Virus record (IMG/VR): IMGVR_UViG_3300000571_000003
Coordinates: 1 to 21,811 of that record
Strand: one strand, 5' to 3'
Source: a virus
Lineage: Duplodnaviria > Heunggongvirae > Uroviricota > Caudoviricetes
DNA: 21,811 nucleotides
Shown: piece by piece, positions 1 through 21,811 of the stretch
Layout: every line of letters begins with the position of its first letter
Numbering within the stretch: position 1 is the stretch's first letter
The notes under the pieces: model-generated
The model's input: the letters and a program-made list of their open reading frames with translations, nothing else
Told to the model about the DNA's origin: nothing
The model's database searches: none
Program-made: the position numbers and the translations under genes

Positions 1-700
1 TTGATCATTCACAACTACATTATGTGTGAGAGCTACATTTACATTCTCTGTTATAGATAGCTGATCATTCACACTCACATTATGTGTAAGAGCTACATTA
101 ACACTCTCTGTTATAGATAGTTGATCATTCACAACTACATTATGTGTGAGAGCTACATTTACATTCTCTGTTATAGATAGCTGATCATTTACATCTATTA
201 CATCTATACCTCCAATTATCACAACACTAACACTTTCTGTTATAGATAATTGATCATTTACATTTATATTACTGAATAGTAATACAGAAACACTTTCTGT
301 AATGGTGAATTGATCATTTATAATAGAATCACCTATTAAAATATCTGTTATAGATAACTGATCATTCACAACTACATTATGTGTGAGAGCTACATTTACA
401 TTCTCTGTTATAGATAGCTGATCATTTACAACTACATTATGTGTGAGAGCTACCGTAGAACTCTCCATTATCATCAAATCATCACTCACTACAACACTAT
501 TAGATGATAAAAGAGTAGAACTTTCCGTAATCATCAACATATCATTTATGTTGATATTACTAAAAAGTACGACCGTAGAACTTTCCGTAATCGTAAACTG
601 ATCATTCACACTCACATTATGTGTAAGAGCTACATTAACACTCTCTGTTATAGATAGTTGATCATTCACAACTACATTATGTGTGAGAGCGACATTAACT
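1..700 (-). repeat. Coding 60-nt (20-aa) tandem/dispersed repeats
   Basis: Unit A at 1-60 and 121-180 is identical, and 358-417 differs only at the first base. Unit B at 61-120 and 598-657 is identical. A partial A follows at 658-690. Degenerate units lie between them. Confidence 0.95.
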
Positions 701-2667
701 GTTTCCAAACTATATAATTGATCATTTGCATTCACACTGTTAAAAAGAAGCACGGTGACACTTTCTGTAATAGTAAGCTGATCGCTTACATTAATACCTG
801 GGGCTATTTGAACTGTAACCGATGGACCAGTGATTGTGACTGTATCAGTATAGGTTCCATCACCACCACCCGGTGGACCAGAGGCATTGGCTACAACAAT
901 TGTTCCAGCTGTTGGGGCTGAAATGTCAGCAATTGTTCCACTAGTTGCAACAAAAAAACCATTCCAACTACCATATGGGTTTCCAGTTGCCGCCGTACCA
1001 TTCCACGTCCAAACATAACTTGTTCCAGCACCAGAAACTACAACTCTAAGATTATATGTTCCTGCAACAGCACCCGTAACAGAAGTAAGAGAGGTTGTTG
1101 TATTATTACTATTTTTTACAGTAGACGCAGAAGAATCATTTGGGGGGGTTGAATCACTTACAACAATATTGTGCGTAAGAGCGACGTTGACAAGATCACC
1201 TCCAGATAAAAGAGTGTTTGTATCATTTACACCAATATTATGTGTAAGTGCAACTTTTACATTCTCTTGAGAAACTCCAGCTGTGACTGTAACGACATCG
1301 GTATAGAGTGTTGTATCAGAAGGAGGGCCAAACGGTGATGTTAAATCATCGAAAGTAAGAGTTCCGGCAATGCCACCATTGATTGATTTTGGCAATATGG
1401 GTAGTGCCCATGGACCAGTTATTATCCCACTAGAAACACCATTCCACTTAAATTCAAATGTCTTTGGAGCGACAGGATCAATAACTTGCGTTGTCAAATT
1501 ATAATCACCAGATGTTGTTGCTCCAACAACGGTCAAAGTATCAAGAAATGTATTATTCGTTGATTTTGTTGCAGTTGCAGTAAAGGTACGATTTTCACTT
1601 ACACTTACTATAAAACCAAACGTCACAGATTCTGTAATAGTAACTGTTTCTGGAATAGATATTGTAAGGTCTGTAGAATATGTAACAACAAGTTTAGGGT
1701 CTTCACCTGTTCCTGCTCTTTTTGCAGTACTTACTCCAAAAGAAGCAGTTTTATCTATGGCAGCTACAGCAGGAGAAGAATTATTCAAATCATAATTTCC
1801 ATTTCTCAATCCTAACTTTGTATTTGCAGTTTTACTAATTCCAGCCAATCCACTTGCGTTCATCGCCATATCATTATATGCAGCGGTGGTTAGATTAGCG
1901 TAAGTAATTCTCGTAGCAAATTCTGTTGTTCCTAATTGACTATAATCAGAATTCGCTAAGGTAGTATCAGAAGCTGGAGTTGAGGCAACCAAAGTGAGGT
2001 CAGGAGTTATATTATTTTCATCTAATTTAGATTTTCCATAAATAGAAAAAGTTGCTGCAGAAATTGTTGCACTGGAAGTAAGACTTGATGTATCAAATAA
2101 GTAAAGAGACCTTGTTAAATTTAAAAATGGCGTTGAAGTGTTGTTAATAGAAACAATCTGAAAGGCATTTATATCTGCATTCACTGACTGTTGAGTTGTT
2201 CCAGCGCCGCTTCGAATAGTCGACCAATTTTCATAAGGAGAATCAGGAGTTCTACCTACAGAACCATCAAGAGGATTATTAGTCGCTATACTACCAGGGT
2301 ATTGTGTCAAAGTAGCAAACCCATAACTCCATTGAGGAGCATATCTATCTGCGAATATCTCATCCCAATAATGTATTGCCCACCACATTAGTTTAAAGGC
2401 ATAATATAATCTCTTACCAAACTTTGGATGAGTTCTAAAATCAGTAGTGAATTCTTTTTCATTGCTTACAACTGTATAACTATTTGGTTCAATATTTACT
2501 ATTTTTGCTTCATATCCAATATCATTTTTTGTTATACAAAGAATCCTCCTAAATAATCGCTTTGTAATTTTAGAATTAAGCAACTTCAATAAAAAAGTTT
2601 GGTTCTTATCAAACCATTCTTTATTAAATGCAAGAAAGTGTCCTATGTTTTTATTCTGTTTTTCCAT
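1..2667 (-). CDS. Large S/T/V/N-rich virion fibre/adhesin-like protein with ~20-aa beta-strand repeats; >=889 aa, runs off the left edge
   Basis: Manual translation from ATG at 2667 (MEKQNKNIGHFLAFNKEWF...) stays open for 889 codons to position 1. The C-terminal part is repeats such as LSITENVNVALTHNVVVNDQ. Absent from the ORF track, presumably because no stop lies in the window. Function is inferred from composition and context. Confidence 0.85.
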   Translation of the reverse strand, partial: MEKQNKNIGHFLAFNKEWFDKNQTFLLKLLNSKITKRLFRRILCITKNDIGYEAKIVNIEPNSYTVVSNEKEFTTDFRTHPKFGKRLYYAFKLMWWAIHYWDEIFADRYAPQWSYGFATLTQYPGSIATNNPLDGSVGRTPDSPYENWSTIRSGAGTTQQSVNADINAFQIVSINNTSTPFLNLTRSLYLFDTSSLTSSATISAATFSIYGKSKLDENNITPDLTLVASTPASDTTLANSDYSQLGTTEFATRITYANLTTAAYNDMAMNASGLAGISKTANTKLGLRNGNYDLNNSSPAVAAIDKTASFGVSTAKRAGTGEDPKLVVTYSTDLTISIPETVTITESVTFGFIVSVSENRTFTATATKSTNNTFLDTLTVVGATTSGDYNLTTQVIDPVAPKTFEFKWNGVSSGIITGPWALPILPKSINGGIAGTLTFDDLTSPFGPPSDTTLYTDVVTVTAGVSQENVKVALTHNIGVNDTNTLLSGGDLVNVALTHNIVVSDSTPPNDSSASTVKNSNNTTTSLTSVTGAVAGTYNLRVVVSGAGTSYVWTWNGTAATGNPYGSWNGFFVATSGTIADISAPTAGTIVVANASGPPGGGDGTYTDTVTITGPSVTVQIAPGINVSDQLTITESVTVLLFNSVNANDQLYSLETVNVALTHNVVVNDQLSITESVNVALTHNVSVNDQFTITESSTVVLFSNININDMLMITESSTLLSSNSVVVSDDLMIMESSTVALTHNVVVNDQLSITENVNVALTHNVVVNDQLSITDILIGDSIINDQFTITESVSVLLFSNINVNDQLSITESVSVVIIGGIDVIDVNDQLSITENVNVALTHNVVVNDQLSITESVNVALTHNVSVNDQLSITENVNVALTHNVVVNDQ

Positions 2668-2683
2668 ATTAAAACACTACAAC

Positions 2684-3532
2684 TCACTTATTAGAACGGA
2701 TATTAAACGTCAAAGATATATTCACTAATTCTGACAATGTGAAGATGTCAGTTATATTTATTACAATATCTGAGATTATTCCTGATATATTTTCTGTAAT
2801 AGTGAACTGATCGTTCACAACCACATTATGTGTGAGAGCTACATTTATACTTTCTGTTAGAGAGAATGTATCTGTAACTGATATTGATAAAGTTTGCTGA
2901 AATTCCATCACGCCAGTAGAAACTTGGCAACTTCTTCTCGCATCAGTCCATGTAAAACCTATTGCAACAAAACCTGGTACTGCTTGCGCCAATCGGCATG
3001 ATGCGATATTACCTATCGCACCTGTAAATACTTCATTAATGGTAGTTGTTCCGCCACTTACCGTTAGTGTTTGAGTGTCAGTTGATTCTCTGCAAGAAAC
3101 AGTACATACAACTATTGTGTTCGCTATTGTTGTCGTTACTGAGGATAGTCTCTGAGTATTAGTTCCGTCTTCCGCATTGCTTGAAAAAGCATCTATTCCT
3201 GTTGCTTGGTCTGCTCCAGTAAAAGAAATTGCAGACGCAGAAACAGTATGTGAATTATTCCATGTAACTGCAACATTATTTACTCCAGTTGCAGGAGCAA
3301 CCAATCTGTAACTATAGACAGTAACCGGAATAGATGGACTATTATCAAGAGCTACGAGAACACGAGTCATTGCAACACCACCGTATGTAACACCAGTCAA
3401 ATCATCTACCGTTCCAGGCATTAAAACGTGTACTATCAAAACTCTATTAGCTAAAGAACTATTAGAAAGAGAAAATGTGAATCCAGAAGATGCACTTGTA
3501 GATTGTGTAGCGTTATCGAATACTAATGCCAT
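2684..3532 (-). CDS. Virion structural protein: beta-rich N-terminal domain plus C-terminal VNDQFTITE-type repeats (282 aa)
   Basis: ORF track; T/S/V-rich; C-terminal repeats of the same family as the downstream fibre gene. Confidence 0.8.
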   Translation of the reverse strand: MALVFDNATQSTSASSGFTFSLSNSSLANRVLIVHVLMPGTVDDLTGVTYGGVAMTRVLVALDNSPSIPVTVYSYRLVAPATGVNNVAVTWNNSHTVSASAISFTGADQATGIDAFSSNAEDGTNTQRLSSVTTTIANTIVVCTVSCRESTDTQTLTVSGGTTTINEVFTGAIGNIASCRLAQAVPGFVAIGFTWTDARRSCQVSTGVMEFQQTLSISVTDTFSLTESINVALTHNVVVNDQFTITENISGIISDIVINITDIFTLSELVNISLTFNIRSNK

Positions 3533-3541
3533 ATATTATAT

Positions 3542-3576
3542 AAAAAGCCACAATCTACAAAGACAGTGGCTCTTTT
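3542..3576 (-). terminator. Putative intrinsic terminator
   Basis: - strand GCCAC-TGTCT-TTGT-AGAT-T-GTGGC hairpin followed by TTTTT; A/T tracts on both sides. Confidence 0.5.
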
Positions 3577-3767
3577 AAATTCAAAATATTTATATAAACT
3601 GTAGGTGGTCTTGCAAAAGAAGATATACCACTGAATATAGAACTTACATTGTTCCATTGAACAATAAAATAATGATATATGTTAGACACTATCTGCTTTT
3701 TATTAAAAATACAAATAACATCAATAACAAATATCTTTTCTGAAATATGTATGTTAAGTGTGTTCAT
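3555..3767 (-). CDS. Hypothetical protein (70 aa)
   Basis: ORF track; fills the gap in the operon in the same orientation; no recognisable family. Confidence 0.4.
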   Translation of the reverse strand: MNTLNIHISEKIFVIDVICIFNKKQIVSNIYHYFIVQWNNVSSIFSGISSFARPPTVYINILNLKEPLSL

Positions 3768-3778
3768 TTCTATATATA

Positions 3779-3958
3779 TTAGTCAATCTTACCAAACACA
3801 TCAACAAGAGGAACCCTAAGACTTACATCAACACCTAAATCTGCAGCAGGAGCAACATTCTGTCCTTCTACAAAATTCTTACAAAGTTGACATAACTCTT
3901 GTTCACTTTCCTCTATACCCTTATGCTTTAACTCATAGTGCTCATCAATCTTGCTCAT
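3779..3958 (-). CDS. Hypothetical protein (59 aa; likely start MSKIDEH at 3958)
   Basis: The ATG at 3958 follows the glycosyltransferase stop (3969) by 10 nt, whereas the track start at 4036 overlaps that gene. Confidence 0.6.
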   Translation of the reverse strand: MSKIDEHYELKHKGIEESEQELCQLCKNFVEGQNVAPAADLGVDVSLRVPLVDVFGKID

Positions 3959-3968
3959 ATTATTACTT

Positions 3969-4796
3969 TTATGACTTATCTTTAATAAATTCTTTAGGAA
4001 TTCCACCGAGTGGATACGTTCTACCCTGTTTATCAATATGTCCTACAAATATATTTGTGTCTACAAGAAATGGAAACTCCATCTCCTGATATTTATCCCA
4101 TCCTGCTTTTTTAAATATACCATCTTTCATGAGTCTCGTACACCACTGTAAATCAGTTGTTCCAGAAAGCCTTACAAAACCATCTGTAGCGTTCCCAGAG
4201 CTCTTATCAGGCATTTCAAACACTCTTCTTGTAGTTATACCATTTACTGTATATTCAGGACTTTCATTCCATAATGCCTTAATAATTGATCCGTGAATAA
4301 GGGTAAATCCAAATGGTATACCGTCTACCCAAACCTTATCCCCAATCTTAAAATCTCTAAACGCTCCACTTCCTCTACCACGATACAATATTGGTTCAGT
4401 TGGTTGTGATTTCGTAAAATATAGCCCTGAGACAATAGGAACATCACCCTTCTGCATATACTGATTCACTCTCACAAAAGCATCGTCTGGAATCAAATTA
4501 TCTTCCTCTATAGAAAGCATCCACTGGAAATCACCCTCAACGCAAGCCTTAGCAATAAGATTTTCTGCATCTGGAAGAAGGTATTCAACTGGTGCAAAGG
4601 CAGACATCCATTGTAACATTTCAACGTGAGACCAATTAGTGGGGATAATCTGACCGTATCTGTGTAGGACCCACTCCATTCTTACGGTACCTGTTGATGG
4701 AGTTGCTATGAGAATTCTATTATGCCAGTCTCCAGTATTTTTTATTAATCCCTTTGGTGGTTTAATAACTTCTTTCTCTACTATTTTTTTCTTCAT
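3969..4796 (-). CDS. GT-A fold (GT2-like) glycosyltransferase
   Basis: ILIATP strand at the N-terminus, LSIEEDNLIP (DxD-like acidic motif), VPIVSGLYF, GIPFGFTLI and late VGHI, as in phage GT2-like proteins. Confidence 0.7.
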   Translation of the reverse strand: MKKKIVEKEVIKPPKGLIKNTGDWHNRILIATPSTGTVRMEWVLHRYGQIIPTNWSHVEMLQWMSAFAPVEYLLPDAENLIAKACVEGDFQWMLSIEEDNLIPDDAFVRVNQYMQKGDVPIVSGLYFTKSQPTEPILYRGRGSGAFRDFKIGDKVWVDGIPFGFTLIHGSIIKALWNESPEYTVNGITTRRVFEMPDKSSGNATDGFVRLSGTTDLQWCTRLMKDGIFKKAGWDKYQEMEFPFLVDTNIFVGHIDKQGRTYPLGGIPKEFIKDKS

Positions 4797-4807
4797 ATAT
4801 ATTTATC

Positions 4808-6445
4808 TTATTTTAATATTTTTAAAAATTCAGAGTCTACATTATATGATGGATCGATCCTTCGCTTTATTAATACAACCTCTATATTACCGTTTTCGTG
4901 CCAGGTGTTGAATTTAATATTCCAGGGCAAAGGACGATAAATAGAATACAATCCATTCTTATACCACTTATCTATTGGATCAAAATATGACCACGTTTCT
5001 TCGTTAACGAAGTTGCAATTTCCAACCCACGCAACATGTCCATTATATCGTGTAAGAATTGTATGATTTTTTTCAACTTTTACACAAACAATTTTTCCAT
5101 CATACTGTTCTATAAATGGTTTTGGATAAAGCATTTTTTCACTCAATGGACAGACACTAACACGATATTGATCCTTTCTGACATACGACTTATCTCTTAC
5201 TGGAGAAAAAAATTCTTTTCCCTCTCTTAAATAAATATGTGACCTAAATCCACACTTTAACGCTATCTCATTTACATCAGATGCCAATCTTTCTGATATT
5301 GTAGTATATGTATATCCTCTTTCATTATTATGCCACTCTCCATCACCCATCCTCAAAGATTCAAGAAGGCGCTCAAGAAGCAATACGCTCATTCCCTTGT
5401 ATTCTACTGGAATATAACGAACATCTTGCTTTCCTAAATATGAGAGATGATCGAAAAGACTTTTTGAGTTTATTCTTATATAATTCTCATATTCCTTACT
5501 CTCAAAACCCATGCGTCCTACAAGAGAAGATATTTTGTTATAATTTTCAAGATTAGCCGCTTTACTTTGACAAATCTTCAAAAAACGACTCGATGAATCC
5601 TGACCATTTGGTGTTGTAAAGCATCCCTCTGATAATATCCATCCGAGAAGATCCATAAAATCTCCAGCATTGAAAGAAGTAGGACCGTTATCTCCTTCAG
5701 TTTTTTTAATTTCTACCGTATCAGGTTCGTCGCCAATCCATTTCGGAATTGTTGCTATCCCAACCCTTCCGAATGGAGTTTTTTCAAAGAACGAATCTGC
5801 ACGTCTCTTCTCCCATTTTGCTACATTTCCTCTCCATTTTGAAATCATGTCATGATTTGGTGTCACCGCGATATTCACTGCACGATTTTCAAACCTAACT
5901 ATTAGTCCTTCATAATCTTCATTTACAATACCTATACATTTTGAATATTCAGTTTCTTCAGTTTCAAGATTCATAGTAAGTACTTCTTCGCCAATTTTCA
6001 CATCCTGCATTTTTTTAAAACCATCTTTTGTTAAAACCTCAGCTCCATCTACTAGGCAATGCGTGGGATCCCTAAACATCCCCTGTGACGTTGCATATGG
6101 CGCTGCTATAAGGAATTCACCGTCTGGTTTCAAAATACGCCACACTTCATTCATAAATGCGATGAACACGCCGCCATGAGGGTTAATGTGCTCTACTACA
6201 TGTGATGCCATCACGAGTGATGCGCATTCATTGGGTAGTGGCCATGGGAACTTTTCAAGGTCATGCACGATATCTACACCGGGTTCTTTTCTATAATCCA
6301 TTCCAACAAAGCCTAGTTGCTTATTAGCCCCGCATCCAACATCGAGCCTAATCCCTTGCTGATTCTTTTTTAAAATTTCAATGATCATCGGATCTACATA
6401 TCTTTTACTTACACTCTCTTTTTTCTCTTTTATCTTTTTCTTCAT
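4808..6445 (-). CDS. Class I SAM-dependent methyltransferase (Methyltransf_11-like) containing an intein; mature protein ~198 aa
   Basis: RLDVGCGA motif I, SHVVEH, EVWRILKPDG and DPTH motifs; a 347-aa insert follows DPTH. Confidence 0.9.
   Translation of the reverse strand: MKKKIKEKKESVSKRYVDPMIIEILKKNQQGIRLDVGCGANKQLGFVGMDYRKEPGVDIVHDLEKFPWPLPNECASLVMASHVVEHINPHGGVFIAFMNEVWRILKPDGEFLIAAPYATSQGMFRDPTHCLVDGAEVLTKDGFKKMQDVKIGEEVLTMNLETEETEYSKCIGIVNEDYEGLIVRFENRAVNIAVTPNHDMISKWRGNVAKWEKRRADSFFEKTPFGRVGIATIPKWIGDEPDTVEIKKTEGDNGPTSFNAGDFMDLLGWILSEGCFTTPNGQDSSSRFLKICQSKAANLENYNKISSLVGRMGFESKEYENYIRINSKSLFDHLSYLGKQDVRYIPVEYKGMSVLLLERLLESLRMGDGEWHNNERGYTYTTISERLASDVNEIALKCGFRSHIYLREGKEFFSPVRDKSYVRKDQYRVSVCPLSEKMLYPKPFIEQYDGKIVCVKVEKNHTILTRYNGHVAWVGNCNFVNEETWSYFDPIDKWYKNGLYSIYRPLPWNIKFNTWHENGNIEVVLIKRRIDPSYNVDSEFLKILK
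5018..6058 (-). mobile_element. Intein (Hint domain plus LAGLIDADG endonuclease), 347 aa
   Basis: Starts CLVDGAEVLT (block A); VTPNHDM (block B TxxH); LLGWILSEG and LRMGDG endonuclease motifs; ends WVGN followed by +1 Cys (CNFVN). Confidence 0.92.
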
Positions 6446-6460
6446 AAATCTAAATAATAA

Positions 6461-7153
6461 TTAATATTTTATATTGTTTTCTTCTAAAAGTTTTTTGAGA
6501 TTGGCATTTTCTATTTTAATATCATCTACTAACTTCACGGCATCAAAGTGAGCCTTTGTATGTGCCTTACGAGATGGTAGAAGTTCAAGATTTTCTAACC
6601 TGTTGTCATCTGATATTCCATTTAAATGATGGACAACCTCTTCTGGATTTAAATGTCTTCCTATACTCTTTTCAACCACCAGTCTATGCTCCATCACATA
6701 TCCTTCTTGAGTAGAAAATGGATGTTCTGGAGAATATATTGAAATATACCTTCCCTTAACACCAGCTCTTCGTATTCCACCTTTCCAGTTTGCAGCGTCA
6801 GAACCCATTCTTTTCTTTGTATACCTATTCATCATGGCCTGCTTTATCCCTCTAGTACTAATTCCGGAATACATTACAGCAGAACGAACATTTCCTACTG
6901 TTGAACATATTTCTTTAGCTATTTGTCTTAAGGATTTTTTCTGTACAACATATTGATCCTTTAACCACTCTTTGTCACGAAGGAATACATTTTCTGACAC
7001 CCTACCCTTAACGCTTAATCCGTGATATTTAAGTGCCCTTACTACCGTCTTCTGTGAGCAGTCGAGTAGTGTTCTAATGTCCTCGACACTTCTATCCGTA
7101 TTGACATAATTTTCTATAAGAAAATCTTTATCAACATCCTTATATGTTCTCAT
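6461..7153 (-). CDS. Free-standing HNH homing endonuclease (HNH_3-like) with N-terminal helix-turn-helix-like repeats
   Basis: YVMEHRLVVE...EVVHHLNGISDDNRLENLELL motif. The likely start is ATG 7153; the track start at 7213 is the TTG of the promoter -35 box. Confidence 0.88.
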   Translation of the reverse strand: MRTYKDVDKDFLIENYVNTDRSVEDIRTLLDCSQKTVVRALKYHGLSVKGRVSENVFLRDKEWLKDQYVVQKKSLRQIAKEICSTVGNVRSAVMYSGISTRGIKQAMMNRYTKKRMGSDAANWKGGIRRAGVKGRYISIYSPEHPFSTQEGYVMEHRLVVEKSIGRHLNPEEVVHHLNGISDDNRLENLELLPSRKAHTKAHFDAVKLVDDIKIENANLKKLLEENNIKY

Positions 7154-7184
7154 ACTATTTTGTCTTTTATGACTTAATAATACA

Positions 7185-7213
7185 AGTATAGCAGAATTAA
7201 ATAGAAGTGTCAA
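7185..7213 (-). promoter_or_regulatory. sigma70-type promoter for the HNH gene
   Basis: TTGACA-17 nt-TATACT with extended -10 TG, ending 31 nt before the ATG at 7153. Confidence 0.75.
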
Positions 7214-7234
7214 GTAATTATACGTTGCTACTGA

Positions 7235-7717
7235 TCAGAACCTAATCTGATATGTGGCATTAACATTCTGATTAGTGGCACATGAACTTGATGCATACGT
7301 ATTTCCAGCGAACAATGTTCCTGTAGCAGCAGTCGAAGTATTGAACAGACCAATGTTCGAAATATTTCGAGTTGCGGTTACAAATGAGTTTGCACTTGCA
7401 AACTGTCCAGTGAACTGAGCAGTCTTTGATGCAACAACAGAAGTTGAAACTGCCTGTCGTCCAGCAGCTTCTGCAAGTTCTCCAGCAAGCGTTGTATCAG
7501 ATGCCGCAGGAGCACCACCAGTACCAAGAGCCAAATGAGTCACTGCCTTTGTTCCAGCAGCACCACAAAGGTTATTGATAAGGTATTGGGTAATACCATC
7601 GTTGGTGACTTGGTTCTCCTGCCATCCAGAATCCCCAACAACACCCTTTCCATTCTCAGTGATCTGCACGCGAAAGAATCCACGTGGATTCGCGCTGTCC
7701 TTTATAGATTTTCTCAT
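7235..7717 (-). CDS. Virion tail/baseplate (tail-collar-like) protein, 160 aa
   Basis: VTNDG...LALGTG...SDTTLAGE...R...ISNIGLFN pattern resembles tail-fibre N-terminal attachment domains; G/A/T-rich. Confidence 0.6.
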   Translation of the reverse strand: MRKSIKDSANPRGFFRVQITENGKGVVGDSGWQENQVTNDGITQYLINNLCGAAGTKAVTHLALGTGGAPAASDTTLAGELAEAAGRQAVSTSVVASKTAQFTGQFASANSFVTATRNISNIGLFNTSTAATGTLFAGNTYASSSCATNQNVNATYQIRF

Positions 7718-7864
7718 ACTGTTTGTAGAGTTAAGTCTAAATTATTAAGCTTAATATGTTTTAGACTCTTCCAATAAATAATTATGTCGACCGATTATTT
7801 TTGAGGAAGAAATCCCTCATATCTATATTTATATCTTCATAATTATTCATATGTTTATATTATA

Positions 7865-8053
7865 TCATGTTTTTTTATTCTTAATAGATCGCCTCATCTG
7901 GTTATATAGTTCTTTTAATTCTACCATAAATGTTTTATAAAATGAATCTATATATGTATTTCCTTTTTTCATAAATGTATTTAAGATCTTCTGTGACCGC
8001 TCTTTTTCTACAGAAATTTTCTTTAAAAGAGTAGACGCACAAGCTGTAAGCAT
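7865..8053 (-). CDS. Hypothetical protein (62 aa)
   Basis: ORF track; starts 6 nt after the upstream stop, same strand. Confidence 0.4.
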   Translation of the reverse strand: MLTACASTLLKKISVEKERSQKILNTFMKKGNTYIDSFYKTFMVELKELYNQMRRSIKNKKT

Positions 8054-8059
8054 ACATTA

Positions 8060-8296
8060 TTACTTAAGAATAAGCTTCATCATTATTCCAACAAATATAG
8101 TTATAATGACGCTACCGATAAAAACATTCCTCAACCACTCAAATTCTTGTTTTCCAGCATATTTTCTATCAGCAGATTCAATGAACGTATCGAGTTTTGT
8201 TCCAAGTTTAACCTGTCCAGTATGGATATCCTCGATTTTATCCTTCATATATTCTATATCTTTGCCATATTCGGCTATTTTTATCTCTGTCTCCAT
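8060..8296 (-). CDS. Small coiled-coil protein with C-terminal TM helix (holin/XhlA-like), 78 aa
   Basis: Heptad-like N-terminus, then VFIGSVIITIFVGIMM hydrophobic segment. Confidence 0.6.
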   Translation of the reverse strand: METEIKIAEYGKDIEYMKDKIEDIHTGQVKLGTKLDTFIESADRKYAGKQEFEWLRNVFIGSVIITIFVGIMMKLILK

Positions 8297-8308
8297 AATA
8301 TAATATTT

Positions 8309-8503
8309 TTACGGAATACGAAGTCCATAACGCACCTTTAATAAATTCGCTAACATTGTAAGGAGTGTACCTATCGTCAATTGAGCATAAGCTGGATAAG
8401 ATATAATGAACTGATCTACAATCATTGGAAGTCCAAATAATATTCCATATTTTAGACTCTTTAAAAACATCTGCTTGAAGTCAAATTTCATATAATTATT
8501 CAT
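8309..8503 (-). CDS. Putative holin-like membrane protein (64 aa, two hydrophobic segments)
   Basis: YGILFGLPMIV and LTIGTLLTMLANLL segments; basic C-terminus; abuts the protease gene. Confidence 0.55.
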   Translation of the reverse strand: MNNYMKFDFKQMFLKSLKYGILFGLPMIVDQFIISYPAYAQLTIGTLLTMLANLLKVRYGLRIP

Positions 8504-9469
8504 TTAGAAATTCTCTTTAGGGAATTCAGCCCACAATTCTGCAGGAACAGCACCTCCTCCTCCATTACGAATAATATGAGTCAATGCAAGAAGTCCAGCT
8601 CTTTCTGAAGTTGTCAAAAGAACTTTTCCTCCTTTAATAATTCCTATTTCACCCGTAACACCATTCTGAACTATTTTATTATCATTCTTCTCTAAATATT
8701 CCATAGCTTTAATTGTTGAAGGTTTAATAAAATTATCCGTCAATACAAACACAACCATCACACCATTATTATTAAAATAATCATCATTAACATATCCATA
8801 ACCATTTTCTCCCCAACTTTCTCCCCAACTATTTATAAATTTTATTGCCTTTATACCATTCCTTCTACATGGTTTTACGCCACAAATTGCATGCCCCCAA
8901 TCCCCTGTTCCTATTTTTACATCAGGTGTATGCCATGTATCATTACTTCCCCTGACTCCAATCATACAACTTCCACTATCTCTTATTGCAGAGGCAACAG
9001 AATCAATGTTATTAGCAACAATAGCATATGCTGAATCCCCATATATATCATATAATTTAGCTAATGATAATACTGATTCAATTCCAGTTTTATCCCTCAT
9101 ATGTTCTTCAGTTTCTGGATCACTATCAAAATCAGATTCTAACGCACTTCCAAGTTTTACTAATGTATCCATACCATCACGCATATATGCACCTTTGCCA
9201 ACACCAAGGGAGATCTGAGAATAAAAAAACCGTGCTGAAAAATCTTTCATTACACCTGTTTTTTTATAATAAGATATTTCAGCAATAGTTGCAGAAGATT
9301 GTCCAACACAACTAGAACTACCATTTTGATCTTTTACCTTTATTGGAACATCAAAGACAATCTCTTTTGTCCAGTCATAGGAAAGGGTTAATTCTGCTCC
9401 AAAAGTATAATCTCGCTCATCTTCTTTATGAACTGCACCCTTCCCAAATTGTTCAATATTATTTTCCAT
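8504..9469 (-). CDS. Papain-like cysteine peptidase (family C1-like)
   Basis: DQNGSSSCVGQS (oxyanion Q and catalytic C), GHAI (catalytic H), FINSWGESWGENGYG (catalytic N). Confidence 0.88.
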   Translation of the reverse strand: MENNIEQFGKGAVHKEDERDYTFGAELTLSYDWTKEIVFDVPIKVKDQNGSSSCVGQSSATIAEISYYKKTGVMKDFSARFFYSQISLGVGKGAYMRDGMDTLVKLGSALESDFDSDPETEEHMRDKTGIESVLSLAKLYDIYGDSAYAIVANNIDSVASAIRDSGSCMIGVRGSNDTWHTPDVKIGTGDWGHAICGVKPCRRNGIKAIKFINSWGESWGENGYGYVNDDYFNNNGVMVVFVLTDNFIKPSTIKAMEYLEKNDNKIVQNGVTGEIGIIKGGKVLLTTSERAGLLALTHIIRNGGGGAVPAELWAEFPKENF

Positions 9470-9475
9470 ATATTA

Positions 9476-10348
9476 TTAGAGTAACATTGTTACACTTTCT
9501 GTAATAGTAAACTGATCATTTACACTCATTGAAGGATCTCGATTTACTGTTACACTCTCTGTAAGTGTAATTACATCATTTACATTAGCTATAAAGTGAA
9601 TAAATGGTGTCACACTCTCAGTAATTGTACTAGTATCATTTACACTAATATTAGAAGCAGAGACGGCCCCTGTTACTAATTCAGTAATCGTAAATTGATC
9701 GTTTACGGTCATTGTAAGGAAATCAAGTGGAGTTATACTATCAGTTACCGTTAACTGATCATTCACACTGATACTAGGTATTATGAATGTACTTGCAGAT
9801 GTTGTTCCATTGAATAAATATCCCTGCATGTCTTTTGCCTGCACATAAGATACCTCTAAACTGTCAGAAACAGAGTTAAGAAAATAAATACTCATCGCAT
9901 GTTTTACAACAGCAGAACTATTTAAAAATGAATAACGTGCTCCATTTATTTTAAATGTAGCACTAAATCCATTCCAAATAACCTCATATCTTACCGTTGT
10001 ATTTGTCCAAGAAGAATCCCATGTTATAGTTTCTGTCTCAGTATTTCCATCTCCATCTATTGTCTCTGCCTGAAATACAGTCCCATTTATACGAAAGCCT
10101 ACATATGCGCCAAGCGCTTTTTGCGCAAATCCAAACCTTCGAGAATGTCCTGCAGTAGGTGCAACAGGAATAGTAAGATTCATTACTAACCTTCCTTTAT
10201 AAATATCACCGTAGTGGATACATTCAGCAGAATTGACACGAATACCATTTCCAGTAGCAGTTACAACACCAGATAATGTTCTCCATTGAGTTGTATCGTA
10301 CCCCTGACGTTGTGCGTCATAATAAAAGTTTATTCTATCATTTGACAT
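9476..10348 (-). CDS. Virion protein: beta-sandwich/lectin-like domain plus C-terminal VNDQ(F/L)TITES repeats
   Basis: RYEVIWNGFSATFKING-type strands typical of ConA-like folds (inference); about five repeats at the C-terminus. Confidence 0.65.
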   Translation of the reverse strand: MSNDRINFYYDAQRQGYDTTQWRTLSGVVTATGNGIRVNSAECIHYGDIYKGRLVMNLTIPVAPTAGHSRRFGFAQKALGAYVGFRINGTVFQAETIDGDGNTETETITWDSSWTNTTVRYEVIWNGFSATFKINGARYSFLNSSAVVKHAMSIYFLNSVSDSLEVSYVQAKDMQGYLFNGTTSASTFIIPSISVNDQLTVTDSITPLDFLTMTVNDQFTITELVTGAVSASNISVNDTSTITESVTPFIHFIANVNDVITLTESVTVNRDPSMSVNDQFTITESVTMLL

Positions 10349-10415
10349 ATAAATTCTTAACCTTTAATAATCATGATTACCAACCAACAATATAATTATA
10401 CAATATATTAATATA

Positions 10416-11039
10416 TTATTCCACAGTTTTTTTCATAGGGGGTCTTCCACGACGAACCTTTTTCTCTCCATCTTGGTCAACATAAGCCTCATTTGCCTCT
10501 ATTGGTTCTGGTTGTACACCCAAAACCTTATTTACATCAATATTTTCACTATTTTCGTTACTTACATCATTTTTTTCTTCTACAGAATCCTCAACTTGTT
10601 GTTTGTTCTTCTCTTCATGAACCTTAGTTATCCCCTTAAGAACTGATTCTATAACACCTGGAAGCATCTCTTTTACCCTTGCAGAGGCTAAATCATCTAT
10701 TAATTTGTTCATTTGAGGCGTTAATTGAACATTTTTTGCTGATGATTTCATGTTTTCAACATGTCCATATTTTATCTCTTGAATTATATGTCCAGGTTCA
10801 GTTTCCTGTCTATTATAAGCATATGGATCTTTTTGAACTTCCTCAACACATATAAAGTCTCTATCAAATGCTGGATGATTAATCATCATATCAATCTGTT
10901 CCTGTTGATTTATTATAGCAATACCATCCTGAAACTTTACATAAATACCGCTAACCGGTTCACGACCTACTATTGCAGATCCTGGAATACCTGGTCTTAA
11001 AACTACACGTAAATTACTTGATTTTGAAACAAACTTCAT
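10416..11039 (-). CDS. Hypothetical phage protein with acidic tail and terminal RRGRPP (AT-hook-like) motif
   Basis: ORF track; position downstream of the capsid genes. Confidence 0.75.
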   Translation of the reverse strand: MKFVSKSSNLRVVLRPGIPGSAIVGREPVSGIYVKFQDGIAIINQQEQIDMMINHPAFDRDFICVEEVQKDPYAYNRQETEPGHIIQEIKYGHVENMKSSAKNVQLTPQMNKLIDDLASARVKEMLPGVIESVLKGITKVHEEKNKQQVEDSVEEKNDVSNENSENIDVNKVLGVQPEPIEANEAYVDQDGEKKVRRGRPPMKKTVE

Positions 11040-11065
11040 AAAATATAATTCATAATAATTATGCT

Positions 11066-11101
11066 AAAGAAGGGGGTACAGAAAAATACCCCCCCTTTTT
11101 T
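11066..11101 (-). terminator. Putative intrinsic terminator after the head genes
   Basis: GGGGGTA/TACCCCC stem followed by TTCTTT on the - strand; A/T tract on the other side. Confidence 0.65.
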
Positions 11102-11105
11102 ATTC

Positions 11106-11807
11106 CTACTCAATAATACCAGAAATACGAACGAAATTACTCGTAGAGTCAGTAAGAGTAGCAGCGTCTTTAACAAGAACAATAATGTCCTCATCAATAC
11201 CACCAGTTATCTTACCTTCACCATTTGCAAAACGAATCGTAGTCTCTGTTGTATCAACAGAAAGCGCTCCATAAAGCTGTGTTTCTGTTGTTTTCTTTCG
11301 CTTCCAAATTTGGACACTATCTACCGCTGCTGTTCCCATATTTACAGCATAAACAATCTCCTGAAGATGAACTCTGTGATCACTAGGAGCATCAAATTCT
11401 CTTTTCGGAGAGAGGCACGTAGCAATCTGAAGCGACGCAGACGTATCCTGTAACACATTCCAGATAGTACCACCATTTTCAGCCGTTGCTGAAGTAATAG
11501 CACCATCTAAAAGTGTAGATGCACTCGCTTTTGAACGAAGAGCATCAAGGATCTTCGCTTCCCAACGTCCTGTTGCATTAATCTGATCAACAACAGCTCC
11601 ATAGGTTGTATACGTTGCAAAGGCAACCGTATCTGTCGTTGTACTTCCAACGAGAACAATGTTTGTAGCAGTTGTAACTGTTACCGAAGTAGCAGTCTCT
11701 GTACCGAGCTTACGAAGACGAATAGCAACAGGACCATCAGTTCCTTTCTGAAGAACTGTTCCTGAAGCCGCTGCTTGACGTACAAGCAATGAATCTAAAC
11801 TTGCCAT
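11106..11807 (-). CDS. Putative virion structural (head decoration/cement-like) protein, 233 aa
   Basis: A/T/V-rich composition, first structural-looking gene after the MCP, followed by a terminator; function is inferred. Confidence 0.6.
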   Translation of the reverse strand: MASLDSLLVRQAAASGTVLQKGTDGPVAIRLRKLGTETATSVTVTTATNIVLVGSTTTDTVAFATYTTYGAVVDQINATGRWEAKILDALRSKASASTLLDGAITSATAENGGTIWNVLQDTSASLQIATCLSPKREFDAPSDHRVHLQEIVYAVNMGTAAVDSVQIWKRKKTTETQLYGALSVDTTETTIRFANGEGKITGGIDEDIIVLVKDAATLTDSTSNFVRISGIIE

Positions 11808-11828
11808 ATATATCGTTGATTAACTTTT

Positions 11829-12430
11829 AAACCGGCAATAACCCGTGCCATTTCGGGGGTAGGAATAAAACCCTACCGGAGAGAGAAGGAGCTAGATCTC
11901 TATATTTAAGATAAATTCAAATTCTTAAATATTCTTGATATTATTTTGGTAAATTCTTCATATCCGTGAGCACTTTTCATCTTATTACACGTAGAGCAGC
12001 ACGGCAAAACATTACCTACCTCATAACCGATAGAACTATCTATTCTGTCAACACCCATTGTGGGTGAATTTATTCCACAGTAGTGACATTTACTAGAAAC
12101 CAACACAGATAAGGTGTCTACAGATATACTAAATGCCAATTTTCTTAATCTAGCATTCTTTGTATAAACATAATATCTACCCCTCACTGTCTCCCTTCTG
12201 TATCTGTTAACCCTTATTTTTTGACAGTCTTTACAAATACTTTTCCTAGAGTTTTTACTGTGACTTTTATTTAATGGAAAGAATTCACGTTCTTTATATT
12301 CGTCACATACCCGACAATGCAATCTTTCCTTTAACTTTTTTTCCATAATACAGAGATCTAGCTCCTTCTTTTTGTGATTTATTGTCCCACCCCTCCGTAG
12401 GACATTCCTAGCTCAACGAGAGACTAGGAA
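11829..12430 (-). ncRNA. Unassigned structured RNA between the MCP and the next gene, with an HNH ORF in one stem-loop
   Basis: Hairpins at 12405-12430, 12383-12404, 11858-11877 and 11829-11857, plus an 18-bp perfect inverted repeat at 12352-12369/11884-11901. Manual pairing only. Confidence 0.5.
11906..12346 (-). CDS. Zn-binding HNH-type (His-Me finger) endonuclease, 146 aa
   Basis: CxxC...CxxC N-terminus; CHYCG...GVDRIDSSIGY...NVLPCCSTCNKMK. Confidence 0.8.
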   Translation of the reverse strand: MEKKLKERLHCRVCDEYKEREFFPLNKSHSKNSRKSICKDCQKIRVNRYRRETVRGRYYVYTKNARLRKLAFSISVDTLSVLVSSKCHYCGINSPTMGVDRIDSSIGYEVGNVLPCCSTCNKMKSAHGYEEFTKIISRIFKNLNLS

Positions 12431-12444
12431 AAACAAGCTGTATT

Positions 12445-12993
12445 CTACGACGTGACCCCTTTTAAAAGGGCATGTTTAGCGCTCTGCGCTCTCTGCAAAC
12501 CTACTTCACTAAGATATTGATCAACAATACCGTCTGCGTCTGGCGCTTGGATGTTGGTCTGAAGTTGCGTATCGCGATTATTCATATAGCGATAGGCAAA
12601 ACATTCCATATCAAGCATAAACGCATAACCGGCATAATCTTCGACAAACAATGGATTATGAACAATGTTCACTGTTCCAAATGCTGTCTGCCATTGGCTG
12701 ATCTTCATACCGTATGTGGTGTCCAATGGTTTTGTGAGAATCTGTCCACGGGCGATTTCATTGATTGCCTGCAAGACGACACCGCCTGCAAAAAGCATCT
12801 TTGTATCATTACCGTAGGTAAATCCTTCACGTAGGAACGTGTTCAAATCAGGAGCAGTCAATGGACCGCCTTGGTTCTGAACATACGAGTTACCACCCTC
12901 GATGAACTCTAGCATACCGCCAGTGGAACGTCGTGGATGGCTCTGTGTTCCTGTGTCTGAATTTTTTTCACTGAACCAGAATGCACGTTCAAT
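12445..12993 (-). CDS. MCP exon 6 (IERAFWF... to stop)
   Basis: The track ORF starts at TTG 12996, whose G is the intron-terminal G; there is no independent start. Confidence 0.88.
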   Translation of the reverse strand: MERAFWFSEKNSDTGTQSHPRRSTGGMLEFIEGGNSYVQNQGGPLTAPDLNTFLREGFTYGNDTKMLFAGGVVLQAINEIARGQILTKPLDTTYGMKISQWQTAFGTVNIVHNPLFVEDYAGYAFMLDMECFAYRYMNNRDTQLQTNIQAPDADGIVDQYLSEVGLQRAQSAKHALLKGVTS

Positions 12994-15900
12994 CAATTTT
13001 GTTATTACCCATTAAGGGTAGGTTGATCATTTCTGTCAACCTCTCTATGTCGCCATAGAGTTCAGACTATATCATTATCCATTTTAATGAACTTCCCTCC
13101 AACCCTATCTCTGCTATTCGCAAAAATAGACATCTTCTGTTTTGTTTCATCTGTTATGGATATACCTCGTTTAGTCGTTGAACCTGGAAATAAAACCTTA
13201 TATTCTTCAAGTCTATTTTGCTTTCTTCCTATATTGAAGTATAGACCGTTTTCTATAAAGCTTTTCTTATTAAACGTAAATTTAGCGAAAATCTTACCTG
13301 ACTTTAATATCTCTCTAGTGATTACTCCAACCCTTATACCATTATTTTGGCAGAAAGAATGAAGTTCATATACCCACAAATCACAAGCTCCTATACCTAT
13401 CTTTAGATCACATACTTTATGACCATTATAGATATGTTCTCTTGTTTTAGATACATACCCTTCACTGTCGAGTAATCCAGATATTAATTCTCTTTGTAGA
13501 ACTTTATCCCACTCAGAGAAGTCTATTGGAAGATTCTTTCTATTATGAGTGATTTCTTGAAGTATATTGCAAAACTTCACGTCACTCAATCTTGTAGAGA
13601 ACACCTTCTTATTAGCCTTAGTAAGTCTATTCTCCTCACCAATACTAACATTATTCTCACTTAACTTTTCAAGATTACTAACTGTCTTCTTTACAAAATC
13701 ATGGTCTATCGCTTGTAACATAAATGTTCTTTTGTCAGAACATATCGACCCGTCTCCTAAAAAGACTCCTAATATATACGCTAAATTTTTGTTCATATTT
13801 CCTTGGCTGCGGATTGTCCCCACTAATTCATTGTTGCTCTTTGGCAGAATTAGATACTTGGGAGTTTCCCGCAATTAAGAGTTATTTAATTATGATGTTA
13901 CCACCATAATGGACACTATTCTATCCAAAGCGTGTTCTGTTCCCTTCTTTGCTCTCTGGTAAGGAAGCATTATTGTTACATTCCATTAAAGGAATGGCAT
14001 AGTCATTTCTGCTATGCTCTACGTGTCTCCATCGTAGATCGGACTATATCATCTCCCATAGGGAGTTTAGCGTATAGTCTCTGGGGATTTAAGCACGCTT
14101 TAACAGTTTTAATTGTTCATATATCTCATGATCCCTTTCTATATAAGGGACATTTTTATATACTGCCGATCTTCTATTAAGAAACTCTTTTACAAGAGCT
14201 ACTTGTTCTTTTTTCGTTACAGTATATTCACTAATGAGATCAATGAACTTCTTTATTCGTTCAAATCCATTTACTTCCACTACCCAACTTTCTCTCCACC
14301 CTTTTTTTGATGGACGATATTTTATGTAGTGAGTAACATTGAACGATTTTAACTGTTCTGATAGATAATCTATGGTTTTTTTATCCGTGTTAGCGATAAC
14401 GACACTTGGTCTATAAGTATCTTTATAATGAGGCTGTCTTTTATCAGTCCTCTTCCAAAGACCTATATAACCTTCTCCATCAAAAAAACCTGCTATCCAT
14501 CCTATCGTACTTAGCTTTCCTGCATGATTGTCTCTATCCATAACATTATTACCTAAGAAGTAATTATGGCTTAACGAGATGTTCCAGCATATGGCTAAAT
14601 TTTACAAGGACCATTCTCTTAATCCTTTCCTCCGTAGAGGTTGGCTTCCTTCTCAGTATTACTCAAGGCAATAGTTGTCTTGAAAATCTGTTACAATCTT
14701 GACATCATTTTTAATGTCTGATAAGATTACCTTATCACTCATATTCTCATATGAGGAGCGACTATATCTTCACTAAACCTTAGTGTTCGACGTATAGTCT
14801 GTGAGAATTTAACTTAACTATATCTATGAATATCAACAAAACATGCAAATTGTGCTCTCAACCTTTTGAAACTAATTTTAACAATAAAATTTTTTGTTCT
14901 AATAAGTGTAAGGATGAATGCTGTAAGTTTTTTCCACGGCGGGTGTCAGATGAGAAAAAATGTATTATCTGTGATAATATATTTACTCCCAAAAGAGAGA
15001 GTACAAATCTATGCTCTAGAAAATGTATAGACATATCCTATAACAATAAACGTCCCAGAAAAACCGATAAGAGATATCATGAAACGTTAGCGATAAAGAA
15101 AAAATCATTAAATAAAGAACAATTAGAAATAATCTATGGTTCTATATTGGGTGATGGATTCTTATCACTACAAACAGACGGTTTCCACCGCTTATCTTTA
15201 TGTCATTCTGAGAAACAATTAGACTATTTAAAGTTCAAGATGTCTAAATTATCTATTATATTTAGACAGAAAGAACCTAATAGATTTGTAAATCCAGAAC
15301 ACCTATATAAAGATTACATCATGAAAGAGAAAGTTCAGTATCATGCTCATTCTATATCCCATCCTTCTTTAACTAATCTTTACGGAATGTGTTATAGAAA
15401 TAAGAGACAAATGATAGACAGAAGATTTTTAAATCTTATGTCTGAAACTTCTCTTCTTATTTGGTTTTTAGATGATGGATGTTTAGATAAAAGAAATAGA
15501 AATTCTATATTATGCACTAATTCTTTTTCTATTTCTGAAGTATCTGCTATAAAGAAGTGGCTTTGGCAAAGATTTAAACTTACTGCCAAAATCAGAACAT
15601 CTTCCGGATATCCAATCATCTCATTCTCTGTGGAAGAAACTCGTAACCTTGTTGATATTTTGAGGCAAAGCCCCATTTTCAATGAACTTCCTGATTGTAT
15701 GCTATATAAGCTTACAATCAGACCATATAATTAAGTTATCTTTTCTGCTGATTGACCCTATTCATAGAATTTTCAGGGTTCGCCGGTAGGTCGCCCCAGC
15801 CCGGTATCCTATCTATGACTTAACAGGTTATCCCAGCATATAGTCGAATTTTACTACACCCAGATTGGTTGTTTCAAAGTGTAGTTTGTTTGGGCAGATG

Positions 15901-18467
15901 ATCTTGTTGCGTTTACATTTCGTGCTCCAGCATTCTCTTCACTTACATTACCAACGATGAATAATCCATCGCCAGCTGCACCTGCTGCAGCAGCTGTTGC
16001 TCCATATGAGCGAGTAGCTGTAATAGATGTTGTACTTGCAATAGTCAGAACAACAAGATTTTCTCCTGTACGAGCATTCTTAATTACATCTCCAACTGTG
16101 AAGATATAAGCTGAACTTGAACCGGCACCAGTTACACTAATTGTATCAGTGCCTGCGGTATAAGTTGCACTTACGCGAGCATATCTACCACCATAGAAGT
16201 CTTCGAACCACTTAAATTCCGGATTTCCTGTAGCTCGTTTGAGCATTGAGGAACCCTTCCATCCTTTTCCATCGTATGTTTTACCTACGTTTGTAAGTAA
16301 TGTAACTAATGGATGCTTATTCTTGTGTTAACTGCATGTCGCCATGCAGATCAGACTATATCTTCACCCTTTTAAAAGGGGACTAGCGTGCAGTCGTTGA
16401 GGCTACCAAACATCTTCTTACCTTTCTATCTAACATAAAGAAGAGTCCTGCATTAAAGAAACTTATTGGTTTTACATTAAATCTACAGAATATTTTTCCA
16501 TTTTTTGTTATAAATTCTTCCATTTTTAATGGTATAACATTTAATGATATCAACATATTTCTAAATTCAATTATCCATGTAGATTTTATTCCTCCAATAC
16601 CAATTCTATACTGAAATAATCCTGGATATTTTTTTCTTTCAGTCTTACTTATCCATCCATCTCCATCCATTACACCAGCAATAAACCATTTTTTTATGTT
16701 TAATTCAGAATTTAATATCTGTATAGGAATCTTAAATTTATCTTCTGTTATTTTTTTAAAAAATTTTGCATATTCACCTATACCAAGTTTTATTACATAC
16801 CTATCACTCTTATTCCAACCTTTTCTTTCACATCTTTTTCTTAAATATGCTTTTGTAGTTGGTATAAATATTTTCCAATATTCTAATACTCTTTCAGCAA
16901 AATCCTTATCAATAACTTGAAGATTGAAATTACATTCTGTAATTGATGCATCTGTTAAATAAACACCAATTAAATAAGCAAGTTCTTTATGCTCTATTTG
17001 GTCTTGCCTGCTGATTGTCTCTAAAACAATATTTTTACACTTAGGTAATTGATCTTTCATATATACTTATTATAGCACATTCTTAACTACTTGTCAAGTA
17101 TATATACGAGAGTTTCCAGCATATAGCTAGTTTTCCTTATAATCTTAATGCTCTCCCATTATTACTAATAGGCGACCCAATAAGTCTAGGTTCAAGCAAG
17201 AAGATCTTATCTGTAGCATCGACGATTAATCGTCCCTCTGCATCAGATGTGGTAGTTGTTCGCCCTGCATTTGCTGCTGTTAATGTAATTGCCGCTCCCT
17301 GGTCATGGGTCGGCTCGGTGTAGTGATTGATATTTTCTAAGGAATAATTATTTCCTACCTACGCTCTCACGTAGGATTAGACTGGCTCATCATTGTTTTT
17401 TGAACAATGTTTCACGTACAGTCGTTGAGGTTGACACTGTTTTGGTTTTGTGTTATAATAGATATATAAAAATTAATATCTATTTTATGAACAAAACATG
17501 TAAATTCTGCAATAAATATTTTATAGCAGAGGGTAAAAATTCATGGAAAAAATTATTTTGTAATGTGATCTGCCAACAAGAATTTTGGTCTATTCAAAGA
17601 AACAAAACAGGTATAAAGAATAAACCATCTAGAGATCTTGCCAATCGATATAAGAGTAACATTCTTACTGACAAGCAAATACAAATATGCTTAGGAGGAA
17701 TGATGGGTGATTCATCTATTAATATTAGACCAAACGGAAGGTGTAGATTATTAATGAATCATTGTGAAGCTCAAAACAAATATTTAGATTGGAAGAAAGA
17801 TATATTATATCCTTTTATCATCCAAGCTAAGGCAAATATTTGTCTTAATAAAGATAGGGTAATCAATGGAGTAGAGATAAACTCTACGCCTTCCTACCAT
17901 TACGCAAGTATCCAACATCAATATTTTACAGATCTTTTTGGACTATTTTACACAACATACCTAGGAGAAAAAAGAAAGAGAGTAAATATGAACATATTAA
18001 ATATGTTACAGCCACTAGCTATTCTTATTTGGTTCCTAGATGATGGTTGCTACTATTCTCAACCAAAGCATTCATCACACACCATGTATCTATCGACATA
18101 TCGCTATACATTAGGAGAACATCAAACCATGAAAAAATGGTTCTGGCATAAATGGAGAATAGAAATGACTATTACTCCAACAAATCAGAATACTAAATTC
18201 ATATTACGTATGAATAAAGAAAATATGATTAAGTTTAATAACTTATTCTTATTCCAATTTAAGGATGATGTACCGGAATGTATGCATTACAAATTCCCGA
18301 ATTTTTAACAGTGCCTTACCTGCGGATTGTGATTATCCATGAAATTATTAGGGTTCGCTGCAAGATTACTCCATACAGTATCCTATCCATGGCCTAACAT
18401 CGGTTCCCCGCATATAGTGAAATTTTACATCCGCGCTACATTACGTTCACGGATAAACATTAGGCAT
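12445..18467 (-). CDS. Major capsid protein, 420 aa after splicing: join(18467-18449,17324-17188,16321-15878,14690-14622,13967-13923,12993-12445)
   Basis: Exons total 1263 nt and join in frame: MPNVYP-Y-YTEPTHDQG...KIFLLEP|NKHPLVTLL...NPEFKWFED...QTNYT|QIFKTTIALS...GGKD|LPYQRAKKGTEHALD|IERAFWF...SEVGLQ...HALLKGVTS. Position after portal/scaffold and these motifs resemble DUF5309/SU10-type MCPs (from recall, not searched). Confidence 0.85.
12994..13922 (-). mobile_element. Group I intron 5 of MCP (929 nt)
   Basis: P1 UGGAU/GUCCA with U.G; P4 UGCGG/CCGCA; P7 GACUA/UAGUC; P9 CUCUAUG-GCGA-CAUAGAG; ends AAAAUUG. Confidence 0.9.
13062..13796 (-). CDS. Intron-encoded two-motif LAGLIDADG endonuclease
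   Basis: LAYILGVFLGDGSI and LISGLLDSEGYV; the likely start is ATG 13796, since the track start lies in P4. Confidence 0.88.
   Translation of the reverse strand: MNKNLAYILGVFLGDGSICSDKRTFMLQAIDHDFVKKTVSNLEKLSENNVSIGEENRLTKANKKVFSTRLSDVKFCNILQEITHNRKNLPIDFSEWDKVLQRELISGLLDSEGYVSKTREHIYNGHKVCDLKIGIGACDLWVYELHSFCQNNGIRVGVITREILKSGKIFAKFTFNKKSFIENGLYFNIGRKQNRLEEYKVLFPGSTTKRGISITDETKQKMSIFANSRDRVGGKFIKMDNDIV
13923..13967 (-). CDS. MCP exon 5 (45 nt, LPYQRAKKGTEHALD)
   Basis: Bounded by the intron 4 terminal G and the intron 5 P1 U.G pair; preserves frame. Confidence 0.85.
13968..14621 (-). mobile_element. Group I intron 4 of MCP (654 nt)
   Basis: P1 AAGGAU/GUCCUU; P3 UUUAGC/GCUAAA; P7 GACUA/UAGUC; P8 CUCCC/GGGAG; P9-P9.2 hairpins; ends AAUAAUG. 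Confidence 0.9.
14089..14541 (-). CDS. Intron-encoded single-motif LAGLIDADG endonuclease (150 aa)
   Basis: WIAGFFDGEGYIG motif. Confidence 0.88.
   Translation of the reverse strand: MDRDNHAGKLSTIGWIAGFFDGEGYIGLWKRTDKRQPHYKDTYRPSVVIANTDKKTIDYLSEQLKSFNVTHYIKYRPSKKGWRESWVVEVNGFERIKKFIDLISEYTVTKKEQVALVKEFLNRRSAVYKNVPYIERDHEIYEQLKLLKRA
14622..14690 (-). CDS. MCP exon 4 (69 nt, QIFKTTIALSNTEKEANLYGGKD)
   Basis: In-frame 23 codons; the 5' boundary could be 14687 instead (see findings). Confidence 0.8.
14699..14727 (+). promoter_or_regulatory. Putative sigma70-type promoter for the antisense endonuclease of intron 3
   Basis: TTGACA (14699-14704)-17 nt-TAAGAT (14722-14727) with extended TG at 14719-14720. 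Confidence 0.55.
14826..15734 (+). CDS. Zn-finger plus LAGLIDADG_2-type endonuclease, antisense to intron 3
   Basis: Two CxxC...CSxxC modules; IIYGSILGDGFL and LIWFLDDG motifs. Confidence 0.88.
   Translation: MNINKTCKLCSQPFETNFNNKIFCSNKCKDECCKFFPRRVSDEKKCIICDNIFTPKRESTNLCSRKCIDISYNNKRPRKTDKRYHETLAIKKKSLNKEQLEIIYGSILGDGFLSLQTDGFHRLSLCHSEKQLDYLKFKMSKLSIIFRQKEPNRFVNPEHLYKDYIMKEKVQYHAHSISHPSLTNLYGMCYRNKRQMIDRRFLNLMSETSLLIWFLDDGCLDKRNRNSILCTNSFSISEVSAIKKWLWQRFKLTAKIRTSSGYPIISFSVEETRNLVDILRQSPIFNELPDCMLYKLTIRPYN
15878..16321 (-). CDS. MCP exon 3 (444 nt, NKHPLVTLL...QTNYT)
   Basis: Contains track ORF 15854..16246; extends upstream in frame to the intron 2 terminal G at 16322. Confidence 0.88.
16383..17060 (-). 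CDS. Intron-encoded two-motif LAGLIDADG endonuclease (225 aa)
   Basis: LAYLIGVYLTDASI and FIAGVMDGDGWIS motifs. Confidence 0.88.
   Translation of the reverse strand: MKDQLPKCKNIVLETISRQDQIEHKELAYLIGVYLTDASITECNFNLQVIDKDFAERVLEYWKIFIPTTKAYLRKRCERKGWNKSDRYVIKLGIGEYAKFFKKITEDKFKIPIQILNSELNIKKWFIAGVMDGDGWISKTERKKYPGLFQYRIGIGGIKSTWIIEFRNMLISLNVIPLKMEEFITKNGKIFCRFNVKPISFFNAGLFFMLDRKVRRCLVASTTAR
17069..17097 (-). promoter_or_regulatory. Consensus sigma70 promoter inside intron 2 (L5)
   Basis: TTGACA-17 nt-TATAAT with extended TG; the ATG follows 8 nt after the -10 box. Confidence 0.8.
17188..17324 (-). CDS. MCP exon 2 (137 nt, ..YTEPTHDQG...KIFLLEP)
   Basis: Open frame with no in-frame ATG after the upstream in-frame stop, so it needs splicing to exon 1; the 5' boundary is inferred from P10. 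Confidence 0.75.
17431..17459 (+). promoter_or_regulatory. Consensus sigma70 promoter for the antisense endonuclease of intron 1
   Basis: TTGACA (17431-17436)-17 nt-TATAAT (17454-17459) with extended TG. Confidence 0.82.
17487..18308 (+). CDS. Zn-finger plus LAGLIDADG_2-type endonuclease, antisense to intron 1 (273 aa)
   Basis: MNKTCKFC...CNVIC; CLGGMMGDSSI and LIWFLDDG motifs. ATG 17487 lies downstream of the promoter, whereas the track start at 17400 lies upstream of it. Confidence 0.88.
   Translation: MNKTCKFCNKYFIAEGKNSWKKLFCNVICQQEFWSIQRNKTGIKNKPSRDLANRYKSNILTDKQIQICLGGMMGDSSINIRPNGRCRLLMNHCEAQNKYLDWKKDILYPFIIQAKANICLNKDRVINGVEINSTPSYHYASIQHQYFTDLFGLFYTTYLGEKRKRVNMNILNMLQPLAILIWFLDDGCYYSQPKHSSHTMYLSTYRYTLGEHQTMKKWFWHKWRIEMTITPTNQNTKFILRMNKENMIKFNNLFLFQFKDDVPECMHYKFPNF
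18449..18467 (-). CDS. MCP exon 1 (19 nt, ATG CCT AAT GTT TAT CCG T)
   Basis: First ATG after the scaffold stop; ends at the U of the P1 U.G pair. Confidence 0.7.
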
Positions 18468-18523
18468 ATAACAACTGTTATTATTTATTTACTTAAATTG
18501 TCAATGAACACCTTACCCTATTG

Positions 18524-19279
18524 TCAGAAAATATTTGGATTGGTTCTACCAGCTATAAGCCGATCAACAACCTCTCCAGTATTAGGCACATAATAACTTC
18601 CAGACTGGCCACCACCTGGAGCCTGTCCTTTTTGATATTCAGCTGCATCTCTTTCTGCACGCTTCTTAGACTCAACTTCTGAAACCTCACCTTTAACCGC
18701 ATAATATGCGATCTTGATATCAGTCACATCATGTTCGTCTATCCAAGTATTTATCCTATCAGCATAATCTGCGAAATCAGGAGTATTTGCTATGAATTCA
18801 TTAACGCCAACCTCAAAATTCCTCATTTCCTCTGATTCTTTTAAATCTTTTCCAAGTTCACGTTTCACTTCGCCTACCTTTTCTTCAATAAGCTTCGTGA
18901 GTTCTTCAGCGCTTGCGGAAGAATAGGCCTTTTTGCCTAATTCTTTCTGTACGTTTTCATGGGCTTGAGTGACCACCTTTGCATCGCCTATGGTAACTTT
19001 GTCCTCTAATACGGCTTTCGCCAAATCAGTGTCAATTTTACCATCAACGATTGCCTGAACAAGTTCAGGACTTTTGTCTAATTTTTCAAGGAGTGGTGAA
19101 ATTCCCTCAAAGAAACTTCGAAATTCCCCTAATTCATTTCCCATTCCTCCCATTTTAGACTCTAACTCTTCATATAACGCTTTATAATCAGTTCCATCTC
19201 CAGATGGCTGCCCAGCTGAGGCTGGACCATTGTCAGGGCTACCCGGCATCCCACCGGACCCAAGGTTTGGATCAGTCAT
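18524..19279 (-). CDS. Capsid scaffolding protein (251 aa)
   Basis: Acidic, helical/coiled-coil, P/G-rich N-terminus; immediately upstream of the MCP. Confidence 0.75.
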   Translation of the reverse strand: MTDPNLGSGGMPGSPDNGPASAGQPSGDGTDYKALYEELESKMGGMGNELGEFRSFFEGISPLLEKLDKSPELVQAIVDGKIDTDLAKAVLEDKVTIGDAKVVTQAHENVQKELGKKAYSSASAEELTKLIEEKVGEVKRELGKDLKESEEMRNFEVGVNEFIANTPDFADYADRINTWIDEHDVTDIKIAYYAVKGEVSEVESKKRAERDAAEYQKGQAPGGGQSGSYYVPNTGEVVDRLIAGRTNPNIF

Positions 19280-19319
19280 ATTTTTCTATCTTCATAATTA
19301 ATTAATAATGAACACTTTT

Positions 19320-19478
19320 CTAGCTCTTTTTAAACTTTTTTCCGGAAAGTTTCTTTGCAATAGCCGCAAGATCTACCTTACCACCACCCATATTACTCAT
19401 TTCACCGCTCATATGCCTTTTCATTGCATCACCGACAATATCACACTTCATTGACTTCATTTTTCCTTTATCCATCAT
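19320..19478 (-). CDS. Small K/M/G-rich protein (52 aa, MMDKGKMKSMKC...KKFKKS); not in track
   Basis: Manual translation; packs tightly between neighbouring genes. Confidence 0.6.
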   Translation of the reverse strand: MMDKGKMKSMKCDIVGDAMKRHMSGEMSNMGGGKVDLAAIAKKLSGKKFKKS

Positions 19479-19482
19479 ATGT

Positions 19483-19689
19483 TTATGATATTTTCTTTAA
19501 TTTCTTAAGCTTTTTCTTTAAAACACTTTTCTTCTTTGCCTTCAATGATCCTGCACCGACCTTTAGACGACCACTGTCAGCTGAAGATAATGTAGAAAGC
19601 ACACCTGTCATTTGTGGCAGTGAAGACATTCCCATAGGTGCTGCACTTGGTGGCATGCCTAAAGGCATATGACTATTTTTCATCATCAT
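19483..19689 (-). CDS. Small M/P/S-rich protein with poly-Lys tail (68 aa)
   Basis: ORF track; tight operon packing. Confidence 0.6.
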   Translation of the reverse strand: MMMKNSHMPLGMPPSAAPMGMSSLPQMTGVLSTLSSADSGRLKVGAGSLKAKKKSVLKKKLKKLKKIS

Positions 19690-19690
19690 A

Positions 19691-19867
19691 CTATTTTTTA
19701 TTAATATTCTTTAATTTTTTAAACTTACCACTCTGTTTTCCTAAACCACTCTTCTTTTTCATATAATTTCCAAAATAGTCTTCTCCTTCACTTTTCTCTT
19801 CTTGAGCGTATCCCTTCTTTAGTTTCTTATTGAGAAGTTTCTTTTTCTTCTCCTGCAATGTTGCCAT
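19691..19867 (-). CDS. Small highly basic protein (58 aa, MATLQEKKKKLLNKKLKKG...); not in track
   Basis: Manual translation; the stop is 1 nt before the next start. Confidence 0.65.
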   Translation of the reverse strand: MATLQEKKKKLLNKKLKKGYAQEEKSEGEDYFGNYMKKKSGLGKQSGKFKKLKNINKK

Positions 19868-19890
19868 ATATTAATAAATTAATATATTAA

Positions 19891-20067
19891 TTATTTAAAT
19901 TTACTTAATGTCTTAGCCAAAATAGCACGCTTACGTAAAAGAGGATTAGAAGACTTAGCAGCTGAACTTATTTTTGAAGCTGATATCTTCTCTCCTTTAG
20001 GTACATTTAATTGTTCATGGAGTGCACCTTTTTTCATATGCATTCCCTGTATCCAATTCCCTGGCAT
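19891..20067 (-). CDS. Small basic phage protein (58 aa, MPGNWIQGMHMKKGALHEQLNVPKGEKI...); not in track
   Basis: Manual translation; the WIQ...KGALH..L.VP.G.KI...RA.LA.TL pattern resembles small phage proteins I recall near head genes. Confidence 0.7.
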   Translation of the reverse strand: MPGNWIQGMHMKKGALHEQLNVPKGEKISASKISSAAKSSNPLLRKRAILAKTLSKFK

Positions 20068-20093
20068 AGTATTTAAAATTACTTATTAGTTTA

Positions 20094-20102
20094 ATTATAC
20101 CA
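20094..20102 (-). promoter_or_regulatory. Possible extended -10 promoter upstream of the basic-ORF/scaffold/MCP block
   Basis: TGGTATAAT in the intergenic gap; no -35 at 17-nt spacing. Confidence 0.4.
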
Positions 20103-20108
20103 CAAAAA

Positions 20109-20426
20109 TTATTTCTTCCTATCAACCTTATTTACATTATCCTTTAATACCAATATCCCCTCTGGCAAATCAAGTATACCACTTATAACACCCTGATATC
20201 TTGCCATTGCTGTCTGATCTTTAAATGGATCTAATGTAAACAATCCATTCTGTGCCATCATCTTACGGCTATATAGATACTTCATAATAGCTATCCAGTG
20301 TCTTGTTGATGTTATACCAATAAGCAATGACTTCATCTCATCATTTTCCATTTCATTACATTGGTCAATAAGCTCCTTTGGAAAATAATCTTCAACAGTA
20401 CGTTGTCTTGAGTTCTCCGTATTCAT
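20109..20426 (-). CDS. Hypothetical helical protein downstream of the portal (105 aa)
   Basis: ORF track; ARYQGVISGILDLP amphipathic helix. Confidence 0.75.
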   Translation of the reverse strand: MNTENSRQRTVEDYFPKELIDQCNEMENDEMKSLLIGITSTRHWIAIMKYLYSRKMMAQNGLFTLDPFKDQTAMARYQGVISGILDLPEGILVLKDNVNKVDRKK

Positions 20427-20453
20427 AATTATAATATATTATTTAATAAATGT

Positions 20454-20684
20454 TTATTGATTTTCTGCCATAATGTTCTGATTCTCGCCTGCTTCTGCCC
20501 TTCTTTTTGCTTCATCTTTAAGTTTTTTACCAAGGTCAGGTTGAAGGTTTGCCTTTCCATAAAACTTTTTTGGATAATTTTTTATCCCACTTATTATATC
20601 CTTCATTAAATCTATTTTCTTATCTTTTTTTACACCTTTCATTTCACTTAGATTTTTATATCCCCATCCTATAGGATTTGCCAT
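20454..20684 (-). CDS. Small Lys-rich hypothetical protein (76 aa)
   Basis: ORF track. Confidence 0.65.
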   Translation of the reverse strand: MANPIGWGYKNLSEMKGVKKDKKIDLMKDIISGIKNYPKKFYGKANLQPDLGKKLKDEAKRRAEAGENQNIMAENQ

Positions 20685-20700
20685 ATAAAATAATTAATAC

Positions 20701-21811
20701 TTATCGTTGAATATTAAACACTCTATTCATTAATGCACTCTCAGGATTTGAATTTTTCTTTATATTTATATTTGTATTAACCTTTCCACCCCTATTAAAT
20801 CCTCTAGGATTTGCACCCCTCTGATCTAATACACCCTTCACAGTAGGCGGTGGACCTCCCCTCAAAAGATTTATAGGCCTTGAAGCTATTCCGTATCCCG
20901 AAGGTTCTGCGCCACCTGCACCTCCCATAGCCTGTTGCTGTTGCTGTTGCTGTTGCTGCTCTGCCATAACCTTCTCTACCCCTTTTGGAGCGACCATCTG
21001 CACTATCTGTGCCATCATTTCAGGAGATATAGCTCCACCCATTTCAACTCCTTCTGGCAATGGAATACCTTGTGGTTGTGGTTGAGCCATCTCTGCTCCT
21101 TGACCTTGTTGTTGCAACATCATAGCCTGTTCTTCAGGAGACATTTGTTGTTCTTGACTTTGCTCCATCCCTGGTTGCATACCCTGTTCTGCATTTTCTG
21201 CAGCAGCTATTGAATCTATACTCCAGCTCCAATCATATAAAACCTTAGTTGTAAGTTTCTTTGGATCAATAAATGGAAGATTAATAAGAAGCTGGAACAA
21301 ATCCATATCCTGTTTCTTCTTAACATCATTCATACCAGTTATAGATGGTATAACTGTAGCTTTATAATCAAACTTACCTTCAAGGTCATCTTTTTCTATA
21401 AGCGGATATGTTGGCTGACCATTCTCACCAAGGATCCTAATATACATTGGCTCTGTAAAGAATTGTCTCTCCATATCCATCCAATACCTCAAAACATCAC
21501 TAAATGCAGATCCTAAATGATTAATAAACAATCTGACACGTTCTAATGTTGATTCTCTAAGATGACGTACTTCAGTTGCACTGGCTCCTGCATTCCCAGT
21601 TCCCATTGAGAAATCATCAACACCAGAAGAATATCTCATATCTGCCTTCAAAAGATCTTCTTCTTTATACGCACTAGCCTTAATATCACTGAATTGAACC
21701 TCTCTAACGCCATTAGGATCAACAGAATATATAATACCAAATGGTCTTGTTACAAGTTCATCCTTATTAACATTAGCAAGAGGATTAACAATCCACATCT
21801 TATGAATACTC
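20701..21811 (-). CDS. Portal (head-tail connector) protein, C-terminal part; 5' end outside the window
   Basis: The frame stays open to the right edge. YSSGVDDFSMG...SATEV...FINHLG...IRILG...DLEGKFDY pattern resembles P22/T7-like portals; gene order portal-scaffold-MCP. Confidence 0.8.
   Translation of the reverse strand, partial: SIHKMWIVNPLANVNKDELVTRPFGIIYSVDPNGVREVQFSDIKASAYKEEDLLKADMRYSSGVDDFSMGTGNAGASATEVRHLRESTLERVRLFINHLGSAFSDVLRYWMDMERQFFTEPMYIRILGENGQPTYPLIEKDDLEGKFDYKATVIPSITGMNDVKKKQDMDLFQLLINLPFIDPKKLTTKVLYDWSWSIDSIAAAENAEQGMQPGMEQSQEQQMSPEEQAMMLQQQGQGAEMAQPQPQGIPLPEGVEMGGAISPEMMAQIVQMVAPKGVEKVMAEQQQQQQQQQAMGGAGGAEPSGYGIASRPINLLRGGPPPTVKGVLDQRGANPRGFNRGGKVNTNINIKKNSNPESALMNRVFNIQR
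20932..20958 (-). repeat. (CAGCAA)n microsatellite encoding Q9 in the portal tail
   Basis: Read directly from the sequence. Confidence 0.9.

Follow-up and report, generated by a model that had tools for sequence, protein, structure and literature searches.

In the general view, homing endonucleases can persist in an essential sequence only as passengers of an intron or intein, the alternative being a position between genes. The locus described here raises the question of how a small nuclease gene, bounded exactly by the two arms of a long inverted repeat, came to reside downstream from a phage capsid gene, and what the RNA stem predicted from this repeat might do. An earlier annotation of this DNA, made from the sequence alone (hereafter, the first-pass annotation), proposed that the nuclease had invaded the loop of a functional RNA and that the repeat formed the stem of that RNA. 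As described below, a structured RNA has indeed been invaded, although the site is in the 3′ strand of one of its helices (S1) and not in a loop.

The window, that is, the whole stretch of DNA analyzed (21,811 nt; IMGVR_UViG_3300000571_000003:1-21811), comprises the first 21.8 kb of an 86.5-kb record of an uncultured virus originating from groundwater metagenomes. Coordinates are those of the window, and all the genes of interest are on its - strand.

Genomic setting of the nuclease gene

The major capsid gene (SU10_MCP family) has its last exon (Pfam PF17236, E 1.9e-28) at 12445–12996 (-), with the stop codon at 12447–12445. A tblastn search with the capsid protein of an intact relative mapped the several exons into which the capsid gene is split. 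The intervening sequences carry LAGLIDADG genes and gave sub-threshold Rfam group I matches; the matches to Rfam RF00028 are confined to the capsid gene, at 13043–14878. On the 3′ side of the capsid stop codon there is a 637-nt intergenic region containing the nuclease ORF (11906–12346, -), followed by a gene for a protein of 233 aa, here called p233 (11106–11807, -), which is the gene served by the leader described below.

No Pfam or PHROG match was found for p233. Its model is predicted to be all-beta, with two sandwich-like domains, and the fold search returned weak beta-sandwich matches alone (TM about 0.2); it is probably a virion protein. A near-identity search of the phage GenBank records with positions 11100–13000 retrieved nothing. 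As for translation signals, a Shine-Dalgarno-like motif was observed before 4 of the 52 long ORFs of the phage, and A/T-rich runs precede the starts.

The nuclease belongs with R.PacI

The nuclease ORF encodes a protein of 146 aa, annotated as a putative, free-standing PacI-like HNH (His-Me finger) nuclease on the basis of its PHROG and Foldseek matches. The product matched phrog_1035 (“endonuclease VII”; 6.3e-23) and several HNH PHROGs also matched, while none of the Pfam HNH models did. In a phmmer search of the PDB, the best sequence match was PacI (0.023; identity about 22%), with an alignment covering GVDR-D---GY---N. The AlphaFold model of the nuclease (pLDDT 83.9) gave R.PacI as the top Foldseek match (3ldy_A; E 3e-5, prob 1.00), and the next was the Gme HNH nicking endonuclease (4h9d). 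Both the PHROG and the structural match thus bear out the HNH assignment of the first-pass annotation.

The residues conserved in an alignment of 13 sequences refine this assignment. C87, C90, C117, and C120, which constitute a CxxC...CxxC zinc site, are invariant, and so are Y108 and N112/N121. The motif is DR-x6-Y-x3-N, in which D100-R101 stand in place of the canonical His, and the catalytic His is absent. In the active site of PacI, a Tyr takes the place of the His (PMC5714182), and the PacI-like His-Me finger nucleases constitute group 20 of Jablonska et al. 2017. Judged from its model, the nuclease of the window fits the PacI variant and not the canonical HNH. Like R.PacI, it is small (146 vs. 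142 aa), contains the CxxC...CxxC zinc site and the conserved Tyr of the omega loop, and has no catalytic His; unlike this restriction enzyme, it is encoded by a mobile phage cassette and its activity is a prediction.

The ORF is separate from the neighboring genes, and is not embedded in an intron or intein. Consistent with its earlier placement outside any intron, there was no Rfam match in 11808–12444, even at E up to 1. Close homologs of the nuclease were not found, the best one being 36% identical, and the cassette is known from one phage only.

Empty alleles share a double-pseudoknot leader

To collect relatives of the locus, the last capsid exon was used as a query against viral and metagenome contigs, which yielded 29 and 80 loci. 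Between the capsid gene and p233, about 100 of the alleles were empty and 10 were occupied, so that the relatives without the insert for which the first-pass annotation had suggested looking do exist. In the empty relatives, the distance from the capsid stop to p233 is mostly 118–200 nt.

The empty intergenic regions have in common an element of ~87 nt, composed of a pseudoknot (pseudoknot 1), a variable hairpin (HP2), and another pseudoknot (pseudoknot 2). In pseudoknot 1, helix S0 pairs xTCC with GGGAx at the start of the S1 loop, and the remainder of this loop is a conserved A-rich run (ATAAATCA). In pseudoknot 2, CCCG...CGGG (helix A) is interleaved with a 4–5-bp helix B. A covariance model, R1, was built from the nested helices only, with S0 and A left out. 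R1 found the element in essentially every related locus, providing more than 100 examples. The proportion of paired cells was 93.7% and 92.7% in two independent alignments, vs. 36–51% when the partners were slid, and changes on both sides were seen at 25 of the 29 and 28 of the 29 leader pairs, respectively. None of the 500 shuffles reached the observed pairing values. Helices S0 and A covary even though they are outside the model (one S0 pair is GC in 27 cases, UA in 18, AU in 10, and CG in nine), and S1, HP2, and stem B covary too. Rfam returned no match for either the intergenic region or the empty alleles, whether gathering thresholds or E up to 1 were applied. On this comparative evidence, we regard the leader as a previously undescribed, widespread double-pseudoknot RNA.

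Several loci have p233 paralogs in tandem, and in these the second copy has an element of its own (L018, L027, L165, L167, L182, L193, and L203). Since each tandem copy of p233 comes with its own element, this RNA is the leader of p233-type genes, rather than the tail of the capsid gene. The leader occurs once in the genome of the window. HP2 is expandable, reaching 150–169 nt in some leaders.

The cassette interrupts helix S1 of the leader

In the window, R1 matched in two pieces, one at 12374–12390 (model positions 16–32) and the other at 11829–11893 (32.9 bits, E 3e-6). The 5′ half of the leader (12374–12404, -) was delimited by the R1 match, by alignment of the healed sequence, and by the covariation of S0 and S1. 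It contains S0a (TGTCC, 12404–12400), the 5′ strand of S1 (CGGAGGGGTG, 12397–12388), S0b (GGACA, 12387–12383), and, after the A-rich loop, the CAC that forms the first three bases of the S1 3′ strand (12376–12374). The 3′ half (11831–11883, -), supported by the R1 match, by covariation, and by the fold in which S0 was masked, starts with CTCTCCG (11883–11877), which is the lower portion of the 3′ strand of S1. Then come HP2, which is intact (11877–11858), and pseudoknot 2, with its stem A (CCCG at 11857–11854 with CGGG at 11845–11842) and its stem B (GGCA at 11849–11846 with TGCC at 11837–11834).

The host sequence stops at ...AAATCAC (12374) and resumes at CTCTCCG (11883), while in the empty alleles the loop ...AAATCA(C) runs straight into the 3′ strand of S1. 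Because the alignment with the empty alleles breaks at 12374/11883, the cassette lies inside the S1 3′ strand, three bases past the loop. When the insert was excised in silico, S1 regained 10 of its 10 pairs and the healed window aligned with the empty alleles.

As defined by comparison with about 100 empty alleles, the insert has 490 nt (11884–12373, -) and consists, in this order, of an AAAA linker (12373–12370), an 18-nt core of the repeat, GTATT, the 441-nt ORF, ATAT, and the other 18-nt core. No target duplication was seen at the flanks (CAC-AAAA and CTCTCC), in agreement with the first-pass annotation, which also noted the lack of a transposase. The 18-mer of the arm is absent from all of the roughly 100 empty alleles, which means that the stem either came with the cassette or evolved on it. 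The earlier view that the 23-bp stem was a stem of the host RNA was therefore abandoned, as the empty alleles have an uninterrupted S1 and entirely lack the 18-mer.

To mimic the pseudoknot, the S0 bases were masked in the folding of the 643-nt intergenic RNA. The resulting MFE structure was a three-way junction formed by S1-lower (GGAGGG/CUCUCC), S1-upper (GUG/CAC), and the 23-bp stem, with HP2 and helix B following the junction. The covariance model also aligned the end of the 3′ arm (TAGCTCCTTCT) with the consensus 5′ start of the leader, a resemblance that was rejected as too weak.

A closing stem fits the borders of the ORF

A repeat search recovered the arms reported by the first-pass annotation, as 32-nt segments with 84% complementarity (11884–11915 and 12338–12369) around a perfect 18-bp core (11884–11901 and 12352–12369). 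On the - strand, and counting G.U, the uninterrupted helix has 23 bp: the 18 of the core, one G.U, and four A-U pairs, exactly the extension previously described, which reaches the base adjacent to the ATG on one side and the final base of the TAA on the other. Its 5′ arm (12347–12369, -; 23 nt, of which the outer 18 are perfectly paired) was present in the MFE, centroid, and S0-masked MFE folds, and the outer end of its 3′ arm (11884–11906, -) is the end of the insert. Without masking, the stem was likewise found in both the MFE and the centroid folds of the 643-nt intergenic RNA (z = -5.3).

The 5′ arm spans positions -23 to -1 of the ATG, i.e., the entire ribosome-docking region, and the first base of the 3′ arm is the final A of the TAA. 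Beyond a 2-nt internal loop the pairing resumes, with codons 2–4 paired with the last codons of the ORF, so that the full stem has 27 Watson-Crick and two G.U pairs over 32 positions. The translation start is thus buried in the predicted structure, with full pairing of -23 to -1 and partial pairing of +3 to +9. The 5′ arm also contains an AAGGAG, which is probably incidental and not a ribosome-binding site, because this phage does not use Shine-Dalgarno sequences (4/52 ORFs).

A stem of this length is not expected by chance. The repeat is the longest inverted repeat in the 86.5-kb genome (at a spacing of 100–2000 nt), the longest ones in 30 first-order Markov simulations being 13–16 bp, and when start and stop windows of HNH genes were swapped (n = 4692), none of the pairs reached 19 bp. 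No second copy of the arm was found in the genome, nor any copy as a pair in the viral contigs; the 16-mer core of the arm had seven single matches and zero pairs in these contigs, which we judged to be chance matches. Three assemblies of the same phage are identical, with identity over 651 nt, and for this reason the stem of the window shows no variation. Likewise, the DNA contigs of four sequencing runs had neither variants nor a joint skipping the cassette.

Closing stems recur in other cassettes at the locus

HNH genes are carried by 10 loci and, among the eight complete cassettes, seven have a start-to-stop stem. In the window, which encodes 146 aa, the arms of the 23–32-nt stem are outside the ORF. 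In four other cassettes, located between the capsid stop and the leader, the arms lie over the start codon and the last codons: L008 (223 aa; stem of 26 nt, 92% complementary), L007 (224 aa; 29 nt, 86%), L216 (217 aa; 27 nt, 89%), and L226 (196 aa; 27 nt, 93%). The stem of L030 (241 aa; 19 nt, 95%) is in the homologous position with an unrelated sequence. In L160 (146 aa; 22 nt, 91%), the HNH ORF is at the tip of HP2, whose base pairs (ATAAC/GTTAT) are kept around it, the remainder of the leader being intact. The exception is L185 (136 aa; the same type as L006 and L016), which is between the capsid stop and the leader and has no start-to-stop stem.

The stems occupy homologous positions with different sequences, and clear compensatory substitutions were seen among L008, L226, and L007; covariation, which had been proposed as a check of the stem, was in this way found in the related cassettes. 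Closing stems at the locus occur in at least three different registers. As the nuclease of the window is only 31–35% identical to every other HNH at this locus, its stem counts as an independent instance. When the start-to-end duplex energy was calculated for the 282 ORFs of the related loci and of the genome of the window, the HNH cassettes ranked 1, 2, 4, and 8. Another start-to-end duplex, at 47084–48013 of G000, was discarded: it belongs to a replication-initiator-like gene, and the signal came from an adjacent terminator-like hairpin.

We also considered whether a closing stem might be a trait of this nuclease family, and rejected the idea. Over 66 PacI-like HNH genes, the RNAduplex medians of the real and swapped partners were similar (-17.25 vs. 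-17.1 kcal/mol, p = 0.12), and the longest-helix test agreed, since in the 65 other PacI-like HNH genes, from diverse viral contigs, the longest helix was ≤13 bp, the same as in swapped controls. Because the stems recur here and are absent from these 65 relatives elsewhere, they are a property of the cassettes of this locus and not of the nuclease family.

Read on the sense strand, the mismatches of the seven stems comprise eight G.U and two A.C. The first-pass annotation had taken the G.U pair as favoring a structure at the RNA level. The 8:2 bias points in the same direction, toward sense-strand RNA, but does so weakly, as a trend that is not significant alone. Moreover, the arm sequences of related cassettes are entirely different while the pairing is kept, and there is no target duplication, second copy, or transposase, all of which argues against ends recognized by a protein. 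From these sequence patterns, we favor the view that the closing stems act as nucleic-acid structures, most simply in the mRNA.

Proposed function of the stem and alternative explanations

In our preferred reading, to which we assign a probability of roughly 0.6, an HNH homing cassette has inserted into the leader and its own stem loops the ORF out, with the leader able to fold and the start codon buried. On the late capsid transcript, pairing of the arms would push the 441-nt ORF out into a side branch, and the interrupted S1 and both pseudoknots would still form, as a three-way junction. Because the leader could fold around the branch, a functional RNA would tolerate the cassette even though this is no intron. 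At the same time, positions -23 to -1 and the codons just past the AUG would be double-stranded and the nuclease would be translated rarely; in a phage without Shine-Dalgarno sites, the accessibility of the start region should govern initiation. As the 3′ arm is made about 450 nt after the 5′ arm, the nascent RNA may offer a brief chance for translation, by analogy with phage MS2. We infer that the stem forms in vivo and that it has both effects, leader insulation and start burial.

That the cassette is polymorphic and its empty site is a structured RNA is in keeping with this reading. Some observations fit it less well. A complete type of cassette has no stem at the same locus (L185, with L006 and L016 alike), the cost of disrupting the leader is assumed, and a perfect duplex of 23 bp also suits double-strand-specific RNases well, and their action would lead to another outcome. 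In addition, the type B cassettes are upstream of the leader, so leader insulation cannot be the general reason for their stems; for the two cassettes within the leader, the stem would additionally make the insert a self-contained branch.

The RNase outcome is itself an alternative, which we consider less probable: the stem would be a site for RNase III or another double-strand-specific RNase, and the ORF would be excised from the late transcript and silenced. The near-perfect duplex of 23–32 bp, about two helical turns, would suit such an enzyme, the architecture is close to that of Coxiella's intervening sequence (IVS), and after the cut the 7-bp lower part of S1 could keep the halves of the leader joined. 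The same cut, however, would part the 5′ half of the leader, with its S0/S1 strands, from the p233 mRNA, a risk if the leader has to act in cis, and the type B stems have central mismatches and are located in coding sequence. Excision by an RNase could also operate alongside leader insulation and start burial. Alternatively, the arms might work at the DNA level, either as the terminal inverted repeats of a mini-transposon-like element that the encoded nuclease would recognize or as a single-stranded DNA hairpin or cruciform in homing or replication. The outer end of the 3′ arm does coincide with one insert boundary, the 5′ arm is 4 nt from the other, and the element is small (490 nt), with a single nuclease ORF; ultra-small mobile elements of phages, such as the mycobacteriophage MPMEs, resemble such a mini-element. 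We nevertheless consider this improbable, given the lack of a target-site duplication and of a transposase, the single genomic copy, and the absence of paired arms elsewhere in the viral contigs. The related cassettes keep the pairing and not the arm sequence, which is the opposite of what would be expected of ends recognized by proteins; both arms of type B lie in or across coding sequence; and the sense-strand mismatches, with G.U outnumbering A.C, also speak against it.

Two further explanations fare worse. The 23-bp stem could have been a hairpin that already existed in the host RNA, with the nuclease inserted in its loop, and L160 provides a real case of this kind, with its HNH ORF at the tip of the expandable HP2. 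For the window this account is already contradicted by the alignments, and we give it little credence: HP2 is intact downstream (11877–11858), no hairpin is seen at the site in any of the roughly 100 empty alleles, the S1 3′ strand is continuous in them, and the 18-mer is missing. It is very unlikely, and the least probable of all, that the repeat arose by chance or as a neutral by-product of insertion and has no function. The cassette comes from one phage and its stem is invariant over three identical assemblies, as such an origin would allow, but the stem is longer than in all the simulations and swapped controls, the arms are exactly at the borders of the ORF, and the feature recurs with compensatory change in six other cassettes of the locus while being absent from 65 homologous genes elsewhere.

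Comparison with known systems

Two known kinds of phenomena are involved here, namely the control of homing endonucleases by RNA structure and the insertion of ORFs in the loops of structured RNAs. Regarding the former, hairpins at the start site repress the translation of T4-type homing-endonuclease genes (I-TevI, I-TevII, I-TevIII, segB, and Aeh1 mobE) and also protect the folding or expression of the host RNA, including the folding of the host intron (PMC2988022). The cassette of the window is similar in that a homing-endonuclease gene is on a long, abundant polycistronic transcript with its start in a stable helix (PMC2988022). The T4-type hairpins, however, are short, local structures of the 5′ UTR, relieved by a late promoter located inside, whereas in the window the pairing partner is 441 nt downstream, so that the loop takes in the entire ORF. 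Since the 5′ arm reaches to 1 nt before the ATG, an internal promoter would not fit, and a sigma-70 scan, which may not suit the host, detected no promoter-like site on the - strand. A further difference is that the phage of the window does not use Shine-Dalgarno sequences.

As in the group I introns that carry homing-endonuclease genes in peripheral loops, the kind of intron that also splits the adjacent capsid gene, a closing helix would extrude the nuclease ORF so that the RNA core can fold. Unlike these introns, the cassette has no P3–P8 ribozyme core and would need neither splicing nor exon rejoining, its host being a non-coding leader, which is uninterrupted in the empty alleles.

In architecture, insertions in ribosomal RNA are the closest parallel. 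The IVS of Coxiella burnetii, which is 444 nt long and placed in a helix of the 23S rRNA, has a terminal stem of 28 bp whose loop contains an ORF (PMC4990558). RNase III cuts it midway along the stem, removing an AG-rich region upstream of the ORF (PMC4990558). The insert of the window shares with the rRNA IVS of Coxiella, Leptospira, and Salmonella a size of ~0.4–0.5 kb, a terminal stem of 20–30 bp, a small ORF in the loop, and a position within an RNA helix. Excision of the 23S rRNA IVS leaves the flanking pieces of RNA unligated yet functional. What is shared is an insert that is a self-contained side branch, with a host RNA that, in the ribosomal case, stays functional. The two differ in that the host of the IVS is an rRNA and its ORF encodes an S23p four-helix bundle, while in the window the host is an mRNA leader, the ORF encodes an HNH nuclease, and the excision by RNase III is hypothetical.

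A broader and rather doubtful proposal follows this parallel, that of a “spliceless intervening sequence”: a homing-endonuclease element that would invade non-coding structured RNAs, here an mRNA leader, and with no ribozyme be made harmless by its own stem, whether left as a branch or cut by an RNase, with the conserved leader sequence as its homing target. In the RNase variant, the halves of the leader would be held together by S1 and keep working. If true, homing endonucleases would, in addition to introns and inteins, have a third means of residing in functional sequences. Independently of this proposal, the locus connects the homing elements of phages with the ORF-bearing intervening sequences of rRNA, which have long gone unexplained.

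What is new at this locus is the host leader RNA, the exact insertion sites within a helix and within a hairpin, and the recurrence of the stems as a feature of the locus when set against controls covering the family. Independent cassettes at one hot spot have evolved equivalent closing stems around the whole gene, which would amount to a simple, testable design rule for the way in which selfish genes are put up with and kept silent on the late transcript that is most abundant in a phage. The natural alleles, interrupted and uninterrupted, also open the function of the leader to study.

Long-range closure of a start codon has a precedent in the RNA phage MS2, in which a long-range helix closes the start of the maturation gene and translation takes place only on nascent, unfolded RNA. 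There, the pairing partner is upstream in the leader of an RNA genome and the ORF is not enclosed, while in the window both arms belong to a mobile cassette and have the ORF between them.

A structured leader RNA of p233-type genes

An RNA of ~87 nt that folds as a double pseudoknot lies 5' of p233-type genes. Its paired positions covary strongly across the more than 100 examples found in uncultured phages, and Rfam contains no family for it. In the window, this leader, composed of the helices S0/S1, the hairpin HP2, and the helices A/B, is a split copy (12374–12404 and 11831–11883), while intact copies are found, for example, in the related loci L030 (5347–5434) and L214 (577–664). The leader could serve as a translational operator or stabilize the 5' end of the mRNA. 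Some relatives carry two tandem p233 paralogs, the second of which is preceded by its own copy of the RNA (L018:5480–5567, L027:5388–5478, L165:3957–4043, L167:3911–3999, L182:3980–4067, L193:3961–4046, and L203:3888–3978).

In several phages, HP2 is enlarged without containing an ORF, giving leader elements of 135–169 nt (L169:1107–1256, L201:3070–3224, and L225:3081–3249, among others); accordingly, the hairpin acts as a peripheral position where insertions are tolerated.

The p233 gene itself occupies 11106–11807 of the window (minus strand). The structure model of its product (pLDDT 80) shows two beta-sandwich domains, for which only weak PDB matches were obtained (TM about 0.2), and p233 may be a capsid decoration or other virion protein.

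The capsid gene and its 3' flank

The major capsid gene (window 12994–17340) is split into at least five exons, approximately at 17325–17188, 16318–15878, 14690–14622, 13967–13923, and 12993–12448. LAGLIDADG genes lie inside the intervening sequences, whose group I matches were below threshold. Between the capsid stop codon and the leader is a 5-bp hairpin, CCTAG...CTAGG (12407–12428, minus strand), which may stabilize the capsid mRNA at its 3' end or terminate it. In many relatives, the hairpin at the equivalent position is stronger, an example being the perfect 14-bp one at L008:4581–4621.

Other HNH genes and translation starts

The phage has a second HNH gene (phrog_1035, 2.8e-19; minus strand) outside the window, at 40585–41151 of the 86.5-kb genome record (also L074:586–1152), immediately upstream of a MetK-like gene. 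This HNH gene shares its PHROG family with the one in the window, and a weak inverted repeat (19 nt, 79%) connects its start and stop regions, the 3' arm starting at the stop codon. A third, smaller HNH type is present in the same intergenic hot spot as the window's cassette (L185:1489–1899, L016:4568–4850, and L006:4575–4851), and this type lacks a start-to-stop stem; in L185, the only complement of the HNH start region is 13 nt long and lies mid-ORF. The copy in L016 seems to be truncated or decayed.

Across the whole phage genome, Shine-Dalgarno-like motifs are limited to 4 of the 52 long ORFs, and A/T-rich runs precede the start codons, which suggests a host whose translation initiation would be independent of Shine-Dalgarno sites.

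What the first reader, a model, noticed from the sequence alone, without database searches (positions are those of the whole stretch)
11829..12430. Candidate novel pseudoknotted ncRNA directly after the MCP stop codon
Seen (- strand, ORF removed, ~160 nt): H1 UUCCUAG..CUAGGAA; H2 UGUCCUAC-GGAGGG-GUGGGACA; the long stem; H4 GGUAGG/CCUACC; and a possible H-type pseudoknot CCCG/CGGG plus GGCA/UGCC. The H2 loop GGAGGG can pair with CUCUCC (11878-11883), which directly follows the long stem, bridging the 440-nt insertion. None of the hairpins has a U-tract, and I do not see hammerhead, twister, pistol, tmRNA, RNase P or group II D5 signatures. Inference: a cis-regulatory, processing/ribozyme or virion-associated RNA acting on the capsid transcript.
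Basis: inference. Interest (0 to 1): 0.7.

Follow-up and report, generated by a model that had tools for sequence, protein, structure and literature searches.

The report
Phage double-pseudoknot leader split by endonuclease
The hairpins after the capsid gene are real: they form a conserved, uncatalogued double-pseudoknot RNA that precedes the next virion gene in over 100 related uncultured phages, and here a selfish endonuclease gene sits inside one helix, closed off by a 21-23 bp stem so the RNA can still fold.

Summary
Observation confirmed.

Without the insert, the window's copy is an 85-nt motif: pseudoknot PK-A, variable hairpin H4, pseudoknot PK-B. A variable hairpin H1 often precedes it. 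A covariance model finds 121 copies in 142 related loci. All lie on the capsid-gene strand. 84 of 87 unique copies with a downstream ORF end 14-37 nt before the AUG of one gene family, the 233-aa all-beta gene that follows the major capsid gene.

Tandem paralogues of that gene usually carry their own copy. Phages that lack the gene lack the motif. Rfam 15 has no match. No copy scored in 185,579 prokaryote species genomes.

The motif therefore belongs to the downstream gene, not to the capsid transcript. Most likely it is a cis-acting leader that sets translation or stability of that gene in a phage without Shine-Dalgarno sites. That mechanism is inferred. A ribozyme or a sensor is not excluded.

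In the window an HNH-like endonuclease cassette is inserted inside the 3' strand of PK-A. Related phages carry such cassettes upstream of the motif or in the H4 loop, and most are closed by their own long stem.

An earlier scan note on this same DNA had flagged the ORF-in-stem. This is a new RNA family of a known kind with an unusual insertion.

The parts
12445..12996 (-). Last exon of the SU10-type major capsid gene (context). Stop codon TAG at 12447-12445.
   Evidence: PF17236 positions 120-292 of 292, E 1.9e-28. A group I intron hit lies immediately upstream.
12405..12430 (-). H1, a variable 5' hairpin (UUCCUAG / CUAGGAA) abutting the motif.
   Evidence: A hairpin of at least 5 bp ends within 4 nt of S1a in 63 of 94 unique copies. 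It is conserved with L034 across the alignment.
12374..12403 (-). 5' half of PK-A: S1a GUCC, L1 UA, S2a CGGAGGGGUG, S1b GGAC, linker AAUAAAU, then the first 3 nt (CAC) of S2b.
   Evidence: The model hits the core at 12374-12390 with 12.3 bits. S1 and S2 covary in relatives. GC is 53% in a 35% GC window.
11884..12373 (-). Inserted endonuclease cassette: an unpaired A-run, the long-stem 5' arm (to 12347), the HNH-like ORF 11906-12346 (146 aa), and the long-stem 3' arm (11906-11884).
   Evidence: Inverted repeat and 23-bp stem. phrog_1035 at 6e-23 and phrog_3118 at 3.5e-12. Relatives are colinear across the junction without it.
11877..11883 (-). Distal 7 nt of S2b (CUCUCCG), which pair with the S2a loop across the insertion.
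   Evidence: Enforcing S2 costs only 2.6 kcal/mol over the pseudoknot-free MFE. The homologous pairs carry 4-6 pair types in relatives.
11859..11876 (-). H4, a variable-length hairpin.
   Evidence: All 6 modelled pairs covary. The space between S2b and S3a is 11 to about 90 nt in relatives. In L101 its loop holds an endonuclease ORF.
11834..11857 (-). PK-B, an H-type pseudoknot: S3 CCCG/CGGG and S4 GGCA/UGCC, with loops AAAU and UUAU.
   Evidence: Model hit 11831-11893, 28.1 bits, E 6e-6. S4 covaries. S3 is nearly invariant, with G-C to C-G and U-G changes.
11808..11833 (-). AU-rich spacer (23% GC) with no hairpin in the centroid fold, running to the AUG of the downstream gene.
   Evidence: The spacer is 14-37 nt in 84 of 87 unique copies. 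No Shine-Dalgarno sequence precedes any gene of the window.
11106..11807 (-). Downstream 233-aa gene that the motif accompanies. It is an all-beta jelly-roll protein, probably a capsid accessory protein (inferred).
   Evidence: AlphaFold2 pLDDT 84.6. Only weak fold matches, Z at most 7.9. No Pfam, PHROG or NCBIfam family.
11072..11093 (.). GC-rich terminator-like hairpin that closes the capsid gene / downstream gene unit.

Best explanation
The stretch holds two things.

(1) An uncatalogued cis-acting leader RNA. It consists of an optional hairpin H1, pseudoknot PK-A (4-bp S1 and 9-10-bp S2, joined by an A-rich AAAUCA linker), a variable hairpin H4, and a compact H-type pseudoknot PK-B (CCCG..CGGG and a covarying 4-6-bp stem). 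This RNA belongs to the gene after the capsid gene. It is transcribed with the capsid gene and ends 14-37 nt before that gene's AUG. That places it at the 5' edge of an AU-rich, unstructured ribosome landing zone in a phage whose genes have no Shine-Dalgarno sites.

Its most likely job is to set how much of this capsid-accessory protein is made from the capsid-gene polycistronic mRNA. It could do so by binding a protein (autogenous control of the T4 gene 32 type), or by holding the landing zone open and protecting the 5' side of the cistron. This mechanism is inferred.

(2) A free-standing HNH-like homing-endonuclease cassette that has landed inside the 3' strand of helix S2. Its terminal 21-23-bp inverted repeat loops the ORF out as the third arm of a junction. 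The two halves of the leader can then still pair, and the endonuclease start codon sits at the top of a long stem, probably keeping its translation low (inferred).
For: Structure (shown):
- Covariation for all five helices in independent analyses.
- G-U pairs occur on the sense strand only, and all 121 model hits lie on the capsid-gene strand.

Link to the downstream gene (shown):
- 87 of 87 unique copies with a downstream ORF of at least 120 aa (a further 7 had too little or no such downstream sequence) precede an M[ASG]SL..-type gene. Median spacer is 24 nt.
- 89 of 100 unique genes of that family have a model hit within 90 nt upstream, and 4 more have split or variant copies.
- Tandem paralogues carry their own copy.
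- L077 and distant capsid relatives lack both the gene and the motif.
- Five relatives that CheckV rates 99-100% complete carry it only at this locus.

No Shine-Dalgarno sites in the window. No terminator between the two genes, and one after the second.

Insertion (shown):
- The composite without the cassette is 85 nt, equal to the model length. It aligns colinearly with uninterrupted relatives across CAC|CUCUCCG.
- The model hits both halves.
- The closest capsid relatives (86-88% identity) with sequence past the capsid stop, L096-L100, have uninterrupted copies; L101 has a cassette in H4.
- Cassettes sit at other positions in or beside the motif. In 8 of 10 cassette-bearing loci the ORF is closed by its own 19-32-nt inverted repeat, with at least 4 unrelated stem sequences.

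Precedent: T4 homing-endonuclease genes and the T4 decoration gene soc are translationally controlled by RNA hairpins (PMC2988022).
Against: - There are no expression data. No RNA run holds this DNA, so co-transcription, processing and translation effects are all inferred.
- The strongly conserved unpaired nucleotides and the tolerance of a variable peripheral stem are equally typical of ribozymes and riboswitches.
- Six second paralogues in one subclade do without the motif, so it is not indispensable for expression of this gene family.
- The function of the downstream protein is only guessed from its position and a generic jelly-roll fold.
- S2 of 9-10 bp with a 2-3-nt L1 loop is sterically tight for a classical H-type knot. 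The 3D arrangement of PK-A is therefore uncertain.
- The host is unknown.
Confidence: 0.5

Rival explanations
1. A new class of self-cleaving ribozyme, or a site for a host RNase. It cuts the capsid-gene polycistronic RNA so that the downstream cistron gets its own defined, structured 5' end.
For: - About 20 nearly invariant nucleotides lie in loops and junctions, next to freely covarying helices and a length-variable peripheral hairpin.
- Two pseudoknots fit in about 80 nt.
- The motif lies between cistrons of a late operon. Such a processing role has been proposed for bacterial and phage-associated ribozymes (PMC6765202).
- These phages are already rich in catalytic RNA.
Against: - No match to any Rfam ribozyme model, even at E = 10, on uninterrupted copies.
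- The helix order S1a-S2a-S1b-S2b-H4-S3a-S4a-S3b-S4b does not fit the pistol or HDV-like topologies as I recall them.
- No cleavage data exist.
- The nucleotides flanking the motif are poorly conserved.
Confidence: 0.15
2. A riboswitch-like sensor. Folding of PK-B, 14-37 nt from the AUG, depends on a small ligand or ion and so gates ribosome access.
For: - Compact H-type pseudoknots with conserved loop nucleotides are typical aptamers of translational riboswitches (established knowledge).
- In 18 of 87 copies the spacer is 15-16 nt, so PK-B lies within reach of a ribosome starting at the AUG (footprint size from established knowledge).
Against: - It is associated with one structural gene family only and never with metabolic or transport genes.
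- No alternative, mutually exclusive pairing with the start region is conserved. The GGCA match to AUGGCA in the window does not covary with S4.
- No Rfam riboswitch matches.
Confidence: 0.08
3. A 3'-end element of the capsid mRNA (stabiliser, or terminator without a U-tract), as the first reader implied by 'acting on the capsid transcript'.
For: It starts 17-70 nt after the capsid stop in most relatives. Pseudoknots can block exonucleases (established knowledge).
Against: - Second copies follow the first downstream gene, not the capsid gene.
- L077 and the distant relatives end the capsid gene with an ordinary GC-rich hairpin and have no motif.
- The distance to the capsid stop varies from under 20 to over 800 nt, while the distance to the next AUG is tight.
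- There is no U-tract.
Confidence: 0.07
4. The structure belongs to the endonuclease cassette, as its own regulatory RNA or its recognition site, rather than to the phage gene.
For: - Endonuclease cassettes cluster here. About a dozen loci carry one in or next to the motif.
- The conserved DNA of the motif would make a good homing target (inference).
Against: - At least 17 of the first 29 relatives, and most model hits overall, have the full motif with no endonuclease gene nearby.
- The cassettes have unrelated stems and different insertion points.
Confidence: 0.03

Closest known systems
Translational operator of phage T4 gene 32 (5' pseudoknot followed by an unstructured AU-rich leader)
   Same: An H-type pseudoknot lies a few tens of nucleotides upstream of the AUG. 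It is followed by an AU-rich, UUAA/UAAA-rich single-stranded spacer, in a phage mRNA. The T4 case is cited in PMC10690425 and is otherwise from my own knowledge.
   Different: Here there are two pseudoknots plus hairpins. The downstream protein is an all-beta virion-type protein, not a single-strand-binding protein. No protein binding has been shown. There is no sequence similarity.
int-alpA RNA motif (Rfam RF02996) and Mu-gpT-DE motif: catalogued phage RNAs of unknown function next to structural genes
   Same: Conserved structured RNAs in phage late regions, placed in front of or behind capsid or decoration genes. The context for int-alpA comes from earlier scan note e1-3425105; Mu-gpT-DE is from my own knowledge.
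   Different: Rfam 15 scans of the window and of uninterrupted relatives return neither family, even at E = 10. The fold here (two H-type pseudoknots) and the phage clade are different.
Start-site or RBS-sequestering hairpins of T4-type homing-endonuclease genes (I-TevI, I-TevII, I-TevIII, segB, mobE)
   Same: An endonuclease gene is co-transcribed with an essential late or host gene, and its start region lies in a stable RNA helix (PMC2988022).
   Different: Here the helix is long-range (407-642 nt apart) and encloses the whole ORF. It also re-joins the two halves of a functional RNA. No Shine-Dalgarno site is involved.
ORFs in peripheral loops of group I introns, and RNase III-excised intervening sequences of bacterial 23S rRNA
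   Same: A foreign insert, sometimes with an ORF, sits inside a structured RNA. It is extruded by a closing stem so that the host RNA's fold is kept. This is from my own knowledge; introns with LAGLIDADG ORFs lie just upstream in this window.
   Different: There is no intron core, so no splicing is expected. The host RNA is a small mRNA leader, and in the window the insertion interrupts a helix strand rather than a loop. RNase III cleavage is untested.
Pistol self-cleaving ribozyme
   Same: A short hairpin whose loop pairs with a downstream strand after an A-rich linker, followed by a variable hairpin. The resemblance is recalled from memory.
   Different: There is no P2 helix bracketing the pseudoknot strand and no conserved G-U site. 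The pseudoknot is 9-10 bp rather than 6. The Rfam pistol model does not match.

Membership tests
The capsid-downstream double-pseudoknot leader family defined here (model R1) | S1 (N-U-C-S / S-G-A-N) crossing S2, whose 3' strand follows an AAAUCA linker | tested here: met
   In the window: GUCC/GGAC, linker AAUAAAU, and S2 of 10 of 10 pairs across the insert. The model hits the core.
The capsid-downstream double-pseudoknot leader family defined here (model R1) | H4 hairpin, then PK-B (YCCG-A...A-CGGG-U-N-A-U plus covarying S4) | tested here: met
   28.1 bits, E 6e-6, at 11831-11893.
The capsid-downstream double-pseudoknot leader family defined here (model R1) | Sense strand, ending 14-37 nt before the AUG of the M[AS]SLDS.. 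gene family | tested here: met
   26-nt AU-rich spacer to the AUG at 11807.
Any Rfam 15 family (including pistol, twister, hammerhead, HDV, hatchet, int-alpA, Mu-gpT-DE and riboswitch classes) | Score of the family covariance model | tested here: not met
   No gathering-score hit in the window or in 17 relatives, other than group I introns elsewhere. At E up to 10, only chance-level snoRNA or sRNA matches.
Group I intron | Conserved P3-P7 catalytic core flanking the ORF-bearing loop | tested here: not met
   RF00028 hits 13043-13200 upstream but nothing in 11808-12444. The flanks are the leader motif instead.
HDV-like ribozyme | Nested double pseudoknot in the order P1-P2-P3-P3'-P1'-P4-P4'-P2' | tested here: not met
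   The helix order found by covariation is S1a-S2a-S1b-S2b-H4-S3a-S4a-S3b-S4b. There is no hairpin between the S2 strands. The HDV topology itself is from my own knowledge.
Intrinsic terminator | GC-rich hairpin followed by a U-tract | tested here: not met
   None on the - strand between the capsid stop and the next AUG. The only such hairpin lies after the downstream gene.
tRNA / tmRNA | Cloverleaf or tmRNA detected by ARAGORN | tested here: not met
   0 genes in the window.
Autogenous translational operator (T4 gene 32 type) | Pseudoknot upstream of an unstructured AU-rich leader | tested here: met
Autogenous translational operator (T4 gene 32 type) | Specific binding of the encoded (or a partner) protein, with repression | not testable with these tools
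   Needs EMSA or reporter assays.
Free-standing HNH-type homing endonuclease cassette | beta-beta-alpha-Me / zinc-finger nuclease domain | tested here: inconclusive
   PHROG endonuclease VII / HNH families at 6e-23 to 3e-11, but no Pfam HNH hit. The position usually held by the catalytic His is Arg (VDRID) here and reads DR in the related cassettes I translated by eye; this comparison was not formally aligned.
Free-standing HNH-type homing endonuclease cassette | Sporadic presence or absence among close relatives at a conserved target | tested here: met
   Five close relatives (L096-L100) have uninterrupted motifs. Cassettes occur at three kinds of position.

The most novel reading that the evidence does not exclude
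The motif is a new class of catalytic or ligand/protein-sensing RNA that controls production of a capsid accessory protein. In addition, homing-endonuclease cassettes in this phage clade have evolved a splicing-free way to invade a functional RNA: they bring their own closing stem, so that the invaded helix or loop re-forms around them.
Probability: 0.2. Interest if true: 0.85.

Novelty: new variant of a known kind. Interest (0 to 1): 0.6.

Why it matters
It adds a well-supported, complex-folded RNA family to the short list of phage late-gene RNAs. The family has about 94 unique copies, two pseudoknots and about 20 invariant loop nucleotides. Its target is clear: one virion gene in a polycistronic capsid mRNA of phages that do not use Shine-Dalgarno sites. 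That makes it a handle on how such phages tune structural-protein ratios.

The split copy in this window is a natural experiment. A selfish endonuclease gene interrupts a helix strand of a functional RNA without any intron, and related cassettes interrupt other positions. Most come with their own closing stem. If the leader still works, this shows a route by which homing endonucleases colonise non-coding RNAs. It also marks which parts of the fold tolerate insertion.

Tried and rejected
- Rfam at gathering and at E = 10 on the window and on uninterrupted relatives: nothing relevant.
- DNA search of cultured phages: only the intron core upstream matched. Protein search found cultured relatives of the capsid protein at 30% identity or less, so no host could be named.
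- Sequencing runs: no RNA holder listed. The DNA holders are the probable source samples. Contigs showed no empty-site allele and no joints.
- Fold of the downstream protein: only generic jelly-roll or beta-sandwich matches (Foldseek TM at most 0.39; VIA Z at most 7.9). No function could be assigned.
- Homologues of the window's endonuclease: next best is 36% identity, so cassette boundaries could not be set from a near-identical copy elsewhere.
- Pattern scan of 185,579 species genomes: 4 matches. None scores as the motif (14.9 bits or less), so they were rejected as chance.
- Considered and dropped:
  - AAGGAG in the 5' arm of the long stem as a sequestered Shine-Dalgarno site. It lies 15 nt from the AUG, and no gene of the window has such a site.
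  - An alternative GGGA/UCCC pairing between PK-A and PK-B. The flanking column does not covary.
  - S2 as a mimic of the SD:anti-SD duplex. This holds only in a subset, because S2 covaries freely.
  - A sigma-70 promoter in front of the motif. None was found.
- The supplements of the IMG/VR structured-RNA catalogue (PMC10690425) are not held. I could not check whether the motif is among its 8,495 unnamed candidates.

Full report
**Setting.**
The window is the first 21.8 kb of an 86.5-kb uncultured virus record. Public groundwater metagenome runs hold the same DNA.

On the - strand, the last exon of an SU10-type major capsid gene ends at 12445 (PF17236 positions 120-292 of 292). A group I intron with LAGLIDADG ORFs lies immediately upstream. 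This agrees with earlier scan notes that the capsid gene is split by five introns.

Downstream come the finding's stretch, then a 233-aa gene (11106-11807) with no family, then a GC-rich terminator-like hairpin. No gene of the window has a Shine-Dalgarno sequence; their leaders are AU-rich.

**Check of the observation.**
The 651-nt stretch folds much better than shuffles (z = -5.0). Its fold contains H1, H2, a 23-bp stem enclosing the ORF, H4 and the CCCG/CGGG hairpin.

The ORF (146 aa) matches PHROG endonuclease VII / HNH families (6e-23). The proposed bridge is exact: CGGAGGGGUG (12397-12388) pairs with CAC (12376-12374) plus CUCUCCG (11883-11877), 10 of 10 pairs. Forcing it costs 2.6 kcal/mol in a pseudoknot-free model.

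**Relatives.**
A search with the capsid exon gave 29 loci in viral contigs, and a second viral-contig scan plus a metagenome-contig scan gave 142 loci in all, many overlapping the first 29. In at least 17 of the first 29 loci the capsid gene and the homologue of the 233-aa gene are only 118-197 nt apart, with no endonuclease gene between them. That spacer holds one conserved architecture:

- PK-A: a 4-bp stem S1 whose 12-nt loop pairs (S2, 9-10 bp) with the sequence following an A-rich AAAUCA linker.
- H4: a hairpin of free sequence and length.
- PK-B: CCCG-A(N3-4)-S4a-CGGG-UNAU-S4b.

**Covariation.**
On a 30-sequence MAFFT alignment, the two-pseudoknot structure is 92.4% paired against 66% in shuffles. 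24 of 30 pairs change on both sides. The covariation score is 0.686 against 0.176 (0 of 500 shuffles), and slid controls reach at most 0.175.

S1, which crosses S2, shows G-C, U-A, C-G and A-U at its outer pair and C-G/G-C at its inner pair. S3 is nearly invariant but shows U-G, C-G and U-A variants.

A mutual-information scan that assumes no structure ranks pairs from all five helices highest. On 65 distinct model-aligned sequences the nested helices score 0.886 against 0.208. G-U pairs lie on the sense strand, and all hits share the capsid gene's strand, so the structure is read from the mRNA strand.

**Distribution.**
Covariance model R1 finds 121 copies in 142 loci at E of 1.8e-4 or lower. 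Most sit directly after the capsid gene or about 850 nt further on, and a few lie after an inserted endonuclease gene.

- Five relatives of 88-102 kb that CheckV rates 99-100% complete have it only there.
- The window's genome has one, split copy.
- A degenerate pattern found 19 viral contigs and 4 places in 185,579 prokaryote species genomes. None of those 4 scores with the model.
- Rfam 15 has nothing, at gathering score or at E = 10 on uninterrupted copies. ARAGORN finds nothing.
- A large catalogue of unnamed IMG/VR structured-RNA candidates exists (PMC10690425). I could not search it because its supplements are not held. 'Uncatalogued' therefore means Rfam and the searchable literature.

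**Which gene it serves.**
Each of the 87 unique copies with a downstream ORF of at least 120 aa precedes a gene starting M[ASG]SL... Seven further unique copies had too little or no such downstream sequence. The spacer is 14-37 nt in 84 of the 87 (median 24), AU-rich and variable.

Conversely, 89 of 100 unique genes of that family have a model hit within 90 nt upstream, and four more have split or diverged copies. Six second paralogues of one subclade have none.

Where the gene is tandemly duplicated, each copy usually has its own motif, including an H1-like hairpin. L077 (capsid 67% identical) and the distant capsid relatives go straight from the capsid gene to a GC-rich hairpin and the next conserved gene. 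They lack both the 233-aa gene and the motif.

The motif and the gene are thus one module inserted between the capsid gene and its terminator. The RNA is that gene's leader, not a capsid 3' element.

The protein is a confident all-beta jelly-roll model (pLDDT 84.6). It has only generic matches, including phage turret and cement proteins at Z 6-8. Calling it a capsid accessory protein is inference from position and fold.

**The insertion.**
With residues 12373-11884 removed, the window's copy is 85 nt, exactly the model length. It aligns colinearly with uninterrupted relatives across the junction CAC|CUCUCCG. The model hits the two halves separately (28.1 and 12.3 bits). The closest capsid relatives with sequence past the capsid stop (L096-L100) have uninterrupted copies; L101 carries a cassette in H4.

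The insert is therefore a cassette: an A-run, a 21-23-bp closing stem and the endonuclease ORF. Its AUG directly follows the 5' arm, and its stop codon lies at the 3' arm.

Related phages carry distantly related endonuclease genes (30-41% identity). They lie upstream of PK-A (L036, L037, L060, L067, L075, L127, L168, and a remnant in L045) or inside the H4 loop (L101, probably L156). In 8 of 10 such loci the strongest inverted repeat (19-32 nt, 84-96% complementary, 407-642 nt apart) brackets the ORF. At least four unrelated stem sequences are used.

The closing stem is thus a recurrent property of these cassettes. It would let the invaded RNA refold and would bury the endonuclease start. This is analogous in purpose to the regulatory hairpins of T4 endonuclease genes (PMC2988022), but long-range. 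Whether RNase III cuts the stem is untested.

**Mechanism.**
- Shown: the fold, its strand, its module partner and its fixed distance to the AUG.
- Inferred: that it controls translation or stability of the downstream cistron.

I favour a leader that organises or gates the ribosome landing zone, possibly through a bound protein (T4 gene 32-like architecture). The reasons are the tight spacing to the AUG, the AU-rich spacer, the absence of Shine-Dalgarno sites and the single-gene association.

A self-cleaving or processing element (0.15) and a riboswitch (0.08) remain open, because the conservation pattern is typical of both. A capsid 3'-end element and an endonuclease-owned RNA are largely excluded by the distribution.

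**Verdict.**
The assignment to the capsid transcript and the inclusion of the long stem in the RNA were not. The result is a new, well-supported RNA family of a familiar kind (cis leader) with an unusual, informative interruption.

Noticed in passing
window 13043-13200 and upstream (- strand): Group I intron core (RF00028, 42.8 bits, cut off by my search range) directly before the last capsid exon. LAGLIDADG-like ORFs lie at 13062-13874 and 14089-14541. Relatives L014 and L026 have full intron hits in the same gene.
   Followed up: partly
window 11906-12346 (- strand); L003, L004, L026, L101, L122, L127, L168: All these cassette endonucleases read (L/V/I)DR.. where HNH / endonuclease VII proteins usually have the catalytic His (VDRID in the window). 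Pfam finds no HNH domain, only PHROG families. Two of those PHROG families are annotated Srd anti-sigma factor and sigma-70 decoy. Activity is therefore uncertain.
   Followed up: no
window, upstream of all called genes: No Shine-Dalgarno sequences anywhere; leaders are AU-rich (..ATATAT ATG). This suggests a host with Shine-Dalgarno-independent initiation (for example Bacteroidota). No cultured relative has more than 30% capsid identity to confirm it.
   Followed up: partly
L014 4714-6311; L023 4674-6216; L062, L106, L108, L135, L172: Tandem duplication of the whole module (H1-like hairpin + motif + 233-aa-type gene). In another subclade (L046, L121, L128, L129, L132, L133) the second paralogue follows after a 40-nt AU-rich spacer without the motif.
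   Followed up: partly
L009/L012, after the stop of the downstream gene (about L009:5440-5530): A second GC-rich stretch with possible hairpins (GGAAC..GGUUC, GGUAGCAGA..UCUGCUAC) before the next gene. It was not analysed for conservation.
   Followed up: no
window 11072-11093: GC-rich hairpin flanked by A-runs and T-runs on both sides. It could terminate transcription in both directions between the downstream gene and the next gene (10416-11039).
   Followed up: no
window 12405-12430; L014, L047, L049, L112, L130, L135: The loops of the H1 hairpins share a CAUUGAG / CGUUGAG / CAUCGAG word while the stems covary (CCUAG, CUUAA, CCUAA). H1 may be a conserved fourth element in one subgroup.
   Followed up: partly

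Follow-up and report, generated by a model that had tools for sequence, protein, structure and literature searches.

Five predicted group I introns, each with a LAGLIDADG gene, in the SU10-type capsid gene of an uncultured groundwater phage

A metagenomic phage whose major capsid gene is broken by group I intron-type insertions has been described before. According to the accessible text of Yutin et al. (2021, PMC7886860), the capsid ORF of a Zeta-group crAss-like phage (cMAG OLRF01000054) is split into five fragments, and three of the four spacers between them contain intron-type domains. Several group I introns in one gene are also known from phage Twort, whose orf142 carries three and provides a precedent for exon skipping between neighbouring introns (Landthaler and Shub 1999, PMC22036, as cited in PMC11878797). 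The DNA polymerase and terminase genes of Bastillevirinae likewise contain up to three introns per gene, which, with Twort, is the maximum among cultured phages in the literature that we searched (PMC11878797). Capsid genes with a single intron occur in mycobacteriophage LittleE and lactococcal phage Tuc2009, and splicing of these introns was demonstrated by RT-PCR and N-terminal protein sequencing (PMC3706429). The introns of T4 td, nrdD and nrdB are also single, reside in genes of nucleotide metabolism and encode GIY-YIG or HNH endonucleases in ORFs that are looped out of the ribozyme (PMC2988022). In Jug phages, in turn, the number of small group I introns averages 18.5 for each genome (PMC12880540).

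Here, we describe a stretch of 21,811 nucleotides (the window) at the very start of a virus record in IMG/VR that is 86.5 kb long and comes from groundwater metagenomes. The record is a metagenome assembly with an estimated completeness of 87% and represents an uncultured tailed phage with a genome of about 100 kb. Its sole SU10-type capsid gene has, very probably, been invaded independently by five mobile group I introns, each of which combines a ribozyme with a LAGLIDADG gene. The phage differs from OLRF01000054, as far as the accessible account of the latter goes, in phage order, capsid family and habitat (groundwater instead of gut), and its five introns are mapped to the base, whereas those of OLRF01000054 were recognised by their protein domains, and the account consulted mentions neither splice sites nor ribozyme cores nor micro-exons (PMC7886860). 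Compared with cultured Twort, where the splicing of three introns was shown by experiment in the work cited, the window has five predicted introns, each with an endonuclease ORF. LittleE and Tuc2009 have one intron per gene instead of five; the intron of LittleE encodes an HNH endonuclease instead of a LAGLIDADG protein, and its endonuclease gene is transcribed in the opposite direction to the host gene (PMC3706429), as in introns 1 and 3 of the window. The looped-out position of the endonuclease ORF is shared with the T4 introns, and the endonuclease families are different (PMC2988022).

The genes of the window lie on the minus strand. Tail and other structural genes are found near the capsid gene, together with the following genes:

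20701-21798, portal gene
18524-19279, scaffold-like gene, which precedes capsid exon 1
11906-12346, free-standing HNH-like ORF

No second capsid gene was found in the 86.5-kb record. The capsid gene itself extends on the minus strand from 18467 to 12445 and consists of six exons (19, 137, 444, 69, 45 and 549 nt), which join to 1263 nt, or 420 amino acids and a stop codon. Its exons were mapped by tblastn of two intron-less homologues (L030, 7773-9041, 422 aa; L032, 7770-9041, 423 aa) onto the window. Both proteins gave five collinear pieces on the minus strand that abut exactly in the protein, and the 19-nt exon 1 was added to these:

Exon 1, 18449..18467, minus strand: 19 nt (ATG, five codons and 1 nt; MPNVYP/Y)
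Exon 2, 17188..17324, minus strand: 137 nt, 80-89% identity to the intron-less homologues in tblastn
Exon 3, 15878..16321, minus strand: 444 nt, 75-76% identity to the intron-less homologues in tblastn
Exon 4, 14622..14690, minus strand: micro-exon of 69 nt, QIFKTTIALSNTEKEANLYGGKD, 96-100% identity to the intron-less homologues
Exon 5, 13923..13967, minus strand: micro-exon of 45 nt, LPYQRAKKGTEHALD, 100% identity to both L030 and L032
Exon 6, 12445..12993, minus strand: 549 nt including the TAG stop codon, Pfam SU10_MCP at 1.9e-28, 80-83% identity to the homologues

The five introns measure 1124, 866, 1187, 654 and 929 nt and make up 4760 of the 6023 nt of the gene (79%). Intron 1 is in phase 1 and introns 2-5 are in phase 0. 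This map reproduces all figures of a first-pass annotation of the same DNA, from the exon sizes and intron phases to the 420-aa frame. The continuity of the spliced protein with intron-less relatives, which that annotation had proposed as a check, was borne out as well: in a comparison set of 56 related capsid loci from IMG/VR, about 40 are intron-less and align to residues 1-420 or 5-420 of the spliced product at 70-81% identity, so that homology runs across all five joins. The protein belongs to the HK97-fold family SU10_MCP (PF17236). Positions 9-292 of this profile are matched at about 1e-49 by intron-less homologues with 81% identity to the spliced product; the match covers their residues 30-421, which places four of the joins inside the conserved fold. 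A solved capsid protein, 9in6 of phage VP1, matches at 4.5e-24, and the nearest capsid proteins of cultured phages are 26-30% identical. An alternative start codon that could replace exon 1 was not found: upstream of exon 2, there is no in-frame ATG, GTG or TTG before an in-frame UAG closes the frame. First exons of similar size (13-19 nt) lie at the site of exon 1 in four related loci (L052, L053, L026 and L028).

The identity of the intervening sequences was assessed with a covariance model of the 3' core (P7-P8-P7'-P9), termed R1, which was built from 16 introns of other phages outside the window. In the R1 alignment, 98% of the cells are paired, seven pairs have changed on both sides, and the covariation observed in P7 and P9 is reached by none of 500 shuffles; the P7 pair that flanks the bulged base alternates between G-C, A-U and C-G. 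When run on the window with filters off, R1 gave exactly five minus-strand hits (E 1e-16 to 1e-9), one towards the 3' side of every intron, and no others on either strand above the next best match at 9.3 bits (E 0.65). On the whole 86.5-kb record, it found no cores beyond these five. The introns and their individual matches are:

Intron 1, 17325..18448, minus strand: 1124 nt, phase 1, last base C; R1 core at 17356-17432, 48.2 bits, E 1.9e-10
Intron 2, 16322..17187, minus strand: 866 nt, phase 0, last base G; R1 core at 16330-16404, 73.7 bits; Rfam 40.4 bits
Intron 3, 14691..15877, minus strand: 1187 nt, phase 0, last base A; R1 core at 14736-14808, 60.6 bits; Rfam 38.3 bits
Intron 4, 13968..14621, minus strand: 654 nt, phase 0, last base G; R1 core at 14017-14088, 68.4 bits
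Intron 5, 12994..13922, minus strand: 929 nt, phase 0, last base G (...AAAATTG/ATTGAA); R1 45.2 bits with a 73-nt P8 insertion; Rfam 27.9 bits in the 5' half (13678-13932), 37.4 bits in the 3' half (13043-13361)

The 5' domains of the ribozymes are recognisable, too. The P4'/P6 motif CAATC-N1-2-GCAG-NN-AAG occurs five times in the window, once per intron, with 0.00 occurrences expected, and the J3/4-P4 motif ATATGCKGGRA is present in introns 1-4, with AATTGCGGGAA as its counterpart in intron 5. A fifth match to ATATGCTGGAA, at 8152-8162, falls by chance within an unremarkable small ORF that shows no group I signal. In its 5' half, intron 1 can be aligned with the intron-3 family, with compensatory changes in one helix; its J8/7 is atypical (AUGAGCC instead of AGAUAUA). 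All five introns possess a P3-P6 domain, a P7-P9 core and a P1 that ends in a U.G pair. An intein is ruled out by an in-frame stop 0-16 codons past each 5' join.

The full-length Rfam model gives a different picture. At the gathering score of RF00028 (50 bits), nothing was found in the whole window, and permissive searches returned only sub-threshold partial matches, the introns scoring between 18.7 and 40.4 bits. Taken literally, these scores go against the first-pass annotation, which had counted cores below covariance-model thresholds as a refutation. ORF-less relatives from the same site or the same subfamily, in contrast, reach 61-88 bits in RF00028, and we attribute the shortfall to the ORF insertions of 450-910 nt in the window introns. 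The five cores stand on the R1 hits, the P4'/P6 motifs and the P1 helices, with the reservation that introns 1 and 3 also deviate in their last base. Judged by these sequence features, the five intervening sequences are group I introns, with introns 1 and 3 as atypical members.

Among ribozymes, introns 1 and 3 are most closely related to bacterial 23S rRNA introns (L068 and L073), whose J2/3-P3-P4 stretch and P4'/P6 are nearly identical to theirs. The 23S rRNA introns pass the Rfam threshold with 72 and 74.6 bits, lack an ORF and are about 250 nt long, whereas the P6 loop of introns 1 and 3 is enlarged by about 860-910 nt of inserted sequence that holds the antisense endonuclease gene. Alignment with these ORF-less introns places the insertion directly after the 5' strand of P6, so that introns 1 and 3 can be described as a compact 23S-type ribozyme plus insertion. 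In a megablast search of the 6-kb gene against GenBank phages, the only match was a stretch of 34 nt in P7'-P9 of intron 2, which is identical to DNA of the nrdD region of a T4-like coliphage. Intron 2 is also 72% identical to the intron at the same site in L025, and an ORF-less intron of 254 nt in L026, at the site of intron 4, scores 70.7 bits in Rfam.

The splice-site helices were examined intron by intron. A scripted check gave P1 helices of 7, 4, 8, 6 and 5 bp for introns 1-5, all with a U.G pair at the 5' splice site, and P10 comprises 5 (after one mismatch), 6, 6, 1 and 4 bp, so that it is essentially absent from intron 4. In intron 1, the last 7 nt of exon 1 pair with 18434-18428, and the 5' splice site coincides with an in-frame UGA; in intron 4, a UAA follows immediately past it. 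The P10 of intron 3 (CAGAUU/AAUCUG) directly abuts its P1. Both micro-exons pair with their two neighbours, through P10 of the upstream intron and P1 of the downstream intron. It had been suggested that adjacent introns share exon sequence for these pairings, and this does not hold for exons 4 and 5: the two helices use opposite ends and have no bases in common (exon 4, P10 on nt 1-6 and P1 on nt 64-69; exon 5, P10 of about 1 bp and P1 on nt 41-45). As introns 2-5 are all in phase 0, skipping of exon 3, 4 or 5 would preserve the reading frame. Such skipping, like an imposed order of splicing or a throttling of capsid output, is nevertheless speculation at this stage; a search for RNA runs listed none.

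Every intron contains an intact LAGLIDADG ORF, three of them on the strand of the gene (introns 2, 4 and 5) and two antisense to it (introns 1 and 3):

Intron 1 ORF, 17487..18308, plus strand (antisense): LAGLIDADG_2 in the P6 loop, Pfam PF03161 at 4.5e-26
Intron 2 ORF, 16383..17060, minus strand (sense): double-motif LAGLIDADG, Pfam LAGLIDADG_3 (PF14528) at 1.8e-5
Intron 3 ORF, 14826..15734, plus strand (antisense): LAGLIDADG_2 in the P6 loop, Pfam PF03161 at 3.2e-28
Intron 4 ORF, 14089..14541, minus strand (sense): single-motif LAGLIDADG, 150 aa, LAGLIDADG_3 (PF14528) at 1.4e-9 and LAGLIDADG_1 at 2.9e-6
Intron 5 ORF, 13062..13874, minus strand (sense): double-motif LAGLIDADG, LAGLIDADG_3 at 22.1 bits, just below the cutoff of 22.5

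The intron 1 ORF is listed with a TTG start at 17400; the ATG at 17487 is the likely start, and the alignment with its intron-3 paralogue begins at residue 30. The sense ORFs are interlaced with their ribozymes. In intron 2, the first codons overlap P4'/P6 (motif at 17003-17017) and the last codons overlap P7/P3'; in intron 4, the first codons overlap P4'/P6 (motif at 14515-14530); and the intron 5 ORF reads through P4'/P6 (motif at 13802-13816) and stops in P7'. The ORFs of introns 1 and 3 are only 26% identical, and those of introns 2 and 5 only 28% over 218 aa, which points to five old, independent invaders and not to recent duplications.

In phage T4, intron endonuclease genes have their own promoters, and in-frame stops keep ribosomes away from the ribozyme core. 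Similar provisions are predicted here. Promoter-like sites are not enriched overall (21 found, 30.9 expected), and we therefore report only strong, well-placed ones. A perfect predicted sigma-70-type promoter (12/12, with an extended -10 TG) is located at 17431-17459 on the plus strand, upstream of the intron 1 ORF, and another (TTGACA-17-TATAAT, 12/12, extended -10 TG) at 17097-17069 on the minus strand, 9 nt before the ATG of the intron 2 ORF; the latter is conserved in L025. A site matching at 10 of 12 positions precedes the antisense ORF of intron 3 (14699-14727, plus strand).

Intron-bearing and intron-less capsid alleles coexist among the relatives of this phage, with 0 to 6 introns per allele and at least 10 different insertion sites across the clade. 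L052 has six introns (five core hits, plus a compact one recognised by reading the sequence) and seven exons, including pieces of 19, ~48, ~30, ~48 and 19 nt; the allele of L054 contains four introns, and those of L053, L026 and L025 contain three apiece. The site of intron 3 is also occupied in L025/L082, L054/L069, L065 and L075. An allele free of intron 4 was found in the same sample, on a low-depth contig of a related phage that skips exactly 13968-14621. The view of the five-intron capsid gene as unprecedented can thus not be upheld, given the six introns of L052 and the published five-fragment capsid ORF of the crAss-like phage (PMC7886860). The gene in the window is an extreme, well-resolved case of an already known type and not the maximum of its clade. 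A clade-wide pile-up of introns in one capsid gene was, however, absent from the literature that could be searched.

A puzzling feature of the window introns concerns their 3' ends. Introns 2, 4 and 5 end in the canonical G, which is normally required for the second step of splicing, whereas the last base is C in intron 1 (17325) and A in intron 3 (14691). The only in-frame junctions at these two joins are those backed by homology (YPYYTEP at join 1, NYTQIFK at join 3), and P10 agrees with them. For intron 1, a G-ending 3' splice site was sought in vain, as splicing at any of the neighbouring Gs would create a UAA or UAG or shift the frame. The contigs of two sequencing runs, which may be those of the source sample, agree at both positions. 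Across the clade, 19 of 22 homology-defined junctions permit the canonical form, in which the exon ends in U and the intron in G, and the end can differ between phages that carry an intron at the same site. At the intron 1 site (6/7), the introns of L053 and L028 end in G and those of L052 and L026 in A, with the same P1 and a P10 to the same 3' exon start in all five phages, including the window. At the intron 3 site (200/201), L065, L082 and L054 end in G, and L075, the closest relative, ends in A. At site 52/53, the L025 intron ends in A and intron 2 of the window in G. A capsid-like gene in L064 keeps its frame only if the intron ends in A or if both splice sites move by one base, and the last base of the 23S rRNA intron L068 is ambiguous owing to a 4-nt repeat (AGCG) at the junction. 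In all same-site introns, including those without a terminal G, the guanosine-binding G-C pair of P7 is canonical and P10 remains strong, and no feature of the core or the G-binding region consistently tracks with the non-G end.

A precedent for such ends exists in the hexacoral mitochondrial ND5-717 intron, which lacks a terminal G and yet yields correctly ligated exons in vivo (PMC6545197). This intron is giant, obligatory and thought to depend on host factors (PMC6545197), while the window introns appear to be mobile phage elements, and the alternation of G, A and C among introns at one site also sets the phage case apart. Because the record holds no other capsid gene and the phage is abundant (about 50-68x depth), introns 1 and 3 probably do splice. 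We see an even chance that the capsid introns constitute a natural set of ribozymes that ligate exons accurately without a 3'-terminal guanosine. If they do, the 3' splice site would be chosen through P10 together with tail contacts, or with the aid of a protein, rather than through docking of the terminal G, and this protein could be a maturase in the form of the LAGLIDADG protein that the intron itself encodes. Non-G ends, if functional, would therefore be relevant to how the second step of splicing works.

Alternatively, introns 1 and/or 3, with C and A beside a canonical G-binding site, may be unable to ligate their exons. This would cripple the gene and leave a phage that is either defective or reliant on co-infection by relatives with intron-less or G-ending alleles; intron-less relatives are indeed present in the same sample. 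We nevertheless regard this as quite improbable, given that about 50-68x depth in two or three runs shows no variant at 17325 or 14691, that none of the exons and none of the five endonuclease ORFs is disrupted, and that ND5-717 splices without a terminal G. The recurrence of non-G ends in distinct phages at the same three sites furthermore suggests that they are tolerated rather than lethal. For intron 3, use of a G located 3 nt downstream, in a CAG codon, would yield a canonical intron and a protein of 419 aa that lacks Gln201. The shift is in frame, and the sequence ...ACAG/AU is retained wherever an intron at this site ends in A (the window and L075). P10, on the other hand, pairs CAG as exon, as it does in the G-ending introns of L065, L082 and L054, and this would lock the G of the codon in a helix instead of leaving it docked in the G-binding site. 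Gln201 is, moreover, present in the intron-less homologues examined, and intron 1 offers no similar rescue, which makes the shifted site an unlikely solution.

The five-intron layout could, in principle, also be an assembly chimera of strains with fewer introns that were joined via repeated cores. Logan contigs do break at the repeated intron cores 13048-13070 and 16333-16361, depth at these cores is 5-10 times that of their surroundings, and the contigs on either side are covered unequally (about 50 and 68). Both junctions of introns 1, 3 and 4 are, however, contained within single contigs. At both break points, intron sequence is attached to an exon on each side, so that an intron must be present there whichever contigs join, and independently assembled relatives carry three to six introns. 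A chimera is hence a highly improbable origin of the layout. Independent invasion of a single capsid gene by five mobile introns remains our preferred explanation. What speaks against it are the RF00028 scores, the missing terminal G of introns 1 and 3 and the incompleteness of the record, as well as the near absence of P10 in intron 4 and the short P1 of intron 2.

According to this explanation, the late capsid transcript of about 6 kb would fold into five ribozymes, each of which would cut after the U of the P1 U.G pair with the help of exogenous guanosine. Ligation of the exons, with P10 aligning the 3' exon, would produce the mature mRNA and the complete capsid protein, and the stops at the beginning of each intron would halt ribosomes on unspliced RNA. 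The endonuclease genes would be transcribed separately, from their own promoters, and their products may spread the introns into intron-less capsid alleles during co-infection. Such endonuclease-driven spread could account for the build-up of introns in a conserved essential gene across the clade.

Capsid genes of this type are of practical relevance, since they are missed or fragmented by gene callers and Rfam thresholds. The capsid protein is required in hundreds of copies per virion, and each copy would hinge on five ribozyme reactions on one transcript (six in L052), some of them by ribozymes that are separated by exons of merely 19-69 nt. The clade therefore offers a natural system in which to study how homing endonucleases accumulate in one conserved essential gene and how neighbouring ribozymes fold without interference. 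It is also suited to the question of whether multi-intron genes give rise to competitive exclusion among co-infecting phages, as shown for one intron endonuclease in PhiPA3 (PMC11620839).

Introns 1 and 3 of the capsid gene, which form one ribozyme subfamily, carry a C (17325) and an A (14691), respectively, in place of the 3'-terminal G. The same deviation, a C or A as the last intron base, recurs in four other phages, in introns at the same sites or in related ones (L052, at about 4658; L026, at about 6811; L025, at about 5696; and L075), and G is kept as the 3' end by other same-site relatives of these introns. Canonical P1, P10 and G-binding pair are retained in the introns that lack the terminal G. 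An intron of this 1/3 subfamily was also observed in a capsid-like gene of L064, an unrelated metagenome contig, with its motif at oriented position 2602. Its junction reads ...TLH^EWLEDY..., and the sole in-frame junction requires either an A ending or a shift of both splice sites by one base off the U.G pair.

The capsid gene of the related phage L052 (L052:3552-8990) is even more fragmented than that in the window: six group I introns separate seven exons, which include two of 19 nt and pieces of about 30-48 nt.

Directly 5' of intron endonuclease ORFs, we predicted sigma-70-type promoters with perfect or near-perfect matches to the consensus:

Predicted sigma-70-type promoters in the window
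17431-17459, + strand, intron 1 antisense ORF
17097-17069, - strand, intron 2 ORF
14699-14727, + strand, intron 3 antisense ORF

The -35 box of the intron 1 promoter falls within CAGUGUCAACCUC, a stretch just 5' of P7 that is conserved in the related loci L052 and L053. A gap of 9 nt separates the predicted intron 2 promoter from the ATG, so a transcript started there would be nearly leaderless.

The J3/4-P4 motif, ATATGCTGGAA, also has an exact match at 8152-8162 (-) within a small ordinary ORF (8060-8296). It was judged a chance match, because no group I signal was found around it.

Three further ORFs in the structural module were recorded, two of them free-standing HNH-type endonuclease ORFs:

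Other ORFs in the structural module
11906-12346, - strand, HNH-type, directly 3' of the capsid stop codon; sole profile match Pfam Stc1 (weak), HNH-like C-terminal motif by eye
6461-7213, - strand, HNH-type, PHROG HNH families (7e-26)
4808-6445, - strand, 545 aa; weak local match to a PHROG 'thymidylate synthase' family (residues 122-206, 3.7e-8), its only match and odd for this position

In the source metagenomes, contig depth rises to 234 over the 3' core segment of intron 5 (13012-13215) and to 528 over that of intron 2 (16276-16479), versus about 50, i.e. 5-10 times the local depth, and so this family of introns is highly abundant in the groundwater community concerned. Assemblies break at these segments.

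Other genes on phage contigs, related or unrelated, hold further group I introns that score above the Rfam threshold; at least four of them lie on L074, in 14 kb. Introns 1 and 3 have their closest ribozyme relatives in bacterial 23S rRNA genes, and these relatives carry no ORF.

Group I introns outside the window
L048:12317-12503, phage contig, other gene
L074:63-309, 6296-6624, 6824-7243 and 10234-10507, phage contig
L068:6913-7137 and L073:6727-6981, 23S rRNA genes, flanks ...CUAAGGU|AGCGAA...

This kinship suggests that phage capsid genes and the rRNA genes of bacteria have exchanged the intron 1/3 family.

Follow-up and report, generated by a model that had tools for sequence, protein, structure and literature searches.

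Two group I introns in the capsid gene of a groundwater phage appear to have a terminal C and a terminal A in place of omega-G

The window, i.e., the whole stretch of 21,811 nt analyzed here, harbors the SU10-type major capsid protein (MCP) gene of a groundwater phage. The gene lies on the minus strand (18467-12445) and is interrupted by five group I introns. Its spliced coding sequence comprises 1263 nt (420 aa), and the product is 77-81% identical to intact homologues from end to end. The gene is present as a single copy in the 86.5-kb genome, where it is the sole capsid gene, and all six exons are open. PF17236 is matched above the Pfam gathering score both by exon 6 alone (100 bits) and by the intact homologue L005 (170.9 bits). 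Exons and introns are distributed as follows:

18449..18467, minus strand: MCP exon 1, 19 nt, ATG..CCG U, encoding MPNVYP plus the first base of Tyr7; the N-termini of homologues match (MPNTYPYY...)
17325..18448, minus strand: group I intron 1, 1124 nt, terminal C; junctions from homologue alignment
17188..17324, minus strand: MCP exon 2, begins ACUACA; tblastn with homologues
16322..17187, minus strand: group I intron 2, ends in G, sense LAGLIDADG_3 gene; junction mapping
15878..16321, minus strand: MCP exon 3, ends ...NYT; tblastn with homologues
14691..15877, minus strand: group I intron 3, 1187 nt, terminal A; homologue junctions and junction scan, helices placed by hand
14622..14690, minus strand: MCP exon 4, QIFKTT...GGKD, begins CAGAUU; tblastn with homologues
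13968..14621, minus strand: group I intron 4, ends in G; junction mapping
13923..13967, minus strand: MCP exon 5, encodes LPYQRAKKGTEHALD
12994..13922, minus strand: group I intron 5, ends in G; junction mapping
12445..12993, minus strand: MCP exon 6 and stop codon; PF17236 (SU10_MCP), E=2.3e-28

These introns are optional, since most homologues lack them, and a low-depth Logan contig that skips from 13967 to 14622 represents an intron-less allele at the intron 4 site. Against phage records, megablast returned only a 34-nt chance match and tblastn with exon 3 returned no match.

Omega-G, the last nucleotide of a group I intron, is regarded as universal and as mechanistically essential for exon ligation, and annotation tools score or assume it at intron ends. 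A first-pass annotation of the window had proposed that introns 1 and 3 end in C and A, respectively, and the other three introns in G. We confirmed the G ends of introns 2, 4 and 5. The C at 17325 and the A at 14691 are exact, and both junctions were independently corroborated by tblastn with six uninterrupted homologues, which set them at MPNVYP(Y)|YTEPTHDQG and ...NYT|QIFKTT. The predicted product peptides over junctions 1 and 3 are YPYYTEPTHDQG and NYTQIFK. The features relevant to these two introns are the following:

17325..17325, minus strand: intron 1 omega, C (G on the plus strand); sequence, Logan contigs without variant
18428..18440, minus strand: intron 1 internal guide; P10 part UGUAG (18440-18436), unpaired C, P1 part GCGGAUG (18434-18428)
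17379..17425, minus strand: intron 1 P7, ACGACUG / CAGUCU, enclosing the P3 3′ strand and P8; G-C guanosine-binding pair, bulged C
17487..18308, plus strand: intron 1 antisense Zn-finger LAGLIDADG_2 homing endonuclease gene (HEG), 273 aa; PF03161, E=3.7e-26; identical to P0038
17431..17459, plus strand: predicted sigma-70-like consensus promoter for the intron 1 antisense gene; TTGACA-17-TATAAT, TG; 12/12 matches
14691..14691, minus strand: intron 3 omega, A; sequence and junction scan, Logan contigs without variant
15854..15877, minus strand: intron 3 guide region; UUGAA (15877-15873, extended P10), AAUCUG (15866-15861, P10), GGUGUAG (15860-15854, P1)
14759..14803, minus strand: intron 3 P7, CACAGACUAUA / UAUAGUCG, enclosing the P3 3′ strand and P8; G-C binding pair, bulged A
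14826..15734, plus strand: intron 3 antisense Zn-finger LAGLIDADG_2 homing endonuclease gene in L6, 302 aa; PF03161, E=3.2e-28
14699..14727, plus strand: predicted sigma-70-like promoter for the intron 3 antisense gene; TTGACA-17-TAAGAT, TG; 10/12 matches

The P1 and P10 helices of both introns are as first described. In intron 1, a 7-bp P1 (UAUCCGU/GCGGAUG) places a U.G pair at the splice site, P10 is CUACA/UGUAG, and the guide register is the one found in the omega-G orthologue L019. Intron 3 has an 8-bp P1 (CUACACU/GGUGUAG), a P10 of CAGAUU/AAUCUG and a second 5-bp helix, UUCAA/UUGAA. We placed P3, P4, P7, P8 and P9 by hand in both introns, together with P1 and P9.1 in intron 1 and P6 in intron 3; P3 and P4 differ compensatorily between the two. 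The guanosine-binding G-C pair stands beside a bulged nucleotide in P7. Its intactness had been claimed for all five introns and holds for introns 1 and 3, the two inspected; among the relatives compared, this binding site is canonical and identical in omega-G and non-G introns. Rfam RF00028 finds no match in the window at its gathering threshold. Below that threshold, the 3′ half of intron 3 scores 38.3 bits (E=4.8e-07) and intron 1 has no match, likely because endonuclease genes of 0.8-0.9 kb split the model; HEG-less introns of the same capsid genes reach 66-88 bits against Rfam.

The least credible of the explanations considered, and one for which we found no support, is that the bases at 17325 and 14691 are errors of assembly or sequencing, or that the terminal base is edited post-transcriptionally to a G-like one. 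Logan contigs from two samples, which may be the source of the window itself, span 13048-16361 and 16333-18500 with no differences (k-mer depth ≈50-68), and contigs obtained independently from relatives give equal states. As for editing, inspection of the A sites reveals no common sequence context for an enzyme, and A-to-I conversion cannot yield the terminal-C case.

Alternatively, a nearby G could be the true 3′ splice site, at the cost of a slightly altered protein. In-frame G sites are available in the window, namely CAG|AUU, with loss of Gln201, and CAUG|AC, with loss of YTEPTHD; upstream G sites are in frame too, with read-through of UAA. We find this very improbable. Across 120 intact homologues, the positions that these choices would delete show no or almost no variation (Q201, I and F in 120/120; P6, E10, P11 and H13 in 119/119; Y8 in 118/119), and no homologue has an insertion at junction 1 or 3. 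Conservation of YYTEP and of the Gln of TQIF, a question left by the first-pass annotation, is hence seen as a (near-)invariant P-Y-Y-x-E-P-x-H and Q. The nearest in-frame G sites do yield UAA or UAG, as was claimed, and use of an upstream G would bring a stop in the window and a frameshift in the related contig L011. The downstream exon of both L011 and L173 opens with CAA, so that the “CAG|” option would again end in A, and the final 20 nt of the L013 intron contain no G at all. Moreover, P10 covariation sets the register at +1, the codons that would be skipped change only synonymously, and the one-parameter junction scan gave no U/G junction option for intron 3.

The behavior of related introns carries most of the argument. 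Relatives, all of them metagenomic contigs, were found by alignment-based HEG searches of viral contigs, a single-sequence HEG search having given none, and their junctions were mapped by a fixed-length, one-parameter scan. Among 21 mapped capsid introns, U precedes the 5′ splice site in all 21, and omega is G in 11, A in 9, C in 1 and U in 0. The non-G cases are spread over five insertion sites; the terminal C of intron 1 is the one case so far. Within the intron 3 family, the orthologues in L010, L011 and L173 end in A, and compensatory changes are found in both P1 (CUACACU/GGUGUAG vs. UUCACU/GGUGAA) and P10 (CAGAUU/AAUCUG vs. CAAAU/AUUUG). Within the intron 1 family, L013 ends in A, with an identical junction in six assemblies from different samples, and so do L012 and L164, whose P10 helices vary between UAUACA/UGUAUA and UAUACG/CGUAUA. 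Four other members (L019, L156, L080 and L161) end in G with the register unchanged; the G ending of L016 and L017, which lack the 5′ end, is assigned by homology alone. Terminal A also occurs at other sites, in a HEG-less 223-nt intron of L010 (Rfam 66.6 bits) and in the L170 orthologue of window intron 2. P10 has 5-7 bp and directly adjoins P1 in all mapped members of both families except L172 (3 bp). Pattern matches in L162, L165, L168 and L169 turned out to be unrelated or other introns and were discarded.

Close relatives thus differ in whether omega is G, A or C, with no change in P1, P10, P7 or the exon reading frame as such. The HEG tree requires at least three omega changes per family, and non-G ends are kept across phages whose HEGs are just 46-65% identical. 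The absence of omega-G has the look of an inactivating mutation, and the introns might no longer splice, leaving a dead capsid gene in a decaying or defective phage. The chance of this seems slimmer still than that of a hidden G site. The gene has six open exons and no second copy, it is found at ≈50-68× depth in two samples, and the A junction of the L013 type recurs in six assemblies. The suggestion of private inactivating mutations fails on the orthologues, as these also end in A in diverged phages and show compensatory guide changes. Decay of a defective prophage, put forward at the same time, is contradicted by purifying selection on the flanking codons: the codons after the junction show 17 synonymous vs. 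3 non-synonymous changes at site 3, and 11 vs. 0 at site 1.

We therefore consider it probable, judging from sequence comparison, that introns 1 and 3 are bona fide mobile group I elements of a single essential SU10-like capsid gene and are excised exactly at their terminal C and A. Because the conserved capsid protein can be obtained only by removal at a non-G nucleotide in both introns, a non-canonical or relaxed second splicing step, as suggested at first pass, is the best reading. Since non-G ends recur in related phages, exon joining by these ribozymes apparently dispenses with the nucleotide that is held essential for this step in textbooks.

We carried out unsuccessful searches for a structural basis of this tolerance: no P9.0 pairing and no core change tracks omega consistently among the mapped introns. 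A fixed-length 3′ tail acting as a ruler was rejected, as the tail is 15 nt long in four of eight mapped members of the intron 1 family (window, L013, L156 and L080) and 6-9 nt long in intron 3 tails. A constraint on omega by the antisense promoter was rejected as well. In intron 3, 8 nt separate the promoter from omega; in intron 1, on the other hand, the distance is ≈106 nt, and the promoter is therefore not a general cause of non-G ends. In Tetrahymena mutagenesis, an omega-A in place of G is severely detrimental to exon ligation, except where the G-binding pair is altered as well; in engineered ribozymes with G264-C311 converted to A-U and an omega-A, the terminal A serves ligation, and the change in the binding pair is needed. 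Unlike in those ribozymes, the G-C pair is unchanged in the non-G phage introns, which, given the Tetrahymena results, counts against tolerant ligation.

We lean towards the hypothesis that, in one clade of phage group I ribozymes, the terminal nucleotide is recognized less strictly, or no longer, during the second step. The G pocket would be retained for the free-G cofactor of the first step and the P1-P10 duplex would specify the 3′ site, which would permit G, A and even C as omega, although the gene is an essential late one. Free guanosine would start splicing as usual. The long P1-P10 duplex would then place the 3′ splice site, and the terminal nucleotide would sit in the G pocket but lack its normal base-specific contacts, seemingly with a preference for purines (9 A, 1 C and 0 U of the non-G cases). 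Exon ligation would tolerate the non-G nucleotide, probably at a slower rate and possibly with a protein helper.

Such help may be indispensable: the ribozyme alone could carry out the first step, with ligation at the non-G end depending on a protein that keeps the 3′ splice site in position, the candidates being the intron's LAGLIDADG protein as a maturase and a host or phage RNA chaperone. This variant of relaxed recognition, which does not exclude it, seems rather unlikely to us. LAGLIDADG proteins are maturases for some organellar group I introns (PMC3984707), and reduced splicing efficiency was reported for ND5-717, a group I intron of hexacoral mitochondria (PMC6545197). Window introns 1 and 3 each encode a LAGLIDADG protein with a strong predicted promoter, and in the window antisense endonucleases are, as had been pointed out, found exactly in these two. 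However, antisense-HEG orthologues with omega-G are common (L019, L156, L161, L078, L172 and L174), and the A-ending 223-nt intron of L010 encodes no protein; the proposed link to antisense endonucleases is consequently not general. To our knowledge, no maturase substitutes for omega recognition.

Introns of the T4 td, nrdB and sunY type, which are likewise from a phage, seem to resemble those described here: an endonuclease ORF lies in a peripheral loop, P7 is of the ACGACU...AGUCU type, and P9 is followed by a 3′ tail. As far as is known, the T4 introns all end in G; their genes are sense-strand GIY-YIG or HNH genes, and the choice of the 3′ site has been shown to depend on omega-G, P9.0 and P10. 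Another counterpart is the capsid group I intron of mycobacteriophage LittleE, for which splicing was proven by RT-PCR and N-terminal protein sequencing (Pope et al. 2013, PMC3706429). Its bottom (antisense) strand, too, carries a LAGLIDADG endonuclease gene; it has U at -1 and, unlike window introns 1 and 3, a canonical 3′ G, and it stands alone in a gene of another capsid family.

The published natural precedent for a missing terminal G is ND5-717 of sea anemones, corals and corallimorphs, which lacks omega-G and whose exons are perfectly ligated in vivo (PMC6545197). ND5-717 is obligatory, vertically inherited and mitochondrial; it has a giant P8 insertion with host genes, is sometimes back-spliced and lacks an active homing endonuclease. 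Those of the phages, on the other hand, are mobile and optional, carry HEGs in L6, reside in an essential late gene, toggle between G, A and C, and include one terminal C. If our reading is true, they would be the first mobile example from the bacterial world and would include the first natural terminal C.

Natural ribozymes that are closely related, serve an essential gene and differ mainly at omega mean that a G rule cannot call intron boundaries in phage genomes. They also offer natural sequence pairs for weighing P10 against the G pocket in 3′ splice-site choice, and prompt one to ask if phages tolerate slow or assisted ligation or even exploit it to time capsid synthesis. Ribozymes with a programmable 3′ end could be useful for trans-splicing and circular-RNA design.

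The two antisense endonucleases are 26% identical to each other and score 99.2 and 92.5 bits against PF03161, above its gathering cut-off of 25. Their predicted promoters occupy different parts of the host introns: that of intron 1 falls within a conserved intron motif immediately 5′ of P7, and that of intron 3 within P9.2 and the 3′ tail.

Two of the five group I introns that split the major capsid protein (MCP) gene of the window end in a base other than G. The window is the opening 21.8 kb of a phage contig 86.5 kb long, assembled from groundwater metagenomes; almost all of its genes are encoded on the minus strand. Among them is the SU10-type MCP gene (18467 to 12445, minus strand), interrupted into six exons. 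Exon 6 matches PF17236 by itself at 100 bits and, used as the query, retrieved nine related viral contigs, most of which carry the gene uninterrupted. Every exon was placed by tblastn with six intact homologous proteins.

Exons and introns of the MCP gene, placed by tblastn with intact homologues
18467-18449, minus strand: exon 1
18448-17325, minus strand: intron 1
17324-17188, minus strand: exon 2
17187-16322, minus strand: intron 2
16321-15878, minus strand: exon 3
15877-14691, minus strand: intron 3
14690-14622, minus strand: exon 4
14621-13968, minus strand: intron 4
13967-13923, minus strand: exon 5
13922-12994, minus strand: intron 5
12993-12445, minus strand: exon 6

The joined exons form a 1263-nt CDS with a single terminal stop, and the 420-aa spliced product shows 77-81% full-length identity to the intact homologues. 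No second capsid gene copy was found in the 86.5-kb genome. Immediately downstream of the gene is a small Cys-rich ORF (11906-12346, minus strand) that matches Stc1 weakly (E = 0.0044).

The non-G ends of introns 1 and 3, first noticed by eye, are confirmed. On the minus strand, intron 1 closes with C at 17325, directly followed by exon 2 (ACUACA), and intron 3 closes with A at 14691, directly followed by exon 4 (CAGAUU). When the junctions were slid with protein length held fixed, the best-scoring junctions of intron 3 were only U^...A^ and C^...A^, there was no option that ended in G, and each of introns 2, 4 and 5 had the normal U...G option. The guide pairings proceed as described in the first-pass annotation. 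Intron 1 forms a 7-bp P1 with the 5′ exon (UAUCCGU/GCGGAUG, with U.G at the splice site) and a P10 with the 3′ exon (CUACA/UGUAG), separated by one unpaired position; in intron 3, an 8-bp P1 directly abuts P10 (CAGAUU/AAUCUG, lengthened by UUCAA/UUGAA). The P7 guanosine-binding site's G-C pair and bulged base are present in both introns, the two that we inspected (CAGACUA/UAGUCG in intron 3). Independent Logan assemblies from two samples showed 0 differences at both sites at a k-mer depth of ~50-68; the window may itself derive from the two samples, so that assembly error is rejected and both bases may still belong to a sample-specific allele. The residues at the junctions are nearly invariant in uninterrupted homologues: Q201, I202 and F203 in 120/120, P6, E10, P11 and H13 in 119/119 and Y8 in 118/119. 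None of the 120 has an insertion at T200/Q201 or Y7/Y8.

The unusual ends are not private mutations of these two introns. We traced both lineages through their endonuclease genes and a conserved intron motif, fetched the encoding contigs (L numbers, related viral metagenomic contigs), and found orthologues that also end in A. At the site of intron 3 (NYT^QIF), L010 (GCAA^CAG), L011 (UCAA^CAA) and L173 (ACAA^CAA) end in A, and L172, L174, L078 and L076 end in G. Guide sequences change along with the exons: P1 is mostly CUACACU/GGUGUAG (UUCACU/GGUGAA in L010) and P10 is CAGAUU/AAUCUG or CAAAU/AUUUG, and in G and A members alike pairing between the first 3′-exon base and the guide position adjoining P1 is always kept. 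At the N-terminal site of intron 1 there are two sister forms with insertion points 2 nt apart. Form 1a (CCGU^AY UAC) ends in C in the window and in A in L013, a junction shared by L014, L015, L020, L163 and L166, which come from other samples; the end is G in L019, L156 and L080, and the P10 register of L019 is exactly that of window intron 1. Form 1b (CCGUAU^UAUAC) ends in A in L012 and L164 and in G in L161, with a compensatory P10 pair between L012 and L164 (UAUACA/UGUAUA versus UAUACG/CGUAUA). The two forms (window, L013, L019, L156 and L080; L012, L161 and L164) carry related endonucleases and interrupt the same Tyr-Tyr codons, with P1 and P10 re-registered to match the shift, which looks like intron sliding or retargeting.

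Non-G ends extend to other introns. The orthologue of window intron 2 at LEP^NKH (L170, the same contig as L078) ends AAAUA^AAUAAG versus CACAAG^AAUAAG in the window, a further G-to-A change at the terminal base (omega) in a different intron family. L010 also carries an ORF-less 223-nt group I intron at TEP^THD (4479-4701, minus strand; Rfam 66.6 bits, passing the gathering score) whose 3′ junction reads AAAUA^ACACAU, so that it ends in A; its P10 is 6 bp long. A G lies 12 nt upstream in that intron, at the end of P9; its use would add 4 aa in frame, and P10 does not support it. An L011 intron after ...LLE(P), with 5′ splice site GCUAGAGC^GAACAU, seems to have C at -1 instead of the usual U and ends in G. 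U precedes all 21 mapped introns, and omega is G in 11, A in 9 and C in 1. Among the non-G cases A outnumbers C and U, which may indicate a purine preference or may simply result from G-to-A mutation bias. In the maximum-likelihood endonuclease tree, G-ending members are basal in both families, each of which needs at least three changes at omega.

Alternative junctions at a nearby G do not fit. The four A-ending genes at the intron 3 site differ in the first ten 3′-exon codons by 17 extra synonymous codon types versus 3 amino-acid changes, and the four non-G genes at the N-terminal site differ in the nine codons YTEPTHDQG by 11 synonymous versus 0 amino-acid changes. Such an excess is expected of sequence that is translated, and it rules out cryptic G sites downstream. 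For intron 3, the junction CAG^AUU is rejected since the codon is CAA in L011 and L173, where the intron would still end in A. Upstream G sites fare no better: in the window the nearest one places UAA in frame for each of the two introns and ACCG^AG gives UAG (the first-pass annotation had noted such stops for intron 1), L011 would be frameshifted, and the final 20 nt of the L013 intron lack a G. Editing of the terminal base was also rejected by inspection: the A sites have no sequence context in common, and A-to-I editing would leave the terminal C unexplained. Decay of a defective phage, offered earlier as one explanation, is rejected given the single capsid copy with an intact CDS, the non-G ends of diverged orthologues and the translated flanks.

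It is correct that, among the five window introns, only introns 1 and 3 contain antisense genes, both coding for LAGLIDADG_2 endonucleases whose N-terminal region is rich in Cys (26% mutual identity). The suggested link between such genes and non-G ends is not general: six orthologues with antisense homing endonuclease genes end in G, and the ORF-less L010 intron and the L170 intron, the latter counted regardless of its endonuclease gene, end in A. In other phages, orthologous introns contain a sense-strand gene of this endonuclease family (L076/L077 at NYT^QIF, L080 at the N-terminal site), with G at the intron end in L076 and L080; gene orientation has thus flipped during evolution. Two strong predicted sigma-70-like promoters on the plus strand would serve the antisense genes: a perfect TTGACA-17-TATAAT with TG (17431-17459), within the intron 1 motif immediately 5′ of P7, and TTGACA-17-TAAGAT (14699-14727), which falls in intron 3 within P9.2 and the 3′ tail. 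Both are set in conserved intron RNA, so each stretch would have a double role, as part of the ribozyme on one strand and as a promoter on the opposite one.

Introns 1 and 3 look like ordinary mobile group I introns: the core is apparently complete, and the guanosine-cofactor pocket is intact. Their families share a long guide duplex, with a P1 of 6-8 bp beside a P10 of 5-7 bp (3 bp in L172; the pairing is longer in intron 3), and no change in P7 or its neighbours tracks omega across the G and non-G members compared. From these two features we infer a three-step model, in which a non-canonical second step remains the best reading. The first step would be canonical; in the second, the scissile phosphate would be fixed by the P1-P10 duplex and not through base-specific binding of omega; and the terminal nucleotide would sit in the pocket without the usual base triple. 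The interpretation offered in the first-pass annotation is partly supported. A naturally variable, often non-G omega recurs among group I introns of phage capsid genes.

Classical Tetrahymena work is said to predict a severe exon-ligation defect for a non-G omega, which makes this pattern notable. Neither non-G ends nor antisense genes are discussed in a review of group I introns in bacteria, and other recent texts term omega-G universal. In the literature searched, the only published natural exception found was the hexacoral mitochondrial ND5-717 intron, which lacks omega-G and still has its exons ligated (PMC6545197); it is vertically inherited and organellar, whereas the phage capsid introns are mobile. 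The capsid intron of mycobacteriophage LittleE, with proven splicing, resembles introns 1 and 3 in its bottom-strand LAGLIDADG gene but ends in G (PMC3706429).

Finally, a 629-nt contig of depth 4 joins 13967 to 14622, exactly without intron 4, and points to a low-abundance relative in the same samples; intron-less and intron-bearing alleles thus coexist there. Contig depth in the source samples rises up to tenfold over conserved intron cores (13012-13215, 14032-14235 and 16276-16479), and dozens of short contigs link these cores to unrelated flanks, which indicates that these groundwater communities hold many further group I introns of related type.

What the first reader, a model, noticed from the sequence alone, without database searches (positions are those of the whole stretch)
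14699..18308. Two paralogous Zn-finger LAGLIDADG genes inserted antisense in L6, with promoters written into the intron structure
Seen: both ORFs start MN(I)NKTCK.C, share the LGD/LIWFLDDG motifs and end P(D/E)CM.YK. Both lie on the + strand in L6. In intron 1 the -35 TTGACA (17431) is the complement of the P6/P6a 3' strand. In intron 3 the TTGACA-17-TGnTAAGAT promoter (14699-14727) is the complement of P9.1/P9.2, next to the 3' splice site. I see no terminator before the antisense transcripts reach the intron 5' cores and MCP exons. Known: antisense HEGs occur in some nuclear group I introns but are unusual in phage. Inference: this decouples nuclease expression from splicing, and the antisense RNA could modulate splicing or MCP expression.
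Basis: partly seen in the sequence, partly recalled or inferred. Interest (0 to 1): 0.72.

Follow-up and report, generated by a model that had tools for sequence, protein, structure and literature searches.

The report
Backwards homing-endonuclease genes in capsid introns
Two self-splicing introns in a phage capsid gene each carry a DNA-cutting "homing" gene on the opposite strand. Each gene has its own bacterial-type promoter built into DNA that also encodes the ribozyme, a layout reported once before in a phage and shown here, by comparison with related phages, to be conserved.

Summary
The window is the first 21.8 kb of an 86.5-kb uncultured phage contig. Its SU10-type major capsid gene lies on the minus strand and is split by five group I introns.

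- **The genes.** Introns 1 and 3 are paralogous ribozymes. Each holds an intact I-SceI-type (Pfam LAGLIDADG_2) double-motif endonuclease gene with N-terminal Cys4 modules, on the plus strand, in the loop of P6 (17487-18308 and 14826-15734).
- **The promoters.** Each gene is preceded by a TTGACA-17-TGnTAnAAT promoter. The first (17431-17459, 12/12) overlaps the P6 3' strand and L6. The second (14699-14727, 10/12) lies in the complement of P9.1/P9.2, beside the 3' splice site.
- **Conservation.** All 14 antisense relatives examined score 9-12/12, always with a 17-nt spacer. Eleven sense-oriented relatives score 7-9/12 (p = 2e-5). One of these sits in the homologous intron at the same capsid site.
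- **Phylogeny.** The two genes belong to separate, site-specific clades.

The best reading is two autonomous, promoter-carrying endonuclease cassettes, transcribed by host RNA polymerase independently of capsid mRNA and of splicing. Regulation of splicing by the antisense RNA remains untested.

The layout is not new in kind: mycobacteriophage LittleE (Pope 2013) has it, and so does Didymium I-DirII. This scan also found it earlier in other phage families.

The parts
17334..18448 (-). Group I intron 1 of the capsid gene
   Evidence: The 5' splice site follows U18449, which sits in a 7-bp P1 with a U.G pair. The core elements AAUCCGCAG (P4'/J), P6, P7, P8, J8/7 and P9 can be read in the sequence. 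The 5' half is homologous to intron 3 (alignment A4). The 3' end is set by protein homology and P10 and is uncertain, because no omega G lies there. Rfam gives no hit.
17487..18308 (+). Antisense LAGLIDADG_2 homing endonuclease gene of intron 1 (273 aa, one Cys4 module)
   Evidence: Pfam PF03161, E 3.7e-26. Nineteen homologues were found. Those with known context (L021, L022, L024, L029) are all antisense at the same capsid site.
17431..17459 (+). Promoter of the intron 1 endonuclease gene: TTGACA-17-TGT-TATAAT (12/12, extended -10), 28 nt before the ATG
   Evidence: The -35 and -10 are invariant or nearly so in five orthologous introns (A2). Other introns with the same P7 core but no antisense ORF lack TTGACA.
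17433..17439 (-). P6 3' strand of intron 1 (CAGUGUC), overlapped by the -35 hexamer
   Evidence: Pairs with GGCACUG at 18315..18309. Covaries in L024 (GACAUUA/UAAUGUC) and L021 (GACGCUG).
18309..18315 (-). P6 5' strand of intron 1, abutting the endonuclease stop codon (18306-18308)
14691..15877 (-). Group I intron 3 of the capsid gene
   Evidence: Exon borders from tblastn with orthologues. P1 is ACUACACU/GGGUGUAGU with a U.G pair; P10 is CAGAUU/AAUCUG. Rfam Intron_gpI scores 38.3 bits, E 3e-7, below the 50-bit cut-off. The intron is homologous to those of L016, L017 and L027 at the same site.
14826..15734 (+). Antisense LAGLIDADG_2 homing endonuclease gene of intron 3 (302 aa, two Cys4 modules)
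   Evidence: Pfam PF03161, E 3.2e-28. AlphaFold2 model has pLDDT 90; best PDB matches are I-WcaI and I-SceI, TM about 0.82. Both catalytic Asp motifs are invariant.
14699..14727 (+). Promoter of the intron 3 endonuclease gene: TTGACA-17-TGA-TAAGAT (10/12, extended -10), 99 nt before the ATG
   Evidence: The homologous position scores 12/12 in L016, 11/12 in L203 and 10/12 in L206, and has no match in the sense-gene intron L017.
14701..14737 (-). P9.1 (14737..14731 / 14725..14719) and P9.2 (14718..14714 / 14705..14701) hairpins, whose complement carries the -10 and -35
   Evidence: Read from the sequence. Equivalent hairpins are present in L016 and L017.
14810..14817 (-). P6 3' strand of intron 3 (UUAAGUUA)
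   Evidence: Pairs with UAACUUAA at 15738..15731, which overlaps the stop codon. A compensatory change occurs in L027 (UGAC/GUCA).
17069..17097 (-). Context: perfect TTGACA-17-TGC-TATAAT promoter of the sense-oriented LAGLIDADG_3 gene of intron 2 (17060..16383), divergent from the intron 1 promoter across exon 2
   Evidence: Nearly identical to the phage promoter at 31720.
18449..18467 (-). Capsid exon 1 (ATG CCT AAT GTT TAT CCG T, 19 nt)
   Evidence: MPNVYP matches the N-termini of the orthologues.

Best explanation
Introns 1 and 3 of the capsid gene are paralogous group I ribozymes. Each carries, in the terminal loop of P6, an autonomous homing-endonuclease cassette pointing the opposite way. 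Each cassette holds an intact monomeric I-SceI-type LAGLIDADG enzyme with one or two N-terminal zinc-ribbon-like modules. Each is transcribed from its own host-type (sigma-70) promoter. The promoter hexamers are written into DNA whose other strand encodes ribozyme helices: P6 3' strand and L6 in intron 1, P9.1/P9.2 in intron 3.

The nuclease mRNA is therefore a separate molecule from the capsid pre-mRNA. Its synthesis needs neither capsid (late) transcription nor splicing, and ribosomes translating it never enter the ribozyme. Presumably the enzymes cut intron-less capsid alleles of co-infecting relatives at the two insertion sites and drive homing of intron plus gene.

Shown here: gene identity and integrity, antisense position in L6, the promoter motifs and their conservation, and the existence of two site-specific endonuclease lineages. 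Inferred: actual transcription, early timing, nuclease activity and target.
For: - Exon map with six intron-less orthologues.
- Intron cores and P6 read from the sequence, and homologous between introns 1 and 3.
- Pfam, PDB sequence search and fold evidence for an I-SceI-type enzyme with both catalytic Asp motifs.
- Promoters at 12/12 and 10/12, each with an extended -10.
- Uniform comparison: 14 antisense genes score 9-12/12, all with a 17-nt spacer; 11 sense genes score 7-9/12; Mann-Whitney p = 2e-5; random windows reach 11 or more in 1.1%.
- At the same capsid site (residue 203/204), in homologous introns, the antisense forms (window, L016, L203, L206, L027, L204) have a promoter and the sense form (L017) does not.
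- Among 14 unrelated introns sharing the P7 core, only the two with an antisense LAGLIDADG_2 ORF have TTGACA-17-TAnAAT.
- In L027 the -35-creating U-to-C change in the P6 3' strand is compensated by an A-to-G change in the 5' strand.
- The phage uses this promoter type genome-wide. Other near-perfect copies precede HNH nuclease genes.
- The endonuclease tree has two clades with 100/100 support, one per insertion site.
Against: - There are no transcript data. All promoter evidence is sequence-based, and the relatives are not phylogenetically independent.
- The intron 3 promoter is only 10/12 and lies 99 nt upstream, behind a structured leader.
- L205 has only a weak match, 8-9/12.
- Neither ORF has a Shine-Dalgarno sequence, although the capsid gene lacks one too.
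- Part of the -35 of intron 1 is also constrained by P6 pairing.
- Rfam hits are below the gathering score for intron 3 and absent for intron 1.
- The homology-predicted 3' splice sites of both introns lack the canonical terminal G. Efficient splicing, and so the premise of a healthy host intron, is not assured.
Confidence: 0.8

Rival explanations
1. The promoter-like hexamers are by-products of AT-rich sequence and of ribozyme sequence constraints. The antisense ORFs are then silent or decaying passengers that are not expressed from these sites.
For: - The -35 of intron 1 overlaps the conserved P6 3' strand and J6/7.
- The conserved core itself produces 9/12 pseudo-promoters, such as TTCACT-18-TATAGT at 14769-14798, in all relatives.
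- About 8% of random windows reach 10/12.
Against: - The -10 elements lie in L6 or in variable P9.x hairpins and are still conserved, with an exact 17-nt spacer in 14 of 14 cases.
- Introns with the same core but no antisense ORF lack TTGACA.
- The sense homologue at the same site has no promoter.
- The ORFs are intact with invariant catalytic residues across lineages that are 26-67% identical.
Confidence: 0.06
2. The antisense transcription units have been co-opted as regulators. Early plus-strand RNA, complementary to the ribozyme 3' core and, by read-through, to exons, blocks splicing or triggers duplex cleavage until late transcription overrides it. This would time or dose capsid production.
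For: - No terminator-like site lies downstream of either ORF before the intron 5' cores and exons.
- The 92-nt leader of the intron 3 gene is fully complementary to the intron from P6 3' strand to P9.1.
- The promoters are convergent with capsid transcription.
Against: - There is no direct evidence.
- In class B relatives (L027, L204) the promoter sits 9-11 nt from the ATG, so almost no ribozyme is covered on the 5' side. The long complementary leader is therefore not a conserved feature.
- Sense and intron-less relatives manage without it.
Confidence: 0.1
3. The encoded proteins act mainly as maturases that help two defective ribozymes, which lack a terminal G, to splice. They would be supplied in trans from the opposite strand.
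For: - Introns 1 and 3, the two with antisense genes, lack G at the homology- and P10-predicted 3' junction, while introns 2, 4 and 5 are canonical.
- The same holds for L016, L203, L206, L022 and L024.
- LAGLIDADG maturases exist; bI3 maturase and I-AniI are among the fold matches.
Against: - Both catalytic Asp motifs are intact.
- Antisense relatives L027, L204, L205 and L029 do have a terminal G, so the link is incomplete.
- The best structural matches are nucleases.
Confidence: 0.07

Closest known systems
Capsid-gene group I intron of mycobacteriophage LittleE with gp14 (Pope et al. 2013, PMC3706429)
   Same: [quoted passage not shown] Splicing was shown by RT-PCR.
   Different: LittleE has one intron and one I-CreI-like 177-aa protein, and no promoter was described or compared. 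Here there are two paralogous I-SceI-type Zn-finger genes in two paralogous introns of one gene. Their promoters are mapped onto ribozyme helices and supported by comparison of 14 antisense with 11 sense relatives. A sense-oriented homologue sits at the same site.
I-DirII in the Didymium iridis nuclear rDNA group I intron (Johansen et al. 2006, as reviewed in PMC3073962)
   Same: The homing endonuclease gene is antisense to its host group I intron and is expressed from its own promoter, independently of host-gene transcription.
   Different: I-DirII is eukaryotic, with a Pol II promoter, a spliceosomal intron and a poly(A) tail. It is a His-Cys box enzyme and its host gene is an rRNA. Here the promoter is bacterial sigma-70 type, the enzyme is LAGLIDADG and the host is a protein-coding late phage gene.
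[quoted passage not shown]
   Same: The intron-encoded nuclease genes have private promoters inside the intron that give them a different timing from the host gene. The stated rationale is to keep ribosomes out of the ribozyme core.
   Different: The T4 genes are on the sense strand, rely on phage middle or late promoters plus hairpins that sequester the ribosome-binding site, and are GIY-YIG or HNH enzymes. Here the same conflict is solved by inverting the gene.
I-SceI / I-WcaI (PDB 1r7m, 6x1j)
   Same: Same Pfam family (LAGLIDADG_2) and same monomeric two-motif fold. Profile E is 9e-11 and TM is about 0.82 normalised to the target.
   Different: Identity is about 22%. The phage proteins add one to three N-terminal CxxC...CxxxC modules that the solved enzymes lack.

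Membership tests
LAGLIDADG_2 (I-SceI-type) homing endonuclease | Match to PF03161 above the curated cut-off | tested here: met
   99.2 and 92.5 bits against a cut-off of 25.
LAGLIDADG_2 (I-SceI-type) homing endonuclease | Two LAGLIDADG motifs, each with the catalytic acidic residue, in one chain | tested here: met
   ILGDG with FLDDG in one protein and MMGDS with FLDDG in the other. G109, D110, D216, D217 and G218 are invariant in 19 homologues.
LAGLIDADG_2 (I-SceI-type) homing endonuclease | Monomeric alpha-beta-beta-alpha-beta-beta-alpha x2 fold | tested here: met
   AlphaFold2 pLDDT is 90. Foldseek finds I-WcaI at E 4e-16, TM 0.83, and I-SceI at TM 0.82.
LAGLIDADG_2 (I-SceI-type) homing endonuclease | Site-specific double-strand cleavage of the intron-less allele | not testable with these tools
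   Needs an enzyme assay on intron-less capsid alleles such as those in L007-L011.
Group I intron | P1 with a U.G pair at the 5' splice site, and an internal guide that also pairs with the 3' exon (P10) | tested here: met
   Intron 1: UAUCCGU/GCGGAUG, with covariation in L024 (CCA/UGG), and P10 CUACA/UGUAG. Intron 3: ACUACACU/GGGUGUAGU, and P10 CAGAUU/AAUCUG.
Group I intron | Conserved catalytic core (P3-P8, J8/7) recognised by the Rfam model RF00028 | tested here: inconclusive
   Intron 3 scores 38.3 bits, E 3e-7, below the 50-bit cut-off. Intron 1 gives no hit, because the 0.9-kb L6 insert splits the model. The core elements are visible by eye and are homologous between the two introns.
Group I intron | Terminal guanosine (omega G) at the 3' splice site | tested here: not met
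   At the junction predicted by protein homology and P10, the last intron base is C in intron 1 and A in intron 3. Introns 2, 4 and 5 end in G. For intron 3, an in-frame G 3 nt downstream would delete one conserved Gln.
Group I intron | Removal restores the host reading frame | tested here: met
   The six exon pieces cover residues 1-422 of the orthologous capsid proteins without gaps.
Group I intron | Self-splicing | not testable with these tools
   Needs in vitro transcription and splicing, or RT-PCR.
Antisense intron-borne homing endonuclease gene with a private promoter (I-DirII / LittleE gp14 type) | ORF lies wholly inside the intron, on the strand opposite to the ribozyme | tested here: met
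   Both ORFs lie between the two strands of P6 on the plus strand.
Antisense intron-borne homing endonuclease gene with a private promoter (I-DirII / LittleE gp14 type) | Own promoter upstream of the ORF | tested here: met
   Consensus matches of 12/12 and 10/12 with an extended -10, conserved in relatives and absent from sense forms. This is sequence evidence only.
Antisense intron-borne homing endonuclease gene with a private promoter (I-DirII / LittleE gp14 type) | Antisense transcript detected in vivo | not testable with these tools
   No transcriptome is available for this uncultured phage.

The most novel reading that the evidence does not exclude
The inverted cassettes are more than selfish passengers. 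The early antisense transcripts, complementary to the ribozyme 3' core and running unterminated into the 5' core and exons, would hold capsid pre-mRNA unspliced or have it degraded until late transcription silences the convergent promoters. Placing the promoter in P9.1/P9.2 beside the 3' splice site is then tied to the loss of the canonical terminal G in exactly those introns (window, L016, L203, L206). That would make splicing conditional on the cassette, through its RNA or its protein acting as a maturase.
Probability: 0.1. Interest if true: 0.8.

Novelty: new variant of a known kind. Interest (0 to 1): 0.55.

Why it matters
Sense-strand intron endonuclease genes create a known conflict in bacteria: ribosomes translating the nuclease disturb ribozyme folding, as in T4 I-TevI. 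Inverting the gene and giving it a host-type promoter removes that conflict. It also frees nuclease timing from a late structural gene.

This window offers an unusually clean natural comparison. The same capsid site and homologous ribozyme carry a homologous nuclease gene antisense with a promoter in most relatives, and sense without one in another lineage. The promoter also occupies two alternative positions inside ribozyme-coding DNA.

The comparison shows that one DNA stretch can satisfy both RNA-structure and promoter constraints; L027 even has a compensated -35-creating substitution in P6. It supplies concrete constructs for testing convergent transcription across a self-splicing intron. 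The enzymes are also candidates for new I-SceI-type meganucleases with accessory zinc modules.

It is not a new kind of element. LittleE and I-DirII set the precedent, and this scan has met the layout in other phage families.

Tried and rejected
- **Nearest phages.** Megablast and tblastn against GenBank phages found no close relative of the region or of the capsid exon. The nearest annotated nuclease was in Bacillus phage Sophrita, at 27% identity.
- **Single-protein locus search.** A single-protein search of IMG/VR with the intron 3 gene found nothing. The alignment-based search worked.
- **Rfam.** The gathering threshold gave no hit in the window.
- **Free-standing genes.** I rejected the idea that the plus-strand ORFs are free-standing intergenic genes. 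Intron cores flank both, and exon 1 (MPNVYP) lies beyond the second one.
- **TTGACA as an intrinsic core feature.** I rejected the idea that TTGACA after the P7 core is intrinsic to this intron class. Twelve other introns with the same core lack it. The 16-nt pattern scan returned mostly chance hits; only 14 of 120 had an intron context.
- **Operator.** I looked for an I-TevI-style operator, meaning similarity between the promoter region and the missing half of the homing site. Only 4 of 14 bases matched by eye, so I dropped it.
- **Start-codon sequestration.** Leader folds are not unusually stable (z -1.4, -1.0, -2.0) and leave the AUG largely open. The intron 1 leader is unstructured.
- **Mirror reading frame.** Earlier scan reports on other phages described a 'mirror' open frame on the capsid strand. 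It is not present here: each minus-strand frame has 13-30 stops, and TTA, CTA and TCA codons are not avoided.
- **Canonical U...G splice sites.** For intron 1, every in-frame G gives a stop or fails in L021 and L024. For intron 3, only a one-codon shift works. I left this unresolved; it is the subject of a separate finding.
Full report
**Setting.** The window is bases 1-21811 of an 86.5-kb linear IMG/VR phage contig, estimated 87% complete. Almost all long ORFs lie on the minus strand. Between a scaffold-like gene (19279..18524) and downstream structural genes lies a major capsid gene of the SU10 type; Pfam PF17236 is recorded on orthologues. Nine related contigs were fetched with the last exon. 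Six of them (L007-L011, L014) encode an uninterrupted capsid protein of 419-424 residues.

**Exon and intron map.** A tblastn search of those proteins against the window gives six collinear pieces on the minus strand:

| Exon | Coordinates | Note |
|---|---|---|
| 1 | 18467..18449 | read by eye: ATG CCT AAT GTT TAT CCG T |
| 2 | ~17333..17188 | |
| 3 | 16321..15878 | |
| 4 | 14690..14622 | |
| 5 | 13967..13923 | |
| 6 | 12993..12448 | |

The gene therefore has five introns. Rfam's group I model finds sub-threshold matches in four of them (37-40 bits, E 1e-6 to 1e-10, cut-off 50) and nothing in intron 1. Introns 2, 4 and 5 carry sense-strand LAGLIDADG_1/3 genes. Introns 1 and 3 carry the two plus-strand ORFs of this finding.

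**The two ORFs.**
- The first is 14826-15734 (302 aa). The second is 17487-18308 (273 aa); the listed TTG start at 17400 lies upstream of the promoter and is not the real start.
- Both match Pfam LAGLIDADG_2, with E 3e-28 and 4e-26.
- They align end to end at 26% identity, E 8e-29.
- A profile of 19 homologues finds I-SceI in the PDB sequence set at E 9e-11.
- The AlphaFold2 model (pLDDT 90) superposes on I-WcaI and I-SceI with TM about 0.82.
- Both LAGLIDADG motifs keep their catalytic Asp. G109, D110, D216, D217 and G218 are invariant.
- The N-termini carry CxxC-n-CxxxC modules: two in the intron 3 protein and one in the intron 1 protein. Orthologues have one to three copies, and the last module's four Cys are invariant. 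'Zn-finger' is thus a reasonable reading of the Cys4 pattern. No Pfam zinc-finger model passes its threshold.

**Position in the introns.**
- *Intron 3.* It has a clear P1 (ACUACACU/GGGUGUAGU, with U.G at the splice site), a P4-P6 core, P7, P8, J8/7 (GAAGAUAUAGUC), P9, P9.1 and P9.2. P6 is UAACUUAA (15738..15731, overlapping the stop codon) paired with UUAAGUUA (14817..14810). The ORF fills the loop between them.
- *Relatives of intron 3.* An RNAalifold run on ORF-deleted introns from the window, L016, L027 and L017 closes the same helix around the insertion point. L027 shows a compensatory change, UGAC/GUCA.
- *Intron 1.* It has a 7-bp P1 (UAUCCGU/GCGGAUG) that covaries in L024 (CCA/UGG). It also has the P4'/J motif AAUCCGCAG and a P6, GGCACUG (18315..18309) paired with CAGUGUC (17439..17433). 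This P6 covaries in L024 and L021. P7, P8, J8/7 and P9 follow.
- *Paralogy.* The 5' halves of introns 1 and 3 align with 69% mean column identity. The two ribozymes are paralogues, like their passengers.

**Promoters.** A sigma-70 scan of 12400-19400 gives three outstanding sites:
- plus strand 17431-17459, TTGACA-17-TATAAT, 12/12 with TG;
- plus strand 14699-14727, TTGACA-17-TAAGAT, 10/12 with TG;
- minus strand 17097-17069, 12/12 with TG, upstream of the sense gene of intron 2.

The total number of weak matches in the region is below the shuffle expectation, so only the strong sites count. Genome-wide there are 15 sites with 11 or more matches, against about 6 in shuffles. Seven form a tight family, acTTGACAagt...TGCTATACT, mostly in the non-structural region at 31-61 kb. 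This shows the promoter type is in real use by this phage. Several of the perfect TATAAT copies precede nuclease genes: HNH_3 at 7153..6464 and at genome position 54284-54862.

- The -35 at 17431-17436 is the complement of the last four bases of the P6 3' strand plus J6/7. Its -10 lies in L6.
- The 14699-14727 promoter is the complement of the 3' strands of P9.2 and P9.1. It starts 8 nt from the exon.

**Comparative test.** Homologues of both proteins were found in the large protein collection, and their contigs were inspected. IMG/VR loci found with the alignment were added.

*Intron 3 site (capsid residue 203/204).* The homologous intron carries the homologous gene in either orientation:
- antisense in the window, the P0002 contig, L016, L203, L204, L205, L206 and L027;
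- sense in L017-L020 and L025/L026.

*Intron 1 site.* All relatives seen (L021, L022/L045, L024, L029) are antisense.

*Uniform score.* I took the best TTGACA/TATAAT match, with a 16-18 nt spacer, in the 200 nt before the start codon.

| Set | n | Best match (of 12) | Spacer |
|---|---|---|---|
| Antisense genes | 14 | 9-12 | 17 nt in every case |
| Sense-oriented LAGLIDADG_2 intron genes | 11 | 7-9 | 16-18 nt |
| Random 200-nt windows, same loci | 2000 | 10 or more in 7.6%; 11 or more in 1.1% | not applicable |

Mann-Whitney p is 2e-5. The sequences are related, so this p-value overstates independence.

*Qualitative support.*
- In five intron 1 orthologues the -10 positions T, A, A, T are invariant, although they lie in the otherwise variable L6.
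- The intron 3 promoter position is 12/12 in L016 and 11/12 in L203, and is unrecognisable in the sense form L017.
- Of 14 other introns sharing the P7 core CCUCAACGACU, only the two with an antisense Zn-finger LAGLIDADG ORF (L029's contig and L158) have TTGACA-17-TAnAAT next to it. L124, an ORF-less relative of L158's intron, has TTGATA in a closed P6 hairpin.

**Two promoter placements.** At the intron 3 site the promoter occupies one of two places.
- *Class A* (window, L016, L203, L206): the promoter lies in the complement of P9.1/P9.2, giving a leader of about 100 nt that is complementary to the intron from the P6 3' strand to P9.1.
- *Class B* (L027, L204, weakly L205): the promoter lies in the P6 3' strand and L6, 9-11 nt from the ATG. 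The -35 TTGACT is created by a U-to-C change in the P6 3' strand that is compensated in the 5' strand.

Intron 1 resembles class B, with a 28-nt unstructured AT-rich leader. The class A leaders fold into mirror images of P9 and P7/P8 but leave the start codon mostly open, and they are not unusually stable.

**Phylogeny.** An IQ-TREE analysis of 26 proteins separates intron 1-site and intron 3-site enzymes with 100/100 support. The window's two genes are old paralogues, each belonging to a site-specific lineage. The only sense-oriented lineage (P0011) nests among antisense ones with moderate support (86/88). Antisense therefore appears to be the prevailing state for this family in these phages, and probably the older one.

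**Mechanism.** What is shown:
- intact nuclease genes;
- an antisense position in L6;
- conserved consensus promoters;
- no terminator-like site downstream, on a simple scan.

What follows from established knowledge of T4 introns is the rationale. There, private promoters and translational hairpins keep nuclease translation from disturbing ribozyme folding (PMC2988022). An inverted gene with its own promoter solves the same problem outright and uncouples nuclease timing from a late gene.

Early expression by host polymerase is an inference from the promoter type. Modulation of splicing by the antisense RNA is possible but unsupported. The class B arrangement shows that extensive 5' complementarity to the ribozyme is not conserved.

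**Comparison with the literature.**
- An antisense endonuclease gene with its own promoter is established for I-DirII in Didymium (PMC3073962).
- For phages, Pope et al. 2013 reported that the LittleE capsid intron has a LAGLIDADG-like frame 'on the bottom strand', transcribed leftwards, and that the intron splices (PMC3706429). I reached this paper through earlier notes of this scan and checked it myself.
- The 2014 review of bacterial group I introns (PMC3984707) does not mention antisense orientation.
- My searches found no paper analysing promoters of such genes in phages. The paper library is incomplete, so this absence is weak evidence.
- Earlier notes of this scan report the same backwards layout in other phage capsid introns with I-CreI-like enzymes. 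No close relative of the present genes appears in those notes. The 'mirror' open frame described there is absent here.

**Verdict.** The regulatory speculation is untested. This is a well-documented new variant of a known but little-studied layout. I rate interest moderate to high (0.55), mainly for three things:
- the natural sense/antisense comparison;
- the dual coding of promoter and ribozyme;
- the unexplained link between the class A promoter position and the missing terminal G.

Noticed in passing
window 14688-14691 and 17332-17334; L016, L203, L206, L021, L022, L024: At the 3' junction predicted by protein homology and P10, intron 3 ends in A (UUGUAA|CAGAUU) and intron 1 ends in C (AAUC|ACUACA). 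Introns 2, 4 and 5 end in G. At the intron 3 site, the four relatives with the promoter in P9.x all have A|CA(G/A). The three class B antisense relatives and the sense form L017 have G|CA(G/A). At the intron 1 site, L021, L022 and L024 lack G and L029 has it.
   Followed up: partly
window 17069-17097 (-): The sense-strand LAGLIDADG_3 gene of intron 2 has a perfect TTGACA-17-TGC-TATAAT promoter 9 nt before its ATG. It is nearly identical to the phage promoter at genome position 31720. It is divergent from the intron 1 promoter, so the 146-nt exon 2 lies between two outward-facing promoters.
   Followed up: partly
window 7185-7213 (-); genome 54249-54276 (+) and 41159-41187 (-) (L208, L207): Other near-perfect sigma-70 promoters in this genome sit 8-32 nt upstream of free-standing HNH_3 endonuclease genes (window 7153..6464; L208 85-663) and of a Cys-rich 188-aa ORF with no Pfam match. 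Selfish nuclease genes in this phage generally seem to bring their own host-type promoter.
   Followed up: partly
L022 4037-4873 and 5136-5924 (also L045): A relative carries two antisense LAGLIDADG_2 genes near the 5' end of its capsid gene. Each has its own promoter (9/12+TG and 11/12+TG). Capsid residues 8-46 are encoded between them (4982..4881), so they lie in two adjacent introns. The second promoter ends 7 nt before the ATG, which suggests a nearly leaderless mRNA.
   Followed up: no
L158 5783-6600; L124 about 288-360 (-): An unrelated IMG/VR contig has the same design: a 262-aa Zn-finger LAGLIDADG gene antisense in P6 of a group I intron, behind TTGACA-17-TGC-TACAAT. L124 is an ORF-less relative in which P6 closes as a simple hairpin containing TTGATA.
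   Followed up: partly
window 17385-17398 (-): J8/7 of intron 1 reads GAUGAGCCAGUC in the window. Orthologues have GAUGAUAUAGUC (L024) or GAUGAUAAAGUC (L021, L029). That is three changes in a normally invariant active-site strand.
   Followed up: no
window 14800-14826, 17460-17487, 18468-18490: The endonuclease genes and the capsid gene have no Shine-Dalgarno sequence before their start codons. Leaders are AT-rich and unstructured. Together with TTGACA/TATAAT promoters, this may help to narrow the unknown host.
   Followed up: no
alignment A1 (orthologues of the intron 3 gene): The N-terminal CxxC...CSxxC module is present in one, two or three tandem copies in different orthologues (about 255, 302 and 350 aa). 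This copy-number variation may tune DNA binding.
   Followed up: no
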